Positions 1-49,318 of a stretch of 49,318 nucleotides of DNA are shown here, in pieces. Both the position numbers and the translations under genes were made by a program. The DNA comes from Myxococcales bacterium (GTDB lineage: Bacteria; Myxococcota; Myxococcia; Myxococcales; Anaeromyxobacteraceae). The stretch spans positions 1 through 49,318 of the forward strand of contig JBBQEB010000008.1 of assembly GCA_038320275.1 (NCBI GenBank), given 5' to 3'. Every line of letters starts with the position of its first letter. Positions within the stretch are counted from its first letter, which is position 1. Below the pieces are notes generated by a model. It was not told the DNA's origin, did not search any database, and was given only the letters and a program-made list of their open reading frames with translations.

Positions 1-313
1 GGGGGGTGGGTAGTTGTCGCCCCTGTGTTTATTTTTACCCCCCCCCCCCCCCCGTCGTGGATGAGCACCAAAACCTGCGGATACGCCCGTGAATTCCGGT
101 GCGCCGCGCTCTCAGAGTGCGCAACGGCCGGTACGGCTGACCCAGGCTTCCGTGATGGGGTGGGTATCAGCGGCGGGGAAAAGCCCTGCCAACCCTGGAG
201 AATCGCACTGTCCGTCGGCATGGTTCTGCGGACCGCGATACCGGCATGCTTCACGCAAAGGCAAACGACCGGCGAGCGATTCCCCAGGAACGCCCCCCGG
301 AGACCATCTGCCC

Positions 314-847
314 ATGAACGACGCACGCACCTTGGCGCTCGGCGCCGCAGAAGACGCCCCGCCCGTCGGGCAGCAGCTCGCCGGGAAGTACATAACTTTC
401 AAGCTCGCTGGAGAGACGTACGGCCTCCAGATCGTGCAGGTGCGGGAGATCATCCGGCTGATGGAGATCACCCGCGTTCCGCGCGCGAGCGACCTCGTTC
501 GAGGCGTCATCAACCTCCGCGGCAAGGTCATCCCGGTGGTGGACCTTCGCCTCGCCTTCGGGCAGGCCCGCGCCGAGGCCACCGAGCAGACCGTCATCAT
601 CGTGGTGCAGTGCGCCGTCCACGGGCGAGATCTCACCATGGGGCTCCTCGTCGACGAGGTGCTGGAGGTGCTGTCCATCGACGCGGCCCACATCGAGGGG
701 CCGCCCTCTCTGGCGAACCTCGCGGTCGAGGAGAGCTTCATCCTCGGCGTCGGGAAGACCGAAGATCGCATCATCTTCCTGCTCGACATCGGGCGGGTGC
801 TGTCCGACGCGGAGGCGAGCGAGGTCAGCTCGGCGATCGCGGCGTAG
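314..847 (+). CDS. cheW: Chemotaxis coupling protein CheW
   Basis: KYITFKL..ETYGL.I..VREII...ITRVP....VRGVINLRGKVIPVVDLR CheW signature. Start moved to the in-frame ATG at 314 because the upstream part of ORF 89..847 does not look protein-like. Confidence 0.93.
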   Translation: MNDARTLALGAAEDAPPVGQQLAGKYITFKLAGETYGLQIVQVREIIRLMEITRVPRASDLVRGVINLRGKVIPVVDLRLAFGQARAEATEQTVIIVVQCAVHGRDLTMGLLVDEVLEVLSIDAAHIEGPPSLANLAVEESFILGVGKTEDRIIFLLDIGRVLSDAEASEVSSAIAA

Positions 848-919
848 GCGAACGCTTTCACGATCAGTCATTCACGCTGTCAACTGCGCGCGGCGCGAGC
901 CGGGCACGAGGGTCGAGCC

Positions 920-3121
920 ATGCTTGCGAACATGAAGACCGGAACGAAGATCCTGAGCAGCTTTGCGCTGGCGGTGGCCATCGCGGTGGTGGTGGGCGCG
1001 GTGGGGTACGTCAGCGCCGCGCGCATCGGCGATCGCCTGGAGGACGTGGCGGGGCATAAGTTTCCCTCCTCCACGACGCTCAACGTCATGAACGAGGCTC
1101 AGACGGAGGTGGGGCGCTCGATGCGCACCCTCCTGCTGCGCCGCGCCGGACCGGAAATGCGGCGCAACGCGCACACGTCGCTCGCCGTCGCCTGGAAGCG
1201 CATGGACGAGGCGGCCAGGCAGTACGAGAGCATCCCGCACGGCGAGGCGGCGCTGGCGAAGTGGAACGCCATGCGCGCGCCCTGGGCGGAGTGGCGGAGG
1301 GACAGCGAGCGCACCGTCGAGCTGGCAGCGGAGCGCGATCGGGCGGTAGAGCGCGGACTCTCCACCGACAGCGCACAGGTCCGGGCCCTGGACGAGCAGG
1401 GCTGGGCCGCCTTCGAAAAGGCCAGCCGGTCCTTCGGCCCGGCCACGGAGGCCATCACGGCGGTGCTGGAGCAGACGGCGAAGGACGTCGAGGCGGGCAA
1501 GAAGGCCGGAGAGGAGGCGGTCAAGGCGGCTTCGCTCGCCATCGCGGTGTCCATCGTGCTGGGCGCGGTGCTGCTCTTCGGGATCGGGTTCGTCCTTTCC
1601 CGGGGCATCGGCGGGACGCTGCGGGCGCTGCTCGGCGAGGCGGGAAAGCTCACCGAGGCGGTGCGGAACGGCCAGCTCGGCGTGCGCGGCGATCTGGCGG
1701 CGGTCTCGGCCGAGTTCCGGCCCATCGTGGCGGGCGTGAACGAGACCATGGAGGCCTTCAAGAAGCCGATCGAGGTGACGGCGAGCTACGTGGAGCGGAT
1801 CTCGAAGGGGGACCTGCCGCCGAAGATCACCGACGAGTACAAGGGCGACTTCAACCTCATCAAGGTGAACCTGAACACCTGCATCGACGCGCTGCACGCG
1901 CTGGTGACGGACACCAACAGCCTGGTGCAGGCGTCGATCGCGGGCCAGCTCTCGACCCGGGCCGATGCCTCGAAGCACCAGGGCGACTTCAAGAAGGTGG
2001 TCGCTGGCGTGAACGCGACGCTGGACGCGGTGCTGACGCCCATCCAGGAGGCCGCGCAGGTCCTGGAGAAGCTGGCGCAGCGCGATCTGCGGGCGCGAGT
2101 GGTGGGCGCGTACCAGGGCGACCACGCCAAGATCAAGGACTCGCTCAACGCGACCGGTGAGGCGCTGCACGAGTCGATGGCGCAGGTGGCCCAGGCGGTG
2201 ACGCAGGTGTCGGCGGCAGCGGGGCAGATCGCCTCGGCCAGCCAGGCGGTGGCGGATGGCGCCTCGGAGCAGGCGAGCTCGCTCGAGGAGACGAGCTCGT
2301 CCCTGGAGTCGATGGCGTCGATGACGAAGAGCTCCTCGGAGAGCGCGCAGCAGGCGAGCGTGCTGGCGCAGGGGGCGAAGTCGGCGGCGGCGAACGGCGG
2401 CGCGGCCATGGAGCAGATGACGGGCGCCATGCAGTCCATCAAGGCGTCGGCGGAGGGCACCTCGCAGATCATCAAGGACATCAACGAGATCGCCTTCCAG
2501 ACGAACCTCCTCGCGCTGAACGCGGCGGTGGAGGCGGCGCGGGCAGGGGAAGCGGGCCGGGGCTTCGCGGTGGTTGCGGAAGAGGTCCGCTCGCTCGCGC
2601 TGCGCGCCAAGGAGGCGGCCACCAAGACGGAGGAGCTCATCCGGCAGTCGGTGCGACAGGCGGTGGAAGGCGAGGTGACGGCCAAGCACGTGAACGAGCA
2701 GCTCGCCGAGATCAGCAGCTCGGTCACCAAGGTGAGCGAGATCGTAGCCGAGATCGCGGCCTCGTCGCGAGAGCAGTCCACCGGCATCGACCAGGTGAAC
2801 AAGGCCGTCTCGCAGATGGACTCGGTCACCCAGCAGAACGCGGCGTCGTCGGAGCAGGCCTCGTCCGCGGCGGCCGAGCTGTCCGGGCAGTCGGAGGAGC
2901 TGGCCGCCATGGTGGGCACCTTCCAGCTCGTGGGCGAGCGCACCGTGCGTCCCTCGGCGACCGTTGCCAACATCAAGTTCCAGGCGGCAGCTCCCAAGAA
3001 GCGCCCGGCCGGGTCGGCTACGGCCTTTCAGAAGCCCAAGGCACGGACCAATGGCGCCATCGCCCTCCGCCCCGAGGAGGTCATCCCCATGGACGGCGAC
3101 CCCACCTTCAAGGAGTTCTAG
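920..3121 (+). CDS. Methyl-accepting chemotaxis protein (helical periplasmic sensor, tandem HAMPs, C-terminal pentapeptide TFKEF)
   Basis: Two TM segments, HAMP-like repeats, hairpin-tip motif [34 protein letters not shown]; ends in an xFxxF pentapeptide. Confidence 0.95.
1745..2930 (+). repeat. Copy 1 of a ~1.19 kb near-identical repeat (MCP HAMP plus signalling domain)
   Basis: Matches 6476..7661 with the same offset (4731) at both ends; differences are scattered substitutions. Confidence 0.95.
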
Positions 3122-3190
3122 CCGCGGCTGGCCAGAAAGGACGCCTCGGTCATGCTCGATAACGCCCTGCTGCATGATCGAGGTGTGAGA

Positions 3191-5473
3191 ATGGCTGCAA
3201 GTGCTAAGGCGAGGTCCGCGTTTCCCGCACCCTTCGAGCCGGACCTCGTCCTCGACAGCATGCTGGAGCTGGCGGTCTTCCACGAGCTGGTGACGGGCCC
3301 CGACGGCAGGCCGGTGGACTACCGCATCCTGGAGTGCAATCCGGCGTTCACCCGCATCACGGGCATCGAGCGCTGGATGGCGGTGGGGCGCCTCGCCAGC
3401 GAGGTGTACGGGGGCCTTGCGCCTTACCTCGACACGTTCGCGCGGGTCGCGACGACGGGGAAGCCGTTCCGGTTCGACACCTACTTCGAGCCGCTCGACC
3501 GCCACTTCAGCATCTCGGTGGTCTCGCCGCGCCCGGGCTTCTTCTTCACCATCGCGAGCGACGTCACCGAGCGTCATCGCGCGGCCGTGGTCCTGCAGCG
3601 CTACGAGCTCCTCGCCCAGCACGGGCAGGACATAATGCTCTTCGTGCGCGCCGAGGATGGCAGGGTCCTGGAGGCAAACGCGGCCGCCTGCCTCGCGTAC
3701 GGCTACTCGCGCGGGGAGCTCCTCACGATGCGCATCGAGGCGCTGCGCCCGCCCGAAAGCGCTGACTTGGTCCTGGCGCAGCTTGCCCGGGCGCGGGAGG
3801 AGGGCCTTCGCTTCGAGGCGGTCCACGTCCGTAAGGACGGGACCCGCTTCCCGGTGGAGGTGACGACCAGCGCGGCTTCCCTGGGCGACGAGCGGGTCGT
3901 CGTGAGCGTCATCCGCGACGTCACGGAGCGGGCGGCCGCCCGCGACGCGCTCCGGCGCGGCGAGGCCGAGCTGCGGACCATCCTCGAGAACATCACGAGC
4001 GGGGTGGTGGTCGCCCACCTGGATGACAGCTTCATGCAATGGAATGCCGCCGCGCTCGCCATGCACGGGATCGCGGGGGATGCGGAGCCCCCGCGCACCT
4101 TCGCACAGCTTGCGCGGAGCTTCCCGGTCTTCGCGCCGGACGGCGCCAGGCTGAGCGACGAGGAGCGGCCGCTGGCGCGGGTCCTCCGCGGAGAGCACCT
4201 GCGGGACGTGGAGATCGAGGTCAGGCCCGTCGATGGCGGGTGGGCCCGCACCTTCAGCTACTCCGGAAAGCTCGTGCTGGATGCGGGCGGCAACCCTTCG
4301 CTGGCCGTCGTCACCATCCGTGACCGGACCGAGGAGCGCAAGCTGCACGCGCGGCTCGCCTCCGCGCAGAGGCTGGAGACGGTGGGGCGACTCGCCGGTG
4401 GCATCGCCCATGATTTCAACAACATCCTCACCGTCGTCCTGAGCTGCGCCGAGGCGATCAAGTCCGATCTGCGGCAGGGCATCCTTCCCAGCATGGAAGA
4501 GGTGGAGGAGATCGTGAGCGCCGGCTCCCGCGCCGCAGCGCTCACGAAGCAGCTCCTGGCCTTCGGACGGAAAGGGGTCATCGACCCCGCCACGGTCGAC
4601 CTGAACGACCTCGTGCGGGGGACGGAGAAGATGCTCCGGCGCACGCTGGGCGAGGACATCGTGCTCTCGACGGAGCTGCAGGCCGAGCTCTGGCCCACGA
4701 CCTGCGACGCTGGGCAGCTCGAGCAGGTGATCCTGAACCTCGCCATCAATGCTCGCGACGCCATGCCCGGCGGGGGACAGCTCACGCTCCAGACCCGGAA
4801 CATGGAGCCCGAAGCGCCGGACCGCGAGCCGGGCGGCGGCAGGGTGAGACTCACCGTCCGCGACACCGGCACCGGCATGTCGCCGGAGGTGAAGCGCCTC
4901 GCCTTCGAGCCCTTCTTCACCACCAAGCCCGTCGGACATGGAACCGGGCTCGGGCTTGCCACCGCGTACGGGATCGTCAAGCAGAGTGGTGGCTACATCC
5001 GGGTGGAGAGCGAGCCGGGCAAGGGTTCGGCATTCGACATCTACCTGCCCCGGGCCGCGGGGCCGAAGGTGGAGCGCGAGCGCCCGCAGCCGGCGCCGGC
5101 GCGGGGTGGAAGCGAGCGCATCCTTGTGGTGGAGGATGACAGCCAGGTGAGGGCCGTGCTGGTGGGGGCGCTTCGCGCGGGCGGCTACGACGTCATCGCG
5201 CGGTCGGGAGCGCGCGAGGCGCTGGAGCAGGGCGGGGCGGGCGGCGTTCAGCTCCTCGTCACCGACGTGATCATGCCCGAGCTGACGGGCCCGGCCCTCG
5301 CGGACGCCCTGCGCGCCCGCCATCCAGGGCTGAAGGTCCTCTTCGTCTCCGGTTACACCGGCGAGGCCATCGCGCGTCACGGCGTTCTCGAGGCGGGGGT
5401 GGAGCTGTTGTCGAAGCCTTTCACGCCGGCCGCGTTGCTGGCGCGCGTCCGGCAGGTGCTCGATAGCGCCTGA
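3191..5473 (+). CDS. Cytoplasmic hybrid sensor kinase (3 PAS-like domains, HisKA, HATPase, REC)
   Basis: H-box AHDFNNIL, N-box QVILNLAINARDAM, G boxes DTGTGM and FFTTK..G.GTGLGL, receiver LLVTDVIMP..KPF. ATG 3191 follows a GAGGTG RBS; alternative start 3152. Confidence 0.93.
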   Translation: MAASAKARSAFPAPFEPDLVLDSMLELAVFHELVTGPDGRPVDYRILECNPAFTRITGIERWMAVGRLASEVYGGLAPYLDTFARVATTGKPFRFDTYFEPLDRHFSISVVSPRPGFFFTIASDVTERHRAAVVLQRYELLAQHGQDIMLFVRAEDGRVLEANAAACLAYGYSRGELLTMRIEALRPPESADLVLAQLARAREEGLRFEAVHVRKDGTRFPVEVTTSAASLGDERVVVSVIRDVTERAAARDALRRGEAELRTILENITSGVVVAHLDDSFMQWNAAALAMHGIAGDAEPPRTFAQLARSFPVFAPDGARLSDEERPLARVLRGEHLRDVEIEVRPVDGGWARTFSYSGKLVLDAGGNPSLAVVTIRDRTEERKLHARLASAQRLETVGRLAGGIAHDFNNILTVVLSCAEAIKSDLRQGILPSMEEVEEIVSAGSRAAALTKQLLAFGRKGVIDPATVDLNDLVRGTEKMLRRTLGEDIVLSTELQAELWPTTCDAGQLEQVILNLAINARDAMPGGGQLTLQTRNMEPEAPDREPGGGRVRLTVRDTGTGMSPEVKRLAFEPFFTTKPVGHGTGLGLATAYGIVKQSGGYIRVESEPGKGSAFDIYLPRAAGPKVERERPQPAPARGGSERILVVEDDSQVRAVLVGALRAGGYDVIARSGAREALEQGGAGGVQLLVTDVIMPELTGPALADALRARHPGLKVLFVSGYTGEAIARHGVLEAGVELLSKPFTPAALLARVRQVLDSA

Positions 5474-5639
5474 CATCCGCCTGAGCGCGAGGAGCCGGCT
5501 CGCGCAAAGCGGCGCCCCGGTGGCTGAGTCCTGGTGTCTTGAACCCAGGGTCCATCGCGGCTCGCACCTGAACCCTGCGCGCCCCCGCGCGGATCTCGCG
5601 CCAGGCTGGCGAGCGGTGGACCGCAGGTTGCACCCTGAG

Positions 5640-5656
5640 CTGGCCCGGCGCTTGCG
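5640..5656 (+). promoter_or_regulatory. Putative sigma-54 (-24/-12) promoter
   Basis: CTGGCCCGGCGCTTGCG fits TGGC-N7-TTGC with exact spacing, about 30 nt upstream of the second MCP start. Confidence 0.6.
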
Positions 5657-5686
5657 GCTTTGCACCATCGGCAAAAGGGGGCAAGC

Positions 5687-7783
5687 GTGCGCAACCTGAT
5701 GAAACGTACCACCATCGTCGGGCGGCTCTGGGTCATCAGCGCCGTGGCGGGGCTCTGCCTTTTCTCGCTCGCCTGGTCTTCACTGCGCGTTCTGGAGGCG
5801 CGCACGCTCGCCGACCGCAAGGCGAAGGTGCGCGCCACCGTGGAGATCGCCTCGGCCCTCCTGGCGAGCCACGAGGAGCAGGTGAAGGCGGGAACGACGA
5901 CCCGCGCCGCAGCCCAGGCAGCGGCGAAGGACCAGCTGCGGGCGTTGCGCTACGAGGGCTCGGAGTATTTCTGGGTGAACGACCTCGAGCCGCGCATGGT
6001 GATGCATCCGCTGAAGCCTGCGCTCGACGGAAAGGATCTCTCCTCGTACGCGGACCCGGATGGCAAGAGGCTCTTCGTGGAGGCCGTCCGGACGGTGCGC
6101 GCCGGCCCGGAGAGGGCTGGGTTCCTGGCGTACCGCTGGGCGAAGCCGGGCCACGACGCGCCCGTTCCCAAGATCTCGTACGTGGCGCTGTTCGAGCCCT
6201 GGGGGTGGGTGGTTGGCTCGGGCCTCTACCTCGACGATCTCTCCTCCGAGCTGTCGCGCGAGCGGTGGAAAGCGCTCGCCTTCAGCGCGCTCGTCGCGGC
6301 GCTCATCTGGGCCGCGGTGACCCTGGTTGCCGCATCCATCGCCCGCAGCCTGCGCGGGCTGAGCGAGCAGGCGGTTCGCCTGGAAGCGGCCGTCACAGCG
6401 GGAGCGCTCGCCGACCGCGCCGATCCAGAGGCGGTGGACCGTGAGTTCATGCCGATCGTGGCGGCCATGAACGGCACCATGGAAGCTTTCAAGAGGCCGA
6501 TCGAGGTGACGGCGAATTACGTGGAGCGGATCTCGAAGGGCGACCTGCCGCCGAAGATCACCGACGAGTACAAGGGCGACTTCAACTTCATCAAGGTGAA
6601 CCTGAACACCTGCATCGACGCGCTGCAGGCGCTGGTGACGGACACCCATGGCCTGGTGCAGGCGTCGATCGCGGGTCAGCTCTCGACCCGGGCCGATGCC
6701 TCGAAGCATCAGGGGGAGTTCAAGAAGGTGGTCGCCGGCGTGAACGCCACGCTGGACGCGGTGCTGACGCCCATCCAGGAGGCCGCGCAGGTCCTGGAGA
6801 AGCTGGCGCAGCGCGATCTGCGGGCGCGGGTGGTGGGCGCCTACCAGGGCGACCATGCCAAGATCAAGGACTCGCTCAACGCGACCGGGGAGGCGCTGCA
6901 CGAGTCGATGGCGCAGGTGGCCCAGGCGGTGACGCAGGTGTCGGCGGCGGCGGGGCAGATCGCCTCGGCGAGCCAGGCGGTGGCGGATGGCGCCTCGGAG
7001 CAGGCGAGCTCGCTCGAGGAGACGAGCTCATCCCTGGAGTCGATGGCGTCCATGACGAAGACGTCCTCGGAGAGCGCGCAGCAGGCGAGCGTGCTGGCTC
7101 AGGGGGCGAAGTCGGCGGCGGCGAATGGCGGCGCCGCCATGGAGCAGATGAAGAGCGCCATGCAGTCCATCAAGGCGTCGGCGGAGGGCACCTCGCAGAT
7201 CATCAAGGACATCAACGAGATTGCCTTCCAGACGAACCTCCTCGCGCTGAACGCGGCGGTGGAGGCGGCGCGGGCAGGGGAAGCGGGCCGGGGCTTCGCG
7301 GTGGTTGCGGAAGAGGTCCGCTCGCTCGCGCTGCGCGCCAAGGAGGCGGCGACCAAGACGGAGGAGCTCATCCGGCAGTCGGTGCGACAGGCGGTGCAAG
7401 GGGAAGTGACCGCGAAGCACGTGAACGAGCAGCTCGCCGAGATCACCGGCTCGGTGATCAAGGTGACCGAGATCGTGGCCGAGATCGCGGCCTCGTCGCG
7501 GGAGCAGTCCACCGGGATCGACCAGGTGAACAAGGCGGTCTCGCAGATGGACTCGGTGACGCAGCAGAACGCCGCGTCGTCGGAGCAGGCGTCGTCCGCG
7601 GCGGCCGAGCTGTCCGGGCAATCAGAGGAACTGGCCGCCATGGTGGGCACCTTCCAGCTCGAAGGCGGGTCGCGCGCCGCGGAACCGGCTGCCGCGTTCG
7701 CCACGGCCCGCTCCCAGGCGGCGACTCCAAGGACGCGCTCCGCCCCGCCGCGCCGCAGGCCCGAGGTGCTCGACAGGGCCTGA
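5687..7783 (+). CDS. Methyl-accepting chemotaxis protein with single Cache (sCache_2-like) sensor
   Basis: LRY...EYFWVND...MVMHP...DPDGK and [17 protein letters not shown]ache_2 motifs plus MCP signalling domain. GTG 5687 follows AAGGGG; alternative ATG 5699. Confidence 0.93.
6476..7661 (+). repeat. Copy 2 of the ~1.19 kb MCP signalling-domain repeat
   Basis: Colinear with 1745..2930. Confidence 0.95.
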
Positions 7784-7829
7784 CATCCGTGCGCATCGTG
7801 GCGCCCTTTCCAACCTGAGGTGACCATCG

Positions 7830-9263
7830 ATGGCGACGGCGGCCGGGGACGCAGCGTCGGATGACCTGATCTCGGTGTCCGGCATGGACACGCTCCGCGC
7901 GCTCGAGCTGCTCCTCGAGCCGCTGGGGCGGCGAGAGTTCACGGTGCGGCTCTGGAGCGGGGAGACGCTGCCAGCGACCTCGGGCGCCGCCGCGCGCTTC
8001 ACGCTCGTGCTCACGCACCCCGGCTCGCTCCTGCGGATGTTCTGGCCGCCGGGCGAGCTCACCGCCGCCGAAGCCTTCGTCCGCGGGGACTGGGACGTGG
8101 AGGGCGACCTCATCGCCGCGCTCGGATTGCGCGACCGCCTGCGGCTCGCCCCGCGCGACCTCCTCGCCCTCCTGCCGCTCGCGCCCTCGCTCTTGCGGAC
8201 CGGCATCTTCGCGAAGTCTCCCGAGCGCGCGGCCGAGCTCCGCGGCGGGAAGCACACGCGATCCCGCGACGCACAGGCGGTACGCCATCACTACGAGGCC
8301 GGGAACGACTTCTACGCGCTCTGGCTCGACCGTCGCATGGTCTACTCCTGCGCCTACTTTCCCGATCCGGGCACGACGCTCGACCGGGCCCAGGAGGCGA
8401 AGCTGGAGCTCGTCTGCCGCAAGCTCCGGCTCGAGCCGGGCGATCGGTTGCTCGACATCGGCTGCGGGTGGGGCGGGCTCGCCACCTGGGCGGCGGAACG
8501 CCACGGCGCGTCCGTGGTGGGTATCACGCTCAGCGATGCGCAGGCGGAGCTGGCGCGGGAGCGGATCGAGGCGCTCGGGCTCGAAGCGCGCTGCCGCGTG
8601 GAGGTGACCGACTATCGGGAGCTGGCCGGCGAGACGTTCGACAAGGTCGTGAGCGTCGGCATGGTGGAGCACGTGGGCGTGGCGCGGCTCCCGCTCTACT
8701 TCGAGCAGGCGACCCGGCTGCTCCGGCCGGGCGGGCTCTTTCTCAACCACGGGATCTCGCCGGCGGTCCCCCGCGACGACAGCCTCCGCAGCAAGATCTT
8801 CCGCGAGGGCGGCTTCGTGCAGAAGTACGTCTTCCCCGACGGCGAGCTGCCCTTCCTGCACGAGACGGCCGCTGCGGCGGTGGAGGCGGGGCTGGAGCTG
8901 CGCGATGTGGAGTCCTTGCGCGAGCACTACGCCCTCACCCTGCGCCACTGGCTCGCGGGCCTGGAAGCGCGGCGCGCGGAGGCGGAGCAGCTCGTCGGCA
9001 GCACCACCTACCGCATCTGGAGGCTCTACCTCGCCGGCGCGGCCTGCGACTTCGAGCGTGCGCAGAACACCATCTTCCAGTCGCTCTACGTGAAGTCGGA
9101 AAAGGGGCGGAGCGGCCTGCCGCTCACCCGCGAGGGTTGGTACGAGCGGCCCATCCTGGCGCGGGAGGCAGACCCAGCGGGAGCTGCGAAGAAGCCCCGG
9201 CCGAAGGCGAGGAGGACGCCGGCGCGCAACGCGAAGGGACCCTCGAAGCGCGCCCGGTCGTAG
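7830..9263 (+). CDS. cfa: Cyclopropane-fatty-acyl-phospholipid synthase family methyltransferase
   Basis: HHYEAGNDFY..WLD..MVYSCAYF, LLDIGCGWGG, VGMVEHVG, KYVFPDG and HYALTL..W motifs. Confidence 0.9.
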   Translation: MATAAGDAASDDLISVSGMDTLRALELLLEPLGRREFTVRLWSGETLPATSGAAARFTLVLTHPGSLLRMFWPPGELTAAEAFVRGDWDVEGDLIAALGLRDRLRLAPRDLLALLPLAPSLLRTGIFAKSPERAAELRGGKHTRSRDAQAVRHHYEAGNDFYALWLDRRMVYSCAYFPDPGTTLDRAQEAKLELVCRKLRLEPGDRLLDIGCGWGGLATWAAERHGASVVGITLSDAQAELARERIEALGLEARCRVEVTDYRELAGETFDKVVSVGMVEHVGVARLPLYFEQATRLLRPGGLFLNHGISPAVPRDDSLRSKIFREGGFVQKYVFPDGELPFLHETAAAAVEAGLELRDVESLREHYALTLRHWLAGLEARRAEAEQLVGSTTYRIWRLYLAGAACDFERAQNTIFQSLYVKSEKGRSGLPLTREGWYERPILAREADPAGAAKKPRPKARRTPARNAKGPSKRARS

Positions 9264-9304
9264 GGACGCTGGCCCGTGAAGCCGGATGATCCTACAGTCT
9301 GCTC

Positions 9305-9601
9305 ATGCGGCGCGATCAGGCGATTGCAACTCTGCGCGGCCATTTGCCGGCCATGCGGCGCGAGTTCGGGGTCCGGCGGCTGGCGCTGTTCGGCTCGACC
9401 GCTCGGGACGAGGCGCGAGAGGACAGCGATCTCGACATCCTGGTGGAGTTTGATCGGGGTCCTAGGTTCCTCACGTTCATGGGGCTGAAAGTCTTCCTCG
9501 AAGATCACGTCGGGACAAGAATCGACCTTGTCACGCCCGATGCACTGAAGCCCGCGATGCGGCCCACGGTCGAGCGTGAGGCTGTGGACGTGGCGTCGTG
9601 A
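9305..9601 (+). CDS. Minimal nucleotidyltransferase (MNT) antitoxin, MntA-like
   Basis: LFGSTARDEAREDSDLDILV = GS-x10-DxD; 98 aa; stop overlaps the next start (GTGA). Confidence 0.9.
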   Translation: MRRDQAIATLRGHLPAMRREFGVRRLALFGSTARDEAREDSDLDILVEFDRGPRFLTFMGLKVFLEDHVGTRIDLVTPDALKPAMRPTVEREAVDVAS

Positions 9602-9948
9602 GCCAACGGGACTGGCGGCTCTACGCGCAAGACATCCTGCTTGCGTGTGACAAAATTCGTCGGTTCGTGGCCGGCAAGTCCTGGGAAGCCTTTCAGGCGG
9701 ACGACCTCCGGCAAGACGCAGTCATGCGCAACATCGAGATCATCGGAGAGGCTTCCGCGCACCTCCCGAAAGAGGTGACTGCGACCGTGCCGGAAGTTCC
9801 CTGGCGCCTGGTCATCGGGATGAGGAACATTCTCGCTCACGCCTACTTTGGCGTGTCACTCGAGATCATCTGGGACGCAGCGATCACGCAGGTGGCCCCC
9901 ATCGAAGCCGCCGTCCGCAAGATCCTCGAGCAAGAACCGACGCCGTGA
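9598..9948 (+). CDS. HEPN (DUF86) ribonuclease toxin, HepT-like
   Basis: RNIEIIGEA and MRNILAHAY (R-x4-H-x-Y) motifs; translationally coupled to the MNT gene. Confidence 0.9.
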   Translation: MSQRDWRLYAQDILLACDKIRRFVAGKSWEAFQADDLRQDAVMRNIEIIGEASAHLPKEVTATVPEVPWRLVIGMRNILAHAYFGVSLEIIWDAAITQVAPIEAAVRKILEQEPTP

Positions 9949-10011
9949 TCCCGAGCCGTATGACGAGAAAGGCCGCCCGGGGACGCGTAGGGTCGCCTCG
10001 GGCCGCGCCGT

Positions 10012-10719
10012 TCACCCTGGGCCGGGGACGTCAGCCAGGAGTCGCACCTTGGCCGCGCGCTCGGCGTACCTTCGCCGGGTGCGGGCGCTGAGGTCGGGTG
10101 GCTCCGCGGCGCGCACGCTGGGGTGGGCGAGCACCGCCTCGGTCCAGGCGGACACCGCCGGGAACGAGGAGAGCATCTGGGCTTCGGGAACGCCCCACCC
10201 CTCGGTGAGGCGGAGCCGCCGCAGGAAAGGTGCGAAGGCGACGTCCACCAGGCTGAACGCCGAGCCGCCGAAGAAGGGGCCGGCCCGGTCGGCCAGGATG
10301 GCCTCGAGCGTGTCGAGGGCGTCGCGGAGGCCGGCGAGGGGCTTTGCCAAGGCGTCGCCGCTCGATCCGCCGGCCATCGCCATCAGGGCGTGAAAGCCCG
10401 CCGGCATGGCCACGTCGTTCGCAAGAGCGATGAAGCCGCGCGCCTCGGCGCGGGCGATGGGGTCGGAAGGGAAGAGCGGCCGGGCTGGATACAGCTCCTC
10501 GAGGAGCTCGTTGATGATCGATGACTCGAAGATGGGTCGGCCATCGACGAGCAGCACCGGGACCCGGCCCATGGGGGAGATGGAGAGGAACCAGGCCGGC
10601 TTGTTCGCGAGGTCGATGAACTCGATCTCGTGCGGAAGGTCCTTCTCCAGGAGGACGATCCGGCTCCGCTCGACGTAAGGACAGAGCTCGAAGGAGATGA
10701 GCTTCAGATGATGCGGCAT
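10012..10719 (-). CDS. Glutathione S-transferase family protein
   Basis: CPYVER, ISPMGRVPVL, IFESSII, FSLVD motifs. Confidence 0.9.
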   Translation of the reverse strand: MPHHLKLISFELCPYVERSRIVLLEKDLPHEIEFIDLANKPAWFLSISPMGRVPVLLVDGRPIFESSIINELLEELYPARPLFPSDPIARAEARGFIALANDVAMPAGFHALMAMAGGSSGDALAKPLAGLRDALDTLEAILADRAGPFFGGSAFSLVDVAFAPFLRRLRLTEGWGVPEAQMLSSFPAVSAWTEAVLAHPSVRAAEPPDLSARTRRRYAERAAKVRLLADVPGPG

Positions 10720-10784
10720 GGAGCCTCCGCGGGTGTTCCAGCGACGTCGTTCGATGGACGGCAGAGCTTCGCGAGTCTTGCTGC

Positions 10785-11384
10785 CTACACGAACTTGCGG
10801 GCGTCGAGCGTCGCGCCCTGGTGCTTGCCCTCGACCGCCGCCAGGTAGGCCTTGGCGCAGGCCGCGGCGGGGATGCCGCCCGCAGGGTTCATGTTCATCC
10901 GCGCCAGCGTCTCCGAGATCCAGGGCGGGCTCACCACGTTGATGCGCTGCCCGTTCTGGAGCTCCACCGCGGCGCTCAGGACGAAGCCCTCCAGCGCCGC
11001 GTTCACCATGGAGATGGCGGAGGCGCCGGGCATGGGCTCGTGGGCGAGCGCGCCGCCGGTGAGAGTGACCGATCCACCTTTGCCGAGGTGCTGGAGCGCG
11101 ATGCGGGCGAGGTTCACCTGGCCCATGAGCTTGCTCCGCAGCCCGAGCTCGAAGTCCTCGTCGGAGAGCTGGGACAGCGGCTTGAACGCGGCGCTGCCCG
11201 CGCAGCTCACCACCGCGCCCACGCCCTTCACCTTCGAGAAGAGCTCCCGCAGCGACGCCGCGTCGTCGAGGTCGGCCTTCACCTCGCCGTGGCGGGAGAC
11301 GCGCACCACCTCGTGACGCGATGAGAGTGCCTGCGCGACGGCGGACCCGATGGTGCCGGTGGCTCCAACGACGACGATCTTCAT
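10785..11384 (-). CDS. Short-chain dehydrogenase/reductase
   Basis: MKIVVVGATGTIG Rossmann start, SKLMGQVNL, RINVVSP; GGAGGAG RBS. Confidence 0.9.
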   Translation of the reverse strand: MKIVVVGATGTIGSAVAQALSSRHEVVRVSRHGEVKADLDDAASLRELFSKVKGVGAVVSCAGSAAFKPLSQLSDEDFELGLRSKLMGQVNLARIALQHLGKGGSVTLTGGALAHEPMPGASAISMVNAALEGFVLSAAVELQNGQRINVVSPPWISETLARMNMNPAGGIPAAACAKAYLAAVEGKHQGATLDARKFV

Positions 11385-11562
11385 ATGCTCCTCCCGAGCA
11401 AGGGCTGGCCGCCCTGTGGTGTAGCGGCGGTCAGGCGGCGCCGCCCCTCTGCGCGGGCGGGCCGGAGCTCATGGCGAGCGCCTCGGAACGGTGGTGCGAA
11501 ACCATGTGGCGCGGGCGTGGGCCGCGGCCGGCATGGTGCTCGAAGGTCCGAGCTTTTCTCGC

Positions 11563-12393
11563 TCATCCCTGGAGCGTAGCGCGGCGCTGGCTTCGCTGGC
11601 CGTGGGAAGTGGCCGGAAGGGCTCTCGCACCACGGGTGGCAGGGGCCTTCGGTCCCGAGATCGCAACGGTGGCACTCGGCGGCAAGCTCGCGGGTCGCCG
11701 CAGCTCGCTCACCTGCACCAGCTCGAAGCCGCGCGCGCGCAGCCCCTCGACGATCTCGGGAAGCGCCTCGGCGGTGTGGAAGCGGGGATGGTTCATGTGC
11801 ATGACGACGATGGAACCGGGCCGAGCTGCGCGCAGGACCCAGCGCACGATGGCGTCCTTGGAGAGGTGGGGATCGGGATCGCCGGAGGGGAGGTCGTACT
11901 CGACGGTGGCGAGCCCCAGCGCGGCGGCGTCGCGCACGACTCTCGAGTCGTACTCGCCGAAGGGCGGGCGGAAGAGCGTCGGCGCGCGCCCAGTGCGCGC
12001 AGCGATCGCGGCCTGCGTCCGAAGGAGCTCGTCGCGGATCTGCGCATCCGTGTCGCGGGTGAGGTGCGGATGGCTGAAGGTGTGGTTTCCGAGCTCGAAG
12101 AGCGGGTCCGCGGCGAGCCGCTCGAGCGCCATGGGCTCCTCCATCGCCCAGCCACCCCCGACGAAGATGGTCGCGGGAACGCCCAGCCTGTCGAGGATGG
12201 CCGGGATGCGGGCGTCGAAGGGCGTCGGGTCGCGGGTCGTACAGAGGTCGAAGGTGAGGGCGACGCGGCGCTCTGCCCGCGTACCGTGCGAGAGCGCGAG
12301 GAGCGTGTCGGCGCGACCTGCGGCGCGGGTGGCGGAAGGAACGGCGAGCGTCAGTGCCAGGGTTGCCAGAGCGGCGGGAACGGTGCGCCTCAT
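11563..12393 (-). CDS. Secreted polysaccharide deacetylase (NodB/CE4 family)
   Basis: Signal peptide; VALTFDL, ELGNHTFSHP, FRPPFG, IVVMH motifs. Confidence 0.88.
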   Translation of the reverse strand: MRRTVPAALATLALTLAVPSATRAAGRADTLLALSHGTRAERRVALTFDLCTTRDPTPFDARIPAILDRLGVPATIFVGGGWAMEEPMALERLAADPLFELGNHTFSHPHLTRDTDAQIRDELLRTQAAIAARTGRAPTLFRPPFGEYDSRVVRDAAALGLATVEYDLPSGDPDPHLSKDAIVRWVLRAARPGSIVVMHMNHPRFHTAEALPEIVEGLRARGFELVQVSELRRPASLPPSATVAISGPKAPATRGARALPATSHGQRSQRRATLQG

Positions 12394-12447
12394 GCATCAG
12401 GGACGCGCCGCCCCCGCCCTGGATTCACGAGGCGCCCGGAAGAAGAC

Positions 12448-12918
12448 CTAGAACAGGCCCTTGAGGATGCCGCCCAGCGTGTCGTGCGACGCGCCCTCGG
12501 GCGGCACGTTGCCGTCCGGCGTGAGCTTGTCCACCAGGCTCGGCAGGATTCCCGAGAGCTGGCCTGCGAGCGCGCTGCGGTCGAGGCCGGTCTGCTGCGA
12601 GAGCTGATCGAGCCGCTCTGGGCCCAATGCCTCCTGGACCTGATCGGCCGATACGGGCTGATTGGGGCCCTGCGATACCCAGGAGCCCGCCACGTGCCCC
12701 AGCCCCTTCTGCTGGAATGCGGACAGGATCTGCTGGAGCCCGCCCCCGGCCAGCAGGCCCATCAGCGCTGGAATGAGCGCGCCGCCCATGCCGCCGGTGA
12801 GCCCACCCAGCCCCCCGCCACCCAGCGCGCCGCCCAGGCCGCCGCCTGAGGAGCTTTGACCAACCTGGCCACCACCCTGTCCACCCAGAGTCTTTCCCAG
12901 CTCGTCGAGAATGCCCAT
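12448..12918 (-). CDS. YidB/DUF937-like protein
   Basis: MGILD start, Gly-rich segment, SWVSQGPNQPVS and LPSLVDKLTPDG motifs; real gene is the 3' part of ORF 12448..13968. Confidence 0.82.
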   Translation of the reverse strand: MGILDELGKTLGGQGGGQVGQSSSGGGLGGALGGGGLGGLTGGMGGALIPALMGLLAGGGLQQILSAFQQKGLGHVAGSWVSQGPNQPVSADQVQEALGPERLDQLSQQTGLDRSALAGQLSGILPSLVDKLTPDGNVPPEGASHDTLGGILKGLF

Positions 12919-12953
12919 GGTCGTCGTCCTTTCGTGAGAGGCGGCGCGGCGCG

Positions 12954-13385
12954 CTACTCCGGGATCTTCAGCTTCTGCCCGGGCTGGATGACGTTCGGGT
13001 CGCGGAGCTGATCGCGGTTGGCTTCGAAGATCTTTCCGTACTTGGAAGCATCGCCGTAGAAGTGCTTGGCGATCTTGGAGAGCGAGTCCCCCGAGACCAC
13101 CTGGTAGGTCCTCGCGCCGTCGCCGGAGCTCTGCTGCGAGGAAGCGGGCGCCGCGGGAGCGGGCAAGCTGGCGTCGACGCTGATGTCGGCAGTGAGGTCC
13201 GCGTATTGCGCATCGACCGACTTGATGGCAGTCCAGACCTCGTTCTTGATGGCGTCGTTCGGCGCCGCCCCGCGGATGAGGAGCTTGTCGCCTTCGAGGT
13301 TGATGTTCTTCCAGGAGACGCCCCGGCGAGCGCCCGCGTCGATCACCGATTGATACTTCGCCTTGAGCTGCGCTTCGTCTGCCAT
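12954..13385 (-). CDS. LysM domain protein (YgaU/Kbp-like, with BON-like N-terminus)
   Basis: C-terminal LysM YQVVSGDSLSKIAKHFYG...IFEANR.....P..IQPGQKLKIP; ATG 13385 follows a purine-rich RBS. Confidence 0.88.
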   Translation of the reverse strand: MADEAQLKAKYQSVIDAGARRGVSWKNINLEGDKLLIRGAAPNDAIKNEVWTAIKSVDAQYADLTADISVDASLPAPAAPASSQQSSGDGARTYQVVSGDSLSKIAKHFYGDASKYGKIFEANRDQLRDPNVIQPGQKLKIPE

Positions 13386-13510
13386 GGTCCTGCCCCCCTT
13401 CGAGGTGAGCCGTGAAGCTAAGCACCGCGCGCGGCGGTGGGGACCTGCGCGAACAGCGGGCCCTTGCTCGGATGTCCGTCCCCCGTCGTACCGTGGGTCG
13501 TGGGGGAAAG

Positions 13511-14914
13511 ATGACATCCATGTGGCTGGGCGGGATGGCGGTGGTGCTGCTCGGCGTCTTCGCCTTTGCCGGACCGTTCCTCGCGCGGAAGGGCGACCGC
13601 GCCGAGCTGCTCAGGCTATCCTCGGAGCTGGCTCGTGCGGCAGCCCTCGCCGAGGGCGTACCGGCGCTGCAGGGCGAGATCGCGCGCCTGCGCGGCCACG
13701 CGGACGCGCTGCAGGGCGAGAACACCGCCCTGGTGGAGGAGCGTGCCCGGCTGGCCTCGGAGCTGGAGGCAGAGCGGCGCGCGGCGGCCGAGCGGGCAGC
13801 GGAGGCGGACCGCGCCCGCGGCCAGGTGCGCTCGGAGATCGAGCTGCTCGCGACGCGGCTGCTGGAGGAGAAGGGCAGCGCCATGCTGAACGCGAGCCGC
13901 GAGGGCCTGGCCGCGCTGCTGCAGCCGGTCGCCGCGCGGCTCCGCGAATTCGAGGCCAAGGTCGACAAGACCTACGATCAGGAGAACCGCGATCGCGCCT
14001 CCCTCCTCACCTCGCTGGCGGGGCTGCAGGAGGCGCAGGCGCGGCTCCACCAGGACGCGGAGAGCCTCTCGCGCGCGCTCACCGGCGACTCGAAGGCCCA
14101 GGGCGACTGGGGCGAGCTCGTGCTGGAGCGGGTGCTGGAGACGGCCGGGCTCACGCAGGGGCGCGAGTACGATCTCCAGGTGACCTGCCCCGACGGCGAG
14201 GGCGGGCGAAAGCGGCCGGACGCGCTCGTCTACCTCCCGGGCGATCGGGTGATCGTGGTGGACGCGAAGTGCTCGCTGACCGCCTTCGTGGCCGCGACGC
14301 GGGCGGGCTGCGAGGCGGCGCGCGAGGCGGCGCTCGACGCGCACCTCCAGAGCCTGCGGAGCCACGTGCGCGAGCTCGCCGGCAAGTGCTACCCGGACGT
14401 CGTGCAGAGGCGGACCGTCGATGTCGTCTTCATGTTCGTGCCGAGCGAGGCGGCCTTCCAGGCGGCCCTGTCGCGCGAGCCTGCCCTGCACGGGGAGGCG
14501 TTCCGCCAGCGGGTGGTGATCTGTAGCCCCACCACGCTGCTGGCCGCGCTCCAGATCGTGAACCACCTCTGGCGGGCCGAGAGCCAGAACGCCAACGCCG
14601 AGAAGATCGCCTGCGAGGCGGGCAAGCTCGTGGAGAAGCTCGCCGCCTTCCTGGTCGATCTGGACGCGGTGGGCGCCCGCCTGGAGCAGGCGCAGACGTC
14701 CTTCGGCCAGGCGCGCTCGAAGCTGGCCAGCGGAAGGGGGAACGCCCTCAAGACGGCGGCGGCGGTGGCGCAGCTGGGGGCGCGGACGCGGCCGGACAAG
14801 ATCGCGCCGCTCCTGCGCGAGGCGGCAGGAGAAGAAGAGGGCGACGACGCGCTGGAGGTCCTGGCCCTCACCCCGAGCGCGGCGCAGCGGCCCTCGAAGT
14901 CACCGGCGGCGTGA
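13511..14914 (+). CDS. rmuC: DNA recombination protein RmuC
   Basis: N-terminal TM and coiled coil; K.QGDWGE..LE, RPD...LP...IVVDAK, MFVPSE, SPTTLL motifs. Confidence 0.92.
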   Translation: MTSMWLGGMAVVLLGVFAFAGPFLARKGDRAELLRLSSELARAAALAEGVPALQGEIARLRGHADALQGENTALVEERARLASELEAERRAAAERAAEADRARGQVRSEIELLATRLLEEKGSAMLNASREGLAALLQPVAARLREFEAKVDKTYDQENRDRASLLTSLAGLQEAQARLHQDAESLSRALTGDSKAQGDWGELVLERVLETAGLTQGREYDLQVTCPDGEGGRKRPDALVYLPGDRVIVVDAKCSLTAFVAATRAGCEAAREAALDAHLQSLRSHVRELAGKCYPDVVQRRTVDVVFMFVPSEAAFQAALSREPALHGEAFRQRVVICSPTTLLAALQIVNHLWRAESQNANAEKIACEAGKLVEKLAAFLVDLDAVGARLEQAQTSFGQARSKLASGRGNALKTAAAVAQLGARTRPDKIAPLLREAAGEEEGDDALEVLALTPSAAQRPSKSPAA

Positions 14915-14989
14915 TGTGACAGGTGAGCGGCACCCGGCGGCGAGCCGCCCTCGGCAGGCGGAGCACGACGGCCGCCGCCCCGTCGGCGA

Positions 14990-15520
14990 TCAGTAGCCGC
15001 GCTCCCACACGGTGAGCGCGCCGGTGCCCACGTCCATCAGCGCCGCGTGCACCGGCATCCTGGGAAGGAAGGGCGCCGAGCGGATGGCTTCCACCGTCTC
15101 GGCGACGGCCGCCCGCTGGTCGGCGACGAGCCCGAAGAACTTGCCCACGTCCTGATCCTTGCCGAGCCCGGCCAGCGGGACGCCGCGCCGCTCCAGGGCC
15201 TGGCGGATGTCGTCCGGACCGAAGCGCGTCACGCCGCAGTCGGTGTGAGGCATGACGAGCACCTCGCGGCAGTCGTTCACGTAGACCGTCGCCGCGAGCC
15301 CACGCAGCATTTCCGACCCCGCCGCGATGCGCGCGCCCGGGATGCGGATGGCGACCGCGTGGCCGCGTTCCACTCCGAGGGCGGAACTGAACCAGCGGGT
15401 GAGGCGGGGATCGACGCAGGTGACGATGCAGAGGTGCCGGTTGGCGACGAAGGAGCCGAGCTCGCCGCTCCTCTGCACCGCTTTACCATTTGCGTCGAGA
15501 AGCTCGTCCAGCAAGGTCAT
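14990..15520 (-). CDS. Beta-class carbonic anhydrase
   Basis: Zn-ligand motifs TCVDPR (CxD) and HTDCG (HxxC). Confidence 0.85.
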   Translation of the reverse strand: MTLLDELLDANGKAVQRSGELGSFVANRHLCIVTCVDPRLTRWFSSALGVERGHAVAIRIPGARIAAGSEMLRGLAATVYVNDCREVLVMPHTDCGVTRFGPDDIRQALERRGVPLAGLGKDQDVGKFFGLVADQRAAVAETVEAIRSAPFLPRMPVHAALMDVGTGALTVWERGY

Positions 15521-15657
15521 GCGCGGCTCCGTTCGTGCGGGTCCGCCAGCAGTGCGGACCAGCGTCGTACTTAGGGAATGCGGGGGTGGCCGCAAGGCTG
15601 TCGTGCGGCCCCCGTCGTGGCCTTGTCCCGGGCGCCCCCCGGCATGAAACCCGCTGG

Positions 15658-18381
15658 GTGAACGAACTCACCGCGGCGCAGGACACGGACGAGCTCGCCC
15701 TCCGCGACGTCATCCGCAAGCTGGGCAGCATCCTGGGCGAGACGCTGGCAGAGCTGTACGGGCAGGGCGCCCTGGAGGCGGTGGAGGGGCTGCGCCGCTC
15801 CGCGGTGGCGCTCCGCAAGGGCGAGCTGCCGGGGGGCCGCGCCGCCTTCGCGCGCGGCATCGAGGCCCGCCCGACCGGGGACCTGGCGCGCATGGCGGAG
15901 TCCTTTGCCCATCTCTTCCAGCTCATCAACACCGCCGAGGAGGCGCACCGCGCGCGCATCCTGCGCGCCCGCGACCGGGAGGGCGGACCGGTGGATGGCT
16001 CGGTGGCGGCCGCGGTCGTCGAGCTGGGCGCATCCGGCGCGGGGCCGGCCGAGGTGCAAGAGCTCCTCGACCGGATGCTGGTGATGCCGGTGCTCACCGC
16101 GCATCCCACCGAGGCGCGCCGGCGCACCGTTCTCGATCACCTGTCGCAGGTGGCACGCGCGCTCGACCGGCTGGACGACCCGCGGGCGGGCGCGCGCGAG
16201 CGGGCGCGCGAGGAGGTCCGCCTGCGCGAGGTCGTGACGGCCCTCGCGGCCACGCACGCCGGCCGCACCGAGCGCCCGAGCCCGCTCGACGAGGTGCAGG
16301 CCGGGCTGCTCCACTTCGAGCGCACCCTTCTCGATGCCGTCCCGGCCGTCTACAGGGAGCTGGAGCGCGCGCTCGAGGAGCGCTGGCCGGGGGCTGGGCT
16401 GCGGGTGCCACCCTTCCTGCGCTTCGGCACCTGGATCGGCGGCGACCGCGATGGAAATCCGTTCGTCACGGCGGCGGTCACACGCGCCGCTCTGGAGCGG
16501 CAGCGGGCGGTCGCGCTGAGCCGCTACCTCGCCGACGTGCAGCGGCTCTCCCGCGCGCTGTCTCCGGCGCGCATCGGAGACCCCTCCGCGCTGGAAAAGC
16601 TGGAGAGCTCCATCGCCGCGGACAGGGACGCCTTGCGCGTGCCGGGACTTTCGGCCGGCCTGCGCTCGGACGAGCGCTGGCGCGAGAAGCTGCGGTGGAT
16701 GTCGGCGCGGCTGGCGGCGGCGCGGGTGCGGGGGGAGGGCGGTTACCCCGACGCAGCCGCCTACGTGGCCGACCTCGCCCTCCTGCAGCGCACCCTGACC
16801 TCGCAAGGCCTGGGGCGGCTTGCCGAGGGCGAGCTGGAGGAAGCGCGGCGGCGGGCCGAGGTGTTCGGGTTCCACCTCGCCTCGCTCGACGTGCGGCAGC
16901 ACTCCGGCGTGCACGAGAGGGCGGTGGACGAGATCCTCGCCCAGGCCGGCCTGCCCGGCTACGCCGAGCTTCACGAAGAGGCGCGGCTCGCCGTGCTGAC
17001 GGAGGGGCTGCAGCGCCCGTCGCTCTCCGGCGCGGAGCGGGCGCGGCTGGGGCCGGAGGCGCGCGAGGCGGTCGAGACCTTGCGGGTGGTGGGTTGGGCG
17101 CGCCGCGACCTCGGACCGGAAGCCTGCGAGCGGTACGTGGTGAGCTTCACCGCCGCCACCAGCGACCTGCTGGAGGTGCTCTTCCTCGCCAGGGCCGCCG
17201 GGCTGGCGGCCGACGAGATCCGCCCGGTGCCGCTCCTGGAACAGCTCCAGGACCTGGCCGCTGGGCCGGAGATCGCGCAGCGGGCGCTCTCCATCGCGCC
17301 GCTCCGCGCCGCCTTCCGCGGCGAGCTCGAGGTGATGGTCGGTTACTCGGACAGCTGCAAGCAGGTGGGGTACGTGCCGAGCCAGGTGGCGCTCCACAAG
17401 GCACAGCTCGCGCTCGCCCAGGTGGCCGAGGCGGAGGGCGTGATGCTCACCATCTTCCACGGCCGGGGAGGCGCGGTCGGGCGGGGAGGCGGGCCGGCCA
17501 ACCGCGCCATCCGCGCGCAGCCGCGCCCGGCCCTGCGCGGCCGCTTCCGGGTCACGGAGCAGGGGGAGACCATCGCCACGCGGTACGGCAGGGAGGAGAT
17601 CGCCCGACGCGACCTGGAGCAGATGGTGAACGCGGTGCTGGTGGCCTCCGCGGGGCCGATGGCTCCGGCGGCCGATGACGCCACCCGCAGCCTGGAGGGC
17701 TCCCTCGACGAGGCGGCCGGCGCGGCGCTCGGGGCCTATCGCGCGCTGACCGCCGATCCCGGGCGGCTCGCCCGGTATGCACTCGCCGCCACCCCGCTGG
17801 CGGAGATCCCGGAGCTACGCCTCGCCTCGCGCCCCTCCAGCCGGAGCGGACAGCTCGCGCTGGAGTCGCTGCGCGCCATCCCCTGGGTGTTCTCCTGGAA
17901 TCAGAGCCGTCACGGACTGCCGGGATGGTACGGGCTGGGGAGCGGGCTCGAGGCGCTGGTGAAGGAACTGGGCGAGGCGGGAGCGCGCGAGGCCTACCGC
18001 GGCTGGCCGCTCCTGCGCGGGCTGGTGGACAACGCGCGCCTCGCGCTCACCCAGGCCGACATCGACGTGGCGGCCTGCTATGCGGAGCTGGCGAGCCCGG
18101 AGGACCGCGGGCTGTTCCAGTTCGTGCGCGAGGAGCACGCGCGCACGGTGCGGCTCCTCCTGGCGGTCACCGGAGACTCGACGCTGCTCGGGCCCTGGCC
18201 GACCCTCGCCCGGGCGGCGGAGCGCCGCAACCCGTACATCGACGTGCTCTCGCACATCCAGATCGCGCTCCTGCGCCGCTTGCGGGAGGCGAAGGCCGGC
18301 GGCGAGGAGGCGGCGGCGCTGCACGAGGCGATCTCGCTCACCATGAACGGCATCGCCGCAGGGCTGCAGACGGTGGGTTGA
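15658..18381 (+). CDS. ppc: Phosphoenolpyruvate carboxylase
   Basis: VLTAHPTE, WIGGDRDGNP, MVGYSDS.K, FHGRGG.VGRGG, RVTEQGE, LRAIPWVFSW motifs. Start GTG 15658 is approximate. Confidence 0.93.
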   Translation: MNELTAAQDTDELALRDVIRKLGSILGETLAELYGQGALEAVEGLRRSAVALRKGELPGGRAAFARGIEARPTGDLARMAESFAHLFQLINTAEEAHRARILRARDREGGPVDGSVAAAVVELGASGAGPAEVQELLDRMLVMPVLTAHPTEARRRTVLDHLSQVARALDRLDDPRAGARERAREEVRLREVVTALAATHAGRTERPSPLDEVQAGLLHFERTLLDAVPAVYRELERALEERWPGAGLRVPPFLRFGTWIGGDRDGNPFVTAAVTRAALERQRAVALSRYLADVQRLSRALSPARIGDPSALEKLESSIAADRDALRVPGLSAGLRSDERWREKLRWMSARLAAARVRGEGGYPDAAAYVADLALLQRTLTSQGLGRLAEGELEEARRRAEVFGFHLASLDVRQHSGVHERAVDEILAQAGLPGYAELHEEARLAVLTEGLQRPSLSGAERARLGPEAREAVETLRVVGWARRDLGPEACERYVVSFTAATSDLLEVLFLARAAGLAADEIRPVPLLEQLQDLAAGPEIAQRALSIAPLRAAFRGELEVMVGYSDSCKQVGYVPSQVALHKAQLALAQVAEAEGVMLTIFHGRGGAVGRGGGPANRAIRAQPRPALRGRFRVTEQGETIATRYGREEIARRDLEQMVNAVLVASAGPMAPAADDATRSLEGSLDEAAGAALGAYRALTADPGRLARYALAATPLAEIPELRLASRPSSRSGQLALESLRAIPWVFSWNQSRHGLPGWYGLGSGLEALVKELGEAGAREAYRGWPLLRGLVDNARLALTQADIDVAACYAELASPEDRGLFQFVREEHARTVRLLLAVTGDSTLLGPWPTLARAAERRNPYIDVLSHIQIALLRRLREAKAGGEEAAALHEAISLTMNGIAAGLQTVG

Positions 18382-18438
18382 GGGGCGGCCCGCGGCGACG
18401 GGGCGGAAGAAGGGTCGCCGCAGCCGGCCGGTGCGGCC

Positions 18439-18807
18439 TCACTCCATGGGTCGGCTCTTGCCGTCGACGTTCGTGACGTGCAGCGCGGACAGATCCACCC
18501 CTTCCAGGCAGCGCACGTTCACGACCATGACCTCGGAGCCGTCCGGAGCGGCGCCGTAGGCGAACGGCCGGATGCCGCAGGTCGGGCAGAACGGGTGGTG
18601 CGCGTGCTTCTTCCCGTACTGGTAGTCGGTGAGCAGCTCCCGGCCGCTCTGGACGTGAACCTGCGATCCCGGAAGCATGGCGTGGAGCGCTCCCGTGCGG
18701 GAACAGATGGAACAGTTGCAGGACATGACGCTGTCGAGCGCCGCGGTCGCCACGAACTTGACCGCGCCACAGTGGCAGCTTCCCTCGTACGTCTTCACGT
18801 CGGCCAT
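18439..18807 (-). CDS. GFA (CENP-V-like) Zn-binding family protein
   Basis: YEGSCHCGAV, CNCSIC, FCPTCGI, VNVRCL motifs. Confidence 0.9.
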   Translation of the reverse strand: MADVKTYEGSCHCGAVKFVATAALDSVMSCNCSICSRTGALHAMLPGSQVHVQSGRELLTDYQYGKKHAHHPFCPTCGIRPFAYGAAPDGSEVMVVNVRCLEGVDLSALHVTNVDGKSRPME

Positions 18808-18823
18808 GGTGCTCTTCCTCGGA

Positions 18824-19267
18824 TCAGCGCTGGGGATCGCCCTGCTGCTGGGTGGCGCTGCGTGGCGGGGTGGGCGAGGCGGCGCTCGAGTTGGGCACGT
18901 CGGGGCTCGGCGCATGCGCATGCGCGGCGCCTGCCGCCCCCTTCGCCTTCTTGCCCTTGCGCCTCGCCGGCGTCCGCTGCTCCTCCTGCGGAGTGGTTCC
19001 CTTCTTCAGCTTCTTCTGCACCGGCTGGCCAGCGCTCCCGTGCGCCTCCACGCCGGAAGGCGTTCCGTAGCCGTAACCCTCGAGCTTGTCTCTCTTCCCG
19101 TCACGGGTGGCCCCGCTGCCCTCGCCCGGCTTCGGGTTGGAGGTTTGCCCCTCCTGTGCCTTCGACTCGGCCGGCGTCTGCTGCTCCTGCGCGGCGGTGG
19201 GCTTCTCGCCCGCTGCCGCTGGCCGGACCGCGAGTGCCAGGCCGAGGGTGAGAATGGCTGCGCGCAT
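18824..19267 (-). CDS. Hypothetical secreted low-complexity protein
   Basis: Signal-peptide-like start MRAAILTLGLALA, GAGGAG RBS, packed between fdhE and the GFA gene. Confidence 0.6.
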   Translation of the reverse strand: MRAAILTLGLALAVRPAAAGEKPTAAQEQQTPAESKAQEGQTSNPKPGEGSGATRDGKRDKLEGYGYGTPSGVEAHGSAGQPVQKKLKKGTTPQEEQRTPARRKGKKAKGAAGAAHAHAPSPDVPNSSAASPTPPRSATQQQGDPQR

Positions 19268-19280
19268 GGTCTCTCCTCTG

Positions 19281-20168
19281 CTACGCCGCTCCGCCACGGG
19301 GGGCGAGCGGGTTGTATCCAGCGGCTTCATACCCGTGCTCCCCGACCAGCAGATCGAGCACGAGCGCTGCGGCCTCGTCGGCGAGCGGCTCCGCGCCGTG
19401 CGCCACCGCCAGGTCGAAGACCTTCACGTAACCGTGGCAGGCCTCGCACACCTCTGCTTCGATCCCGCGGGGTCCCTCGGGAGAGGGCTCGAGGCCCAGG
19501 TACGAGATCTGGGCCGTGTCGCCGCAGCGGACGCAGCGAACGCGCGGCAGGTGCCACTCGGTGCCGCAAAGACAGCAGGCGAGGTACCGCAATCGATCGT
19601 CGCCGAGCACGAGACTCGACACCGGCGGCGCGCCGCAGACGGGGCAGCGCGCGGGAGCGGAGCGCGGAGCGGCCAGCGCGGTCGCATCGAGCCCGGCGGC
19701 GACGAGCGTCGCGGAGAGCTGAAGCGCCGCGCCCGTGAAGGGAGTCGCGGCGAGGTCGCGGGAGCGACCGGCCAGGATGTCCTCGAGGGCGAGGTGCAGC
19801 TCGGCCTCGCCCGCCGCTTCGAGTCGGCCAAGCGCCGCGGCGGCAGGGGCGGGGAGGTTCCCGGACCGCGCGGCGGCGAGGATGGCGGGGAGGAACCGCG
19901 CCGCAGCCGGGAGAAGGTTCGGCGATGGAGCCGTCGCGGTCGCGGTCGAGGTCGCTGTGGCGTTCGGCCGGTCGCCGACGCGCGCCGGCTCGGTCGCCTG
20001 CCTCTGCTGCGCCCTCACCAGCCGCGCCAGGAGTTGCAGCCAGTCCTCGGCCGCGTGCCCCTCGGCCAGCCCCTCCAGCCGCTCCGCACGTTCCTCGAAG
20101 AGAGCCGCGGGCTCCGGCAGCCGCACGCCCACGATCTCCCCGAGCGCGTCGCGCGAGCGCCTTTTCAC
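19281..20168 (-). CDS. fdhE: Formate dehydrogenase accessory protein FdhE
   Basis: CPVCG, RYLACCLC.TEW...R..C..C and CEAC..Y.K Cys motifs; start overlaps the fdnI stop. Confidence 0.9.
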   Translation of the reverse strand: MKRRSRDALGEIVGVRLPEPAALFEERAERLEGLAEGHAAEDWLQLLARLVRAQQRQATEPARVGDRPNATATSTATATAPSPNLLPAAARFLPAILAAARSGNLPAPAAAALGRLEAAGEAELHLALEDILAGRSRDLAATPFTGAALQLSATLVAAGLDATALAAPRSAPARCPVCGAPPVSSLVLGDDRLRYLACCLCGTEWHLPRVRCVRCGDTAQISYLGLEPSPEGPRGIEAEVCEACHGYVKVFDLAVAHGAEPLADEAAALVLDLLVGEHGYEAAGYNPLAPRGGAA

Positions 20169-20863
20169 CGCTGGTCCTTCCCCGTCACCTTCTCGTACCA
20201 GACCGGGTGGTGGTAGCGGGCCCAGCGCCGGGTCACCCAGCCGCGCGTCATCGCGCGCATGGAGCCGCGGGTCCAGAGCGCCGCGTACACGTGCACTCCG
20301 ATCCCCACGAACATGACGAAGGCGATGATGGCGTGGATGATGGCCCCCGCCCGGCGGACGGGGATGGAGAAGGACGGCGCGAAGTAGGGCCGCCAGATGA
20401 GGAACCCCGAGACGAGGAGCCCGGCCACGCAGGCCACCATCGACCAGTACATGAGCTTCTGGCCGGCGTTGTATTTTCCCTCCACGGGCGTCTCGTCGAC
20501 GCCGTTCATGTAGGCGAACATCCCGCGCAGCCAGCGGCGGTCGGAGGGCAGGATGAGGTTCGCCCGCCAGAGCCGGCTCGCGTAGGCGAAGAAGAGCACC
20601 GCGATCCCTGCCCCGAAGAACGGGTGCAGGATCCGCATCATCGTCGGCGAGCCGAACAGCGCCGAGGTCCAGAAGAAGAACGGGTGGAAGAGGGCGAGCC
20701 CCGAGAGGAAGAGCAGCACGTAGAGCAGCGCCACCGCCCAGTGCGTGAGCCGTTCACCCTCGGTGTATCGGCGGACCGCGTCGGGCGGCCGATCGGTGGC
20801 GAAGGCGTGGTGGGGGCGCCGGGCGCCTGCAGCAGACGGCGGGGGCAGGTTGGGATCGGCCAT
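20165..20863 (-). CDS. fdnI: Formate dehydrogenase gamma subunit (cytochrome b)
   Basis: ERLTHW, RILHPF, GKYNAGQK and C-terminal WA..HHP.WY motifs; four TM helices. Confidence 0.93.
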   Translation of the reverse strand: MADPNLPPPSAAGARRPHHAFATDRPPDAVRRYTEGERLTHWAVALLYVLLFLSGLALFHPFFFWTSALFGSPTMMRILHPFFGAGIAVLFFAYASRLWRANLILPSDRRWLRGMFAYMNGVDETPVEGKYNAGQKLMYWSMVACVAGLLVSGFLIWRPYFAPSFSIPVRRAGAIIHAIIAFVMFVGIGVHVYAALWTRGSMRAMTRGWVTRRWARYHHPVWYEKVTGKDQR

Positions 20864-20865
20864 GG

Positions 20866-21744
20866 TCACTCCTCCTTGCCGTCGGCGCGCCCGTCGGGAT
20901 CGACCGGACCGACCTTCATCCAGTGGAAGAACCCGGCCACCAGGACCGAGGCCATGGTGACGACGCCCAGCCCGCGGGCGAAGCTGCTCCTCCACACGGA
21001 CACGGTGGGAGAGATGCGGGCGTCCTTGGGGAAGCCGTACAGCTCCGGATCGCCGTGCGGCATGACGTACACCACGTGCGTCCCGGAGACGCCCGCCGGG
21101 TCGTACACCGCGGCCCTGTCGTACCCCCGCTCGACGAGCTCTCGGACGCGCTCGCCGGCCAGGTGGAGCATGTCGCTCTTGGCCCCGAAGGAGAGGCACT
21201 GCGTCGGGCAGGTCTTGATGCAGGCGGGCTCGAGCCCCACCGCCACACGGTCCGAGCAGAGCGTGCACTTGTACGCCTTGCCGTCCTTGCGGCCGAAGCG
21301 CGGGATGTCGAAGGGGCAGCCCGCCTGGCAGTAGCCGCAGCCGATGCAGGCGTCCTGGTTGAAGTCGACGATGCCGTTCGAGTACTGCACGACGGCTCCC
21401 GGCGCCGGGCAGGCGCGCAGGCAGCCCGGATCGGAGCAGTGCAGGCACCCGTCCTTCACGATGAGCCAGGAGAGCCCCTTGGGCGGCAGCTCCTTCTCGT
21501 GGAAGCGCATCACCGTCCAGGTCTGGTCGGTGAGGTCGGGTGGGTTGGCATAAGTGCCCTCCTGCAAGCCAATGTCGTCGCGGAGGTCGTTCCACTCCAT
21601 GCAGGCGGCCTGGCAGGCCTTGCAGCCGATGCAGCGGGAGATGTCGATGAGCTTCGCCACCTCGAGGCGCTTGCGCGCGCTGGGCGAGGTGGTCTCGGTG
21701 GCGGACCGGCGGACGACGTCGCTCGTCTCGTTGGAGATTGCCAT
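20866..21744 (-). CDS. fdnH: Formate dehydrogenase beta (Fe-S) subunit
   Basis: CIGCKACQAAC, CLHC.DPGC..AC, CIGCGYC...CP, KCTLC.DR...PAC..TCP; C-terminal TM anchor. Confidence 0.95.
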   Translation of the reverse strand: MAISNETSDVVRRSATETTSPSARKRLEVAKLIDISRCIGCKACQAACMEWNDLRDDIGLQEGTYANPPDLTDQTWTVMRFHEKELPPKGLSWLIVKDGCLHCSDPGCLRACPAPGAVVQYSNGIVDFNQDACIGCGYCQAGCPFDIPRFGRKDGKAYKCTLCSDRVAVGLEPACIKTCPTQCLSFGAKSDMLHLAGERVRELVERGYDRAAVYDPAGVSGTHVVYVMPHGDPELYGFPKDARISPTVSVWRSSFARGLGVVTMASVLVAGFFHWMKVGPVDPDGRADGKEE

Positions 21745-21755
21745 GTCCGCCTCTC

Positions 21756-24700
21756 CTAGACCTTCTCGACGTTCACGATGAACGCCTTGAACTCGGGCGT
21801 CTGGACGTTGGCGTCGCCCACGTACGGGGTGAGCGTGTTCGCGAGGTACCCAGGCTTGGTCAGCCCCTCGAACCCCCAGTGGATCGGGATCCCCACCGTG
21901 TGCACGGTCTTGCCCGCGATCTGGAGCGGCCCGATGCGCCTCGTCACCACCGCCTTCGCCACGATGGACCCGCGCTTCGAGCGCACCCGCACCTTGTCGC
22001 CCTCTCGGATGCCCTTCTCCTTGGCCAGCGCCTCGCCGATCTCCACGAACTGCTCGGGCTGCAGGATGGCGGGGATGCGCGCGTGCTTCGTCCAGAAGTG
22101 GAAGTGCTCGGTGAGCCGGTAGGTGGTGGCCGCGTGCGGGAACTCCTCGGAAGTGCCGAGCATGGCCCTGTCTTCCTTGAAGATCCGCGCCGCCGGATTG
22201 TTCCGGGCGAGCGGCGACTTGTGCATGGGATTGCCCGCGATGGGGCTCTCGAACGGCTCGTAGTGCTCGGGGAAGGGGCCGTCGACCATCTTGTCCGCGC
22301 CGAAGAGCCGGCCCACGCCCTCGGGGAGCAGGATGAAGGGGGCCATCCCGGCCGAGGGTGGCACGTCCGGCTTGTAGTCGGGTACGTCGGCGCCAACCCA
22401 TTTCTCGCCGGTCCAGCGGACCAGCGTCCGGCTCGCGTCCCAGGGCTTCCCGGCAGGATCGCAGGAGGCGACGTTGTAGAGGACCCGGCGATTGGCCGGC
22501 CAGGCCCAGGCCCAGCCCGGAGCGAGCCCGAGCCCGCTGGGATCGTCGGGGTCGCGGCGCGCCATGAGGTTCTTGTCGGTGTAACACCCGCAGTAGATCC
22601 AGCACCCGCACGCCGTCGTGCCGTCGTCTCGCAACAGCCCGAAGGTGGTGAGCTGATCGCCCTTCTTGGCGAGGGTCTTCGACGGGTCGGCGGGGTCGGG
22701 CAGGTCGGCCAGCGCGCGCCCGTTGTACTCCCGCGCGAGCTCCTCGGGCGAAGGGCTCGCTGGCCGTTGGTACGGCCAGGTGAGCTTCAGGATGGGGTCC
22801 GGGGTCTTGCCGCCCTCCTTGGCGTAGAGCTCCTTCACCCGGTGGAAGATGCCGGCGATGATCTCGGCGTCACCCCAGGCGTCTCCCGGCGCGGCCGCGC
22901 CCTTGTGGTGCCACTGCAGCCAGCGGGATGAGTTGGTGAGCGAGCCGTCCTCCTCCGCGAAGCAGGTGGAGGGCAGCCGGAACACCTCGGTCTGGATCTT
23001 CGACGGGTCGACCGGGTTGTGGTCCCCAGCGTTCTTCCAGAAGCTGGCCGTCTCGGTGGCGAGGGGGTCGATGCTCACGAGGAATTTCAGCCTGGAGAGG
23101 GCCTCGGTGACCTTGGCCTTGTTCGGCACCGAGGCGAGCGGATTGAAGCCCTGGCACAGGTAGCCGTTCACCTTCCCCTGGTGCATGAGGTCGAAGACGG
23201 TGAGGACGTCGTAGAGCTTGTCGAGCTTGGGCAGGTAGTCGTAAGCGAAGCCGTTCTCCTTCGTGGCCGCGTCGCCCCACCACGACTTCATGAGCGAGAC
23301 GTAGAACTTGCCGTAGTTCTGCCAGTAGCTCATCTGCCCCGGCCGCAGCGGCTTCAGCGCCCGCGCCTCCACGTACCGTGCGGAATCGGCCTCGCTCTCC
23401 TTCGGGATGGTGAGGTAGCCGGGCAACAGGTCGGAGAGGACGCCCAGGTCCGTGAGCCCCTGGATGTTGGAGTGGCCGCGGAGCGCGTTCACGCCGCCGC
23501 CCGCCATGCCCATGTTGCCGAGCAGGAGCTGGATCATGGCCATCGAGCGGATGTTCTGCGCCCCGACGGAGTGCTGGGTCCAGCCGAGCGCGTAGAGGCT
23601 CGTCATGGTGCGGTTGGGCACGGAGGTGCTCGCCACGAGCTCGCACACCTGGTGGAACTTCGCGACGTCGGCGCCGGTGACGCTCGCCACCACCTCGGGC
23701 GTGTAGCGCGAAACGTGCTTCAGGAGGAGCTGGTAGACGCAGCGTGGATGCTGGAAGGTGGGGTCCACCTTGGCGAACCCGTCCGGCCCGAGCTCGTAGG
23801 CCCAGGTCGCCTTGTCGTAGCTCCGAGCGGCCTCGTCGTACCCGGAGAACAGCCCGTCGTCGAACCCGTAGGCCTCCCGCACGATGAACGACGCGTTGGT
23901 GAACGCCTTCACGTATTCGTGCTGGATCCGGCCGTTTTCGAGCAGGTACTTCATGATGCCGGACAGGAACGCGATGTCGCTCCCGGGCCGGATCTGCACG
24001 TACAGGTCGGCCACCGCGGCGGTGCGCGTGAAGCGCGGGTCCACCACGATGAGCTGTGCCTTGTTGTGCACCTTGGCCTCGGTCACCCACTTGAAGCCGC
24101 AGGGGTGCGCCTCGGCGGGATTGCCTCCCATCACCATCACGACGTTGGCGTTCTTGATGTCTGTCCAGTGATTGGTCATCGCGCCACGGCCGAACGAGGT
24201 GGCCAGACCGGCCACCGTGGGTCCGTGTCAAACACGCGCCTGGTTGTCGATGGCGACCACCCCCATGGATCGGAACGCCTTGTGCGTGAGGTAGCCGGTC
24301 TCGTTGGAGGCGGCGCTCGCGGCGAGCACGCCGAAGGTCGGCCAGCGGTTGACGGTGACACCCTTCGCGTTGCGCTCCACGAAGTTGGCGTCGCGATCGT
24401 CCTTCATGAGCCGCGCGATCCGGTCGAGCGCCCAGCTCCACTCCACCCGCTTCCACTCGTTCGAGCCCGGCGCGCGGTGCTCCGGCTGCACCAGCCGGTC
24501 GGGGCTGTTCACGAAGTCGAGCAGGCTCGCGCCCTTGGGGCAGAGCGTGCCGCGGTTGACCGGATGGTCGGCGTCGCCCTCGACGTGGACGATCTTCGAC
24601 CTCGTGTTCTTGGCCCCGTCACCGAGCGCGTACAGGACGATGCCGCATCCCACCGAGCAGTAGGGGCAGGTATTGCGCGTCTCGCGGGTGCGGGCGAGCT

Positions 24701-24815
24701 TGAACTGGCGGGTCTGCGCCAGCACCGGCTCCGGCGCGAAGCCGAGCGCGGCCAGGCTGGTCGCGCCCACGGTGGTCGCGGAGAGCTGAAGGAATCGCCT
24801 GCGCGTGACGTCCAT
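21756..24815 (-). CDS. fdnG: Selenocysteine-containing formate dehydrogenase alpha subunit (Tat-exported molybdoenzyme)
   Basis: ORFs 24228..24815 and 21756..24215 are in the same frame, joined through TGA 24228-24230 in NQARV-U-HGPTVAGL; Tat motif TRRRFL; CPYCSVGC Fe-S motif. Confidence 0.95.
24198..24230 (-). promoter_or_regulatory. Sec UGA codon and bacterial SECIS hairpin
   Basis: UGA, 11 nt, then stem GGUGGCC / GGCCACC with loop GGUCU. Confidence 0.88.
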
Positions 24816-24920
24816 GAGATCCTCCCGGGGGAACGCCCACGCTACGCCTCGCGGAGAGACCAGAAAAAGTCCCGCGAGGTTCCTCTTTTGGGGAGGCCGA
24901 ATCCGCGGAGCGCAAGAGAA

Positions 24921-24934
24921 TTGACGAGCGTCAA
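24921..24934. promoter_or_regulatory. FNR/CRP-family binding site candidate
   Basis: Inverted repeat TTGAC-GAGC-GTCAA (FNR consensus TTGAT-N4-ATCAA) between divergent fdnG and the ABC permease. Confidence 0.65.
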
Positions 24935-24972
24935 GTCGCGCGGACGTCGGCCTCGCTCTAAGAGGACGCGCA

Positions 24973-26730
24973 GTGGACGGAGCTCAGCTCATGCGCCGGG
25001 TCCTGCACCCCTTCGGTCAGGCCGCGCCGGCAGCCGCGCCCCGCCGGGCCGGTTTCACCGATCTCGCCCTGGTCGCCGCGATGGGCGGCGCCATCTTCGG
25101 CCTCACCCGGCTTGCACGGGAGTGGACGGGCGCCCTGCGGCCAGCGGTGGAGATCGACCTCGCCGTCCGCGCCTTGCCCGGCTACGCGCTGCTCTCGTTG
25201 TCGCGCGGGCTCGCCGCCTACGTCCTCTCGCTCGCGTTCACCCTCGCCTATGGCTACTGGGCGGCGAAGGATCGGGTCGCCGAGCGGGTGCTGGTCCCGG
25301 CGCTCGACATCTTGCAGTCCATCCCGGTGCTGGGCTTCATGCCCGGGCTCGTCCTCGGCCTGGTGGCGGTCTTCCCGGGCAGCAACGTCGGCCTCGAGCT
25401 CGCCTCGATCATCATGATCTTCACGGGCCAGGCCTGGAACATGACGTTCAGCTTCTACCACTCGCTTCGCTCGGTCCCGGCCGACCTGCAGGAGGTGGCG
25501 ACCCTCTCCCGCTTCGGCTGGTGGCAGCGGCTGCGCTGGGTGGAGCTCCCCTTCGCCGCCATCGGCCTCGTCTGGAACAGCATGATGAGCATGGCGGGGG
25601 GCTGGTTCTTCCTCACGGTGAGCGAGGCGTTCGTGCTGGGCGACCAGGACTTCAGGCTCCCCGGCCTGGGGTCCTACATGAGCGTGGCGGTGGCGCGGGG
25701 CGACGGCCGCGCCATGGCGGCGGCGGTGATCGCCATGTCCCTCATGATCATCGCGCTCGACCAGCTCCTCTGGAGGCCGGTGGTGGTCTGGGCCCAGAAG
25801 TTCAGGGTCGAGGAGAGCGGGCAAGCGGAGGAGATGCGCTCGTGGTCTCTCGAGCTGCTCCGGCGCTCCAGGCTCCTGCCCTGGGCGAGCGCGGTGCTCC
25901 GCGCTGCGGGGCGGGCGATCGCCGCCGCCTGGCCGGCCCAGGCTCCGGCGGTCCAGCGCGCCCCGAGCCGTCCCGGCAGGCGCTCCGCCGTCCTCTCCTG
26001 GACGCTCTTCGGCGCGCTGCTGGCCGTGCTCTCCTGGGGTACCTTCGAGCTCCTGCGCCTCCTGCGAGTCGTGCCGCTCGGGGACTGGAGCGGCATCGCC
26101 GGCTCGGGCCTCCTCACGCTCGGCCGCGTCGCGCTCGCCGTCGCGCTGGGCACGCTCTGGACCTTGCCCGCCGGGCTCGCCATCGGCCTTTCCCCCAAGC
26201 TCTCGCGCATCCTCCAGCCGGTGGTGCAGGTGGTGGCGTCCTTTCCCGCGCCCATGCTCTTCCCGGCGGTGGTGGTGGCGCTCTCCGCCATCCACGTCGG
26301 GCTGGGGTGGGGCAGCGTCGTCCTCATGCTGCTCGGCACGCAGTGGTACGTGCTCTTCAACGTCATCGCCGGGGCATCGTCCATCCCCGCCGACCTGCGC
26401 GAGGCCTGCCGGATCTACCGCATGGGCGCGGCGCAGCGCTTCCGGGTGCTCTATCTGCCGGCCGTATTTCCATACCTCGTCACCGGCTGGGTCACCGCCG
26501 CCGGCGGCGCCTGGAACGCCAGCATCGTGTCGGAGTACATGACCTTCCGCGGCCAGGTGCTCTCGGCCAACGGCCTCGGCGCCCGCATCAGCGCCTCCGC
26601 GGCGAGCGGCCAGTTCGCCGCGCTAGCCGCCTCCATCACCGTCATGGCGGCGCTGGTCGCCGTCGTGAACCGGCTCCTGTGGCGGCGCCTGCACCGCGCC
26701 GCCGAGGAGCGGTTCTCGCTCGCGCGATAG
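24973..26730 (+). CDS. NitT/TauT-family ABC permease with two fused TM modules
   Basis: LDILQSIPVLGF, QAWNMTFSFY and second module ASFPAPMLFP..GTQWYVLFNVIAG..GGAWNASIVSE. Alternative start ATG 24991. Confidence 0.9.
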   Translation: MDGAQLMRRVLHPFGQAAPAAAPRRAGFTDLALVAAMGGAIFGLTRLAREWTGALRPAVEIDLAVRALPGYALLSLSRGLAAYVLSLAFTLAYGYWAAKDRVAERVLVPALDILQSIPVLGFMPGLVLGLVAVFPGSNVGLELASIIMIFTGQAWNMTFSFYHSLRSVPADLQEVATLSRFGWWQRLRWVELPFAAIGLVWNSMMSMAGGWFFLTVSEAFVLGDQDFRLPGLGSYMSVAVARGDGRAMAAAVIAMSLMIIALDQLLWRPVVVWAQKFRVEESGQAEEMRSWSLELLRRSRLLPWASAVLRAAGRAIAAAWPAQAPAVQRAPSRPGRRSAVLSWTLFGALLAVLSWGTFELLRLLRVVPLGDWSGIAGSGLLTLGRVALAVALGTLWTLPAGLAIGLSPKLSRILQPVVQVVASFPAPMLFPAVVVALSAIHVGLGWGSVVLMLLGTQWYVLFNVIAGASSIPADLREACRIYRMGAAQRFRVLYLPAVFPYLVTGWVTAAGGAWNASIVSEYMTFRGQVLSANGLGARISASAASGQFAALAASITVMAALVAVVNRLLWRRLHRAAEERFSLAR

Positions 26731-26741
26731 GATCCCGAGAG

Positions 26742-28043
26742 ATGCCCGCCCTCCCGGTGCCCACTGCTCCGCCCTCGCAGGTGCTCTGCGAGCTGCGCCA
26801 CGTCGACAAGGAGTTTCCCCACGGCAATGGGACCCCGCTGCGCGTGCTGCAGGACGTCTCCCTCGCCATCCGCCCGGGCGAGGTGGTGGCGCTGCTCGGC
26901 CCCTCCGGCTGCGGGAAGTCCACCATCCTGAGAGTCCTGGCGGGGCTCACCCCCGCCACCCAGGGCGAGGTGCTCTACCACGGCGCGCCGCTCGTCGGCC
27001 TCAACCCGGGCATCGGCTTCGTCTTCCAGAGCTTCGCCCTCTATCCCTGGATGTCGGTGAAGGAGAACGTCGAGGCGGTCCTCCGCGCGAAGGGGCTCCC
27101 GTCCGGCGAGGTCGCCGCCAGGGCGTCGAGCGCCATCGCCACGGTGGGGCTGGCCGCCTTCGTGAACGCCTACCCGCGGGAGCTCTCCGGAGGGATGAAG
27201 CAGCGGGTGGGCATGGCGCGGGCGCTCTCCCTCGACCCCGAGACCCTCTTCATGGACGAGCCGTTCAGCCAGGTGGACGCGCTCACGGCGGAGACGCTGC
27301 GCGCCGAGGTCATCGACATCTGGTCGGCGGAGGGAAAGAACCCGTCCTCCATCGTGATGGTGAGCCACGACATCAAGGAGGTCGCCTTCATGGCCGACCG
27401 CATCGTGGTGCTCGACGCCAACCCGGGCCGGGTGCGGACGGTGGTGGAGAACGCGCTCCCAAGACCGCGCGACTATCGCTCGGCGGGACTGCTCGAGCTG
27501 GTGGACCGGCTGCACGACATCATCACCGGCATCGAGATGCCCGACGCGGTGGCGAGCCCTGCTCCGGCCGTCGTCGAGCCCCTCCCCATCGTGAAGCCGG
27601 GAGAGATCTTCGGGCTCCTCGAATACCTCGATGCCCGCGGGGGCAAGGACGACGTGTTCCGCATCGCCTCGGACATGAACGCAGAGTACGGGCGGCTCAT
27701 CTCGGTGGTGAACGCGGCCGAGCTGCTCGACCTGGTCGACACGCCGCGGCGGATGGTGATGCTCTCGCCGGGAGGGAAGCGGCTGGTGCAGGCGGGGCCG
27801 GCGGAGCGGACCGCGCTCTGGCGCGAGCACGTCCTGCAGCTCCGGCTCTTCCAGCTCGTGGACGAGGCGCTGCATCGCCAGAAGGATCACCAGATCGACC
27901 GCGACTTCGTCCTCGAGCTCGTCGCCGTTTACATGCCCAACGACGACTACGAGGCGGTCTTCGACACCTTCGTGAAGTGGGCTCAGCTCGCGCAGCTCTG
28001 CGACTACGACGAGGAAAAGGAGACGCTCCGGCTCATCGGTTGA
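26742..28043 (+). CDS. NitT/TauT-family ABC ATPase with C-terminal AAA-associated extension
   Basis: GPSGCGKST, LSGGMKQR, FMDEPFS, SHD motifs; real gene is the 3' end of ORF 23019..28043. Confidence 0.92.
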   Translation: MPALPVPTAPPSQVLCELRHVDKEFPHGNGTPLRVLQDVSLAIRPGEVVALLGPSGCGKSTILRVLAGLTPATQGEVLYHGAPLVGLNPGIGFVFQSFALYPWMSVKENVEAVLRAKGLPSGEVAARASSAIATVGLAAFVNAYPRELSGGMKQRVGMARALSLDPETLFMDEPFSQVDALTAETLRAEVIDIWSAEGKNPSSIVMVSHDIKEVAFMADRIVVLDANPGRVRTVVENALPRPRDYRSAGLLELVDRLHDIITGIEMPDAVASPAPAVVEPLPIVKPGEIFGLLEYLDARGGKDDVFRIASDMNAEYGRLISVVNAAELLDLVDTPRRMVMLSPGGKRLVQAGPAERTALWREHVLQLRLFQLVDEALHRQKDHQIDRDFVLELVAVYMPNDDYEAVFDTFVKWAQLAQLCDYDEEKETLRLIG

Positions 28044-28083
28044 GAACCTACGGCAGGAACTCCCAGGGGCCACTTCTACTCGT

Positions 28084-29673
28084 TCAGCGGGGCACCTTCG
28101 CGGCGCCTCCGGCGGCAGGCTTCGCCTCGGGGAAGCCGCGGTGGCGCATCAGCGCGCCGATGCCTGGATCGCGACCTCGGAAGGCGCGGTAGCCCTCCGC
28201 GGGATCGACCGAGTTCCCCACCGAGAACACATGCTGTCGAAGCCGGGCGGCCACCGCCTTGTCGTACGGACCGCCAGCCTCGGTGAACGCCTCGTAGGCG
28301 TCGGCGGCGAGCGTGTCCGCCCACAGGTAGCTGTAGTACCCGGCGGAATAGCCGTCGCTCGCGAAGAGGTGCGCGAACTGCGGCGTGCGGTGGCGCATCA
28401 CGATCTCGCGCGGCATGCCGAGCGCGGCGAGCGTCTCCTTCTCGAACGCCCCAGGCTCGATGGGGCGCGCGCCGGCGAGGTGGAGCTTCATGTCGACGAG
28501 CGCCGAGGAGAGGTACTCCACCGTCTTGAACCCCTGGTTGAACTTCGAGGCCCGTTCGAGCTTCTTCACCAGCTCGGCCGGCATGGGCTTCCCCGTCTTC
28601 ACGTTCAAGGCGAAGCGGTTCAAGACCTCGGGCGTCTGCAGCCACCGCTCGAGGAGCTGGGAGGGGAGCTCCACGTCGTCGCGGGAGACGTTGGTGCCTG
28701 AGAGGGTGGATAGGTGACGTTCGACGACAGCCCATGCAGCGCGTGGCCGAACTCGTGGAAGAGGGTGCGCGCGTCCGCCCAGCTCACCAGCACGGGGTCG
28801 CCGGGCTTGCCCTTCACGAAGTTGGCGTTGTTCGACACGAGCGTGACGACCTCGCCGTCGAGCCGCTCCTGGTCGCGATAGGCGGTCATCCAGGCGCCGG
28901 AGCGCTTGCCGTCGCGCGCGTAAGGATCGAAGTACCAGACGCCGACGAGCCTGCCCTTGCCATTCTTCACCTCGAACGCGCGCACGTCGGGATGGAAGAC
29001 GGGCACTCCGGCCGCGGGGGTGAAGTGCAGGTCGAGGAGCTCCCCCGCGACCCAGAACATCCCCTCGCGCAGCTTTTCGAGCTGCAGGTAGGGCTTCACC
29101 TCCGCCTCGTCGAGGTCGTACTTCTCCTTGCGGACCTTCTCCGCGTAGAAGCGGTAGTCCCAGGGCTCGATGGTGAGCTTCGCCCCCTCGCGATCGGCCA
29201 CCGCCTGCATGTCGCGCACCTCCTCGCGCACGCGGGCCACCGCCGCCGGCCAGACCGCCTCCATGAGCCCCATGGCGCGCTCGGGCGTCTTCGCCGTCGA
29301 GTCCTCCAGGCGCCAGTGCGCATGGGTGGGGTAACCGAGGAGCTTCGCCCGCTCGGCGCGCAGCGCGAGGATCTCGGCGACGACGGCCTTGTTGTCGTCG
29401 GCATCGCCATGGTCGCCGCGCGAGACGAAGGCGCGCCAGACCTTTTCGCGGAGGCCGCGCCGGGTGGAGGTCTCGAGGAAGGGCTCCACGCTGGAGCGGG
29501 TGTTCTGCAGCGCCCAGGCGCCCTTCTTTCCGCGCGACTCCGCCGCTGCGGCCGCCGACGCCCGGAACGATGTCGACAGTCCGGCCAGATCCCGTTCGCC
29601 TGTGAGGAGGACGAAGCTCGACTCGTCGGCGAGGAGGTTCTGGGTGAACCGGGTGAAGAGCGAGAAGCGGCAC
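28084..29673 (-). pseudogene. Disrupted M3 metallopeptidase (peptidyl-dipeptidase Dcp-like)
   Basis: One frame gives SLFTRFTQNLLADE...KRSGAWM...TLFHEFGHALHGL..NVTYP; another continues TLSGTNVSRD.VELPSQ...GYSAGYYSYLWA. Frameshift near 28708; N-terminal part missing. Confidence 0.88.
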
Positions 29674-30036
29674 GTGCGACCTCCGGAGTTGGGGCCGGGT
29701 TGTAACGGGAGGCGCGGCGGGGGGGCGGGTTATCGCGGCGTAGGCCAGCCGGGCTGGAGCGAGGGGTCAGAGAATGCCGTGGCATGGCGGGCAGCCCCCG
29801 GCAACCCGGGGAAGCCGCCTGCACAAGGGTCCTCGCCAAACCCGGTTCATGCGCCTGAACCAGTTTCCCCCTCCCCATGTGTCAGCGTGTGTCGCTGGTA
29901 TCCGTTCACGATGCCGGCGAGGAGCGCGTCGGCCGGGAGGCGGCTGGGCGCGACGACGGGTGGGTCGCGCCGGCGGGCCCAGGCGGGCACGTCCGTCGAT
30001 CGACTCGCAGCAATAGCCTCCCAATCAAGGTGGCGG

Positions 30037-30069
30037 TTGGTATCACCTTGGTATCACCTTGGTATGACC
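30037..30069. repeat. Three tandem 11-bp repeats TTGGTATCACC
   Basis: ttggtatcacc ttggtatcacc ttggtatgacc, ending 44 nt upstream of the HNH ATG. Confidence 0.95.
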
Positions 30070-30113
30070 GCGAGCGCAATGCCAATGTCAGACCGTCGTG
30101 TGATGTTGCTCCC

Positions 30114-31355
30114 ATGACCGACGCTCGAAGCTTCGCCCGTGAGCTCGCGACGCTCCTTCGTCGCGAGCAGGCCGCCACCGCCGAATTCCTCGCCGCACTG
30201 GCACGATTCGACGAGCGGCGCTGCTGGGAGGATCTCGGCTACACGAGCCTCTTCTACTTCCTTCACCGCGAGCTGCGCCTGTCGAAGGGCGCCGCCTTTT
30301 ACCGCTCGCAGGCAGCAGTGCTGGTGCGCCGCCACCCCGAGGTGCTCGACGCCCTCCGCGATGGGCAGCTGTGCCTGAGCAGCGTCGCTGAGCTGGCAAA
30401 GGTGCTCACTCCAGACAATCAGGCGGAGGTCCTCCCGCGCTTCTTCCACGCCTCGAGCCGCGAGGCGAAGGTGGTCGTGGCGGAGCTGCGGCCCGCAGCG
30501 AGACTCCCGCAGCGCGATGTCATGACCGTGAGACCCGACACCGCTGACGTGCGCGGCATCCCGGGGAGCGAGGTTGAATCTGCTTCTGCGATGCCCTCCC
30601 CCCTCGGCTTGGCGCCGGCCTTCGTCTCGCCGTCGCCGGACGCGGCACCTCCCTTGGCCGCGGGTGTGGCGCAAGACACTGCGTTTGCCGCTGTTGTTGC
30701 TGCTGTCCCGACCCCCGGCTCCGCTCGGGCGGCACCGCGAACGTTCCAGCCTGACGAAGTGCAGCCGCTCACCGGCGATTTGCGCCGGTTACACGTAACC
30801 GTTTCGCGCCGCGTCGTGGACAAGCTGACCGCGGCGCGCGATGCGCTCTCGCACGCGTTGCCCGACGCCAGCACGGCCGACGTCCTGGAACGGGCGCTCG
30901 ACGCCTTTCTTCTTGCCGACGCGAGGAAGAGGAAAGCCGCCGCCGATCGGCCACGCCCGCGGGGGCCGGCAGCCAGTGTGCCGGCGAGCGATCCGGTCGG
31001 TGAGGGGGGGAGGGCGTCCGCGACGCCGGACACCCGTACGTCTCGTCATGTTCCCGCCGAGGTCAAGCGCGCGGTATGGGCTCGGGACGAGGCCCGCTGC
31101 CAGTTTACCCTCGCGAACGGCGGCATCTGCGGCTCCACGCGGTGGCTGGAGATCGACCACGTCGTGCCGGTGGCGCGCGGCGGGCCGTCCACGGTCGAGA
31201 ACACGCGCCTCCTGTGCGGTCTGCACAACCAGCTGGCGGCGCGCAGGACCTTCGGAGCCGGCTGGATGCGCCACCGCGTCGAGGCGAGGAGGGGCTCGTC
31301 AGTTCAGACGCTTGAACCGAGCAGCGCACCCCATGTGCCAGGCATCGTGCTCTGA
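30114..31355 (+). CDS. HNH endonuclease with long helical (DUF222-like) N-terminal region
   Basis: C-terminal R.VP..VKRAVW.RD..RC....C....LEIDHVVP.ARGG.....N..LLC..HN; start ATG 30114. Confidence 0.85.
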   Translation: MTDARSFARELATLLRREQAATAEFLAALARFDERRCWEDLGYTSLFYFLHRELRLSKGAAFYRSQAAVLVRRHPEVLDALRDGQLCLSSVAELAKVLTPDNQAEVLPRFFHASSREAKVVVAELRPAARLPQRDVMTVRPDTADVRGIPGSEVESASAMPSPLGLAPAFVSPSPDAAPPLAAGVAQDTAFAAVVAAVPTPGSARAAPRTFQPDEVQPLTGDLRRLHVTVSRRVVDKLTAARDALSHALPDASTADVLERALDAFLLADARKRKAAADRPRPRGPAASVPASDPVGEGGRASATPDTRTSRHVPAEVKRAVWARDEARCQFTLANGGICGSTRWLEIDHVVPVARGGPSTVENTRLLCGLHNQLAARRTFGAGWMRHRVEARRGSSVQTLEPSSAPHVPGIVL

Positions 31356-31453
31356 CCGCGTACGCCCTAGCCTGGGTCCTCGGCCTCATTTTGGGCTCGT
31401 CCCGCGCGATCCCCACCGCCGGGCTGTCAGAGCGCACTGCTAGGGTCGTCAGC

Positions 31454-31675
31454 ATGCAAACCTCCGGTGCCCAGCTCTCGCCCGACCGGCGCCAAACGGT
31501 CCTCGTCTCCGGCGGCTGTCCAGACGTCTGCCCCCGCTGCCAGGCGGACCTCGCCCACGCCTACCGTGAGGTGAGCCTCCTCGCGGTGATGGACGACGGC
31601 GAGGAGGTCCGCGTGCGGGGCCACGCGTGCGCCCGCTGCGGCTGGTGCTGCACGAACGGCCTGGAGGGCGATTAG
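31454..31675 (+). CDS. Small zinc-ribbon protein (73 aa)
   Basis: CPRC ... CARC pair separated by a likely beta-hairpin; GC3-rich codons. Confidence 0.6.
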   Translation: MQTSGAQLSPDRRQTVLVSGGCPDVCPRCQADLAHAYREVSLLAVMDDGEEVRVRGHACARCGWCCTNGLEGD

Positions 31676-31795
31676 CCGGGCTCGTCGCGCCACGTGAAGG
31701 GGGATCAGCCGGGCTCGTCGCGCCGCGGAAAGGAGACCAGACGGGTTCATCTGCCGCGGAAAGGGGCAATCATACGGGCTCGTTCCGGCCGGGGA
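31670..31795. repeat. Four degenerate ~33-bp tandem repeats
   Basis: Units start at 31670, 31703, 31735 and 31768 (core a.cgggctcgtc..gcc.cg..aagg), spanning two convergent stop codons. Confidence 0.8.
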
Positions 31796-33527
31796 TGGAG
31801 GGCACTTCGATCAGCATGTCGAAGGCGCCGCGCGTCGGTGGCCGGAGCGGCACCGCGAGCGGGTCCTCGCGCAGCTCGGGCGGCCCGCACACCGGGCACG
31901 CCTCGTCGCGGATCACGGTGAGCCAGACGCTCTGGAATGCGAGCTGGCCGGGCACCTCGCCGAAGAGCTGCGGGTAGAACCAGTAGTCTGGCACGGTGGA
32001 GAGGGTGAGGTAGGGCGTGCCGGCGGCGATGACGCGCTCCGTGAAGCCGGCCAGGCGCGCGCCCTCCTCGCCCGCCGAGAGCAGCGAGAGCCCGAGCTTC
32101 ACGCCCGCGCTCGCCACGTGGTGGATGTCGGCGGCGATGGCGCTCTCCCCCTGCAGGCGCCCGGAGCCGTAGTCCACCAGCCGCTCCGGGCCGCCGCTCG
32201 AGCCAGAGGTGCCCGTCGTACCCGTCGAAGCGGAGATACCGCCCCCCGTCCCCGGAAGCCGGTGCCGCGCCCCGGTCGCGCACAGGAAGCAGGGCGTTCG
32301 CTCAGGCGCGGACAGCACCACCTCCCCGCCCTCCGCGCCGGCGTAGAGCCCCACGAAGAGCGCCGGCCGGCCGCGGGCGTAGGCGAAGCGATTGAGGGCG
32401 CGCTGCGCAGCCGGGTCATCGGTCGCAGCGACGACGAGATCGGCCGCCCGGACCGCCTGGTCGAGGTCCGCCGGCGCGAGATCCTGGACCGAGCCCGCCA
32501 GGGAATCGACCCGGGCGGTGGGACTCACCGCCCGAAGCCTTCGCGCCAGCGCCTCGACCTTGAACGTGCCCACGTCGCGCGCCTCGTACACCGAGCGGGA
32601 GAGGTTCGCCCCCTCCACCCGCTCCGGGTCCACGAGCGTGAACGCTCCCACGCCGCTCCGGGCGAGCGCCTCGGCCATGTAGGAGCCCACCGAGCCGCAG
32701 CCAGCGACCAGCACCCGGCGCTCCGCGAGCGCGCGCGGGAGGATCCCGGCGCTGCGCGCGAAGAGCGCGCCGCGGTCCAAGGCAGGAAGAGCCGCGCGCA
32801 GGCCCAGGACGAGCCGCTCCTCCTCTCGATCCTGGAGCCGCCAGGGCAGCTCGAGCTGCTCCGTTCTGCCATCCCGGGTCGCAAGCACCAGCGGAGGCAT
32901 CGCCGGGTAGCTCAGCGCCGCGACGATGAGGAGCTCCATGCCCCCGGCGCCCTCGAGCCGCCCCGATGGCAGCGGGCCGGTGCCGAGGTCGGTGAGGAGG
33001 AGCTCCGGCAGCGCGCCGGGGGAAACCTCCCGCGCGGCCGCCTCGAGGTCGCGAAGGAGCGGAAGGGCGCGGACAGGGACGGGCCGGAGCTCCGCGCCCC
33101 CCTCCGCAAGCCGCCTCCCGGTGAAGAAGGACACCTTGCCCGACGGCAGCGGGAGCTCGTGCCCGGCGAGCTCGCCCGCGGGGCCACGGGTGACGATGGG
33201 CGCAAGGTAGGTGCCGAGGTGACCGTTCCTGCGCAGCCCCTCCGCCACCTCCCGCGCGTCCTGCTCCGAGGGATGATCCATCCCGGGCGGATGCGAGTGG
33301 ACGAGCCCCTTCAGCTCGAGCCCCTCCTCCCGCTCCAGCGCCTGCACGCGCCGGCCGAGCGAGGCCGAGGGGCTCCAGCTGGCCGAGCTGGAGCGCGCTC
33401 CGGGGTCCGGTTCCAGGCGGGTGACGAGCGGGACTCCCGGCGGGCCCAGCAGCGCGCCACCGCGCTCCGCCGGCGGGGCGCAGATGGCCTCCTCCACCGC
33501 GCGGAGCACCGCGTCGAGGACGGTCAC
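31770..33527 (-). CDS. JAB/MPN+ peptidase - E2/RWD-like - ThiF/E1 adenylation enzyme fusion
   Basis: N-terminus ERGG...HSHPPGMDHPSEQD (E...HxH-x7-S-x2-D); middle LSYPAMPP (YPxxPP); C-terminus VAGCGSVGS, DPERVEGANLSR, ATD, CFLC and CPVC. Confidence 0.88.
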   Translation of the reverse strand: MTVLDAVLRAVEEAICAPPAERGGALLGPPGVPLVTRLEPDPGARSSSASWSPSASLGRRVQALEREEGLELKGLVHSHPPGMDHPSEQDAREVAEGLRRNGHLGTYLAPIVTRGPAGELAGHELPLPSGKVSFFTGRRLAEGGAELRPVPVRALPLLRDLEAAAREVSPGALPELLLTDLGTGPLPSGRLEGAGGMELLIVAALSYPAMPPLVLATRDGRTEQLELPWRLQDREEERLVLGLRAALPALDRGALFARSAGILPRALAERRVLVAGCGSVGSYMAEALARSGVGAFTLVDPERVEGANLSRSVYEARDVGTFKVEALARRLRAVSPTARVDSLAGSVQDLAPADLDQAVRAADLVVAATDDPAAQRALNRFAYARGRPALFVGLYAGAEGGEVVLSAPERTPCFLCATGARHRLPGTGGGISASTGTTGTSGSSGGPERLVDYGSGRLQGESAIAADIHHVASAGVKLGLSLLSAGEEGARLAGFTERVIAAGTPYLTLSTVPDYWFYPQLFGEVPGQLAFQSVWLTVIRDEACPVCGPPELREDPLAVPLRPPTRGAFDMLIEVPSIPGRNEPV

Positions 33528-33681
33528 AGCAGGTGCCGCGACTCAGGCACAGCGCCCACCCCGGGCACCGATCCTCTCGCCCTGGCGGGCGGCCCCGTCG
33601 TTCCGCTGCTCGCCGTGGCGACCCTCCGGCTCCGCTGCTCACCTCCCGGGCGCCACCCCCGCTTCGGTCTCGACGCCCTCG

Positions 33682-33903
33682 TCACTTCACCATGCCCGGG
33701 CCGAGACACAGGCTGCCAGCGGCGAACACGGCCGGATGGATCTCCGAGAGCTGCCGCCCTTCGTCGCGCCCGGGCTCCTCGTCGCCCACCACGATGCGCC
33801 CCTCGCGATCGACGAACACACGGCGGCGGCGCGGCTCCGGCGCGGCGTCGCCGCGGGCGCCTTCGTCGAGGGCGCGGAACTGGTTCAGGCGGATGTCGGA
33901 CAT
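33682..33903 (-). CDS. Small protein (73 aa), candidate conjugated modifier
   Basis: MSDIRLNQF...RRVFVDREGRIVVG...LSEIHPAVFAAGSLCLGPGMVK; GAGGGAG RBS; start overlaps the 3' end of the E2-like gene. Function is inference. Confidence 0.68.
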   Translation of the reverse strand: MSDIRLNQFRALDEGARGDAAPEPRRRRVFVDREGRIVVGDEEPGRDEGRQLSEIHPAVFAAGSLCLGPGMVK

Positions 33904-34304
33904 GGAACGTCTCCCTCGGGCCGGGGCCCGTCGACAGCAAAGGTGCCCTGGTAGGCGCTGAAGCCGTTCGCCCACGCGACGCTGAGCGCGAAGGCCTCCG
34001 GGAGCGATCGCGTCCCCCCGCCGCCAGGGCCGAAGCAGATGCGGGCGTCGCGGAAGAGGTGCGAGGCGTGCAGGTCGAGACGGTTCCAGAGGTCGGGGCG
34101 GATCACCCGCACCTGGTAGACGCTGCCGTCGAACCAAGCGAACAGCTGGTAGAGGTCGCCCCCGGTGGTGGTCACCGGGTAGAGCCACCCCCGCGTTCCC
34201 TCCACGGTCAGCTCTCGCGTGGCCCGCGGCATGTGTCCCGCCGCGTAGGTGCGGTCGCGGCCCGAGCGCGTCATCCCGGCGAGCGCGGTGGAGAGGGTGC
34301 CCAC
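33885..34304 (-). CDS. Prokaryotic E2 (UBC-fold)-like protein
   Basis: Predicted beta-meander followed by HASHLFRDARIC (cf. E2 HPH/N...G.IC, Cys at 34035-34037) and a helix with Trp (SVAWANGF). Confidence 0.68.
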   Translation of the reverse strand: MGTLSTALAGMTRSGRDRTYAAGHMPRATRELTVEGTRGWLYPVTTTGGDLYQLFAWFDGSVYQVRVIRPDLWNRLDLHASHLFRDARICFGPGGGGTRSLPEAFALSVAWANGFSAYQGTFAVDGPRPEGDVPCPTSA

Positions 34305-34310
34305 GGATCG

Positions 34311-34316
34311 AAGCTA
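34311..34316 (-). promoter_or_regulatory. Candidate -10 element for a leaderless E2-operon transcript
   Basis: TAGCTT lies 6 nt upstream of GTG 34304; no Shine-Dalgarno is visible. Confidence 0.4.
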
Positions 34317-34356
34317 ACGAGCGCGAGGGAGGCGCGCCGCGCATGATGGCGGACCG

Positions 34357-35253
34357 GTGGAAGCTACCCTCACGCTGCCGCATACGCTGCCCTACGGGTG
34401 GCCAGCCCTGCTGGCCTTCCTGGCGGCGCGCGCCATCCCGGGGGTCGAGGAGGTGGTGGGCGGCGCCTACCGCCGCACCCTGGCGCTCGGTGCGGCCGAG
34501 GGCGTGGTGGAGGTGCGGCCGGCTGCAGCCCCGGCAGCGCTCCAGGCCACGCTCCAGCTCTCCAGGAAGACTCCGCTCGGGCCGGTCGGCGAGCGGCTGC
34601 GCCGGCAGTTCGACCTCGACGCGGACAGCGCGGCCATCGACGCGCACCTCGCGGGCGACCCGCTCCTCGCCGCGAGCGTCGCCGCGCGCCCCGGCCTGCG
34701 CGTCCCGGGCGCTTGGGATCCCTTCGAGCTCGTGGTCCGCGCCATCCTGGGACAGCAGGTGAGCGTCGCTGCGGCGCGGACATTGGCGGGTCGGCTGGCG
34801 CAGCGGTTCGGCGCTCCCCTCCGCGTTCCCGGTTGTCCTTCCCTCACCCACGCCTTCCCTGGGCCAGAGGTGCTGGCCACCGCCGACCTGACGGGGCTCG
34901 CGGTGACGGGCGCGCGCGCGCGGGCGCTGGGCTCGATCGCGCGGGCGGTGCTTGCCGATCCCGGCCTCCTGGAGCCCGGGCACGACCTCGAGACCACGGT
35001 CGCGCGCCTCATCGAGCTTCCGGGCATCGGCCCTTGGACCGCGCACTCCATTGCCATGCGGGCGCTCCGCCAGCGCGACGCCTTTCCGGAGGGCGACCTC
35101 GCGCTGGTGCGGGCCATGGGTGCGGAAGGCGGCGCGGCGGCGAGAGCCGAGGCGCTGCGCCGGGCCGACCGCTGGCGCCCGTTTCGCGCCTACGCGGTGT
35201 TCCACCTCTGGTCCTCGGGCTCGAGCACCCGCGGGGCGTCGCTGAAGGAGTGA
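34357..35253 (+). CDS. alkA: DNA-3-methyladenine glycosylase II
   Basis: RAIPGVE..YRRT N-domain, RVPGAWDPFE..RAILGQQVSV, HhH LPGIGPWTA..AM..D.FP.GD, WRPFRAYA. Confidence 0.92.
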   Translation: MEATLTLPHTLPYGWPALLAFLAARAIPGVEEVVGGAYRRTLALGAAEGVVEVRPAAAPAALQATLQLSRKTPLGPVGERLRRQFDLDADSAAIDAHLAGDPLLAASVAARPGLRVPGAWDPFELVVRAILGQQVSVAAARTLAGRLAQRFGAPLRVPGCPSLTHAFPGPEVLATADLTGLAVTGARARALGSIARAVLADPGLLEPGHDLETTVARLIELPGIGPWTAHSIAMRALRQRDAFPEGDLALVRAMGAEGGAAARAEALRRADRWRPFRAYAVFHLWSSGSSTRGASLKE

Positions 35254-35418
35254 CGAACGTTCTCGCTCGCGCGAGGAGGCTCGACCGACTATCCGGGTCG
35301 CGGTGACGATCTCTTCCCCGTCGAGGCGCGGCCCCGCGCGCGCGCGGTCTTCCGCGGCCGGCCTCGATCGCGGGCCGGCGCAGGTCTGGACGGCGCGCGT
35401 GCAGGTGAGGGTCTGACC

Positions 35419-36315
35419 ATGCGCCTCCACCTCGTCGACGGTACCTTCGAGCTCTTCCGCGCGCACTTCTCCAGGCGCCCGGGCCATCTCGCGCCGGGCG
35501 GCCGCGACGCCAAGGCGACCACCGGCGTCGCCATCTCGCTTCTGGCGCTCCTGCACGACGAGGCCGAGGCGGTCACGCACCTGGCGGTCGCCTTCGACAA
35601 CCCCGTTCGCTCGTTCCGCAACGATCTCTGGCGCGGCTACAAGTCGGACGAGGGCGTGCCGCCGGAGCTCCTGGCGCAATTCGATGGGGTGGAGGAGGCC
35701 GTGCGCGCGCTCGGGGTCACCGTCTGGTCCATGCGCGACTACGAGGCCGACGACGCGCTCGCGACCGGCGCGGCGCGCTTCCGGGGCGAGGTGGAGCAGG
35801 TGCGCATCCTCACGCCGGACAAGGACCTGGGGCAGTGCCTGGAGGGCAGGCGGGTGGTGCAGGTGGACCGCATGCGCAGGAAGGAGATCGACGAGGCGGC
35901 GCTCCTCGTCCGCCGGGGCATCCAGCCCGCGAGCGTGCCGGACTTCCTGGCGCTGGTGGGCGACGACGCCGACGGGCTCCCCGGCGTGCCAGGTTTCGGA
36001 GAGAAGACCGCCTCAGCGCTCCTCGGGCGCCACCGGCACCTGGAGGACATCCCCGCAGACCCGGCCCTCTGGCCGCAGGGCATCCGCGCCCCGCGCCAGC
36101 TCGCCCACGAGCTCGCGGCGCGCATGGACGAGGCGCTCCTGTGGCGAAAGCTCGCCACCCTGGTCGCCGACGTGCCGCTTTCGGAGACGCTCGCTGACCT
36201 CTGCTGGCGGGGCATCCCCCGCCAGCGCTTCGCGGCCTGGTGCTCGGCGCTCGACGCAGAGGGGCTCCTCGCGCCGCTCAGTGCCCGCCCGACCACCCGG
36301 TGGGCTCAACCCTGA
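35419..36315 (+). CDS. Stand-alone 5'-3' exonuclease / flap endonuclease
   Basis: HLVDG, YEADD, DKDL.Q and H3TH LVGD.ADG.PGVPGFGEKTA motifs; no polymerase domain. Confidence 0.9.
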   Translation: MRLHLVDGTFELFRAHFSRRPGHLAPGGRDAKATTGVAISLLALLHDEAEAVTHLAVAFDNPVRSFRNDLWRGYKSDEGVPPELLAQFDGVEEAVRALGVTVWSMRDYEADDALATGAARFRGEVEQVRILTPDKDLGQCLEGRRVVQVDRMRRKEIDEAALLVRRGIQPASVPDFLALVGDDADGLPGVPGFGEKTASALLGRHRHLEDIPADPALWPQGIRAPRQLAHELAARMDEALLWRKLATLVADVPLSETLADLCWRGIPRQRFAAWCSALDAEGLLAPLSARPTTRWAQP

Positions 36316-36330
36316 ACCCGTGGTCGCCGG

Positions 36331-38325
36331 CTACGGCATCACCCGGAACGGCCGCATCATCGAGTGCTCCTCGTGGGCGAGGATGTGGCAGTGCCACATG
36401 TATTCGCCGGGCCGGTCGAAGTGGGCCCGGATGCGCACGTAGCCCCCGGGGGGAACCCTGACCGTGTCCTTCAGCCCAACCTCGTTCGCCGCCACGGTGT
36501 AGCCCGGGTCGAAGTCGGTCTTCTCGACCGTCTTGCCCAGGAGGTCGGTGTTGGGGTGGAGCGCGCCCGGCTGGAGCACGCCCATCACGCCGCCCGCAGC
36601 GGGCCGGTAGCCCTTGGGATCGTAGGAGCCCTTCTCCAGCACCTCGAACGCCACCAGGTGGAGGTGCATGGGGTGCATGTCCACCGTGGTGTTGACCATG
36701 ATCCAGTCCTCCACCGCGCCCAGCCTGGGGGTCTCGGTCACGGGATCTCGGAAGCGCAGCCCATTCAGCCGCAGCTCGAGCCGGGGAGCCACGCCGCCGT
36801 CGTCCACGAAGTAGATGTCCGTGCGCTCCTGCAGATCCACCACGCGCGTGTGGGACGGCGCGGCCAGCGGAGCGTGGGCGCGGAGCGCCACCGGCAGCGC
36901 GCTCGCATCGGGGGCCGCGAGCGGCTTCACCACCCTGAACTGCATGATCTTGCCGGTGGTGTTTGCGTTCACCGGGTCGCCGTCCGGAAAGGGCGTCGCG
37001 GCGTCGTTCCGCAGCACCACCGTCTTCCCCGCCAGCGCGGAGAAGTCGAGGACGAGGTCGGCCCGCTCGCCGTTGCCCAGCAGCAGGCCGTCGTCCGGGC
37101 CGGCGCCGACCAGGACAGGCGCGGGGAGGAGCCCCCCCTCGCTGCCGATCTGCGCCATCGCGAGCCCAAGGACCGGGCCCGTACCCTCGAGCTCCACCCA
37201 CAGGTTGTAGAACCGAGAGTCGGAGCCGTTGACCATCCGGAACCGGTACTTGCGCGGCTCCACGTCGAGGTACGGCCAGACGACGCCGTTCACCACGATC
37301 GCGTTGCCGAAGGTTTCCGGCTTGGAGGAAAGCATCGGCACGCCGGAGCGATCGAGGAGGGCCATCCCGGTGTACGGGTCGATGAGGGGGATGGTGTCGT
37401 ACGCGAGCGACCCGTCCTCCCGGAAGGACTTGTCCTGGAGCACGAGAGGGATCTCGTAGGCGCCGGAGGGCAGCCGGAGGGCGTCCTCGGCGGCATCGCG
37501 GACGAGGTAGAAGGCCGCCAGCCCGGCGTAGACGTTGAGGCGCGTCACGCCCATGGCGTGGTCGTGGAACCAGAGCGTCGAGGCGGGCTGGTCGTTCGCA
37601 TAGGCGTAATCGACCGTGTTGCCGGCCGGACCTCCCATCCCGTTGGCGGGCGCGGTGGGATCGTTCGTGAACCAGTACTCCGGGTGGCCGTCGAACTCCG
37701 CCGCCACGTGGCCGCCGTGGAGGTGCGGCACCGTCCGGACCTCCGGCATTCCCTCGTGCGCGCCGTCCACGGTCGTGTCGACCTGGAAGAGATGCTTCAC
37801 GAGAGGCCGCCCGTCCTCGCCCGCGAGCGCGTTGACGTAGCGCACGACGACCGGGCGGCCGCCCGGATCCAGCGTCGAGCGCGCCTCGATGGTGGCGCCG
37901 AGATAGCTCCCGCCGTACCCCCACGAGAGCGTACGGATCGGCTTTCCGGTGTCCGGGTCGAGGAGTGGCATGCCTTCCGAGGAGCGCAGGCCAAAGTCGT
38001 GCTCGCCCTGCATCGCGGTGACCACGTAGAAATCCGAGCCAGGAACGGTCGTCGTGTCCGGGACCATGGCGGGGATGATGGGGAGCGGCGTGATGAACTG
38101 CGCCAGGTCCTGCGGATCGAGCGGGCGCGACGGCGCGAGGGCGGTGCCAGCGTCGGCGGGCACCCCTGCGTCCAGTACCGGCAAACCCGCGTCCGCGACG
38201 CCGCCGTCGGCGATGGACGACCCTGCGTTGGGTGACGAGGCTGACGCTTCTTTCGACGACGAGCCGCAGGCGAGGAGGGCGGCGAGGAGGATCGTGAGGG
38301 CTGGGGGCGCGAAGCGAGGGGGCAT
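36331..38325 (-). CDS. Multicopper oxidase (CotA/bilirubin oxidase-like), predicted lipoprotein
   Basis: HLHG, WFHDH, HPMHLH, WHCHILAHEEHSMM copper motifs; lipobox-like LLAC after ATG 38325. Confidence 0.92.
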   Translation of the reverse strand: MPPRFAPPALTILLAALLACGSSSKEASASSPNAGSSIADGGVADAGLPVLDAGVPADAGTALAPSRPLDPQDLAQFITPLPIIPAMVPDTTTVPGSDFYVVTAMQGEHDFGLRSSEGMPLLDPDTGKPIRTLSWGYGGSYLGATIEARSTLDPGGRPVVVRYVNALAGEDGRPLVKHLFQVDTTVDGAHEGMPEVRTVPHLHGGHVAAEFDGHPEYWFTNDPTAPANGMGGPAGNTVDYAYANDQPASTLWFHDHAMGVTRLNVYAGLAAFYLVRDAAEDALRLPSGAYEIPLVLQDKSFREDGSLAYDTIPLIDPYTGMALLDRSGVPMLSSKPETFGNAIVVNGVVWPYLDVEPRKYRFRMVNGSDSRFYNLWVELEGTGPVLGLAMAQIGSEGGLLPAPVLVGAGPDDGLLLGNGERADLVLDFSALAGKTVVLRNDAATPFPDGDPVNANTTGKIMQFRVVKPLAAPDASALPVALRAHAPLAAPSHTRVVDLQERTDIYFVDDGGVAPRLELRLNGLRFRDPVTETPRLGAVEDWIMVNTTVDMHPMHLHLVAFEVLEKGSYDPKGYRPAAGGVMGVLQPGALHPNTDLLGKTVEKTDFDPGYTVAANEVGLKDTVRVPPGGYVRIRAHFDRPGEYMWHCHILAHEEHSMMRPFRVMP

Positions 38326-38460
38326 GGCGGGTTCCTTCCAGAAGGCCGCCACCTTGTACGACGCCGCCAGAAATGCGTACATCCCGTAAACGTCCGTTGG
38401 CAGGTGCAAGGCCCCCCCGGACATCGACCGTGGGTTTGGGGCGACCCTCGCCGAGAAGTC

Positions 38461-39999
38461 TCACGCCGGCGGGGAATGACGCTCTGCCAGCCCTGGCGAG
38501 ACGAGCACCCGCTCCAGCGCCCCGAACGCCGCCTCCATCAGAAGGGCGAGCAGCGCAGCCGGTATCGCGCCCTCCAGGATGAGCGGGACGGAGTCGAGCC
38601 GCAATCCGGTGAGAATGGGCTGACCGTACCCACCCGCGCCCACCAGCGCTCCCAGCGTCGCCGTCCCGACCATGATGACGGCCGAGGTCCTCACGCCGCC
38701 GAGGATGGAGGGCATGGCGAGCGGGAGCTCGACGCGCAGGAGTCGAGCCCGGGGAGGCAGCCCGAGCGCCCGCGCGGCCTCGCGCAGCTCCGGCGCGATG
38801 CCGGTGAGCCCGCCGTGCGTGCCCCGAACGATGGGCAGGAGCCCGTAGAGGAACAGCGCCGCCACCGCGGGGCGGGCGCCGATGCCGAGCGGCGGGATCA
38901 TGAAGACGAGCAGGGCGAGCGCGGGGATGGTCTGGAGGAGCCCCGTCGTGCCGAGCGCGAGCCGCGCCACCGCCCGCCGCCGGGAGGCGATCCCCAGCGG
39001 AACCCCCACCAAGAGGGCCGCGGCGAGCGCCACCGCGACGAGCGCCAGGTGTTCCCGCGTGCGGAGGAGCACCCGTCGCGCGAGGCCGTCGCTCCGCACC
39101 TCCATCCGTACCCCGAGCGCGCCCTGGAGGAACGCGGCCGCCACCGCCTCGGAAGGCTTTCCCCGCACCTGCACGTCGCCATTGAGCCGCCGCATGGTGG
39201 CCTCGTCGATGCGGCCCTCCAGGCCGCGCAGCGCGGCGAGCGCGCCCGGCGCGCGGCGGGCCAGATCGAGCCGGTACAGGAGCACGGCCTGATAGGCGGG
39301 GAATGCGTGCAGGTCGTCTTCCAGGAGCGCGATGTCGTGCGCCTCGATCTCCGGGTCGGTGGTGTACACGTCGGCCGCGTCGATGTGGCGAGCGGACAGG
39401 GCGCGGTAGGCGAGGTCGTGGTCGAGCCCGCGCACCTCCCGCGGGTGGAGGCCGTAGCGGGCTCGCGCGGCCGGCCAGCCGTCGCTCCGGTCCACGAACT
39501 CGTTCGTGAGCCCGAAGCGCAGCTCGGGATGGCGCGCCAGGTCGGACATGGTGCGTAGGCCGAGCCGGCGCGCCTCGGCGCGTAGGAGGCCGATGCGGTA
39601 GCCGTCCTCGAACCCGAGGGAGCGCGTCATGCCGAGCCCTTGGGCCGCCAGCGCCTGCGCCAGCTCGGCCTCGCTGGGCTCGACGGCGAGGCCCAGCAGC
39701 TCGCGGACGAGCGTGCCCGTGTACTCGGGATACACGTCGAGGTCGCCGCGCAGGAGCGCCGACCAGAGGATGCGCGTGCCGCCCAGCTCCCTCCGGTGGA
39801 GTGCCGGGACCCCGGCGCTCCGGAGAAGTCCCGCGGCGACATCGCCGAGGAGCACCGACTCGGTGAACTTCTTGGAGCCCACCGTGACGAGGCCGTTGGA
39901 GGTCGCGGTCGGGGTCGGGGTCGGGGTCGGGTTCGAGGTCGCAGTCGCGGTCGAGCTCATCCCGAGCGCCAGCGCTGCCAGGAGGCCCAAGCCCTTCAC
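38461..39999 (-). CDS. Osmoprotectant (glycine betaine-type) ABC transporter, fused substrate-binding and permease domains
   Basis: VGSKKFTES..L, DVYPEYTGT, LEDD..FP.Y; permease LQTIPALALL, EAARALG, GAGGYG. Confidence 0.9.
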   Translation of the reverse strand: MKGLGLLAALALGMSSTATATSNPTPTPTPTATSNGLVTVGSKKFTESVLLGDVAAGLLRSAGVPALHRRELGGTRILWSALLRGDLDVYPEYTGTLVRELLGLAVEPSEAELAQALAAQGLGMTRSLGFEDGYRIGLLRAEARRLGLRTMSDLARHPELRFGLTNEFVDRSDGWPAARARYGLHPREVRGLDHDLAYRALSARHIDAADVYTTDPEIEAHDIALLEDDLHAFPAYQAVLLYRLDLARRAPGALAALRGLEGRIDEATMRRLNGDVQVRGKPSEAVAAAFLQGALGVRMEVRSDGLARRVLLRTREHLALVAVALAAALLVGVPLGIASRRRAVARLALGTTGLLQTIPALALLVFMIPPLGIGARPAVAALFLYGLLPIVRGTHGGLTGIAPELREAARALGLPPRARLLRVELPLAMPSILGGVRTSAVIMVGTATLGALVGAGGYGQPILTGLRLDSVPLILEGAIPAALLALLMEAAFGALERVLVSPGLAERHSPPA

Positions 40000-40766
40000 G
40001 GCCGCTCCTCGGGCAGGGCGAGCCCGCGCTGTGCGCGCAGGAAGCGCGTGACGAAGGGGTCCTGGGGTACGCGCGCGAGCTCCTCCAGCGTGCCCTCCTG
40101 GAGGACGCGCCCATCGCGCAGGAGCACGAGGCGGCGCGCGAAGAAGGCGGCCTCGGCGAGGTCGTGGGACACCAGCACGACGGTCTTTCCGAGCGACGCG
40201 AAGAGGCCCTTCAGGTCGTCCTGGAGGTCGGCGCGGGTGAGGGGGTCGAGGGCGCCGAGAGGCTCGTCGAGGAGCAGCACCGCGGGGTCGAGCAGGAGCG
40301 CGCGCACGAGGCCCACTCGCTGCGCCTGTCCGCCCGAGAGCTGGTTGGGATAGCGCCCCAGCGCCGCCTCCTCCAGGCGGGCCAGGCCCGCCAGCTCCCG
40401 CACGCGCGCCTCGACCCCGGGGCGGGGCAGCCCGAGGTGTCTCGCCACCAGCGTCACATTCTCGCGCGCGGTGAGGTGCGGAAAGAGCCCGCCGCCTTGC
40501 ACGACGTAGCCGATCCGCCTGCGCAGGGCATGTGCGGAGGCCGTCATCCGCTCCCCGCGCATGCGCACCGCGCCTTCGTCCGGCGCGACGAGCCCGAGCA
40601 GCAGCCGCAGGAGCGTCGATTTTCCGGCTCCGCTCGGACCGAGGAGCGCCACCGTGCTCCCCTCCGCCACGGAGAGCGTGATGGGGCCGACGGTGGCACC
40701 GCCGGGGTGGCGGACCACCGCCCCATCGAGCTCGAGGGTGAGGGGCGCCGTCAGGGGCGCCGTCAT
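39996..40766 (-). CDS. Osmoprotectant ABC transporter ATPase
   Basis: GPSGAGKST, LSGGQAQR, LLLDEP, SHD; stop overlaps the next start. Confidence 0.9.
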   Translation of the reverse strand: MTAPLTAPLTLELDGAVVRHPGGATVGPITLSVAEGSTVALLGPSGAGKSTLLRLLLGLVAPDEGAVRMRGERMTASAHALRRRIGYVVQGGGLFPHLTARENVTLVARHLGLPRPGVEARVRELAGLARLEEAALGRYPNQLSGGQAQRVGLVRALLLDPAVLLLDEPLGALDPLTRADLQDDLKGLFASLGKTVVLVSHDLAEAAFFARRLVLLRDGRVLQEGTLEELARVPQDPFVTRFLRAQRGLALPEERP

Positions 40767-40867
40767 GGGCGGACCGGCCGCCAAGTGGGGACTTCCCTCA
40801 TGGCCGCGACCGCCCCCTCCCGATAGGTCCCGAAGTAGGCCGAAAGTAGGTCCGGAGGAGCTCGGGG

Positions 40868-41836
40868 ATGGAGCACGGCATCGCGGAGTGGGCAGCATTC
40901 CTGGGGTTCGTGCTGGCGATGCTGGCGCTCGACCTTGGCGTGCTCAACCGCAAGGACCATGTGGTGAGGGCGCGCGAGGCGCTGGCGTGGTCGGGCGTGT
41001 GGGTGGCCATCTCGCTCGCGTTCGGCGGCTTCGTGTGGGCGCGCTACGGCTCGGGCTCGGCCATGGAGTACCTGACCGGCTACGTCATCGAGAAGTCGCT
41101 CTCCATCGACAACATCTTCGTGTTCGTCGTCCTCTTCGGCGCGCTCGGGATCCCGGCGCTCTACCAGCACCGGGTGCTGTTCTGGGGCATCCTCTCGGCG
41201 CTCGTCCTGCGCGGCGCGATGATCGCGGGCGGCACGGCGCTCCTGCACCGCTTCCACGCCGTCATCTACGTGTTCGGGGGCTTCCTCATCCTCACCGGCC
41301 TTCGGCTGCTCTTCTCCGGGAACGCCGAGCCGCACCCCGAGAAGAGCGCGATGTTCCGGGCCCTGCGAAAGCTCGTGCCCGCAACCCCCCACCTCGACGG
41401 CAACAAGTTCTTCACGCGGGAGAACGGCCGCCGCGTGGCGACCCCGCTCTTCTTCGCGCTGGTGATGATCGAGCTCACCGACGTGCTCTTCGCGGTGGAC
41501 TCCATCCCGGCCATCTTCGCGGTGACGACCGACCCCTTCATCGTCTTCACCTCCAACATCTTCGCCATCCTTGGCCTGCGCTCGCTCTACTTCCTGCTGG
41601 CCGGCGTGGTCGACGAGTTCACCTACCTGAAGCCATCCCTCGCCTTCGTGCTCGTCTTCGTGGGAGGCAAGATGGCGCTCGCCGACGTGGTGCACGTCCA
41701 CCCCGCGGCGTCGCTCGGGGTCGTGGTGGCCATCCTGGCGGCGGGCATCGTCGCATCGCTCGTGAAGACCCGTGGCGCCGCGCCCAAGGCGCCGCCGACC
41801 GACCCGGCCGCCCCGCATCCGGCTCACCCGAGGTAG
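40868..41836 (+). CDS. TerC/Alx family membrane protein
   Basis: EKSLSIDNIFVF, QHRVLFWGI..A..LR, DVLFAVDSIPA, FTSNIFAILGLR motifs. Confidence 0.93.
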   Translation: MEHGIAEWAAFLGFVLAMLALDLGVLNRKDHVVRAREALAWSGVWVAISLAFGGFVWARYGSGSAMEYLTGYVIEKSLSIDNIFVFVVLFGALGIPALYQHRVLFWGILSALVLRGAMIAGGTALLHRFHAVIYVFGGFLILTGLRLLFSGNAEPHPEKSAMFRALRKLVPATPHLDGNKFFTRENGRRVATPLFFALVMIELTDVLFAVDSIPAIFAVTTDPFIVFTSNIFAILGLRSLYFLLAGVVDEFTYLKPSLAFVLVFVGGKMALADVVHVHPAASLGVVVAILAAGIVASLVKTRGAAPKAPPTDPAAPHPAHPR

Positions 41837-42579
41837 GCCGCGAGCACCCGCTCGTCGCGGCGCAGCTCGGCGGGAGTGCCCGCGACGACGATCCGCCCGC
41901 GCTCCATGACGTAGGCGCGGTCGGCGACGGTGAGCGCCGTCTTCGCGAACTGCTCCACGAGGAGCATCGTCATGCCCTCCGACTTGAGGCGAGCGACGGT
42001 CCGGAACACCTCCTGGACGATCACCGGCGCGAGCCCCATGGACGGCTCGTCGAGCAGCATGATCTTCGGCCGGGCCATGAGGGCCCTGCCGATGGCGAGC
42101 ATCTGCTGCTCGCCGCCGGAGAGCGTGCCGGCCGCCTGCTTGCGGCGCTCGGCGAGGCGGGGGAAGAGCTCGTAGACCCGGGCCAGGTCGGGGGCTGCCT
42201 TGGCGCGGAAGCCGAAGAACCGCGGCAGGCGGCTGTAGGCCCCGAGGAGGAGATTGTCCTCGGTGCTGAGCGGCCCGAAGACGTGTCGGCCTTCCGGCGC
42301 ATGCGCGAGCCCGAGCCGCGCGATGCGCGAAGCTCCCAGCCCCTGCACCTCGCGGCCGTCGAGGACGACGCGTCCCTTGGTGGGCGCGAGCTCCCCCGAG
42401 ATCACCCGCATGGTGGTGGTCTTCCCCGCGCCGTTGGCGCCGATGAGCGCCACCACCGTGCCCGCCCTCACCTCCAGCGTGGTGCCGAGCAGCACCGCTG
42501 CGAGCCCATATCCGGCATGGACGTCTTCCACCACCAGCATGGGCGCCTGAGCGGCGGCAGGAGAGCTGGGCGCGCTCAC
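41824..42579 (-). CDS. livF: Branched-chain-type (HAAT) ABC ATPase, LivF-like
   Basis: GANGAGKTT, PEGR, LSGGEQQMLA, LDEPSMGLAP, AYLG. Confidence 0.88.
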   Translation of the reverse strand: MSAPSSPAAAQAPMLVVEDVHAGYGLAAVLLGTTLEVRAGTVVALIGANGAGKTTTMRVISGELAPTKGRVVLDGREVQGLGASRIARLGLAHAPEGRHVFGPLSTEDNLLLGAYSRLPRFFGFRAKAAPDLARVYELFPRLAERRKQAAGTLSGGEQQMLAIGRALMARPKIMLLDEPSMGLAPVIVQEVFRTVARLKSEGMTMLLVEQFAKTALTVADRAYVMERGRIVVAGTPAELRRDERVLAAYLG

Positions 42580-44537
42580 GCCGGAGCCCCCACCGGAGTC
42601 GTGGCGATCGTCTCAGGACCGGCCTCGACCTCGCCCAGGTACGCCTCCACCACCCGGGGATGGCGCTTCACCTCGGCGGGAGACCCCTCCGCGATGACCT
42701 TGCCGCCGTCGAGGACGGTGACCACGTCGCACAGCTCGCTCACGACATCCATGTGGTGCTCGATGAGGACGATGGTGACCCCGCGCCCGTGAATGCGCCG
42801 GATCACCTCCACCTGCTTCAGCACGTCCGGGTGGGCGAGCCCGGCCGCGGGCTCGTCCAGGATGAGCACCTCCGGCCTCCGCGCCAGCGCGCGCGCGATC
42901 TCCAGGAAGCGCTGCGCGCCGTAGGTGAGATCCTTGGCGGGCGTGCGCGCCTGCTCCTCCAGCCCGACCAGGGCGAGCAGCGCCAGCGCGTCGGCCTGGG
43001 CCCGTCGCTCCTCGCCTCGCGCGAGACCCACCAGCACCGCCGGCAGGGAGCTCGCGTAGACGCCCTTCAGCGCCACCATCACGTTCTCGAGAGTGGAGAG
43101 CCCCGTGAAGAGCTGCAGGTTCTGGAAGGTGCGGGCGACTCCGGCCCGCGCTGTCGCGAGCAGGCTGCCCGCCGGGAGCGGTGCGCCGCGCAGGAGGACC
43201 TCGCCCGCGGTGGGCGTGTAGAGGCCCGAGACGACGTTCACGAGCGTGCTCTTGCCCGAGCCGTTGGGGCCGATGAGCCCGTGAATCTGCCCGGCCCGCA
43301 CCGTGAGCGAAACGCCGTCCACCGCCTTCACGCCGCCGAAGTGGCGCACGAGCTCGCGAAGGACGAGCAGCGGGGCCCCGTCGGCGGGGCGCGCCGGGAG
43401 CACGGCGTCGAGCGCGGAGGCTGGCGGGAGCGGTGGTGGGGCGATCCGGAAGAGCTGGGACAGGAAGCGGGTGGCGAAGCCCATCAGCCCCTCGGGCAGG
43501 CCCACCACCGAGAAGAGCATCAGCGCAAAGATGGCTTTGCGCCAATCCTCCGTGTTCTGGACCGTCACTGCGCCGAGGACGAGCGCGCCGGTGGCGACCA
43601 CCGGCGCGATGGCCTGGAAGGGGCCGAGCGTGCGCCGCACCAGCCCGCGGGACCCGGCCAGCAGCGCGACGGCGAGCCCGATTCCGGAGAGAGCCTGGAA
43701 GAGGGTTCGGTTGGAGAGGAGGTTCGGCAGGAGCGCCACCAGGCAGGCTCCCACCACCGCGCCCCAGAGGCTCTTCCGGCCCCCGAGCACGACGCCCAGG
43801 AGGAGCACCACCGTGAGCTCGTACACGAACGACTGCGGCTGCAGATACTGAAAGTTGAAGGCGTAGAGCCCGCCGGCGAGGCCGCCCAGCCCCGAGCCGA
43901 GGGCGAACGCCGCCACCTTGTGGCGGTAGGTGCCCACCCCCATGGCGTCGGTGGCGATGGGGCTGTCGCGGAGCGCCTCGAACGCCCGCCCCCATTGCGA
44001 GGAGAGGAGGTTGCGCATGGCGATCCACACCAGCCCCAGGAGCGCGATGCACAGCCAGTAGAAGGCGGGCGGCGTCAACGTGATGCCCAGCAGCGGGGGG
44101 CGCGGGAGGCTCAGCCCCTGAGCGCCGGAGGTGAGCCATTCCAGCTCGTTGAGCGCGGTGGTGGTGAGCGCGGTGAAGCTGAGCGTGGCGAGCGCGAATT
44201 GCGGTCCCTCGAGGCGCAGCGCGGGGAGCGCCAGCACCGCTCCCACCACGAAGCACAGGAGCGACGCCGCGGCGAGCGCCAGCGGTACGCCCAGGCCGAG
44301 CTTCGTGACGCACAGCGCGGCGGTGTAGGCGCCCAGGCCGAGGAAGGCCGCCTGGGCGAGGTTCACCTGTCCGAGGTAACCGACGGTGACGTCGAGCCCG
44401 ATGAGGAGGATGCCGTAGATCGCGAGCAGCGTGAGGAGGCCGAGCGCGTACGGGTTCGCCACCGCGAGGGGCACCGACGCCAGCATCGCGAACAGGGCCA
44501 GCTCGGCGCCGCGGACGAGGAGGAGGCGTCGCCACAT
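42576..44537 (-). CDS. Fused LivM-like permease and LivG-like ATPase
   Basis: Permease GYLGQVNL..AF.GLGAY, then GPNGSGKST, RTFQN, LDEPAAG, EHHM, AYLG. Confidence 0.9.
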   Translation of the reverse strand: MWRRLLLVRGAELALFAMLASVPLAVANPYALGLLTLLAIYGILLIGLDVTVGYLGQVNLAQAAFLGLGAYTAALCVTKLGLGVPLALAAASLLCFVVGAVLALPALRLEGPQFALATLSFTALTTTALNELEWLTSGAQGLSLPRPPLLGITLTPPAFYWLCIALLGLVWIAMRNLLSSQWGRAFEALRDSPIATDAMGVGTYRHKVAAFALGSGLGGLAGGLYAFNFQYLQPQSFVYELTVVLLLGVVLGGRKSLWGAVVGACLVALLPNLLSNRTLFQALSGIGLAVALLAGSRGLVRRTLGPFQAIAPVVATGALVLGAVTVQNTEDWRKAIFALMLFSVVGLPEGLMGFATRFLSQLFRIAPPPLPPASALDAVLPARPADGAPLLVLRELVRHFGGVKAVDGVSLTVRAGQIHGLIGPNGSGKSTLVNVVSGLYTPTAGEVLLRGAPLPAGSLLATARAGVARTFQNLQLFTGLSTLENVMVALKGVYASSLPAVLVGLARGEERRAQADALALLALVGLEEQARTPAKDLTYGAQRFLEIARALARRPEVLILDEPAAGLAHPDVLKQVEVIRRIHGRGVTIVLIEHHMDVVSELCDVVTVLDGGKVIAEGSPAEVKRHPRVVEAYLGEVEAGPETIATTPVGAPA

Positions 44538-44542
44538 GGTGG

Positions 44543-45421
44543 TCAGACCTTCCGGATGGCGGTCTTGCCGAAGACGCCGGTGGGCCGCACCGCCAGCGCG
44601 GTGATGAGGAGCACGAGGCCGGGCGCCTCGCGCCATCCGCTCCCGAGCGAGTAGCTGGCGAGGCTCTCCAGCGCGCCGAGGAACATGCCGACGACCACCA
44701 CCCCGTACCCGGAGTCGAGACCCGCCACCACCGCCACCGAGAAAGCCTTCAAGACCAGCGCGGAGGCCATGGTGGGGCCCACGGTGGTGATGGGGGAGAC
44801 GAGGATGCCCGCGAGGGCCGCCACGCCTCCCGAGAGCGCGTAGGAGAGCATGACCGTGTGCGTCGCCGAGATGCCCATCAGCTCGCTCGCGTCCCGGTCT
44901 GCCGAGACGGCCTCGAAGGCCTTGCCGTGGAGGGTGAGCCGCTTGAACAGCTCGATGAGCGCCATCACGGCGAACACGCCCAGCGCCACCGAGAGCTCCA
45001 CCGCCGTCACGTCCACCCCGAGGATGTGGATGGGGGCGGACGAGATGGGGGTGGGGAAGGGGCGGTCGTCGCGCCCCCATATGTTCTCGGCGGCCGAGAA
45101 GAGGAAGAGGCCGATGATGATGGTGAGGAGGATCCAGCCCTCGCTCTTCTGTTGCAGTGCGAGCCGGATCCCCGCGCGCTCCACCGCCAGCCCGAGGAGC
45201 GCGCCGAAGAGGAGCCCCCCTGGAACCACCAGCGCGTACGGCAGCCCCCAGTCGATGAGCGTCAGGCTGGCGAAGGCGGAGACCATGACGAGCTCCCCCT
45301 GGCCGAAGTTGATGCTCTTGCTGGTGGCGAAGGTGAGCTGGAAGCCGTACGCGATGAGCGCGTACACGAGGCCCATGAGCGCGCCGCTCACGGCCATCTG
45401 GCCGATGATGGAAGGGGTCAC
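44543..45421 (-). CDS. livH: HAAT ABC permease, LivH-like
   Basis: G.VYALIA.G.....INFGQG, RPTGVFG. Confidence 0.88.
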   Translation of the reverse strand: MTPSIIGQMAVSGALMGLVYALIAYGFQLTFATSKSINFGQGELVMVSAFASLTLIDWGLPYALVVPGGLLFGALLGLAVERAGIRLALQQKSEGWILLTIIIGLFLFSAAENIWGRDDRPFPTPISSAPIHILGVDVTAVELSVALGVFAVMALIELFKRLTLHGKAFEAVSADRDASELMGISATHTVMLSYALSGGVAALAGILVSPITTVGPTMASALVLKAFSVAVVAGLDSGYGVVVVGMFLGALESLASYSLGSGWREAPGLVLLITALAVRPTGVFGKTAIRKV

Positions 45422-45440
45422 AGGGGAAGAAGCCGAAGGC

Positions 45441-45472
45441 CCGCGGGGAGAGCGGAGGCGGCCTCCCCGCGG
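45441..45472 (-). terminator. Intercistronic stem-loop after the substrate-binding protein gene
   Basis: 10-bp perfect stem ccgcggggag / ctccccgcgg between the SBP stop and the permease start. Confidence 0.55.
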
Positions 45473-45479
45473 AGGTGCG

Positions 45480-46706
45480 CTACTTGGCCGACGCGCCCTT
45501 GGTGAGGCGCTCGCGGTCGGCGTCGTTGCCGAAGACCACCCGGCCGTCCTGCACCATTCCCATCACCACCTGCTCGCGCCGGAAGGCCTCGTGCGTCTCG
45601 ACCTTGGACGGGTCCCACTTGGAGTAAGGGTGGCGCCAGGTCGCGATGACGCCCTGCACCGGCTCCTTCAGATCCTCGAGCGCGTCGCGGATCTTCGCGC
45701 CGTCGGTCGACCCGGCCTGCTTCACCGCGGCGGCGAACAGGTACACCGCGTCGTAGCCCTGCGCGGCCGAGACGGGCGAGGGGATGCGCTTTACGTCGTA
45801 CGCCTTGTGGTACGCCTCGATGAAGCGCTTCGCCTTCGGGGTGATGGGCTCCTCGATGAAGGTCTGCGGCATGAGCGTTCCGTTGCCGTTCTTGCCCGCG
45901 TTGTCGATGAAGTTCGACATGGACAGCGTCCAGCCGCCGATGAGCGGATCCTTCATGCCGAGCTTCGCCATGCCGTTCGCCACCGCCGCGAGCTCGGGAC
46001 CGATGCCCCAGATCAGGATCGCCTGCGCGCCGCCGCTCTTGGCGCGGAGGAGCTGGGCGGTCATGTCCTTGTCGCCAATGTTGAACTTGTCGGTCGCGAC
46101 CACCTTCAGCTTGTCGCCCTGACGCTTGATCTCGCGGAGGAGGTCGTCTCGCCCGGACACGCCGTAGTTCGTCGAGTCGTGGAGCACGGCGACCTTGGTG
46201 AAGTTCCGCCGGATGGCCTCCTCCACCACCATGGCAGCCTGGATGCCGTCGTGCGCCGCGAAGCGGAAGATGGAGAGCGTCTTCGGGCCCTGGGGCGTCG
46301 CCCACTGCGTCATCGAGGCCGAGCCGGCGGCCGGGGTGATGATCTTGACGATGCCCTTCTCCTGCAGGTGCTTGTCGCCCGCGAGCACGACGCCCGTGTT
46401 CACGGAGCCGATGACCCCCGCCAGGCCCGGCGTGGCCGCGAGCTCCTGCCCGATGAGCGCCCCGCGCTCGTTCTTCGCCTCGTCGTCCCGCTCGATGGTC
46501 TCGATCTTCAGCTTCTTGCCGCCGACGTCGACGCCACCCGCGGCGTTGATCTCCGAGATGGCGAGCTTGGCGCCGTCCCGCATGGACACTCCCATAGGCG
46601 CCGAACCGCCGGTGAAGGGGCCCGTGATGGCGAGCTCGAGCGTGTCGGCGCCCAGCGCCGGAACTGCGAGTGCACAGAGGAGCAGCGCGATGGAAGTCCG
46701 GAGCAT
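45480..46706 (-). CDS. HAAT (LivK/LivJ-like) ABC substrate-binding protein
   Basis: Signal peptide; GPFTG.SA..G...DG.KLA..EINAAGG, YG..G, QGYDAV motifs. Confidence 0.9.
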   Translation of the reverse strand: MLRTSIALLLCALAVPALGADTLELAITGPFTGGSAPMGVSMRDGAKLAISEINAAGGVDVGGKKLKIETIERDDEAKNERGALIGQELAATPGLAGVIGSVNTGVVLAGDKHLQEKGIVKIITPAAGSASMTQWATPQGPKTLSIFRFAAHDGIQAAMVVEEAIRRNFTKVAVLHDSTNYGVSGRDDLLREIKRQGDKLKVVATDKFNIGDKDMTAQLLRAKSGGAQAILIWGIGPELAAVANGMAKLGMKDPLIGGWTLSMSNFIDNAGKNGNGTLMPQTFIEEPITPKAKRFIEAYHKAYDVKRIPSPVSAAQGYDAVYLFAAAVKQAGSTDGAKIRDALEDLKEPVQGVIATWRHPYSKWDPSKVETHEAFRREQVVMGMVQDGRVVFGNDADRERLTKGASAK

Positions 46707-46748
46707 GGGTCGTTTTCCCCGCAAGCGTGAGAGGCGTGTGAAGGCGCG

Positions 46749-46754
46749 ACTATA
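46749..46754 (-). promoter_or_regulatory. Candidate sigma-70 -10 box (TATAGT) for the ABC operon
   Basis: AT-rich hexamer in a very GC-rich background, about 42 nt upstream of the SBP ATG. Confidence 0.45.
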
Positions 46755-46879
46755 TGACGGAGCGTCGGTTCCAGATCACGCATATCCAGCCGTGAACCCA
46801 CGCGCAGCCTGCGGACACCCGCAACCTGGTCTCCGGGCAGGCCCGGACCCCCGGCATGGTGTGCGCGGCGTGTGGCTCG

Positions 46880-46885
46880 TACAAT
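46880..46885 (+). promoter_or_regulatory. Candidate sigma-70 -10 box (TACAAT) for the two-component operon
   Basis: TACAAT lies 11 nt before in-frame ATG 46897. Confidence 0.45.
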
Positions 46886-46896
46886 CTGGTGCTCCC

Positions 46897-48498
46897 ATGC
46901 CGTCTCTCCTTCCCGTGCACGGCGACGCCGCTCCCGGCGATTCGGGCCAGGCTCCTACCTGGCACTGGTCGGGGGCACGCATGGGGATGGGCCTCCTGGT
47001 GGTGGCGGTGCTCGGGCTTCTCTGGGTGCTGCACCGCCAGGAAATGGAGGACCACCGGGACGCCCTCGTCCGGGACATCCTGTGGGTGGAGCAGCGGATC
47101 GGCTCCGGCCTGGTGCGGGACGTGGACGTGCTGCGCGACCTCACCCTCGACCTGCGCGGCGGGGAGGTGAACCACGACAAGTTCGACGAGCATGCCACGG
47201 CGCTCCTGCGCTCGAGCCCGGGCCTGGTGGAGATCGCGCTCGTGGATCTGCGGGGCACGCTGCTCGCCAAGGCGCCCGTGCGGACCGACGGGCGAGCGGC
47301 GGCGGTCGAGCCGGTGAGCCAGGCCGCGTACCGGTCGGCGCTCTCGACCGGGAAGCCCACCTACAGCCCTTCCCACCCTTCGCTGCGTGGGCACGAGTTC
47401 GAGGTGTTCATCCCGTACAACCTGAACGGCGTCATCGGCGGGGTGGTGGTGGGGGTTTACAGCCTCGGCGACATGCTCTCCGACACCGTGCCGTGGTGGC
47501 TCGCGGAGAAGCACCGGGTCACCCTGCGGAGCGGCGACGGGGCGGTGCTGGCGGCCAAGTCGAGCGTGGAGGCGGCGGGCCGGCCGGATCTCACGCGGGA
47601 GGTGCGGCTCGATCCTCCTGGCCACGGCCTCGTGCTTCACGTCGAGTCCTATGGCGCAGGCACCCGCGTCCTGCGCAACCTGCTCGCGATCAGCATCGTG
47701 AGCCTGGCCGGCACGGTGCTCTGGACGCTCTGGTCGCTGCGGCGCCACGTGCATCGCCGCATGGAGGCGGAGCGCGCGCTCCGCGAGCAGGGCGAGAAGC
47801 TCGCCACCACCGCCCGCCTCGCCACCCTGGGGGAGATGGCGTCGTCCCTGGCGCACGAGCTCAACGGGCCGCTCGCTGCCATCGCGAGCTACAGCGCGGG
47901 CTCCCTCAACCTCCTCGAGGCCGGCACCGCCAGCCCTTCCGACTTGCGGGAGACCATCGAGAAGACCGCCCAGCAGGCGCAGCGCGCTGGCCGGATCATC
48001 CGGCGCGTACGGGACTTCGTTCGCAAGAGCGAGCCCACCCGCCAGCCCATGGCGCTCGACCCGGTCATCGAGGAGGCGGTGGGATTCGCCGCGCCGGACG
48101 CGGTCGCGCGCAAGGTGCGCATCGCCTGGCGACCGGGCACCGCAGGACGCACCGTGCTCGGGGACCCGCTGCTCCTGCAGCAGGTCCTGCTCAACCTGGT
48201 CCGGAACGGGATGGAGGCGATGGCCTCCACCCCGCCCGAGGAGCGGGAGCTCGTGGTCGCCACCTCGGCGGATCGCCGGACCGCCACGGTGCGCGTGACC
48301 GACAGCGGCTGCGGGATCGCGCCGGGGACCGAAGGCCAGCTCTTCGACGCGTTCTTCACCACCAAGCCCGAGGGAACGGGCATGGGGCTCAACATCTGCC
48401 GCTCCGTCGTCGAGGCGCACGGCGGTCGCATCTGGGCGGAGCCGTCCGCGGGACGGGGCACCGCCTTCAACTTCTCGCTGCCCCTGGAGGAACCATGA
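46897..48498 (+). CDS. Membrane sensor histidine kinase, DctS-like
   Basis: Two TMs, D.LWVEQ and PWW periplasmic motifs, GEMASSLAHELN.PL H-box, FFTTK.EG.GMGL.ICRS. Start may instead be 46981. Confidence 0.88.
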   Translation: MPSLLPVHGDAAPGDSGQAPTWHWSGARMGMGLLVVAVLGLLWVLHRQEMEDHRDALVRDILWVEQRIGSGLVRDVDVLRDLTLDLRGGEVNHDKFDEHATALLRSSPGLVEIALVDLRGTLLAKAPVRTDGRAAAVEPVSQAAYRSALSTGKPTYSPSHPSLRGHEFEVFIPYNLNGVIGGVVVGVYSLGDMLSDTVPWWLAEKHRVTLRSGDGAVLAAKSSVEAAGRPDLTREVRLDPPGHGLVLHVESYGAGTRVLRNLLAISIVSLAGTVLWTLWSLRRHVHRRMEAERALREQGEKLATTARLATLGEMASSLAHELNGPLAAIASYSAGSLNLLEAGTASPSDLRETIEKTAQQAQRAGRIIRRVRDFVRKSEPTRQPMALDPVIEEAVGFAAPDAVARKVRIAWRPGTAGRTVLGDPLLLQQVLLNLVRNGMEAMASTPPEERELVVATSADRRTATVRVTDSGCGIAPGTEGQLFDAFFTTKPEGTGMGLNICRSVVEAHGGRIWAEPSAGRGTAFNFSLPLEEP

Positions 48499-49169
48499 CC
48501 GACGCTGAGGGGACCGTTTTGGCCGAGGACCCGGCGGCCGCTGCACACGTGGTGGACGACGATCCCGCGGTCCGGGACGCGCTGCAGTGGCTCCTGAAGT
48601 CGCGCGGCGTGCCGGCGCGGCTGTGGTCCTCGGGCGAGGCATTCCTGGAGGCGTTCTCGGACGCGCTGCGGGGTTGCGTCGTGCTCGACGTCCGCATGAC
48701 GGGCATGAGCGGCGTGGAGGTTCACGAGCAGCTCCTCGCGCGCGGCTGCGGGCTGCCCATCCTCTTCCTCACCGGGCACGGCGAGGTGGGCATGGCCGTG
48801 GCGGCCCTGAAGAGGGGAGCGTTCGACTTCGTGGAGAAGCCGTTCGACGGCAACGCCCTCGTCGATCGCATCGTGGAGGCCATGCAGCTCGACGCCTCCC
48901 TGCGCCAGGCGCGGGAGGAGGAGCGCCGGGCCACGCTGGAGTGGAGCGAGGTGGAGGCGAGGCTCGACTCCCTCACGCCCCGCGAGCGCGAGGTCATGGA
49001 GCGGATCCTCACGGGCGACTACAACAAGATGATCGCCGACGCGCTCGGGATCGCGGTGCGGACCGTCGAGGTGCACCGCGCGCGCGTTTTCGAGAAGATG
49101 CGCGTCCGCTCCGCCGTGGAGCTGGCGGGGCTCCTCGCGCGGCTGCGGCCTGCGGCGCCGAAAGGCTGA
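48495..49169 (+). CDS. FixJ/DctR-like response regulator (REC plus LuxR HTH)
   Basis: VVDDD, LDVRM.GMSG, LTGHG, EKPF, LTPRE.EV...NK.IA..L.I..RTVEVHR; ATGA overlap with the kinase. Confidence 0.92.
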   Translation: MTDAEGTVLAEDPAAAAHVVDDDPAVRDALQWLLKSRGVPARLWSSGEAFLEAFSDALRGCVVLDVRMTGMSGVEVHEQLLARGCGLPILFLTGHGEVGMAVAALKRGAFDFVEKPFDGNALVDRIVEAMQLDASLRQAREEERRATLEWSEVEARLDSLTPREREVMERILTGDYNKMIADALGIAVRTVEVHRARVFEKMRVRSAVELAGLLARLRPAAPKG

Positions 49170-49318
49170 CCAGGGACGACCGGCGAGGAGCTGCGCTCGC
49201 CGAGCTCGAGCCCGGCGCTGCGGCCCTCGCGGGTCACCGGAGCCGAGGCTGGGAGCCCGAGCCCGAGCCCGGCCCCCGCCCGCTCGACCTCCTGCCGCTG
49301 GGATCGCTTGCGTTCGGG

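Follow-up and report, generated by a model that had tools for sequence, protein, structure and literature searches.

The dedicated small modifiers of Bil, Bub and the ternary-system Ubls are beta-grasp proteins in the sections that describe them (PMC11601603, PMC11601596, PMC7159879, PMC8195603), and the remaining described substrates of E1/E2/JAB systems are whole signalling enzymes (PMC10097602, in the relevant section). In type I Bub (6E.1; BubAB, BubCD and BubE), as far as the cited part of PMC11601596 describes it, the JAB domain is fused ahead of the E1, the modifier is fused to the E2 in one to three copies, and BubCD, which lacks a crossover Cys, requires Tyr370. Here we describe a locus in which JAB is likewise fused ahead of E1, many relatives of which carry the modifier fused to the E2, and whose E1 has no conserved catalytic Cys and an invariant Tyr that may play the part of Tyr370.

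The window is the whole stretch of DNA analysed, 49,318 nt of contig JBBQEB010000008.1 (assembly GCA_038320275.1) from a Myxococcales bacterium of the family Anaeromyxobacteraceae. A sequence-only reading had picked out three co-directional ORFs of 139, 73 and 585 aa. All three lie on the minus strand, their coordinates and lengths were verified in the sequence, and every motif quoted in that reading (HASHLFRDARIC, JAB HSH...D, YPAMPP and two CxxC) was located. The features are as follows.

33885..34304, minus strand: gene for a 139-aa E2 (UBC fold) that starts with GTG, with a putative catalytic Cys90 in an HxxH...C motif
34035..34070, minus strand: E2 active-site motif HASHLFRDARIC (His79, His82, Cys90), from the sequence and the alignment with 3we5
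33682..33903, minus strand: candidate modifier precursor gene, 73 aa, from homologue loci and a third-position GC of 0.89
33721..33903, minus strand: predicted mature form of the modifier (61 aa, C-terminal Phe60-Ala61), from the core conserved in homologues
33685..33720, minus strand: unconserved 12-residue tail, variable among homologues and predicted to be removed by JAB
33528..33681, no strand: spacer of 154 nt, unusually long for the cassette
31770..33527, minus strand: gene for the 585-aa fusion of JAB, middle domain and ThiF/E1, from Pfam and the family alignment
33237..33509, minus strand: JAB/MPN+ peptidase domain, residues 7-97, Pfam Prok-JAB at E 6e-11
33258-33299, minus strand: JAB motif HSH...D, from the sequence
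32790..33062, minus strand: Cys-less middle domain, residues 156-246, with a YPxxP motif and weakly RWD/UEV-like
32892-32909, minus strand: YPAMPP in the middle domain, from the sequence
31878..32732, minus strand: ThiF/E1 adenylation domain, Pfam ThiF over residues 266-421 at E 4e-33
32280-32291 and 31887-31898, minus strand: CxxC pairs 413/416 and 544/547 (Zn-type), from the sequence
32169..32171, minus strand: invariant Tyr453 (D-Y-G), candidate E1 nucleophile, its role by analogy with BubCD Y370

The description of these genes as closely packed holds for the E2 and 73-aa genes, which overlap by 19 nt, but not for the JAB-E1 gene, which starts 154 nt away; the corresponding distance is at most 15 nt in 24 of 26 family loci. 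A single contig from run X1, possibly the source sample itself, spans the 154-nt spacer gap-free. Third-position GC is 0.89, 0.89 and 0.91 in the E2, 73-aa and JAB-E1 genes, respectively, and the GTG start of the E2 is backed by homologue P0003, which aligns from residue 3. The cassette is flanked by an AlkA glycosylase gene and an HNH-domain ORF. The absence of a CD-NTase, noted in the sequence-only reading, extends to the 91%-complete source genome, which has zero SMODS matches; with the one profile used, five genomes gave no match.

The UBC fold proposed for the 139-aa protein is borne out for a homologue by an AF2 model and a fold search. Its His and Cys columns line up with those of the ubiquitin-conjugating enzyme 3we5 (E 0.07); the catalytic Cys is present in 131 of 149 representatives and the two upstream His in 118 and 137 of them. 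In both fold and profile searches, the closest structure and families are E2s of E2-CBASS. PADLOC model PDLC00876 matches 33 of 82 E2 family members, and the relationship to the E2-CBASS model is distant, with a best E of 5e-6 and the window's own E2 missing the E 1e-6 level. Neither the 139-aa nor the 73-aa protein matches any Pfam, PADLOC or NCBIfam family.

Prok-JAB and ThiF matches in the same 585-aa chain bear out the proposal that peptidase and activating enzyme share one polypeptide. Across 97 aligned sequences, the JAB residues E21, H77, S78, H79, S87 and D90 are invariant, as are the nucleotide-binding residues of the E1 (glycine loop 276-281, R311 and K323). The only invariant Cys residues of the fusion protein are those of the two CxxC pairs; a conserved catalytic Cys is absent. 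Tyr453 is the invariant residue between the first CxxC and the next helix, and by analogy with BubCD Y370 it may act as the E1 nucleophile where other E1s use a catalytic Cys. The best Pfam and NCBIfam matches of the E1 are ThiF/MoeB families, all under the NCBIfam cut-offs; the matches to PADLOC E1-E2 models fall chiefly in the E1 part of the protein, and the E1 profile gives MccB and PaaA scores close to that of Cap2. The middle domain had been read as a Cys-less E2/RWD-like domain. It contains the YPxxP motif and no conserved Cys, as claimed, but its likeness to RWD is slight, with matches to RWD in 3 of 30 and to UEV in 2 of 30 cases. Several operons in which JAB and E1 are split (L051, L062, L079 and L112) carry the middle domain on both proteins, and a copy on each half suggests an adaptor role.

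The 73-aa ORF is likely, judged from its sequence and its homologues, to be the tag of the cassette. In the window, as in its family, the tag is a separate gene between the E2 and JAB-E1 genes; the cyanobacterial homologue is fused N-terminal to the E2, and at locus L112 a unit is once placed ahead of the E1. The unit is fused to the E2 in 90 of 150 E2 representatives, which carry one unit in 76 cases, two in 12, three in 2 and none in 60. In a quick tree of the E2s, free units occupy several positions among the fused forms. All 52 distinct free-standing units from family, genome and metagenome loci have a conserved core with Phe-Ala at its end; the pattern used fixed Phe and left Ala free, and the set includes the window copy and one partial duplicate. 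Fifteen of the 52 stop directly after Phe-Ala, and 37 carry 1-12 further, unconserved residues. In an alignment of 72 units, 71 have the Phe and 64 the Ala. A conserved Phe-Ala core with freely varying tails is the pattern of a protease-trimmed precursor. In fused forms, residues other than Ala can follow the Phe: among 202 fused units there are 118 with Ala, 53 with Tyr, 11 with His, 10 with Phe and 10 with others, and cleavage may thus fall at different sites in different clades. The position that follows is occupied by a small residue in about two-thirds of either group and is no guide to the register.

In the model of a homologous fusion, the unit forms one helix followed by three 2-residue strands (residues 1-70, pLDDT 85-96), in keeping with the claim that no beta-grasp Ubl is recognisable here. 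The order of these elements, taken from predicted secondary structure rather than a fold search, differs from that of a beta-grasp, and the tag unit is thus predicted not to be one. The window's unit, a different sequence, is modelled poorly alone (pLDDT 56.6, pTM 0.22) and may therefore be ordered only when on a partner. Compared with its relatives, it has a two-residue gap in the helix, and its 12-residue tail is the longest among free-standing homologues. The window's E2 lacks the terminal F-[PA]-[FY] kept by 23 of 26 family loci. All catalytic residues of the window copy are intact; this copy of the cassette may be mildly eroded.

The cassette recurs within the Anaeromyxobacteraceae, where 26 of 77 genomes have it; it was not found in 337 sampled genomes of other families in the phylum, and occurs in the centre genome only among 401 sampled cyanobacteria. 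Named homologues are found also in cyanobacteria, Chlorobiaceae, Hyphomonas and Nitrosomonadaceae; cultured genomes with homologues are those of Anaeromyxobacter dehalogenans 2CP-C and 2CP-1, Fw109-5 and Kamptonema. Seventy metagenome loci were found by the E2 motif, and all parts are present in 33 of the 34 with enough flanking sequence, but many of these loci are near-duplicates, so that the counts overstate independence. Co-occurrence in family genomes and at these loci indicates that the genes are conserved together beyond the window. Of the findings that the sequence-only reading named as refuting it, a missing UBC fold, genes that do not stay together and a match to a characterised architecture did not arise. 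The parts occur in at least five gene arrangements.

The flanks of 20 Anaeromyxobacteraceae loci are unconserved, with no recurrent fourth gene, E3 or target, and no defence island surrounds the cassette in this family. Five of 85 neighbour proteins match PADLOC models at E 1e-15 (the 85 being 82 of 117 listed plus 3 from the window, from heuristic ORF calls of which some may be in wrong frames); these are mostly generic AAA, helicase or HTH-type domains, and one is a CBASS-type exonuclease model. Among 92 proteins scanned in other lineages, neighbours include CHAT, iSTAND, MoxR-type AAA, vWA, TIR, trypsin and tandem AAA proteins, such as occur in conflict systems of multicellular bacteria (PMC7159879). 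This mixed context, with conflict-type genes elsewhere, makes an antiphage reading possible. We put a role in conflict or antiphage response just short of an even chance; a stress or regulatory role is a serious candidate too, somewhat below even.

We consider it probable, from sequence and by analogy with described systems, that JAB trims the tag, E1 adenylates its Ala and targets receive the tag from the E2 Cys. In the window, the JAB domain would cut the precursor after Phe-Ala, freeing the short tail; in other lineages, it would release the tag from tag-E2 and tag-tag-E2 polyproteins. The intact ThiF site suggests that the E1 domain would then adenylate the C-terminal Ala with ATP. The next step, of which we are less sure, has to do without a conserved catalytic Cys on the E1: the tag would reach the E2 either through a Tyr453 oxyester or straight from the adenylate. 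The E2 Cys would hold the tag as a thioester and, with no E3 involved, transfer it to an amine, most likely that of a target lysine. JAB may also undo the attachment, and the middle domain, more speculatively, probably positions the tag or the E2.

Other roles for the 73-aa protein have to be weighed against this scheme. It could be a RiPP-like precursor or carrier that is activated by ThiF as by MccB or PaaA and coupled by the E2 to a small molecule, lipid or nucleotide. The near-equal scores of MccB, PaaA and Cap2, the flexibility of the unit alone and the lack of a linked protein target gene fit this idea, and the cited section of PMC10097602 leaves non-protein targets open even for Cap2; however, transporters, tailoring enzymes and immunity genes are not recurrent neighbours of the cassette, and its constant partners are a Cys-type E2 and a JAB protease, as in protein-conjugation systems. 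We regard this as unlikely. It is slightly less likely still that the protein is a non-covalent E2 subunit or regulator, a detached N-terminal domain, with the true E1 substrate encoded elsewhere. Most family members do have the unit fused to E2, and its order is high in the fusion model but low for the window's unit, a different sequence, modelled alone. Yet the most conserved end of the unit is its C-terminal Phe-Ala, followed by variable tails, and the tandem copies and the single placement ahead of the E1 (L112) are at odds with a subunit. Other substrate candidates are also absent: four family genomes, three of them single-contig, have no SMODS or DUF6527 match.

The E2 might instead charge itself by transpeptidation in the style of Serratia E2-CBASS, its Cys cutting after Phe-Ala to give a thioester without ATP, with E1 and JAB recycling the tag or reversing its attachment. 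SmE2 acts as a protease through a His-Cys pair, according to the cited part of 10.1101/2022.05.25.493364, and the nearest structure and families of the E2, the two conserved His upstream of its Cys and the removable tail on 37 of 52 free units all point the same way. But the 15 free units that stop at Phe-Ala offer no bond to cut, and E2-CBASS has no E1 or JAB, both of which are kept here with intact sites; this route is decidedly improbable. We judge it very improbable that the 73-aa protein is a sulfur carrier, thiocarboxylated like ThiS or MoaD. The sub-cut-off ThiF/MoeB matches of the E1 speak for such a pathway, but the tag has neither a Gly-Gly end nor a beta-grasp, no sulfur-pathway gene recurs beside the cassette, and the source genome holds separate ThiF-like genes on contigs C103 and C179. 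We know of no role for an E2 in sulfur-carrier pathways. The E2 fold of the homologue, the co-occurrence of the genes and the Phe-Ala precursor pattern support the reading as a distinct E1/E2/JAB conjugation cassette.

Such a cassette points to a variant of bacterial protein tagging with a mini-tag unlike ubiquitin. If this is true, a short, non-beta-grasp tag ending in Ala, in one to three tandem copies, would show this chemistry to be independent of the ubiquitin fold, and transfer from a Tyr-type E1 to a Cys-type E2 would sit between Bub and CBASS chemistry. A broader proposal, which we offer tentatively and hold to be rather doubtful, is a separate modifier class: a helix-plus-hairpin of about 60 residues that is produced either as a precursor or as a repeat in the manner of polyubiquitin. 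Its end would be Phe-Ala, or Phe-His/Tyr in other clades, and it would go from an E1 Tyr oxyester to an E2 Cys thioester. Such a tag may be the free-living counterpart of the E2-binding tail of E2-CBASS cyclases and so link CBASS conjugation to stand-alone tags. The system is tractable, with three small soluble proteins and homologues in cultured genomes.

The following comparisons draw on sections of the papers cited. Bil resembles the cassette in having a small modifier, E2, JAB and E1 and no E3 (PMC11601603, PMC11601596), but there the modifier is a beta-grasp Ubl ending in Gly, the genes are separate, and the E1 is multidomain with a Cys domain (PMC11601603). FtsH/TERNS3 ternary conflict systems also have a JAB-released modifier-E2 fusion, and their Ubl systems lie near caspase-like and vWA-MoxR genes, as do some cyanobacterial cassette loci; their EAD1-Ubl-E2 protein with separate JAB, E1 and RING genes is unlike the cassette (PMC7159879, PMC8195603). 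Class 6a/6A-MBL systems, like the cassette, have a single chain that combines JAB with E1 and an E2-type domain (PMC1779556, section 14), but there the domains run E2-E1-JAB, the E2 is active and the partner is a metallo-beta-lactamase, in all of which the cassette differs; NCBIfam NF058523 (6A-MBL) matches only the E1 part of the 585-aa protein, with a score of 94 against a cut-off of 320.

Serratia E2-CBASS (CdnG plus E2) shares its E2 type with the cassette, as the best structural and profile match, and the CdnG tail that binds this E2 is a helix and three strands, the element order predicted for the modifier (PMC12948482), with Gly at its end. E2-CBASS has a CD-NTase and an effector and, in the part cited, no E1 or JAB (10.1101/2022.05.25.493364); the cassette is the opposite. 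Descent of the modifier from the CdnG E2-binding tail was tested with eight cyclase tails, which gave no significant match: the profile E was 0.1, a level attained in 6 of 100 shuffles. In type II CBASS, Cap2 and Cap3 provide E1, E2 and JAB activities for a non-beta-grasp substrate that ends in Gly or Ala (PMC10097602), and the predicted mature tag of the cassette ends in Ala. Cap2, however, joins E2 to an E1 that has a crossover Cys, and Cap3 is a protein of its own (10.1101/2022.03.31.486616), whereas the cassette has a separate E2, and the type II substrate is a cyclase of about 400 aa from an adjacent CD-NTase gene, whereas the cassette adjoins the AlkA gene and the HNH ORF.

From type I Bub the cassette is set apart by its tag, predicted to be non-beta-grasp and ending in Phe-Ala where the Bub modifier is a beta-grasp ending in Gly; by its E2, which keeps Cys where BubB uses Ser; and by the extra Cys-less domain between JAB and E1. 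Bub operons also carry DUF6527 (BubE; PMC11601596), for which the cassette has no gene: PF20137 (DUF6527) has no match in genomes G000, G001, G003 and G006, and in G414 its match lies on another contig. The cassette lacks defining features of Bub, of both CBASS types, of Bil and of 6A-MBL, and full-text literature searches turned up no description of it, although supplementary operon tables or subscription papers may list the genes. The pathway called distinct in the sequence-only reading does stand apart, but its novelty is smaller than that reading implies, since a JAB-E1 fusion (PMC11601596) and an E2-E1-JAB fusion (PMC1779556) were described before. The cassette resembles type I Bub in its layout, and CBASS in its E2 type and the end of its tag.

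The E2 of the window has lost the usual F-P-F end and reads ...GTFA instead, after which it continues for a further 17 residues that extend into the modifier gene (33885-33950, minus strand). GTFA resembles the end of the tag, a resemblance that may have arisen by chance. Two features of the window lie beside the 3' end of the cassette:

29877-31355, plus strand: 492-aa ORF with an HNH domain at its C-terminus, convergent with the cassette
31662-31764: region just 3' of the JAB-E1 stop codon, containing a pair of 33-nt direct repeats together with a 12-nt exact repeat

The HNH-domain ORF has a lower third-position GC content (GC3, 0.79), and the 33-nt repeats are 88% alike. Two successive ORFs at 21756-24815 (minus strand) appear to represent a formate dehydrogenase alpha subunit broken by a stop codon near 24228, which is probably a selenocysteine TGA.

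Cassettes in other loci adjoin different genes. One group carries a tandem AAA+ ATPase of the AAA_lid_6 type immediately 3' of the cassette, and a DUF2510 protein is encoded 5' of the modifier gene in four loci:

Tandem AAA+ ATPase: L071:9520-12642, L082:8014-10605, L087:9451-12066, L101:7552-10173
DUF2510 protein: L075:6554-6958, L082:4609-5040, L101:4243-4605, L090:3137-3565

The ATPase, which in L071 ends in an NYN RNase domain, might read the tag or act as its effector. The final residues of the L090 DUF2510 protein are similar to the first helix of the modifier. The cyanobacterial cassette (L001:3702-14333) has a CHAT-NACHT gene on one side and CHAT-iSTAND, MoxR-type AAA and vWA genes on the other, and the split cassette of L112 is flanked by an FtsK-family gene and an RT-Cas1 fusion (L112:650-3688 and 10587-13199).

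The cassette domains themselves also occur in other arrangements, including a tandem pair of E2 genes inside the cassette (L082-L086, L089, L101, L104, L105) and the following fusions:

L055:1-1017: DnaJ-...-modifier-E2
L008:2559-3377: E2-like domain and DUF1232
L074:121-1473: E2-like domain and AAA domain
L112:7592-9121: modifier ahead of middle domain-E1

A distinct cyanobacterial cassette (L142, G729:C163:16067-19423) encodes a 74-aa ORF with a Tyr end, followed by an E2 and by genes that we labeled ThiF-like and JAB-like by eye; its match to the modifier profile is marginal (E 0.024). In eight loci of the E2-CBASS type, which combines a cyclase with an E2 (L141, L143-L149), the cyclase-like ORFs terminate in aromatic-aromatic/His-Gly plus 1-10 residues.

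Follow-up and report, generated by a model that had tools for sequence, protein, structure and literature searches.

A 73-residue open reading frame at 33682-33903, on the minus strand of the window (the whole 49,318-nucleotide stretch of Anaeromyxobacteraceae DNA that was analysed), is a genuine, conserved gene. It stands second in a three-gene cassette, between a gene for an E2-fold protein and a gene for a JAB-(middle domain)-E1 fusion, and we consider it probable that the three form a self-contained bacterial protein-conjugation cassette, the tag of which is a largely unstructured peptide of about 61 residues and not a β-grasp protein. A sequence-only reading of the same DNA had proposed that the JAB domain exposes a Phe-Ala (FA) end on the peptide, which the E1 then activates; sequence comparisons and a model of the peptide-E1 complex support this proposal, with the amendments given below. 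The features of the cassette are:

33682-33903, minus strand: candidate modifier ORF, 73 aa (ORF translation)
33721-33903, minus strand: predicted mature modifier, 61 aa, ending Phe60-Ala61 (alignments, AF2, complex model)
31770-33527, minus strand: JAB-(middle domain)-E1 fusion, 585 aa (Pfam Prok-JAB at residues 7-97, ThiF at 266-421)
33237-33509, minus strand: JAB/JAMM metalloprotease domain, residues 7-97 (Pfam Prok-JAB, E 6e-11)
32742-33155, minus strand: middle domain, approximately residues 125-262, with a [YF]-P-x-x-P-P motif (P208 in 29/29)
31770-32741, minus strand: ThiF/MoeB-type E1 adenylation domain (Pfam ThiF, E 3.6e-33)
33885-34304, minus strand: E2/UBC-fold gene, 139 aa from a GTG, true start uncertain (alignment, AF2)

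The ORF encodes a core, RRVFVDREGRIVVG, followed by LSEIHPAVFA and a 12-residue tail, AGSLCLGPGMVK; as first read, it lacks a C-terminal GG, and VFA is encoded at 33729-33721. The modifier is laid out as an N-terminal helix, a linker, a β-hairpin (residues 27-40), a second linker and the conserved tail LSEIHPAVFA. JAB-E1 is present in 32 of 92 genomes of the family, the genome under study included, and in 31 of these 32 the peptide is matched immediately before JAB-E1; in the sole exception (G022) the E1 is at a contig edge. Weak peptide matches in two genomes without JAB-E1 (G017 and G021; E 0.003-0.009) were taken as chance. The GC content of the peptide core at codon positions 1, 2 and 3 is 0.84, 0.48 and 0.92, and pN/pS, in uncorrected values that are meaningful only relative to one another, is 0.17 in residues 52-61 as against 0.58 in the hairpin and 0.74-1.02 across the N-terminus, linker and tail. 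Codon-position GC and the low pN/pS in residues 52-61 thus indicate that the peptide gene is coding and under selection and, together with its conserved position, rule out a chance ORF in GC-rich DNA. A Shine-Dalgarno-like word stands ahead of 29 of 30 peptide starts, as a raw count with no control. In a sample of the phylum, the peptide profile matched 24 of the 66 further family members and none of 334 genomes of other families; the named relatives of the 585-residue protein are likewise from the Anaeromyxobacteraceae, e.g., Anaeromyxobacter dehalogenans. One genome of the family, G071, has two copies of the cassette (on C4 and C5), and the peptide gene of the C5 copy is matched in two frames, as if frameshifted.

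Conservation of the peptide stops at the Phe-Ala pair, an outcome on which the sequence-only reading had made its proposal depend: V-F-A is invariant in 30/30 family loci, as are L52, S53, H56, V59, F60 and A61 in the aligned peptides, and the sequence is variable beyond A61. The gene itself stops directly after A61 in 11 of the 30 loci; the peptides of the other 19 carry tails of 2-12 residues, with Ala (15) or Ser (4) at position 62 and later positions that diverge. As both conservation and gene ends stop at FA, the mature end is Phe-Ala and not FAAG, which had been offered as an alternative and is ruled out by the occurrence of Gly at position 63 in only 3 of the 19 tailed genes and by the 11 genes that terminate at FA. 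The same boundary is found in a wider set of short standalone homologues, which were tallied after four of 89 database representatives (P0128, P0187, P0189 and P0200) had been dropped as unrelated repeat proteins. Of 82 such homologues, 77 fit the terminal motif pattern, 75 of the 77 with Ala following Phe or Trp; their tails measure 0-12 residues (0 in 12 proteins), and none stops before FA. Of 30 peptides from distant loci, however, six have another residue than Ala after the conserved Phe: five have His and one has Glu. An ordinary E1 pocket is not expected to accept such an end, so cleavage in these lineages may occur at a shifted position. In a number of sequences (L103, L110, L112, L113 and L114; P0146, P0184 and P0199) the His, Glu or Tyr that follows Phe is in turn followed by a small residue.

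Fusion and co-occurrence were counted on 55 loci retrieved with a profile of the E2. Peptide and JAB are present in all 55, and E1 was seen in 51, with the JAB part only in the other four. Record titles place the loci in Myxococcota, Cyanobacteria, Bacillota, Chloroflexota, Acidobacteriota, Verrucomicrobiota, Alphaproteobacteria and Chlorobiaceae, which we take to represent eight bacterial phyla; a single scan of viral contigs, with E2 patterns only, gave 13 pattern matches and no relatives. The peptide is fused ahead of the E2 in 27/55 loci (in the gene orders peptide-E2 then JAB-E1, or JAB, peptide-E2, E1), and is a separate gene in another 27, which are of the Anaeromyxobacteraceae type; the remaining locus looks frameshifted. 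JAB and E1 are split in 10/55, and one Akkermansiaceae locus bears both a peptide-E2 and a peptide-E1 fusion. Among the 89 representatives there are 27 peptide-E2 fusions, seven with two peptides in tandem ahead of the E2 and two peptide-JAB or peptide-E1 fusions; a fusion of the latter kind is also seen in P0117. Where the peptide is fused to E2 or E1, or is in tandem, the FA end can be released only by a cut, as is the case in Bub (see below). A conserved end that some genomes leave exposed, and that others place ahead of a tail, an E2, an E1 or a further copy, has the look of a modifier matured by a protease, and it parallels BubAB. In two proteins, P0172 and P0182, a DnaJ-like domain is fused ahead of the peptide (with or without E2), which hints at a link to chaperones; the DnaJ assignment was confirmed for P0172.

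The protease that would make this cut is well conserved, with E21, H77, H79, S87 and D90 of the JAB domain invariant in 30 family proteins and in 29/29 further loci. The motif of the middle domain may resemble that of RWD domains or inactive E2s; the domain gave no profile match to the cassette E2 and no usable match in the Atlas. In three split systems (L103, L107 and L110) the middle domain occurs both after JAB and before E1. The E1 domain has a GxGxxG loop (276-281), D300, N308, R311, K323, D370 and zinc cysteines 413/416/544/547; its ATP-site residues are invariant. It has only four conserved Cys residues, all in CxxC pairs, and its crossover loop is without Cys; the loop has instead Asp452-Tyr453-Gly454, found as DYG in 118/120 family proteins and in 29/29 further loci. 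Tyr453 was put in the crossover loop by its position in the sequence, and may correspond to Y370 of BubCD. BubCD was not among the matches of the C-terminal part of the E1 to PDB sequences.

The sequence-only reading described the JAB and the E1, both of which are there, but left out the upstream E2 gene. His82 and Cys90 of the encoded protein (HLFxDxRIC) are invariant in 29/29 aligned E2 sequences. Its AF2 model (pLDDT 83.9) has as top structural matches UEV, CBASS E2, UFC1, UBE2 and RWD domains, with middling scores (Z 7.7-7.0) and all of one fold, among them the Tsg101 UEV (Z 7.7, rmsd 2.9, 100 aligned residues) and the CBASS E2 8hsb (Z 7.6, rmsd 5.2, 118 aligned); BubB scores Z 6.5. By sequence, no usable family match was obtained in Pfam, NCBIfam or PDB sequences. 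A fused homologue has ESM Atlas neighbours with E2-CBASS PF26395 (in 17% and 94% of members; scores 0.92 and 0.91), and PADLOC gave weak CBASS E2 matches (E 0.002-0.017) for two fused homologues. In two loci (L099:2559-3374 and L100:5013-5738) the gene just ahead of peptide-E2 encodes a second E2-like protein, which lacks the catalytic Cys and is fused to DUF1232.

Is the peptide a β-grasp protein after all? Modelled alone with 96 sequences, the mature peptide forms one helix and a short hairpin (AF2 pLDDT 56.3, pTM 0.24), and this low-confidence model found no structure-search match at Z 2 or more, a result that is uninformative either way. No usable match to the peptide was found in Pfam (the Pup family included), NCBIfam or PDB sequences. 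The order helix, hairpin, tail, compared with the β-grasp topology, suits the second half of that fold, so that the peptide could be a degenerate β-grasp (a helix, two strands and the last strand, with the first hairpin missing) and the cassette a diverged system of the Type I Bub kind. One fused homologue does weakly match the SUMO-like Pfam family Rad60-SLD_2 (E 0.14, residues 9-65). Set against this, a Pfam search with an E cut-off of 2 assigned none of the 96 aligned peptides to a ubiquitin-like family, the four PDB sequence matches at E up to 10 include no ubiquitin-like chain, and the peptide linkers tolerate indels and have pN/pS near 1.

Type I Bub (operon 6E.1; BubAB, BubCD, BubE), as far as the available part of its description goes (10.1101/2024.11.21.623953), speaks for this alternative in that it shares with the cassette the peptide-E2 fusion, the JAB-E1 fusion and the loop Tyr. 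In both, modifier and E2 are fused (in 27/55 loci of the cassette; they are separate genes in the family studied here), a JAB is N-terminally fused to a ThiF-type E1 (homodimeric in Bub), there is no E3, and the E1 loop has Tyr and no Cys, which in that description is an invariant Tyr; cleavage of the BubAB precursor by BubCD is proven there (10.1101/2024.11.21.623953). The cassette differs in that its modifier ends in Phe-Ala (30/30) and not Gly and is not recognisably β-grasp, in that its E2 has Cys90 (29/29) and not Ser, and in its extra middle domain; the terminal Ala and the E2 Cys also speak against a degenerate β-grasp, which we regard as unlikely. No PF20137 (DUF6527/BubE) match was found in the genome under study, which is 90.7% complete, and in the Bub table, checked for five genera, the only Anaeromyxobacter row is an unrelated Type II E2-E1 fusion operon (10.1101/2024.11.21.623953).

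The E1 lends itself to a second alternative, in which the adenylated peptide serves a small molecule, as a sulfur carrier or a RiPP-type precursor (ThiS/MoaD- or MccB-like). MoeB, ThiF and MccB are among the proteins of solved structure closest to the E1 in sequence, and the E1 is without a catalytic Cys. Yet a Cys-bearing E2 fold is always there, often fused to the peptide, and around the 55 loci no rhodanese, desulfurase, tailoring or export gene recurs, so that we think this alternative very improbable.

The peptide was also modelled with an E1 dimer and ATP. The complex scored 0.84, as against 0.00 for the best of three controls; this mark is attained by 116/157 solved complexes and by 2/215 mismatched pairs, counts that hold only roughly here. 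The runs had at least 71% of contacts in common, with a partner pLDDT of at least 62. The modelled interface sets peptide residues 52-61 and 27-44 against E1 residues 276-281 (the nucleotide loop), 368-372, 392-396, 401-402 and 534-539; residues 59-60 contact E1 393-394 and 402, and residues 29-31 pair with the strand 534-539. The structure prediction that the sequence-only reading had suggested as a check on the E1 site thus placed the tail there, and the model supports a position of residues 52-61 in the adenylation site, although its passing may be due in part to a likeness to solved complexes of E1s with substrate tails. That the peptide is instead a pseudo-substrate inhibitor or an adaptor of the E1, with the true substrate encoded elsewhere, would suit the large predicted interface with its strand pairing, but is scarcely credible given a free FA end that is exact in 11/30 genes, disposable tails, tandem copies that look like poly-modifier precursors and the lack of any other conserved gene nearby.

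We propose that the conjugation cassette operates in four steps. First, and this step the boundary and the fusions strongly suggest, JAB would cut after Phe-Ala, shedding the tail or freeing the tag from peptide-E2, peptide-E1 and tandem precursors. Second, in keeping with the model, the E1 dimer would hold the hairpin and tail of the tag and adenylate the carboxylate of Ala61. Third, by analogy with Bub, the tag would pass, by way of an oxyester on Tyr453 of the E1 or straight from the adenylate, to a thioester on Cys90 of the E2. Finally, the E2 would ligate the tag onto lysines of its targets without an E3, and JAB could undo the bond.

Other known systems share parts of this scheme. A Phe-Ala C-terminus is a proven E1 substrate end in the CBASS cGAS of E. 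cloacae, according to the available parts of the reports (PMC10097602; 10.1101/2022.03.31.486616). Type II CBASS, as presented there, may resemble the cassette in that Cap2/Cap3 handle a substrate that is not β-grasp and has a conserved Ala/Gly end, exactly after which the CBASS JAB cuts; the fold of the cassette E2 also resembles that of CBASS E2s. The CBASS substrate is, however, a signalling enzyme (the CD-NTase) and that of the cassette a dedicated 61-residue peptide, and the fusion partner of the E1 is an active E2 in CBASS but JAB in the cassette, where the E1 also lacks a catalytic Cys. Neither a cyclase nor an effector is a recurrent neighbour of the cassette. In BilA precursors, as described in the part of the source available, a conserved terminal residue is followed by up to nine non-conserved residues that a JAB trims (10.1101/2023.09.26.559546). 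Going by the same text, BilABCD and the cassette are alike in the tailed precursor (for the cassette, trimming by JAB is predicted), the Cys E2 and the lack of an E3; in contrast, BilA is a β-grasp protein that ends in Gly, and the E1 of that system, BilD, has several domains and a catalytic Cys, which the cassette E1 does not have. The tag resembles Pup/UBact in length and disorder; in the systems compared, Pup relies on PafA and the cassette would rely on E1 and E2, and no match to the PafA-type ligase (PF03136) was found in the 90.7% complete genome. Pup itself is a largely disordered tag of about 60 residues, joined through its C-terminus, and is ligated by PafA and not by an E1 and E2. 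Thus, by analogy, the cassette may work like a conjugation pathway of the Type I Bub or CBASS style, while falling outside Bub (Ala end, Cys E2, BubE not found), CBASS, Bil and Pup.

No description of the cassette was found in the full-text literature searched, among it Iyer 2006, Jenson 2023, the Bub, Ledvina and Chambers preprints, and Kaur 2020 and 2021. None of types 6a-6e of Iyer 2006 matches it in the part of that paper available (PMC1779556), and the systems of Kaur 2020 and Kaur 2021, by the available portions of those papers, are different (Ubl-E2 plus RING).

The copy in the window is interrupted in the tail of the peptide gene, ahead of JAB-E1:

33533-33709, no strand assigned: 177-bp imperfectly palindromic dispersed repeat, MITE/REP-like (own-genome and family matches)
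33682-33720, minus strand: 12-residue disposable tail plus stop (alignment, repeat mapping)

The repeat begins 11 nt past the FA codons and its other end falls 5 nt short of the start codon of JAB-E1, so that the FA-to-JAB spacing is 253 nt here and 66-95 nt in 28/29 kin. Residues 62-64 of the tail are native, residue 65 spans the element boundary, and residues 66-73 and the stop come from the repeat. The 12 residues read as a masking tail are thus there, but most of the tail (8/12 residues and the stop) is due to insertion of the element and is not an evolved mask. The genome has 11 other matches to the repeat (140-178 bp, 80-84% identity; on contigs C51, C219, C33, C19, C6, C283, C175, C152, C63, C245 and C192), and other Anaeromyxobacteraceae genomes have many near-full-length copies; there was no Rfam family for it, no autonomous partner was identified, and a literature search gave nothing specific. 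The other copies are closely alike and are mostly followed by TAG/TAA-type triplets; because the copy at this locus is only about 81% identical to them, it is probably older. Before the insertion, the gene would have had a five-residue tail, a stop overlapping the JAB-E1 start and the spacing typical of the family, if a flanking two-base repeat is the target duplication. A hairpin 5 nt before the start codon could reduce translation of JAB-E1; the folding energy of the repeat is unexceptional against shuffles (z -1.4). The E2 of this copy lacks the C-terminal F-P-F-stop of its kin, its gene overlapping the peptide gene by 19 nt, and the E1 has a 16-residue low-complexity insert in the crossover loop that is missing from 29 + 29 aligned relatives. 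Given these three features the copy could be attenuated, though we doubt it; all catalytic residues are intact. In L054 a different insertion, of about 200 bp, occupies the same spacer (spacing 283 nt), which suggests that the junction may attract or tolerate insertions.

Across the 55 loci, no fourth gene (a target, an E3 or an effector) is conserved beside the cassette. The neighbours in the window encode AlkA, a 5'-3' exonuclease and an HNH protein (Pfam); the gene for the last (29877-31355, plus strand) follows the cassette in opposite orientation and is not a recurring neighbour. A gene with an HEFGH motif at 28084-29705 (minus strand), which we take to be peptidase M3-like, is spread over more than one reading frame and is possibly frameshifted. 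Cyanobacterial cassettes often adjoin CHAT-domain, NACHT, iSTAND and MoxR-type AAA genes, in hosts that are kin and rich in genes of these kinds anyway; one BLAST cluster is represented in 13/15 named cyanobacterial loci, with CHAT confirmed by Pfam on five proteins. Two Bacillota loci have the cassette beside a β-helix-AAA protein. These neighbours are weak pointers to a signalling role in conflict or stress, as with Bil, Bub and CBASS; we rate signalling in stress or against invaders as the likeliest function of the cassette.

To our knowledge, E1-E2-JAB cascades have been thought to require a β-grasp tag, with the CBASS cyclases as the sole exception and the chemistry of Pup unrelated. On balance we lean towards a new class of modifier, a flexible tag of about 60 residues unrelated to β-grasp proteins or to Pup. 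Its precursors would carry a tail, be fused to E2 or E1, or be polymeric, and JAB would process them at Phe-Ala, or at Phe-His/Glu in certain lineages; the tag would then be passed along a mixed relay of E1-Tyr oxyester and E2-Cys thioester, in at least eight phyla. As the cassette comprises three small genes and has culturable hosts (e.g., Anaeromyxobacter dehalogenans), all of its steps are open to direct experiment, and a Phe-Ala tag of 61 residues that comes with a dedicated ligase and protease could make a protein-ligation tool. If the proposal is true, the pairing of a Tyr E1 with a Cys E2 would link Bub with canonical chemistry, and an E1/E2 cascade acting on a short tag without a fold would add a third type of substrate; such a tag would reveal how little an E1 must recognise, and would bear on the origin of ubiquitin-type signalling.
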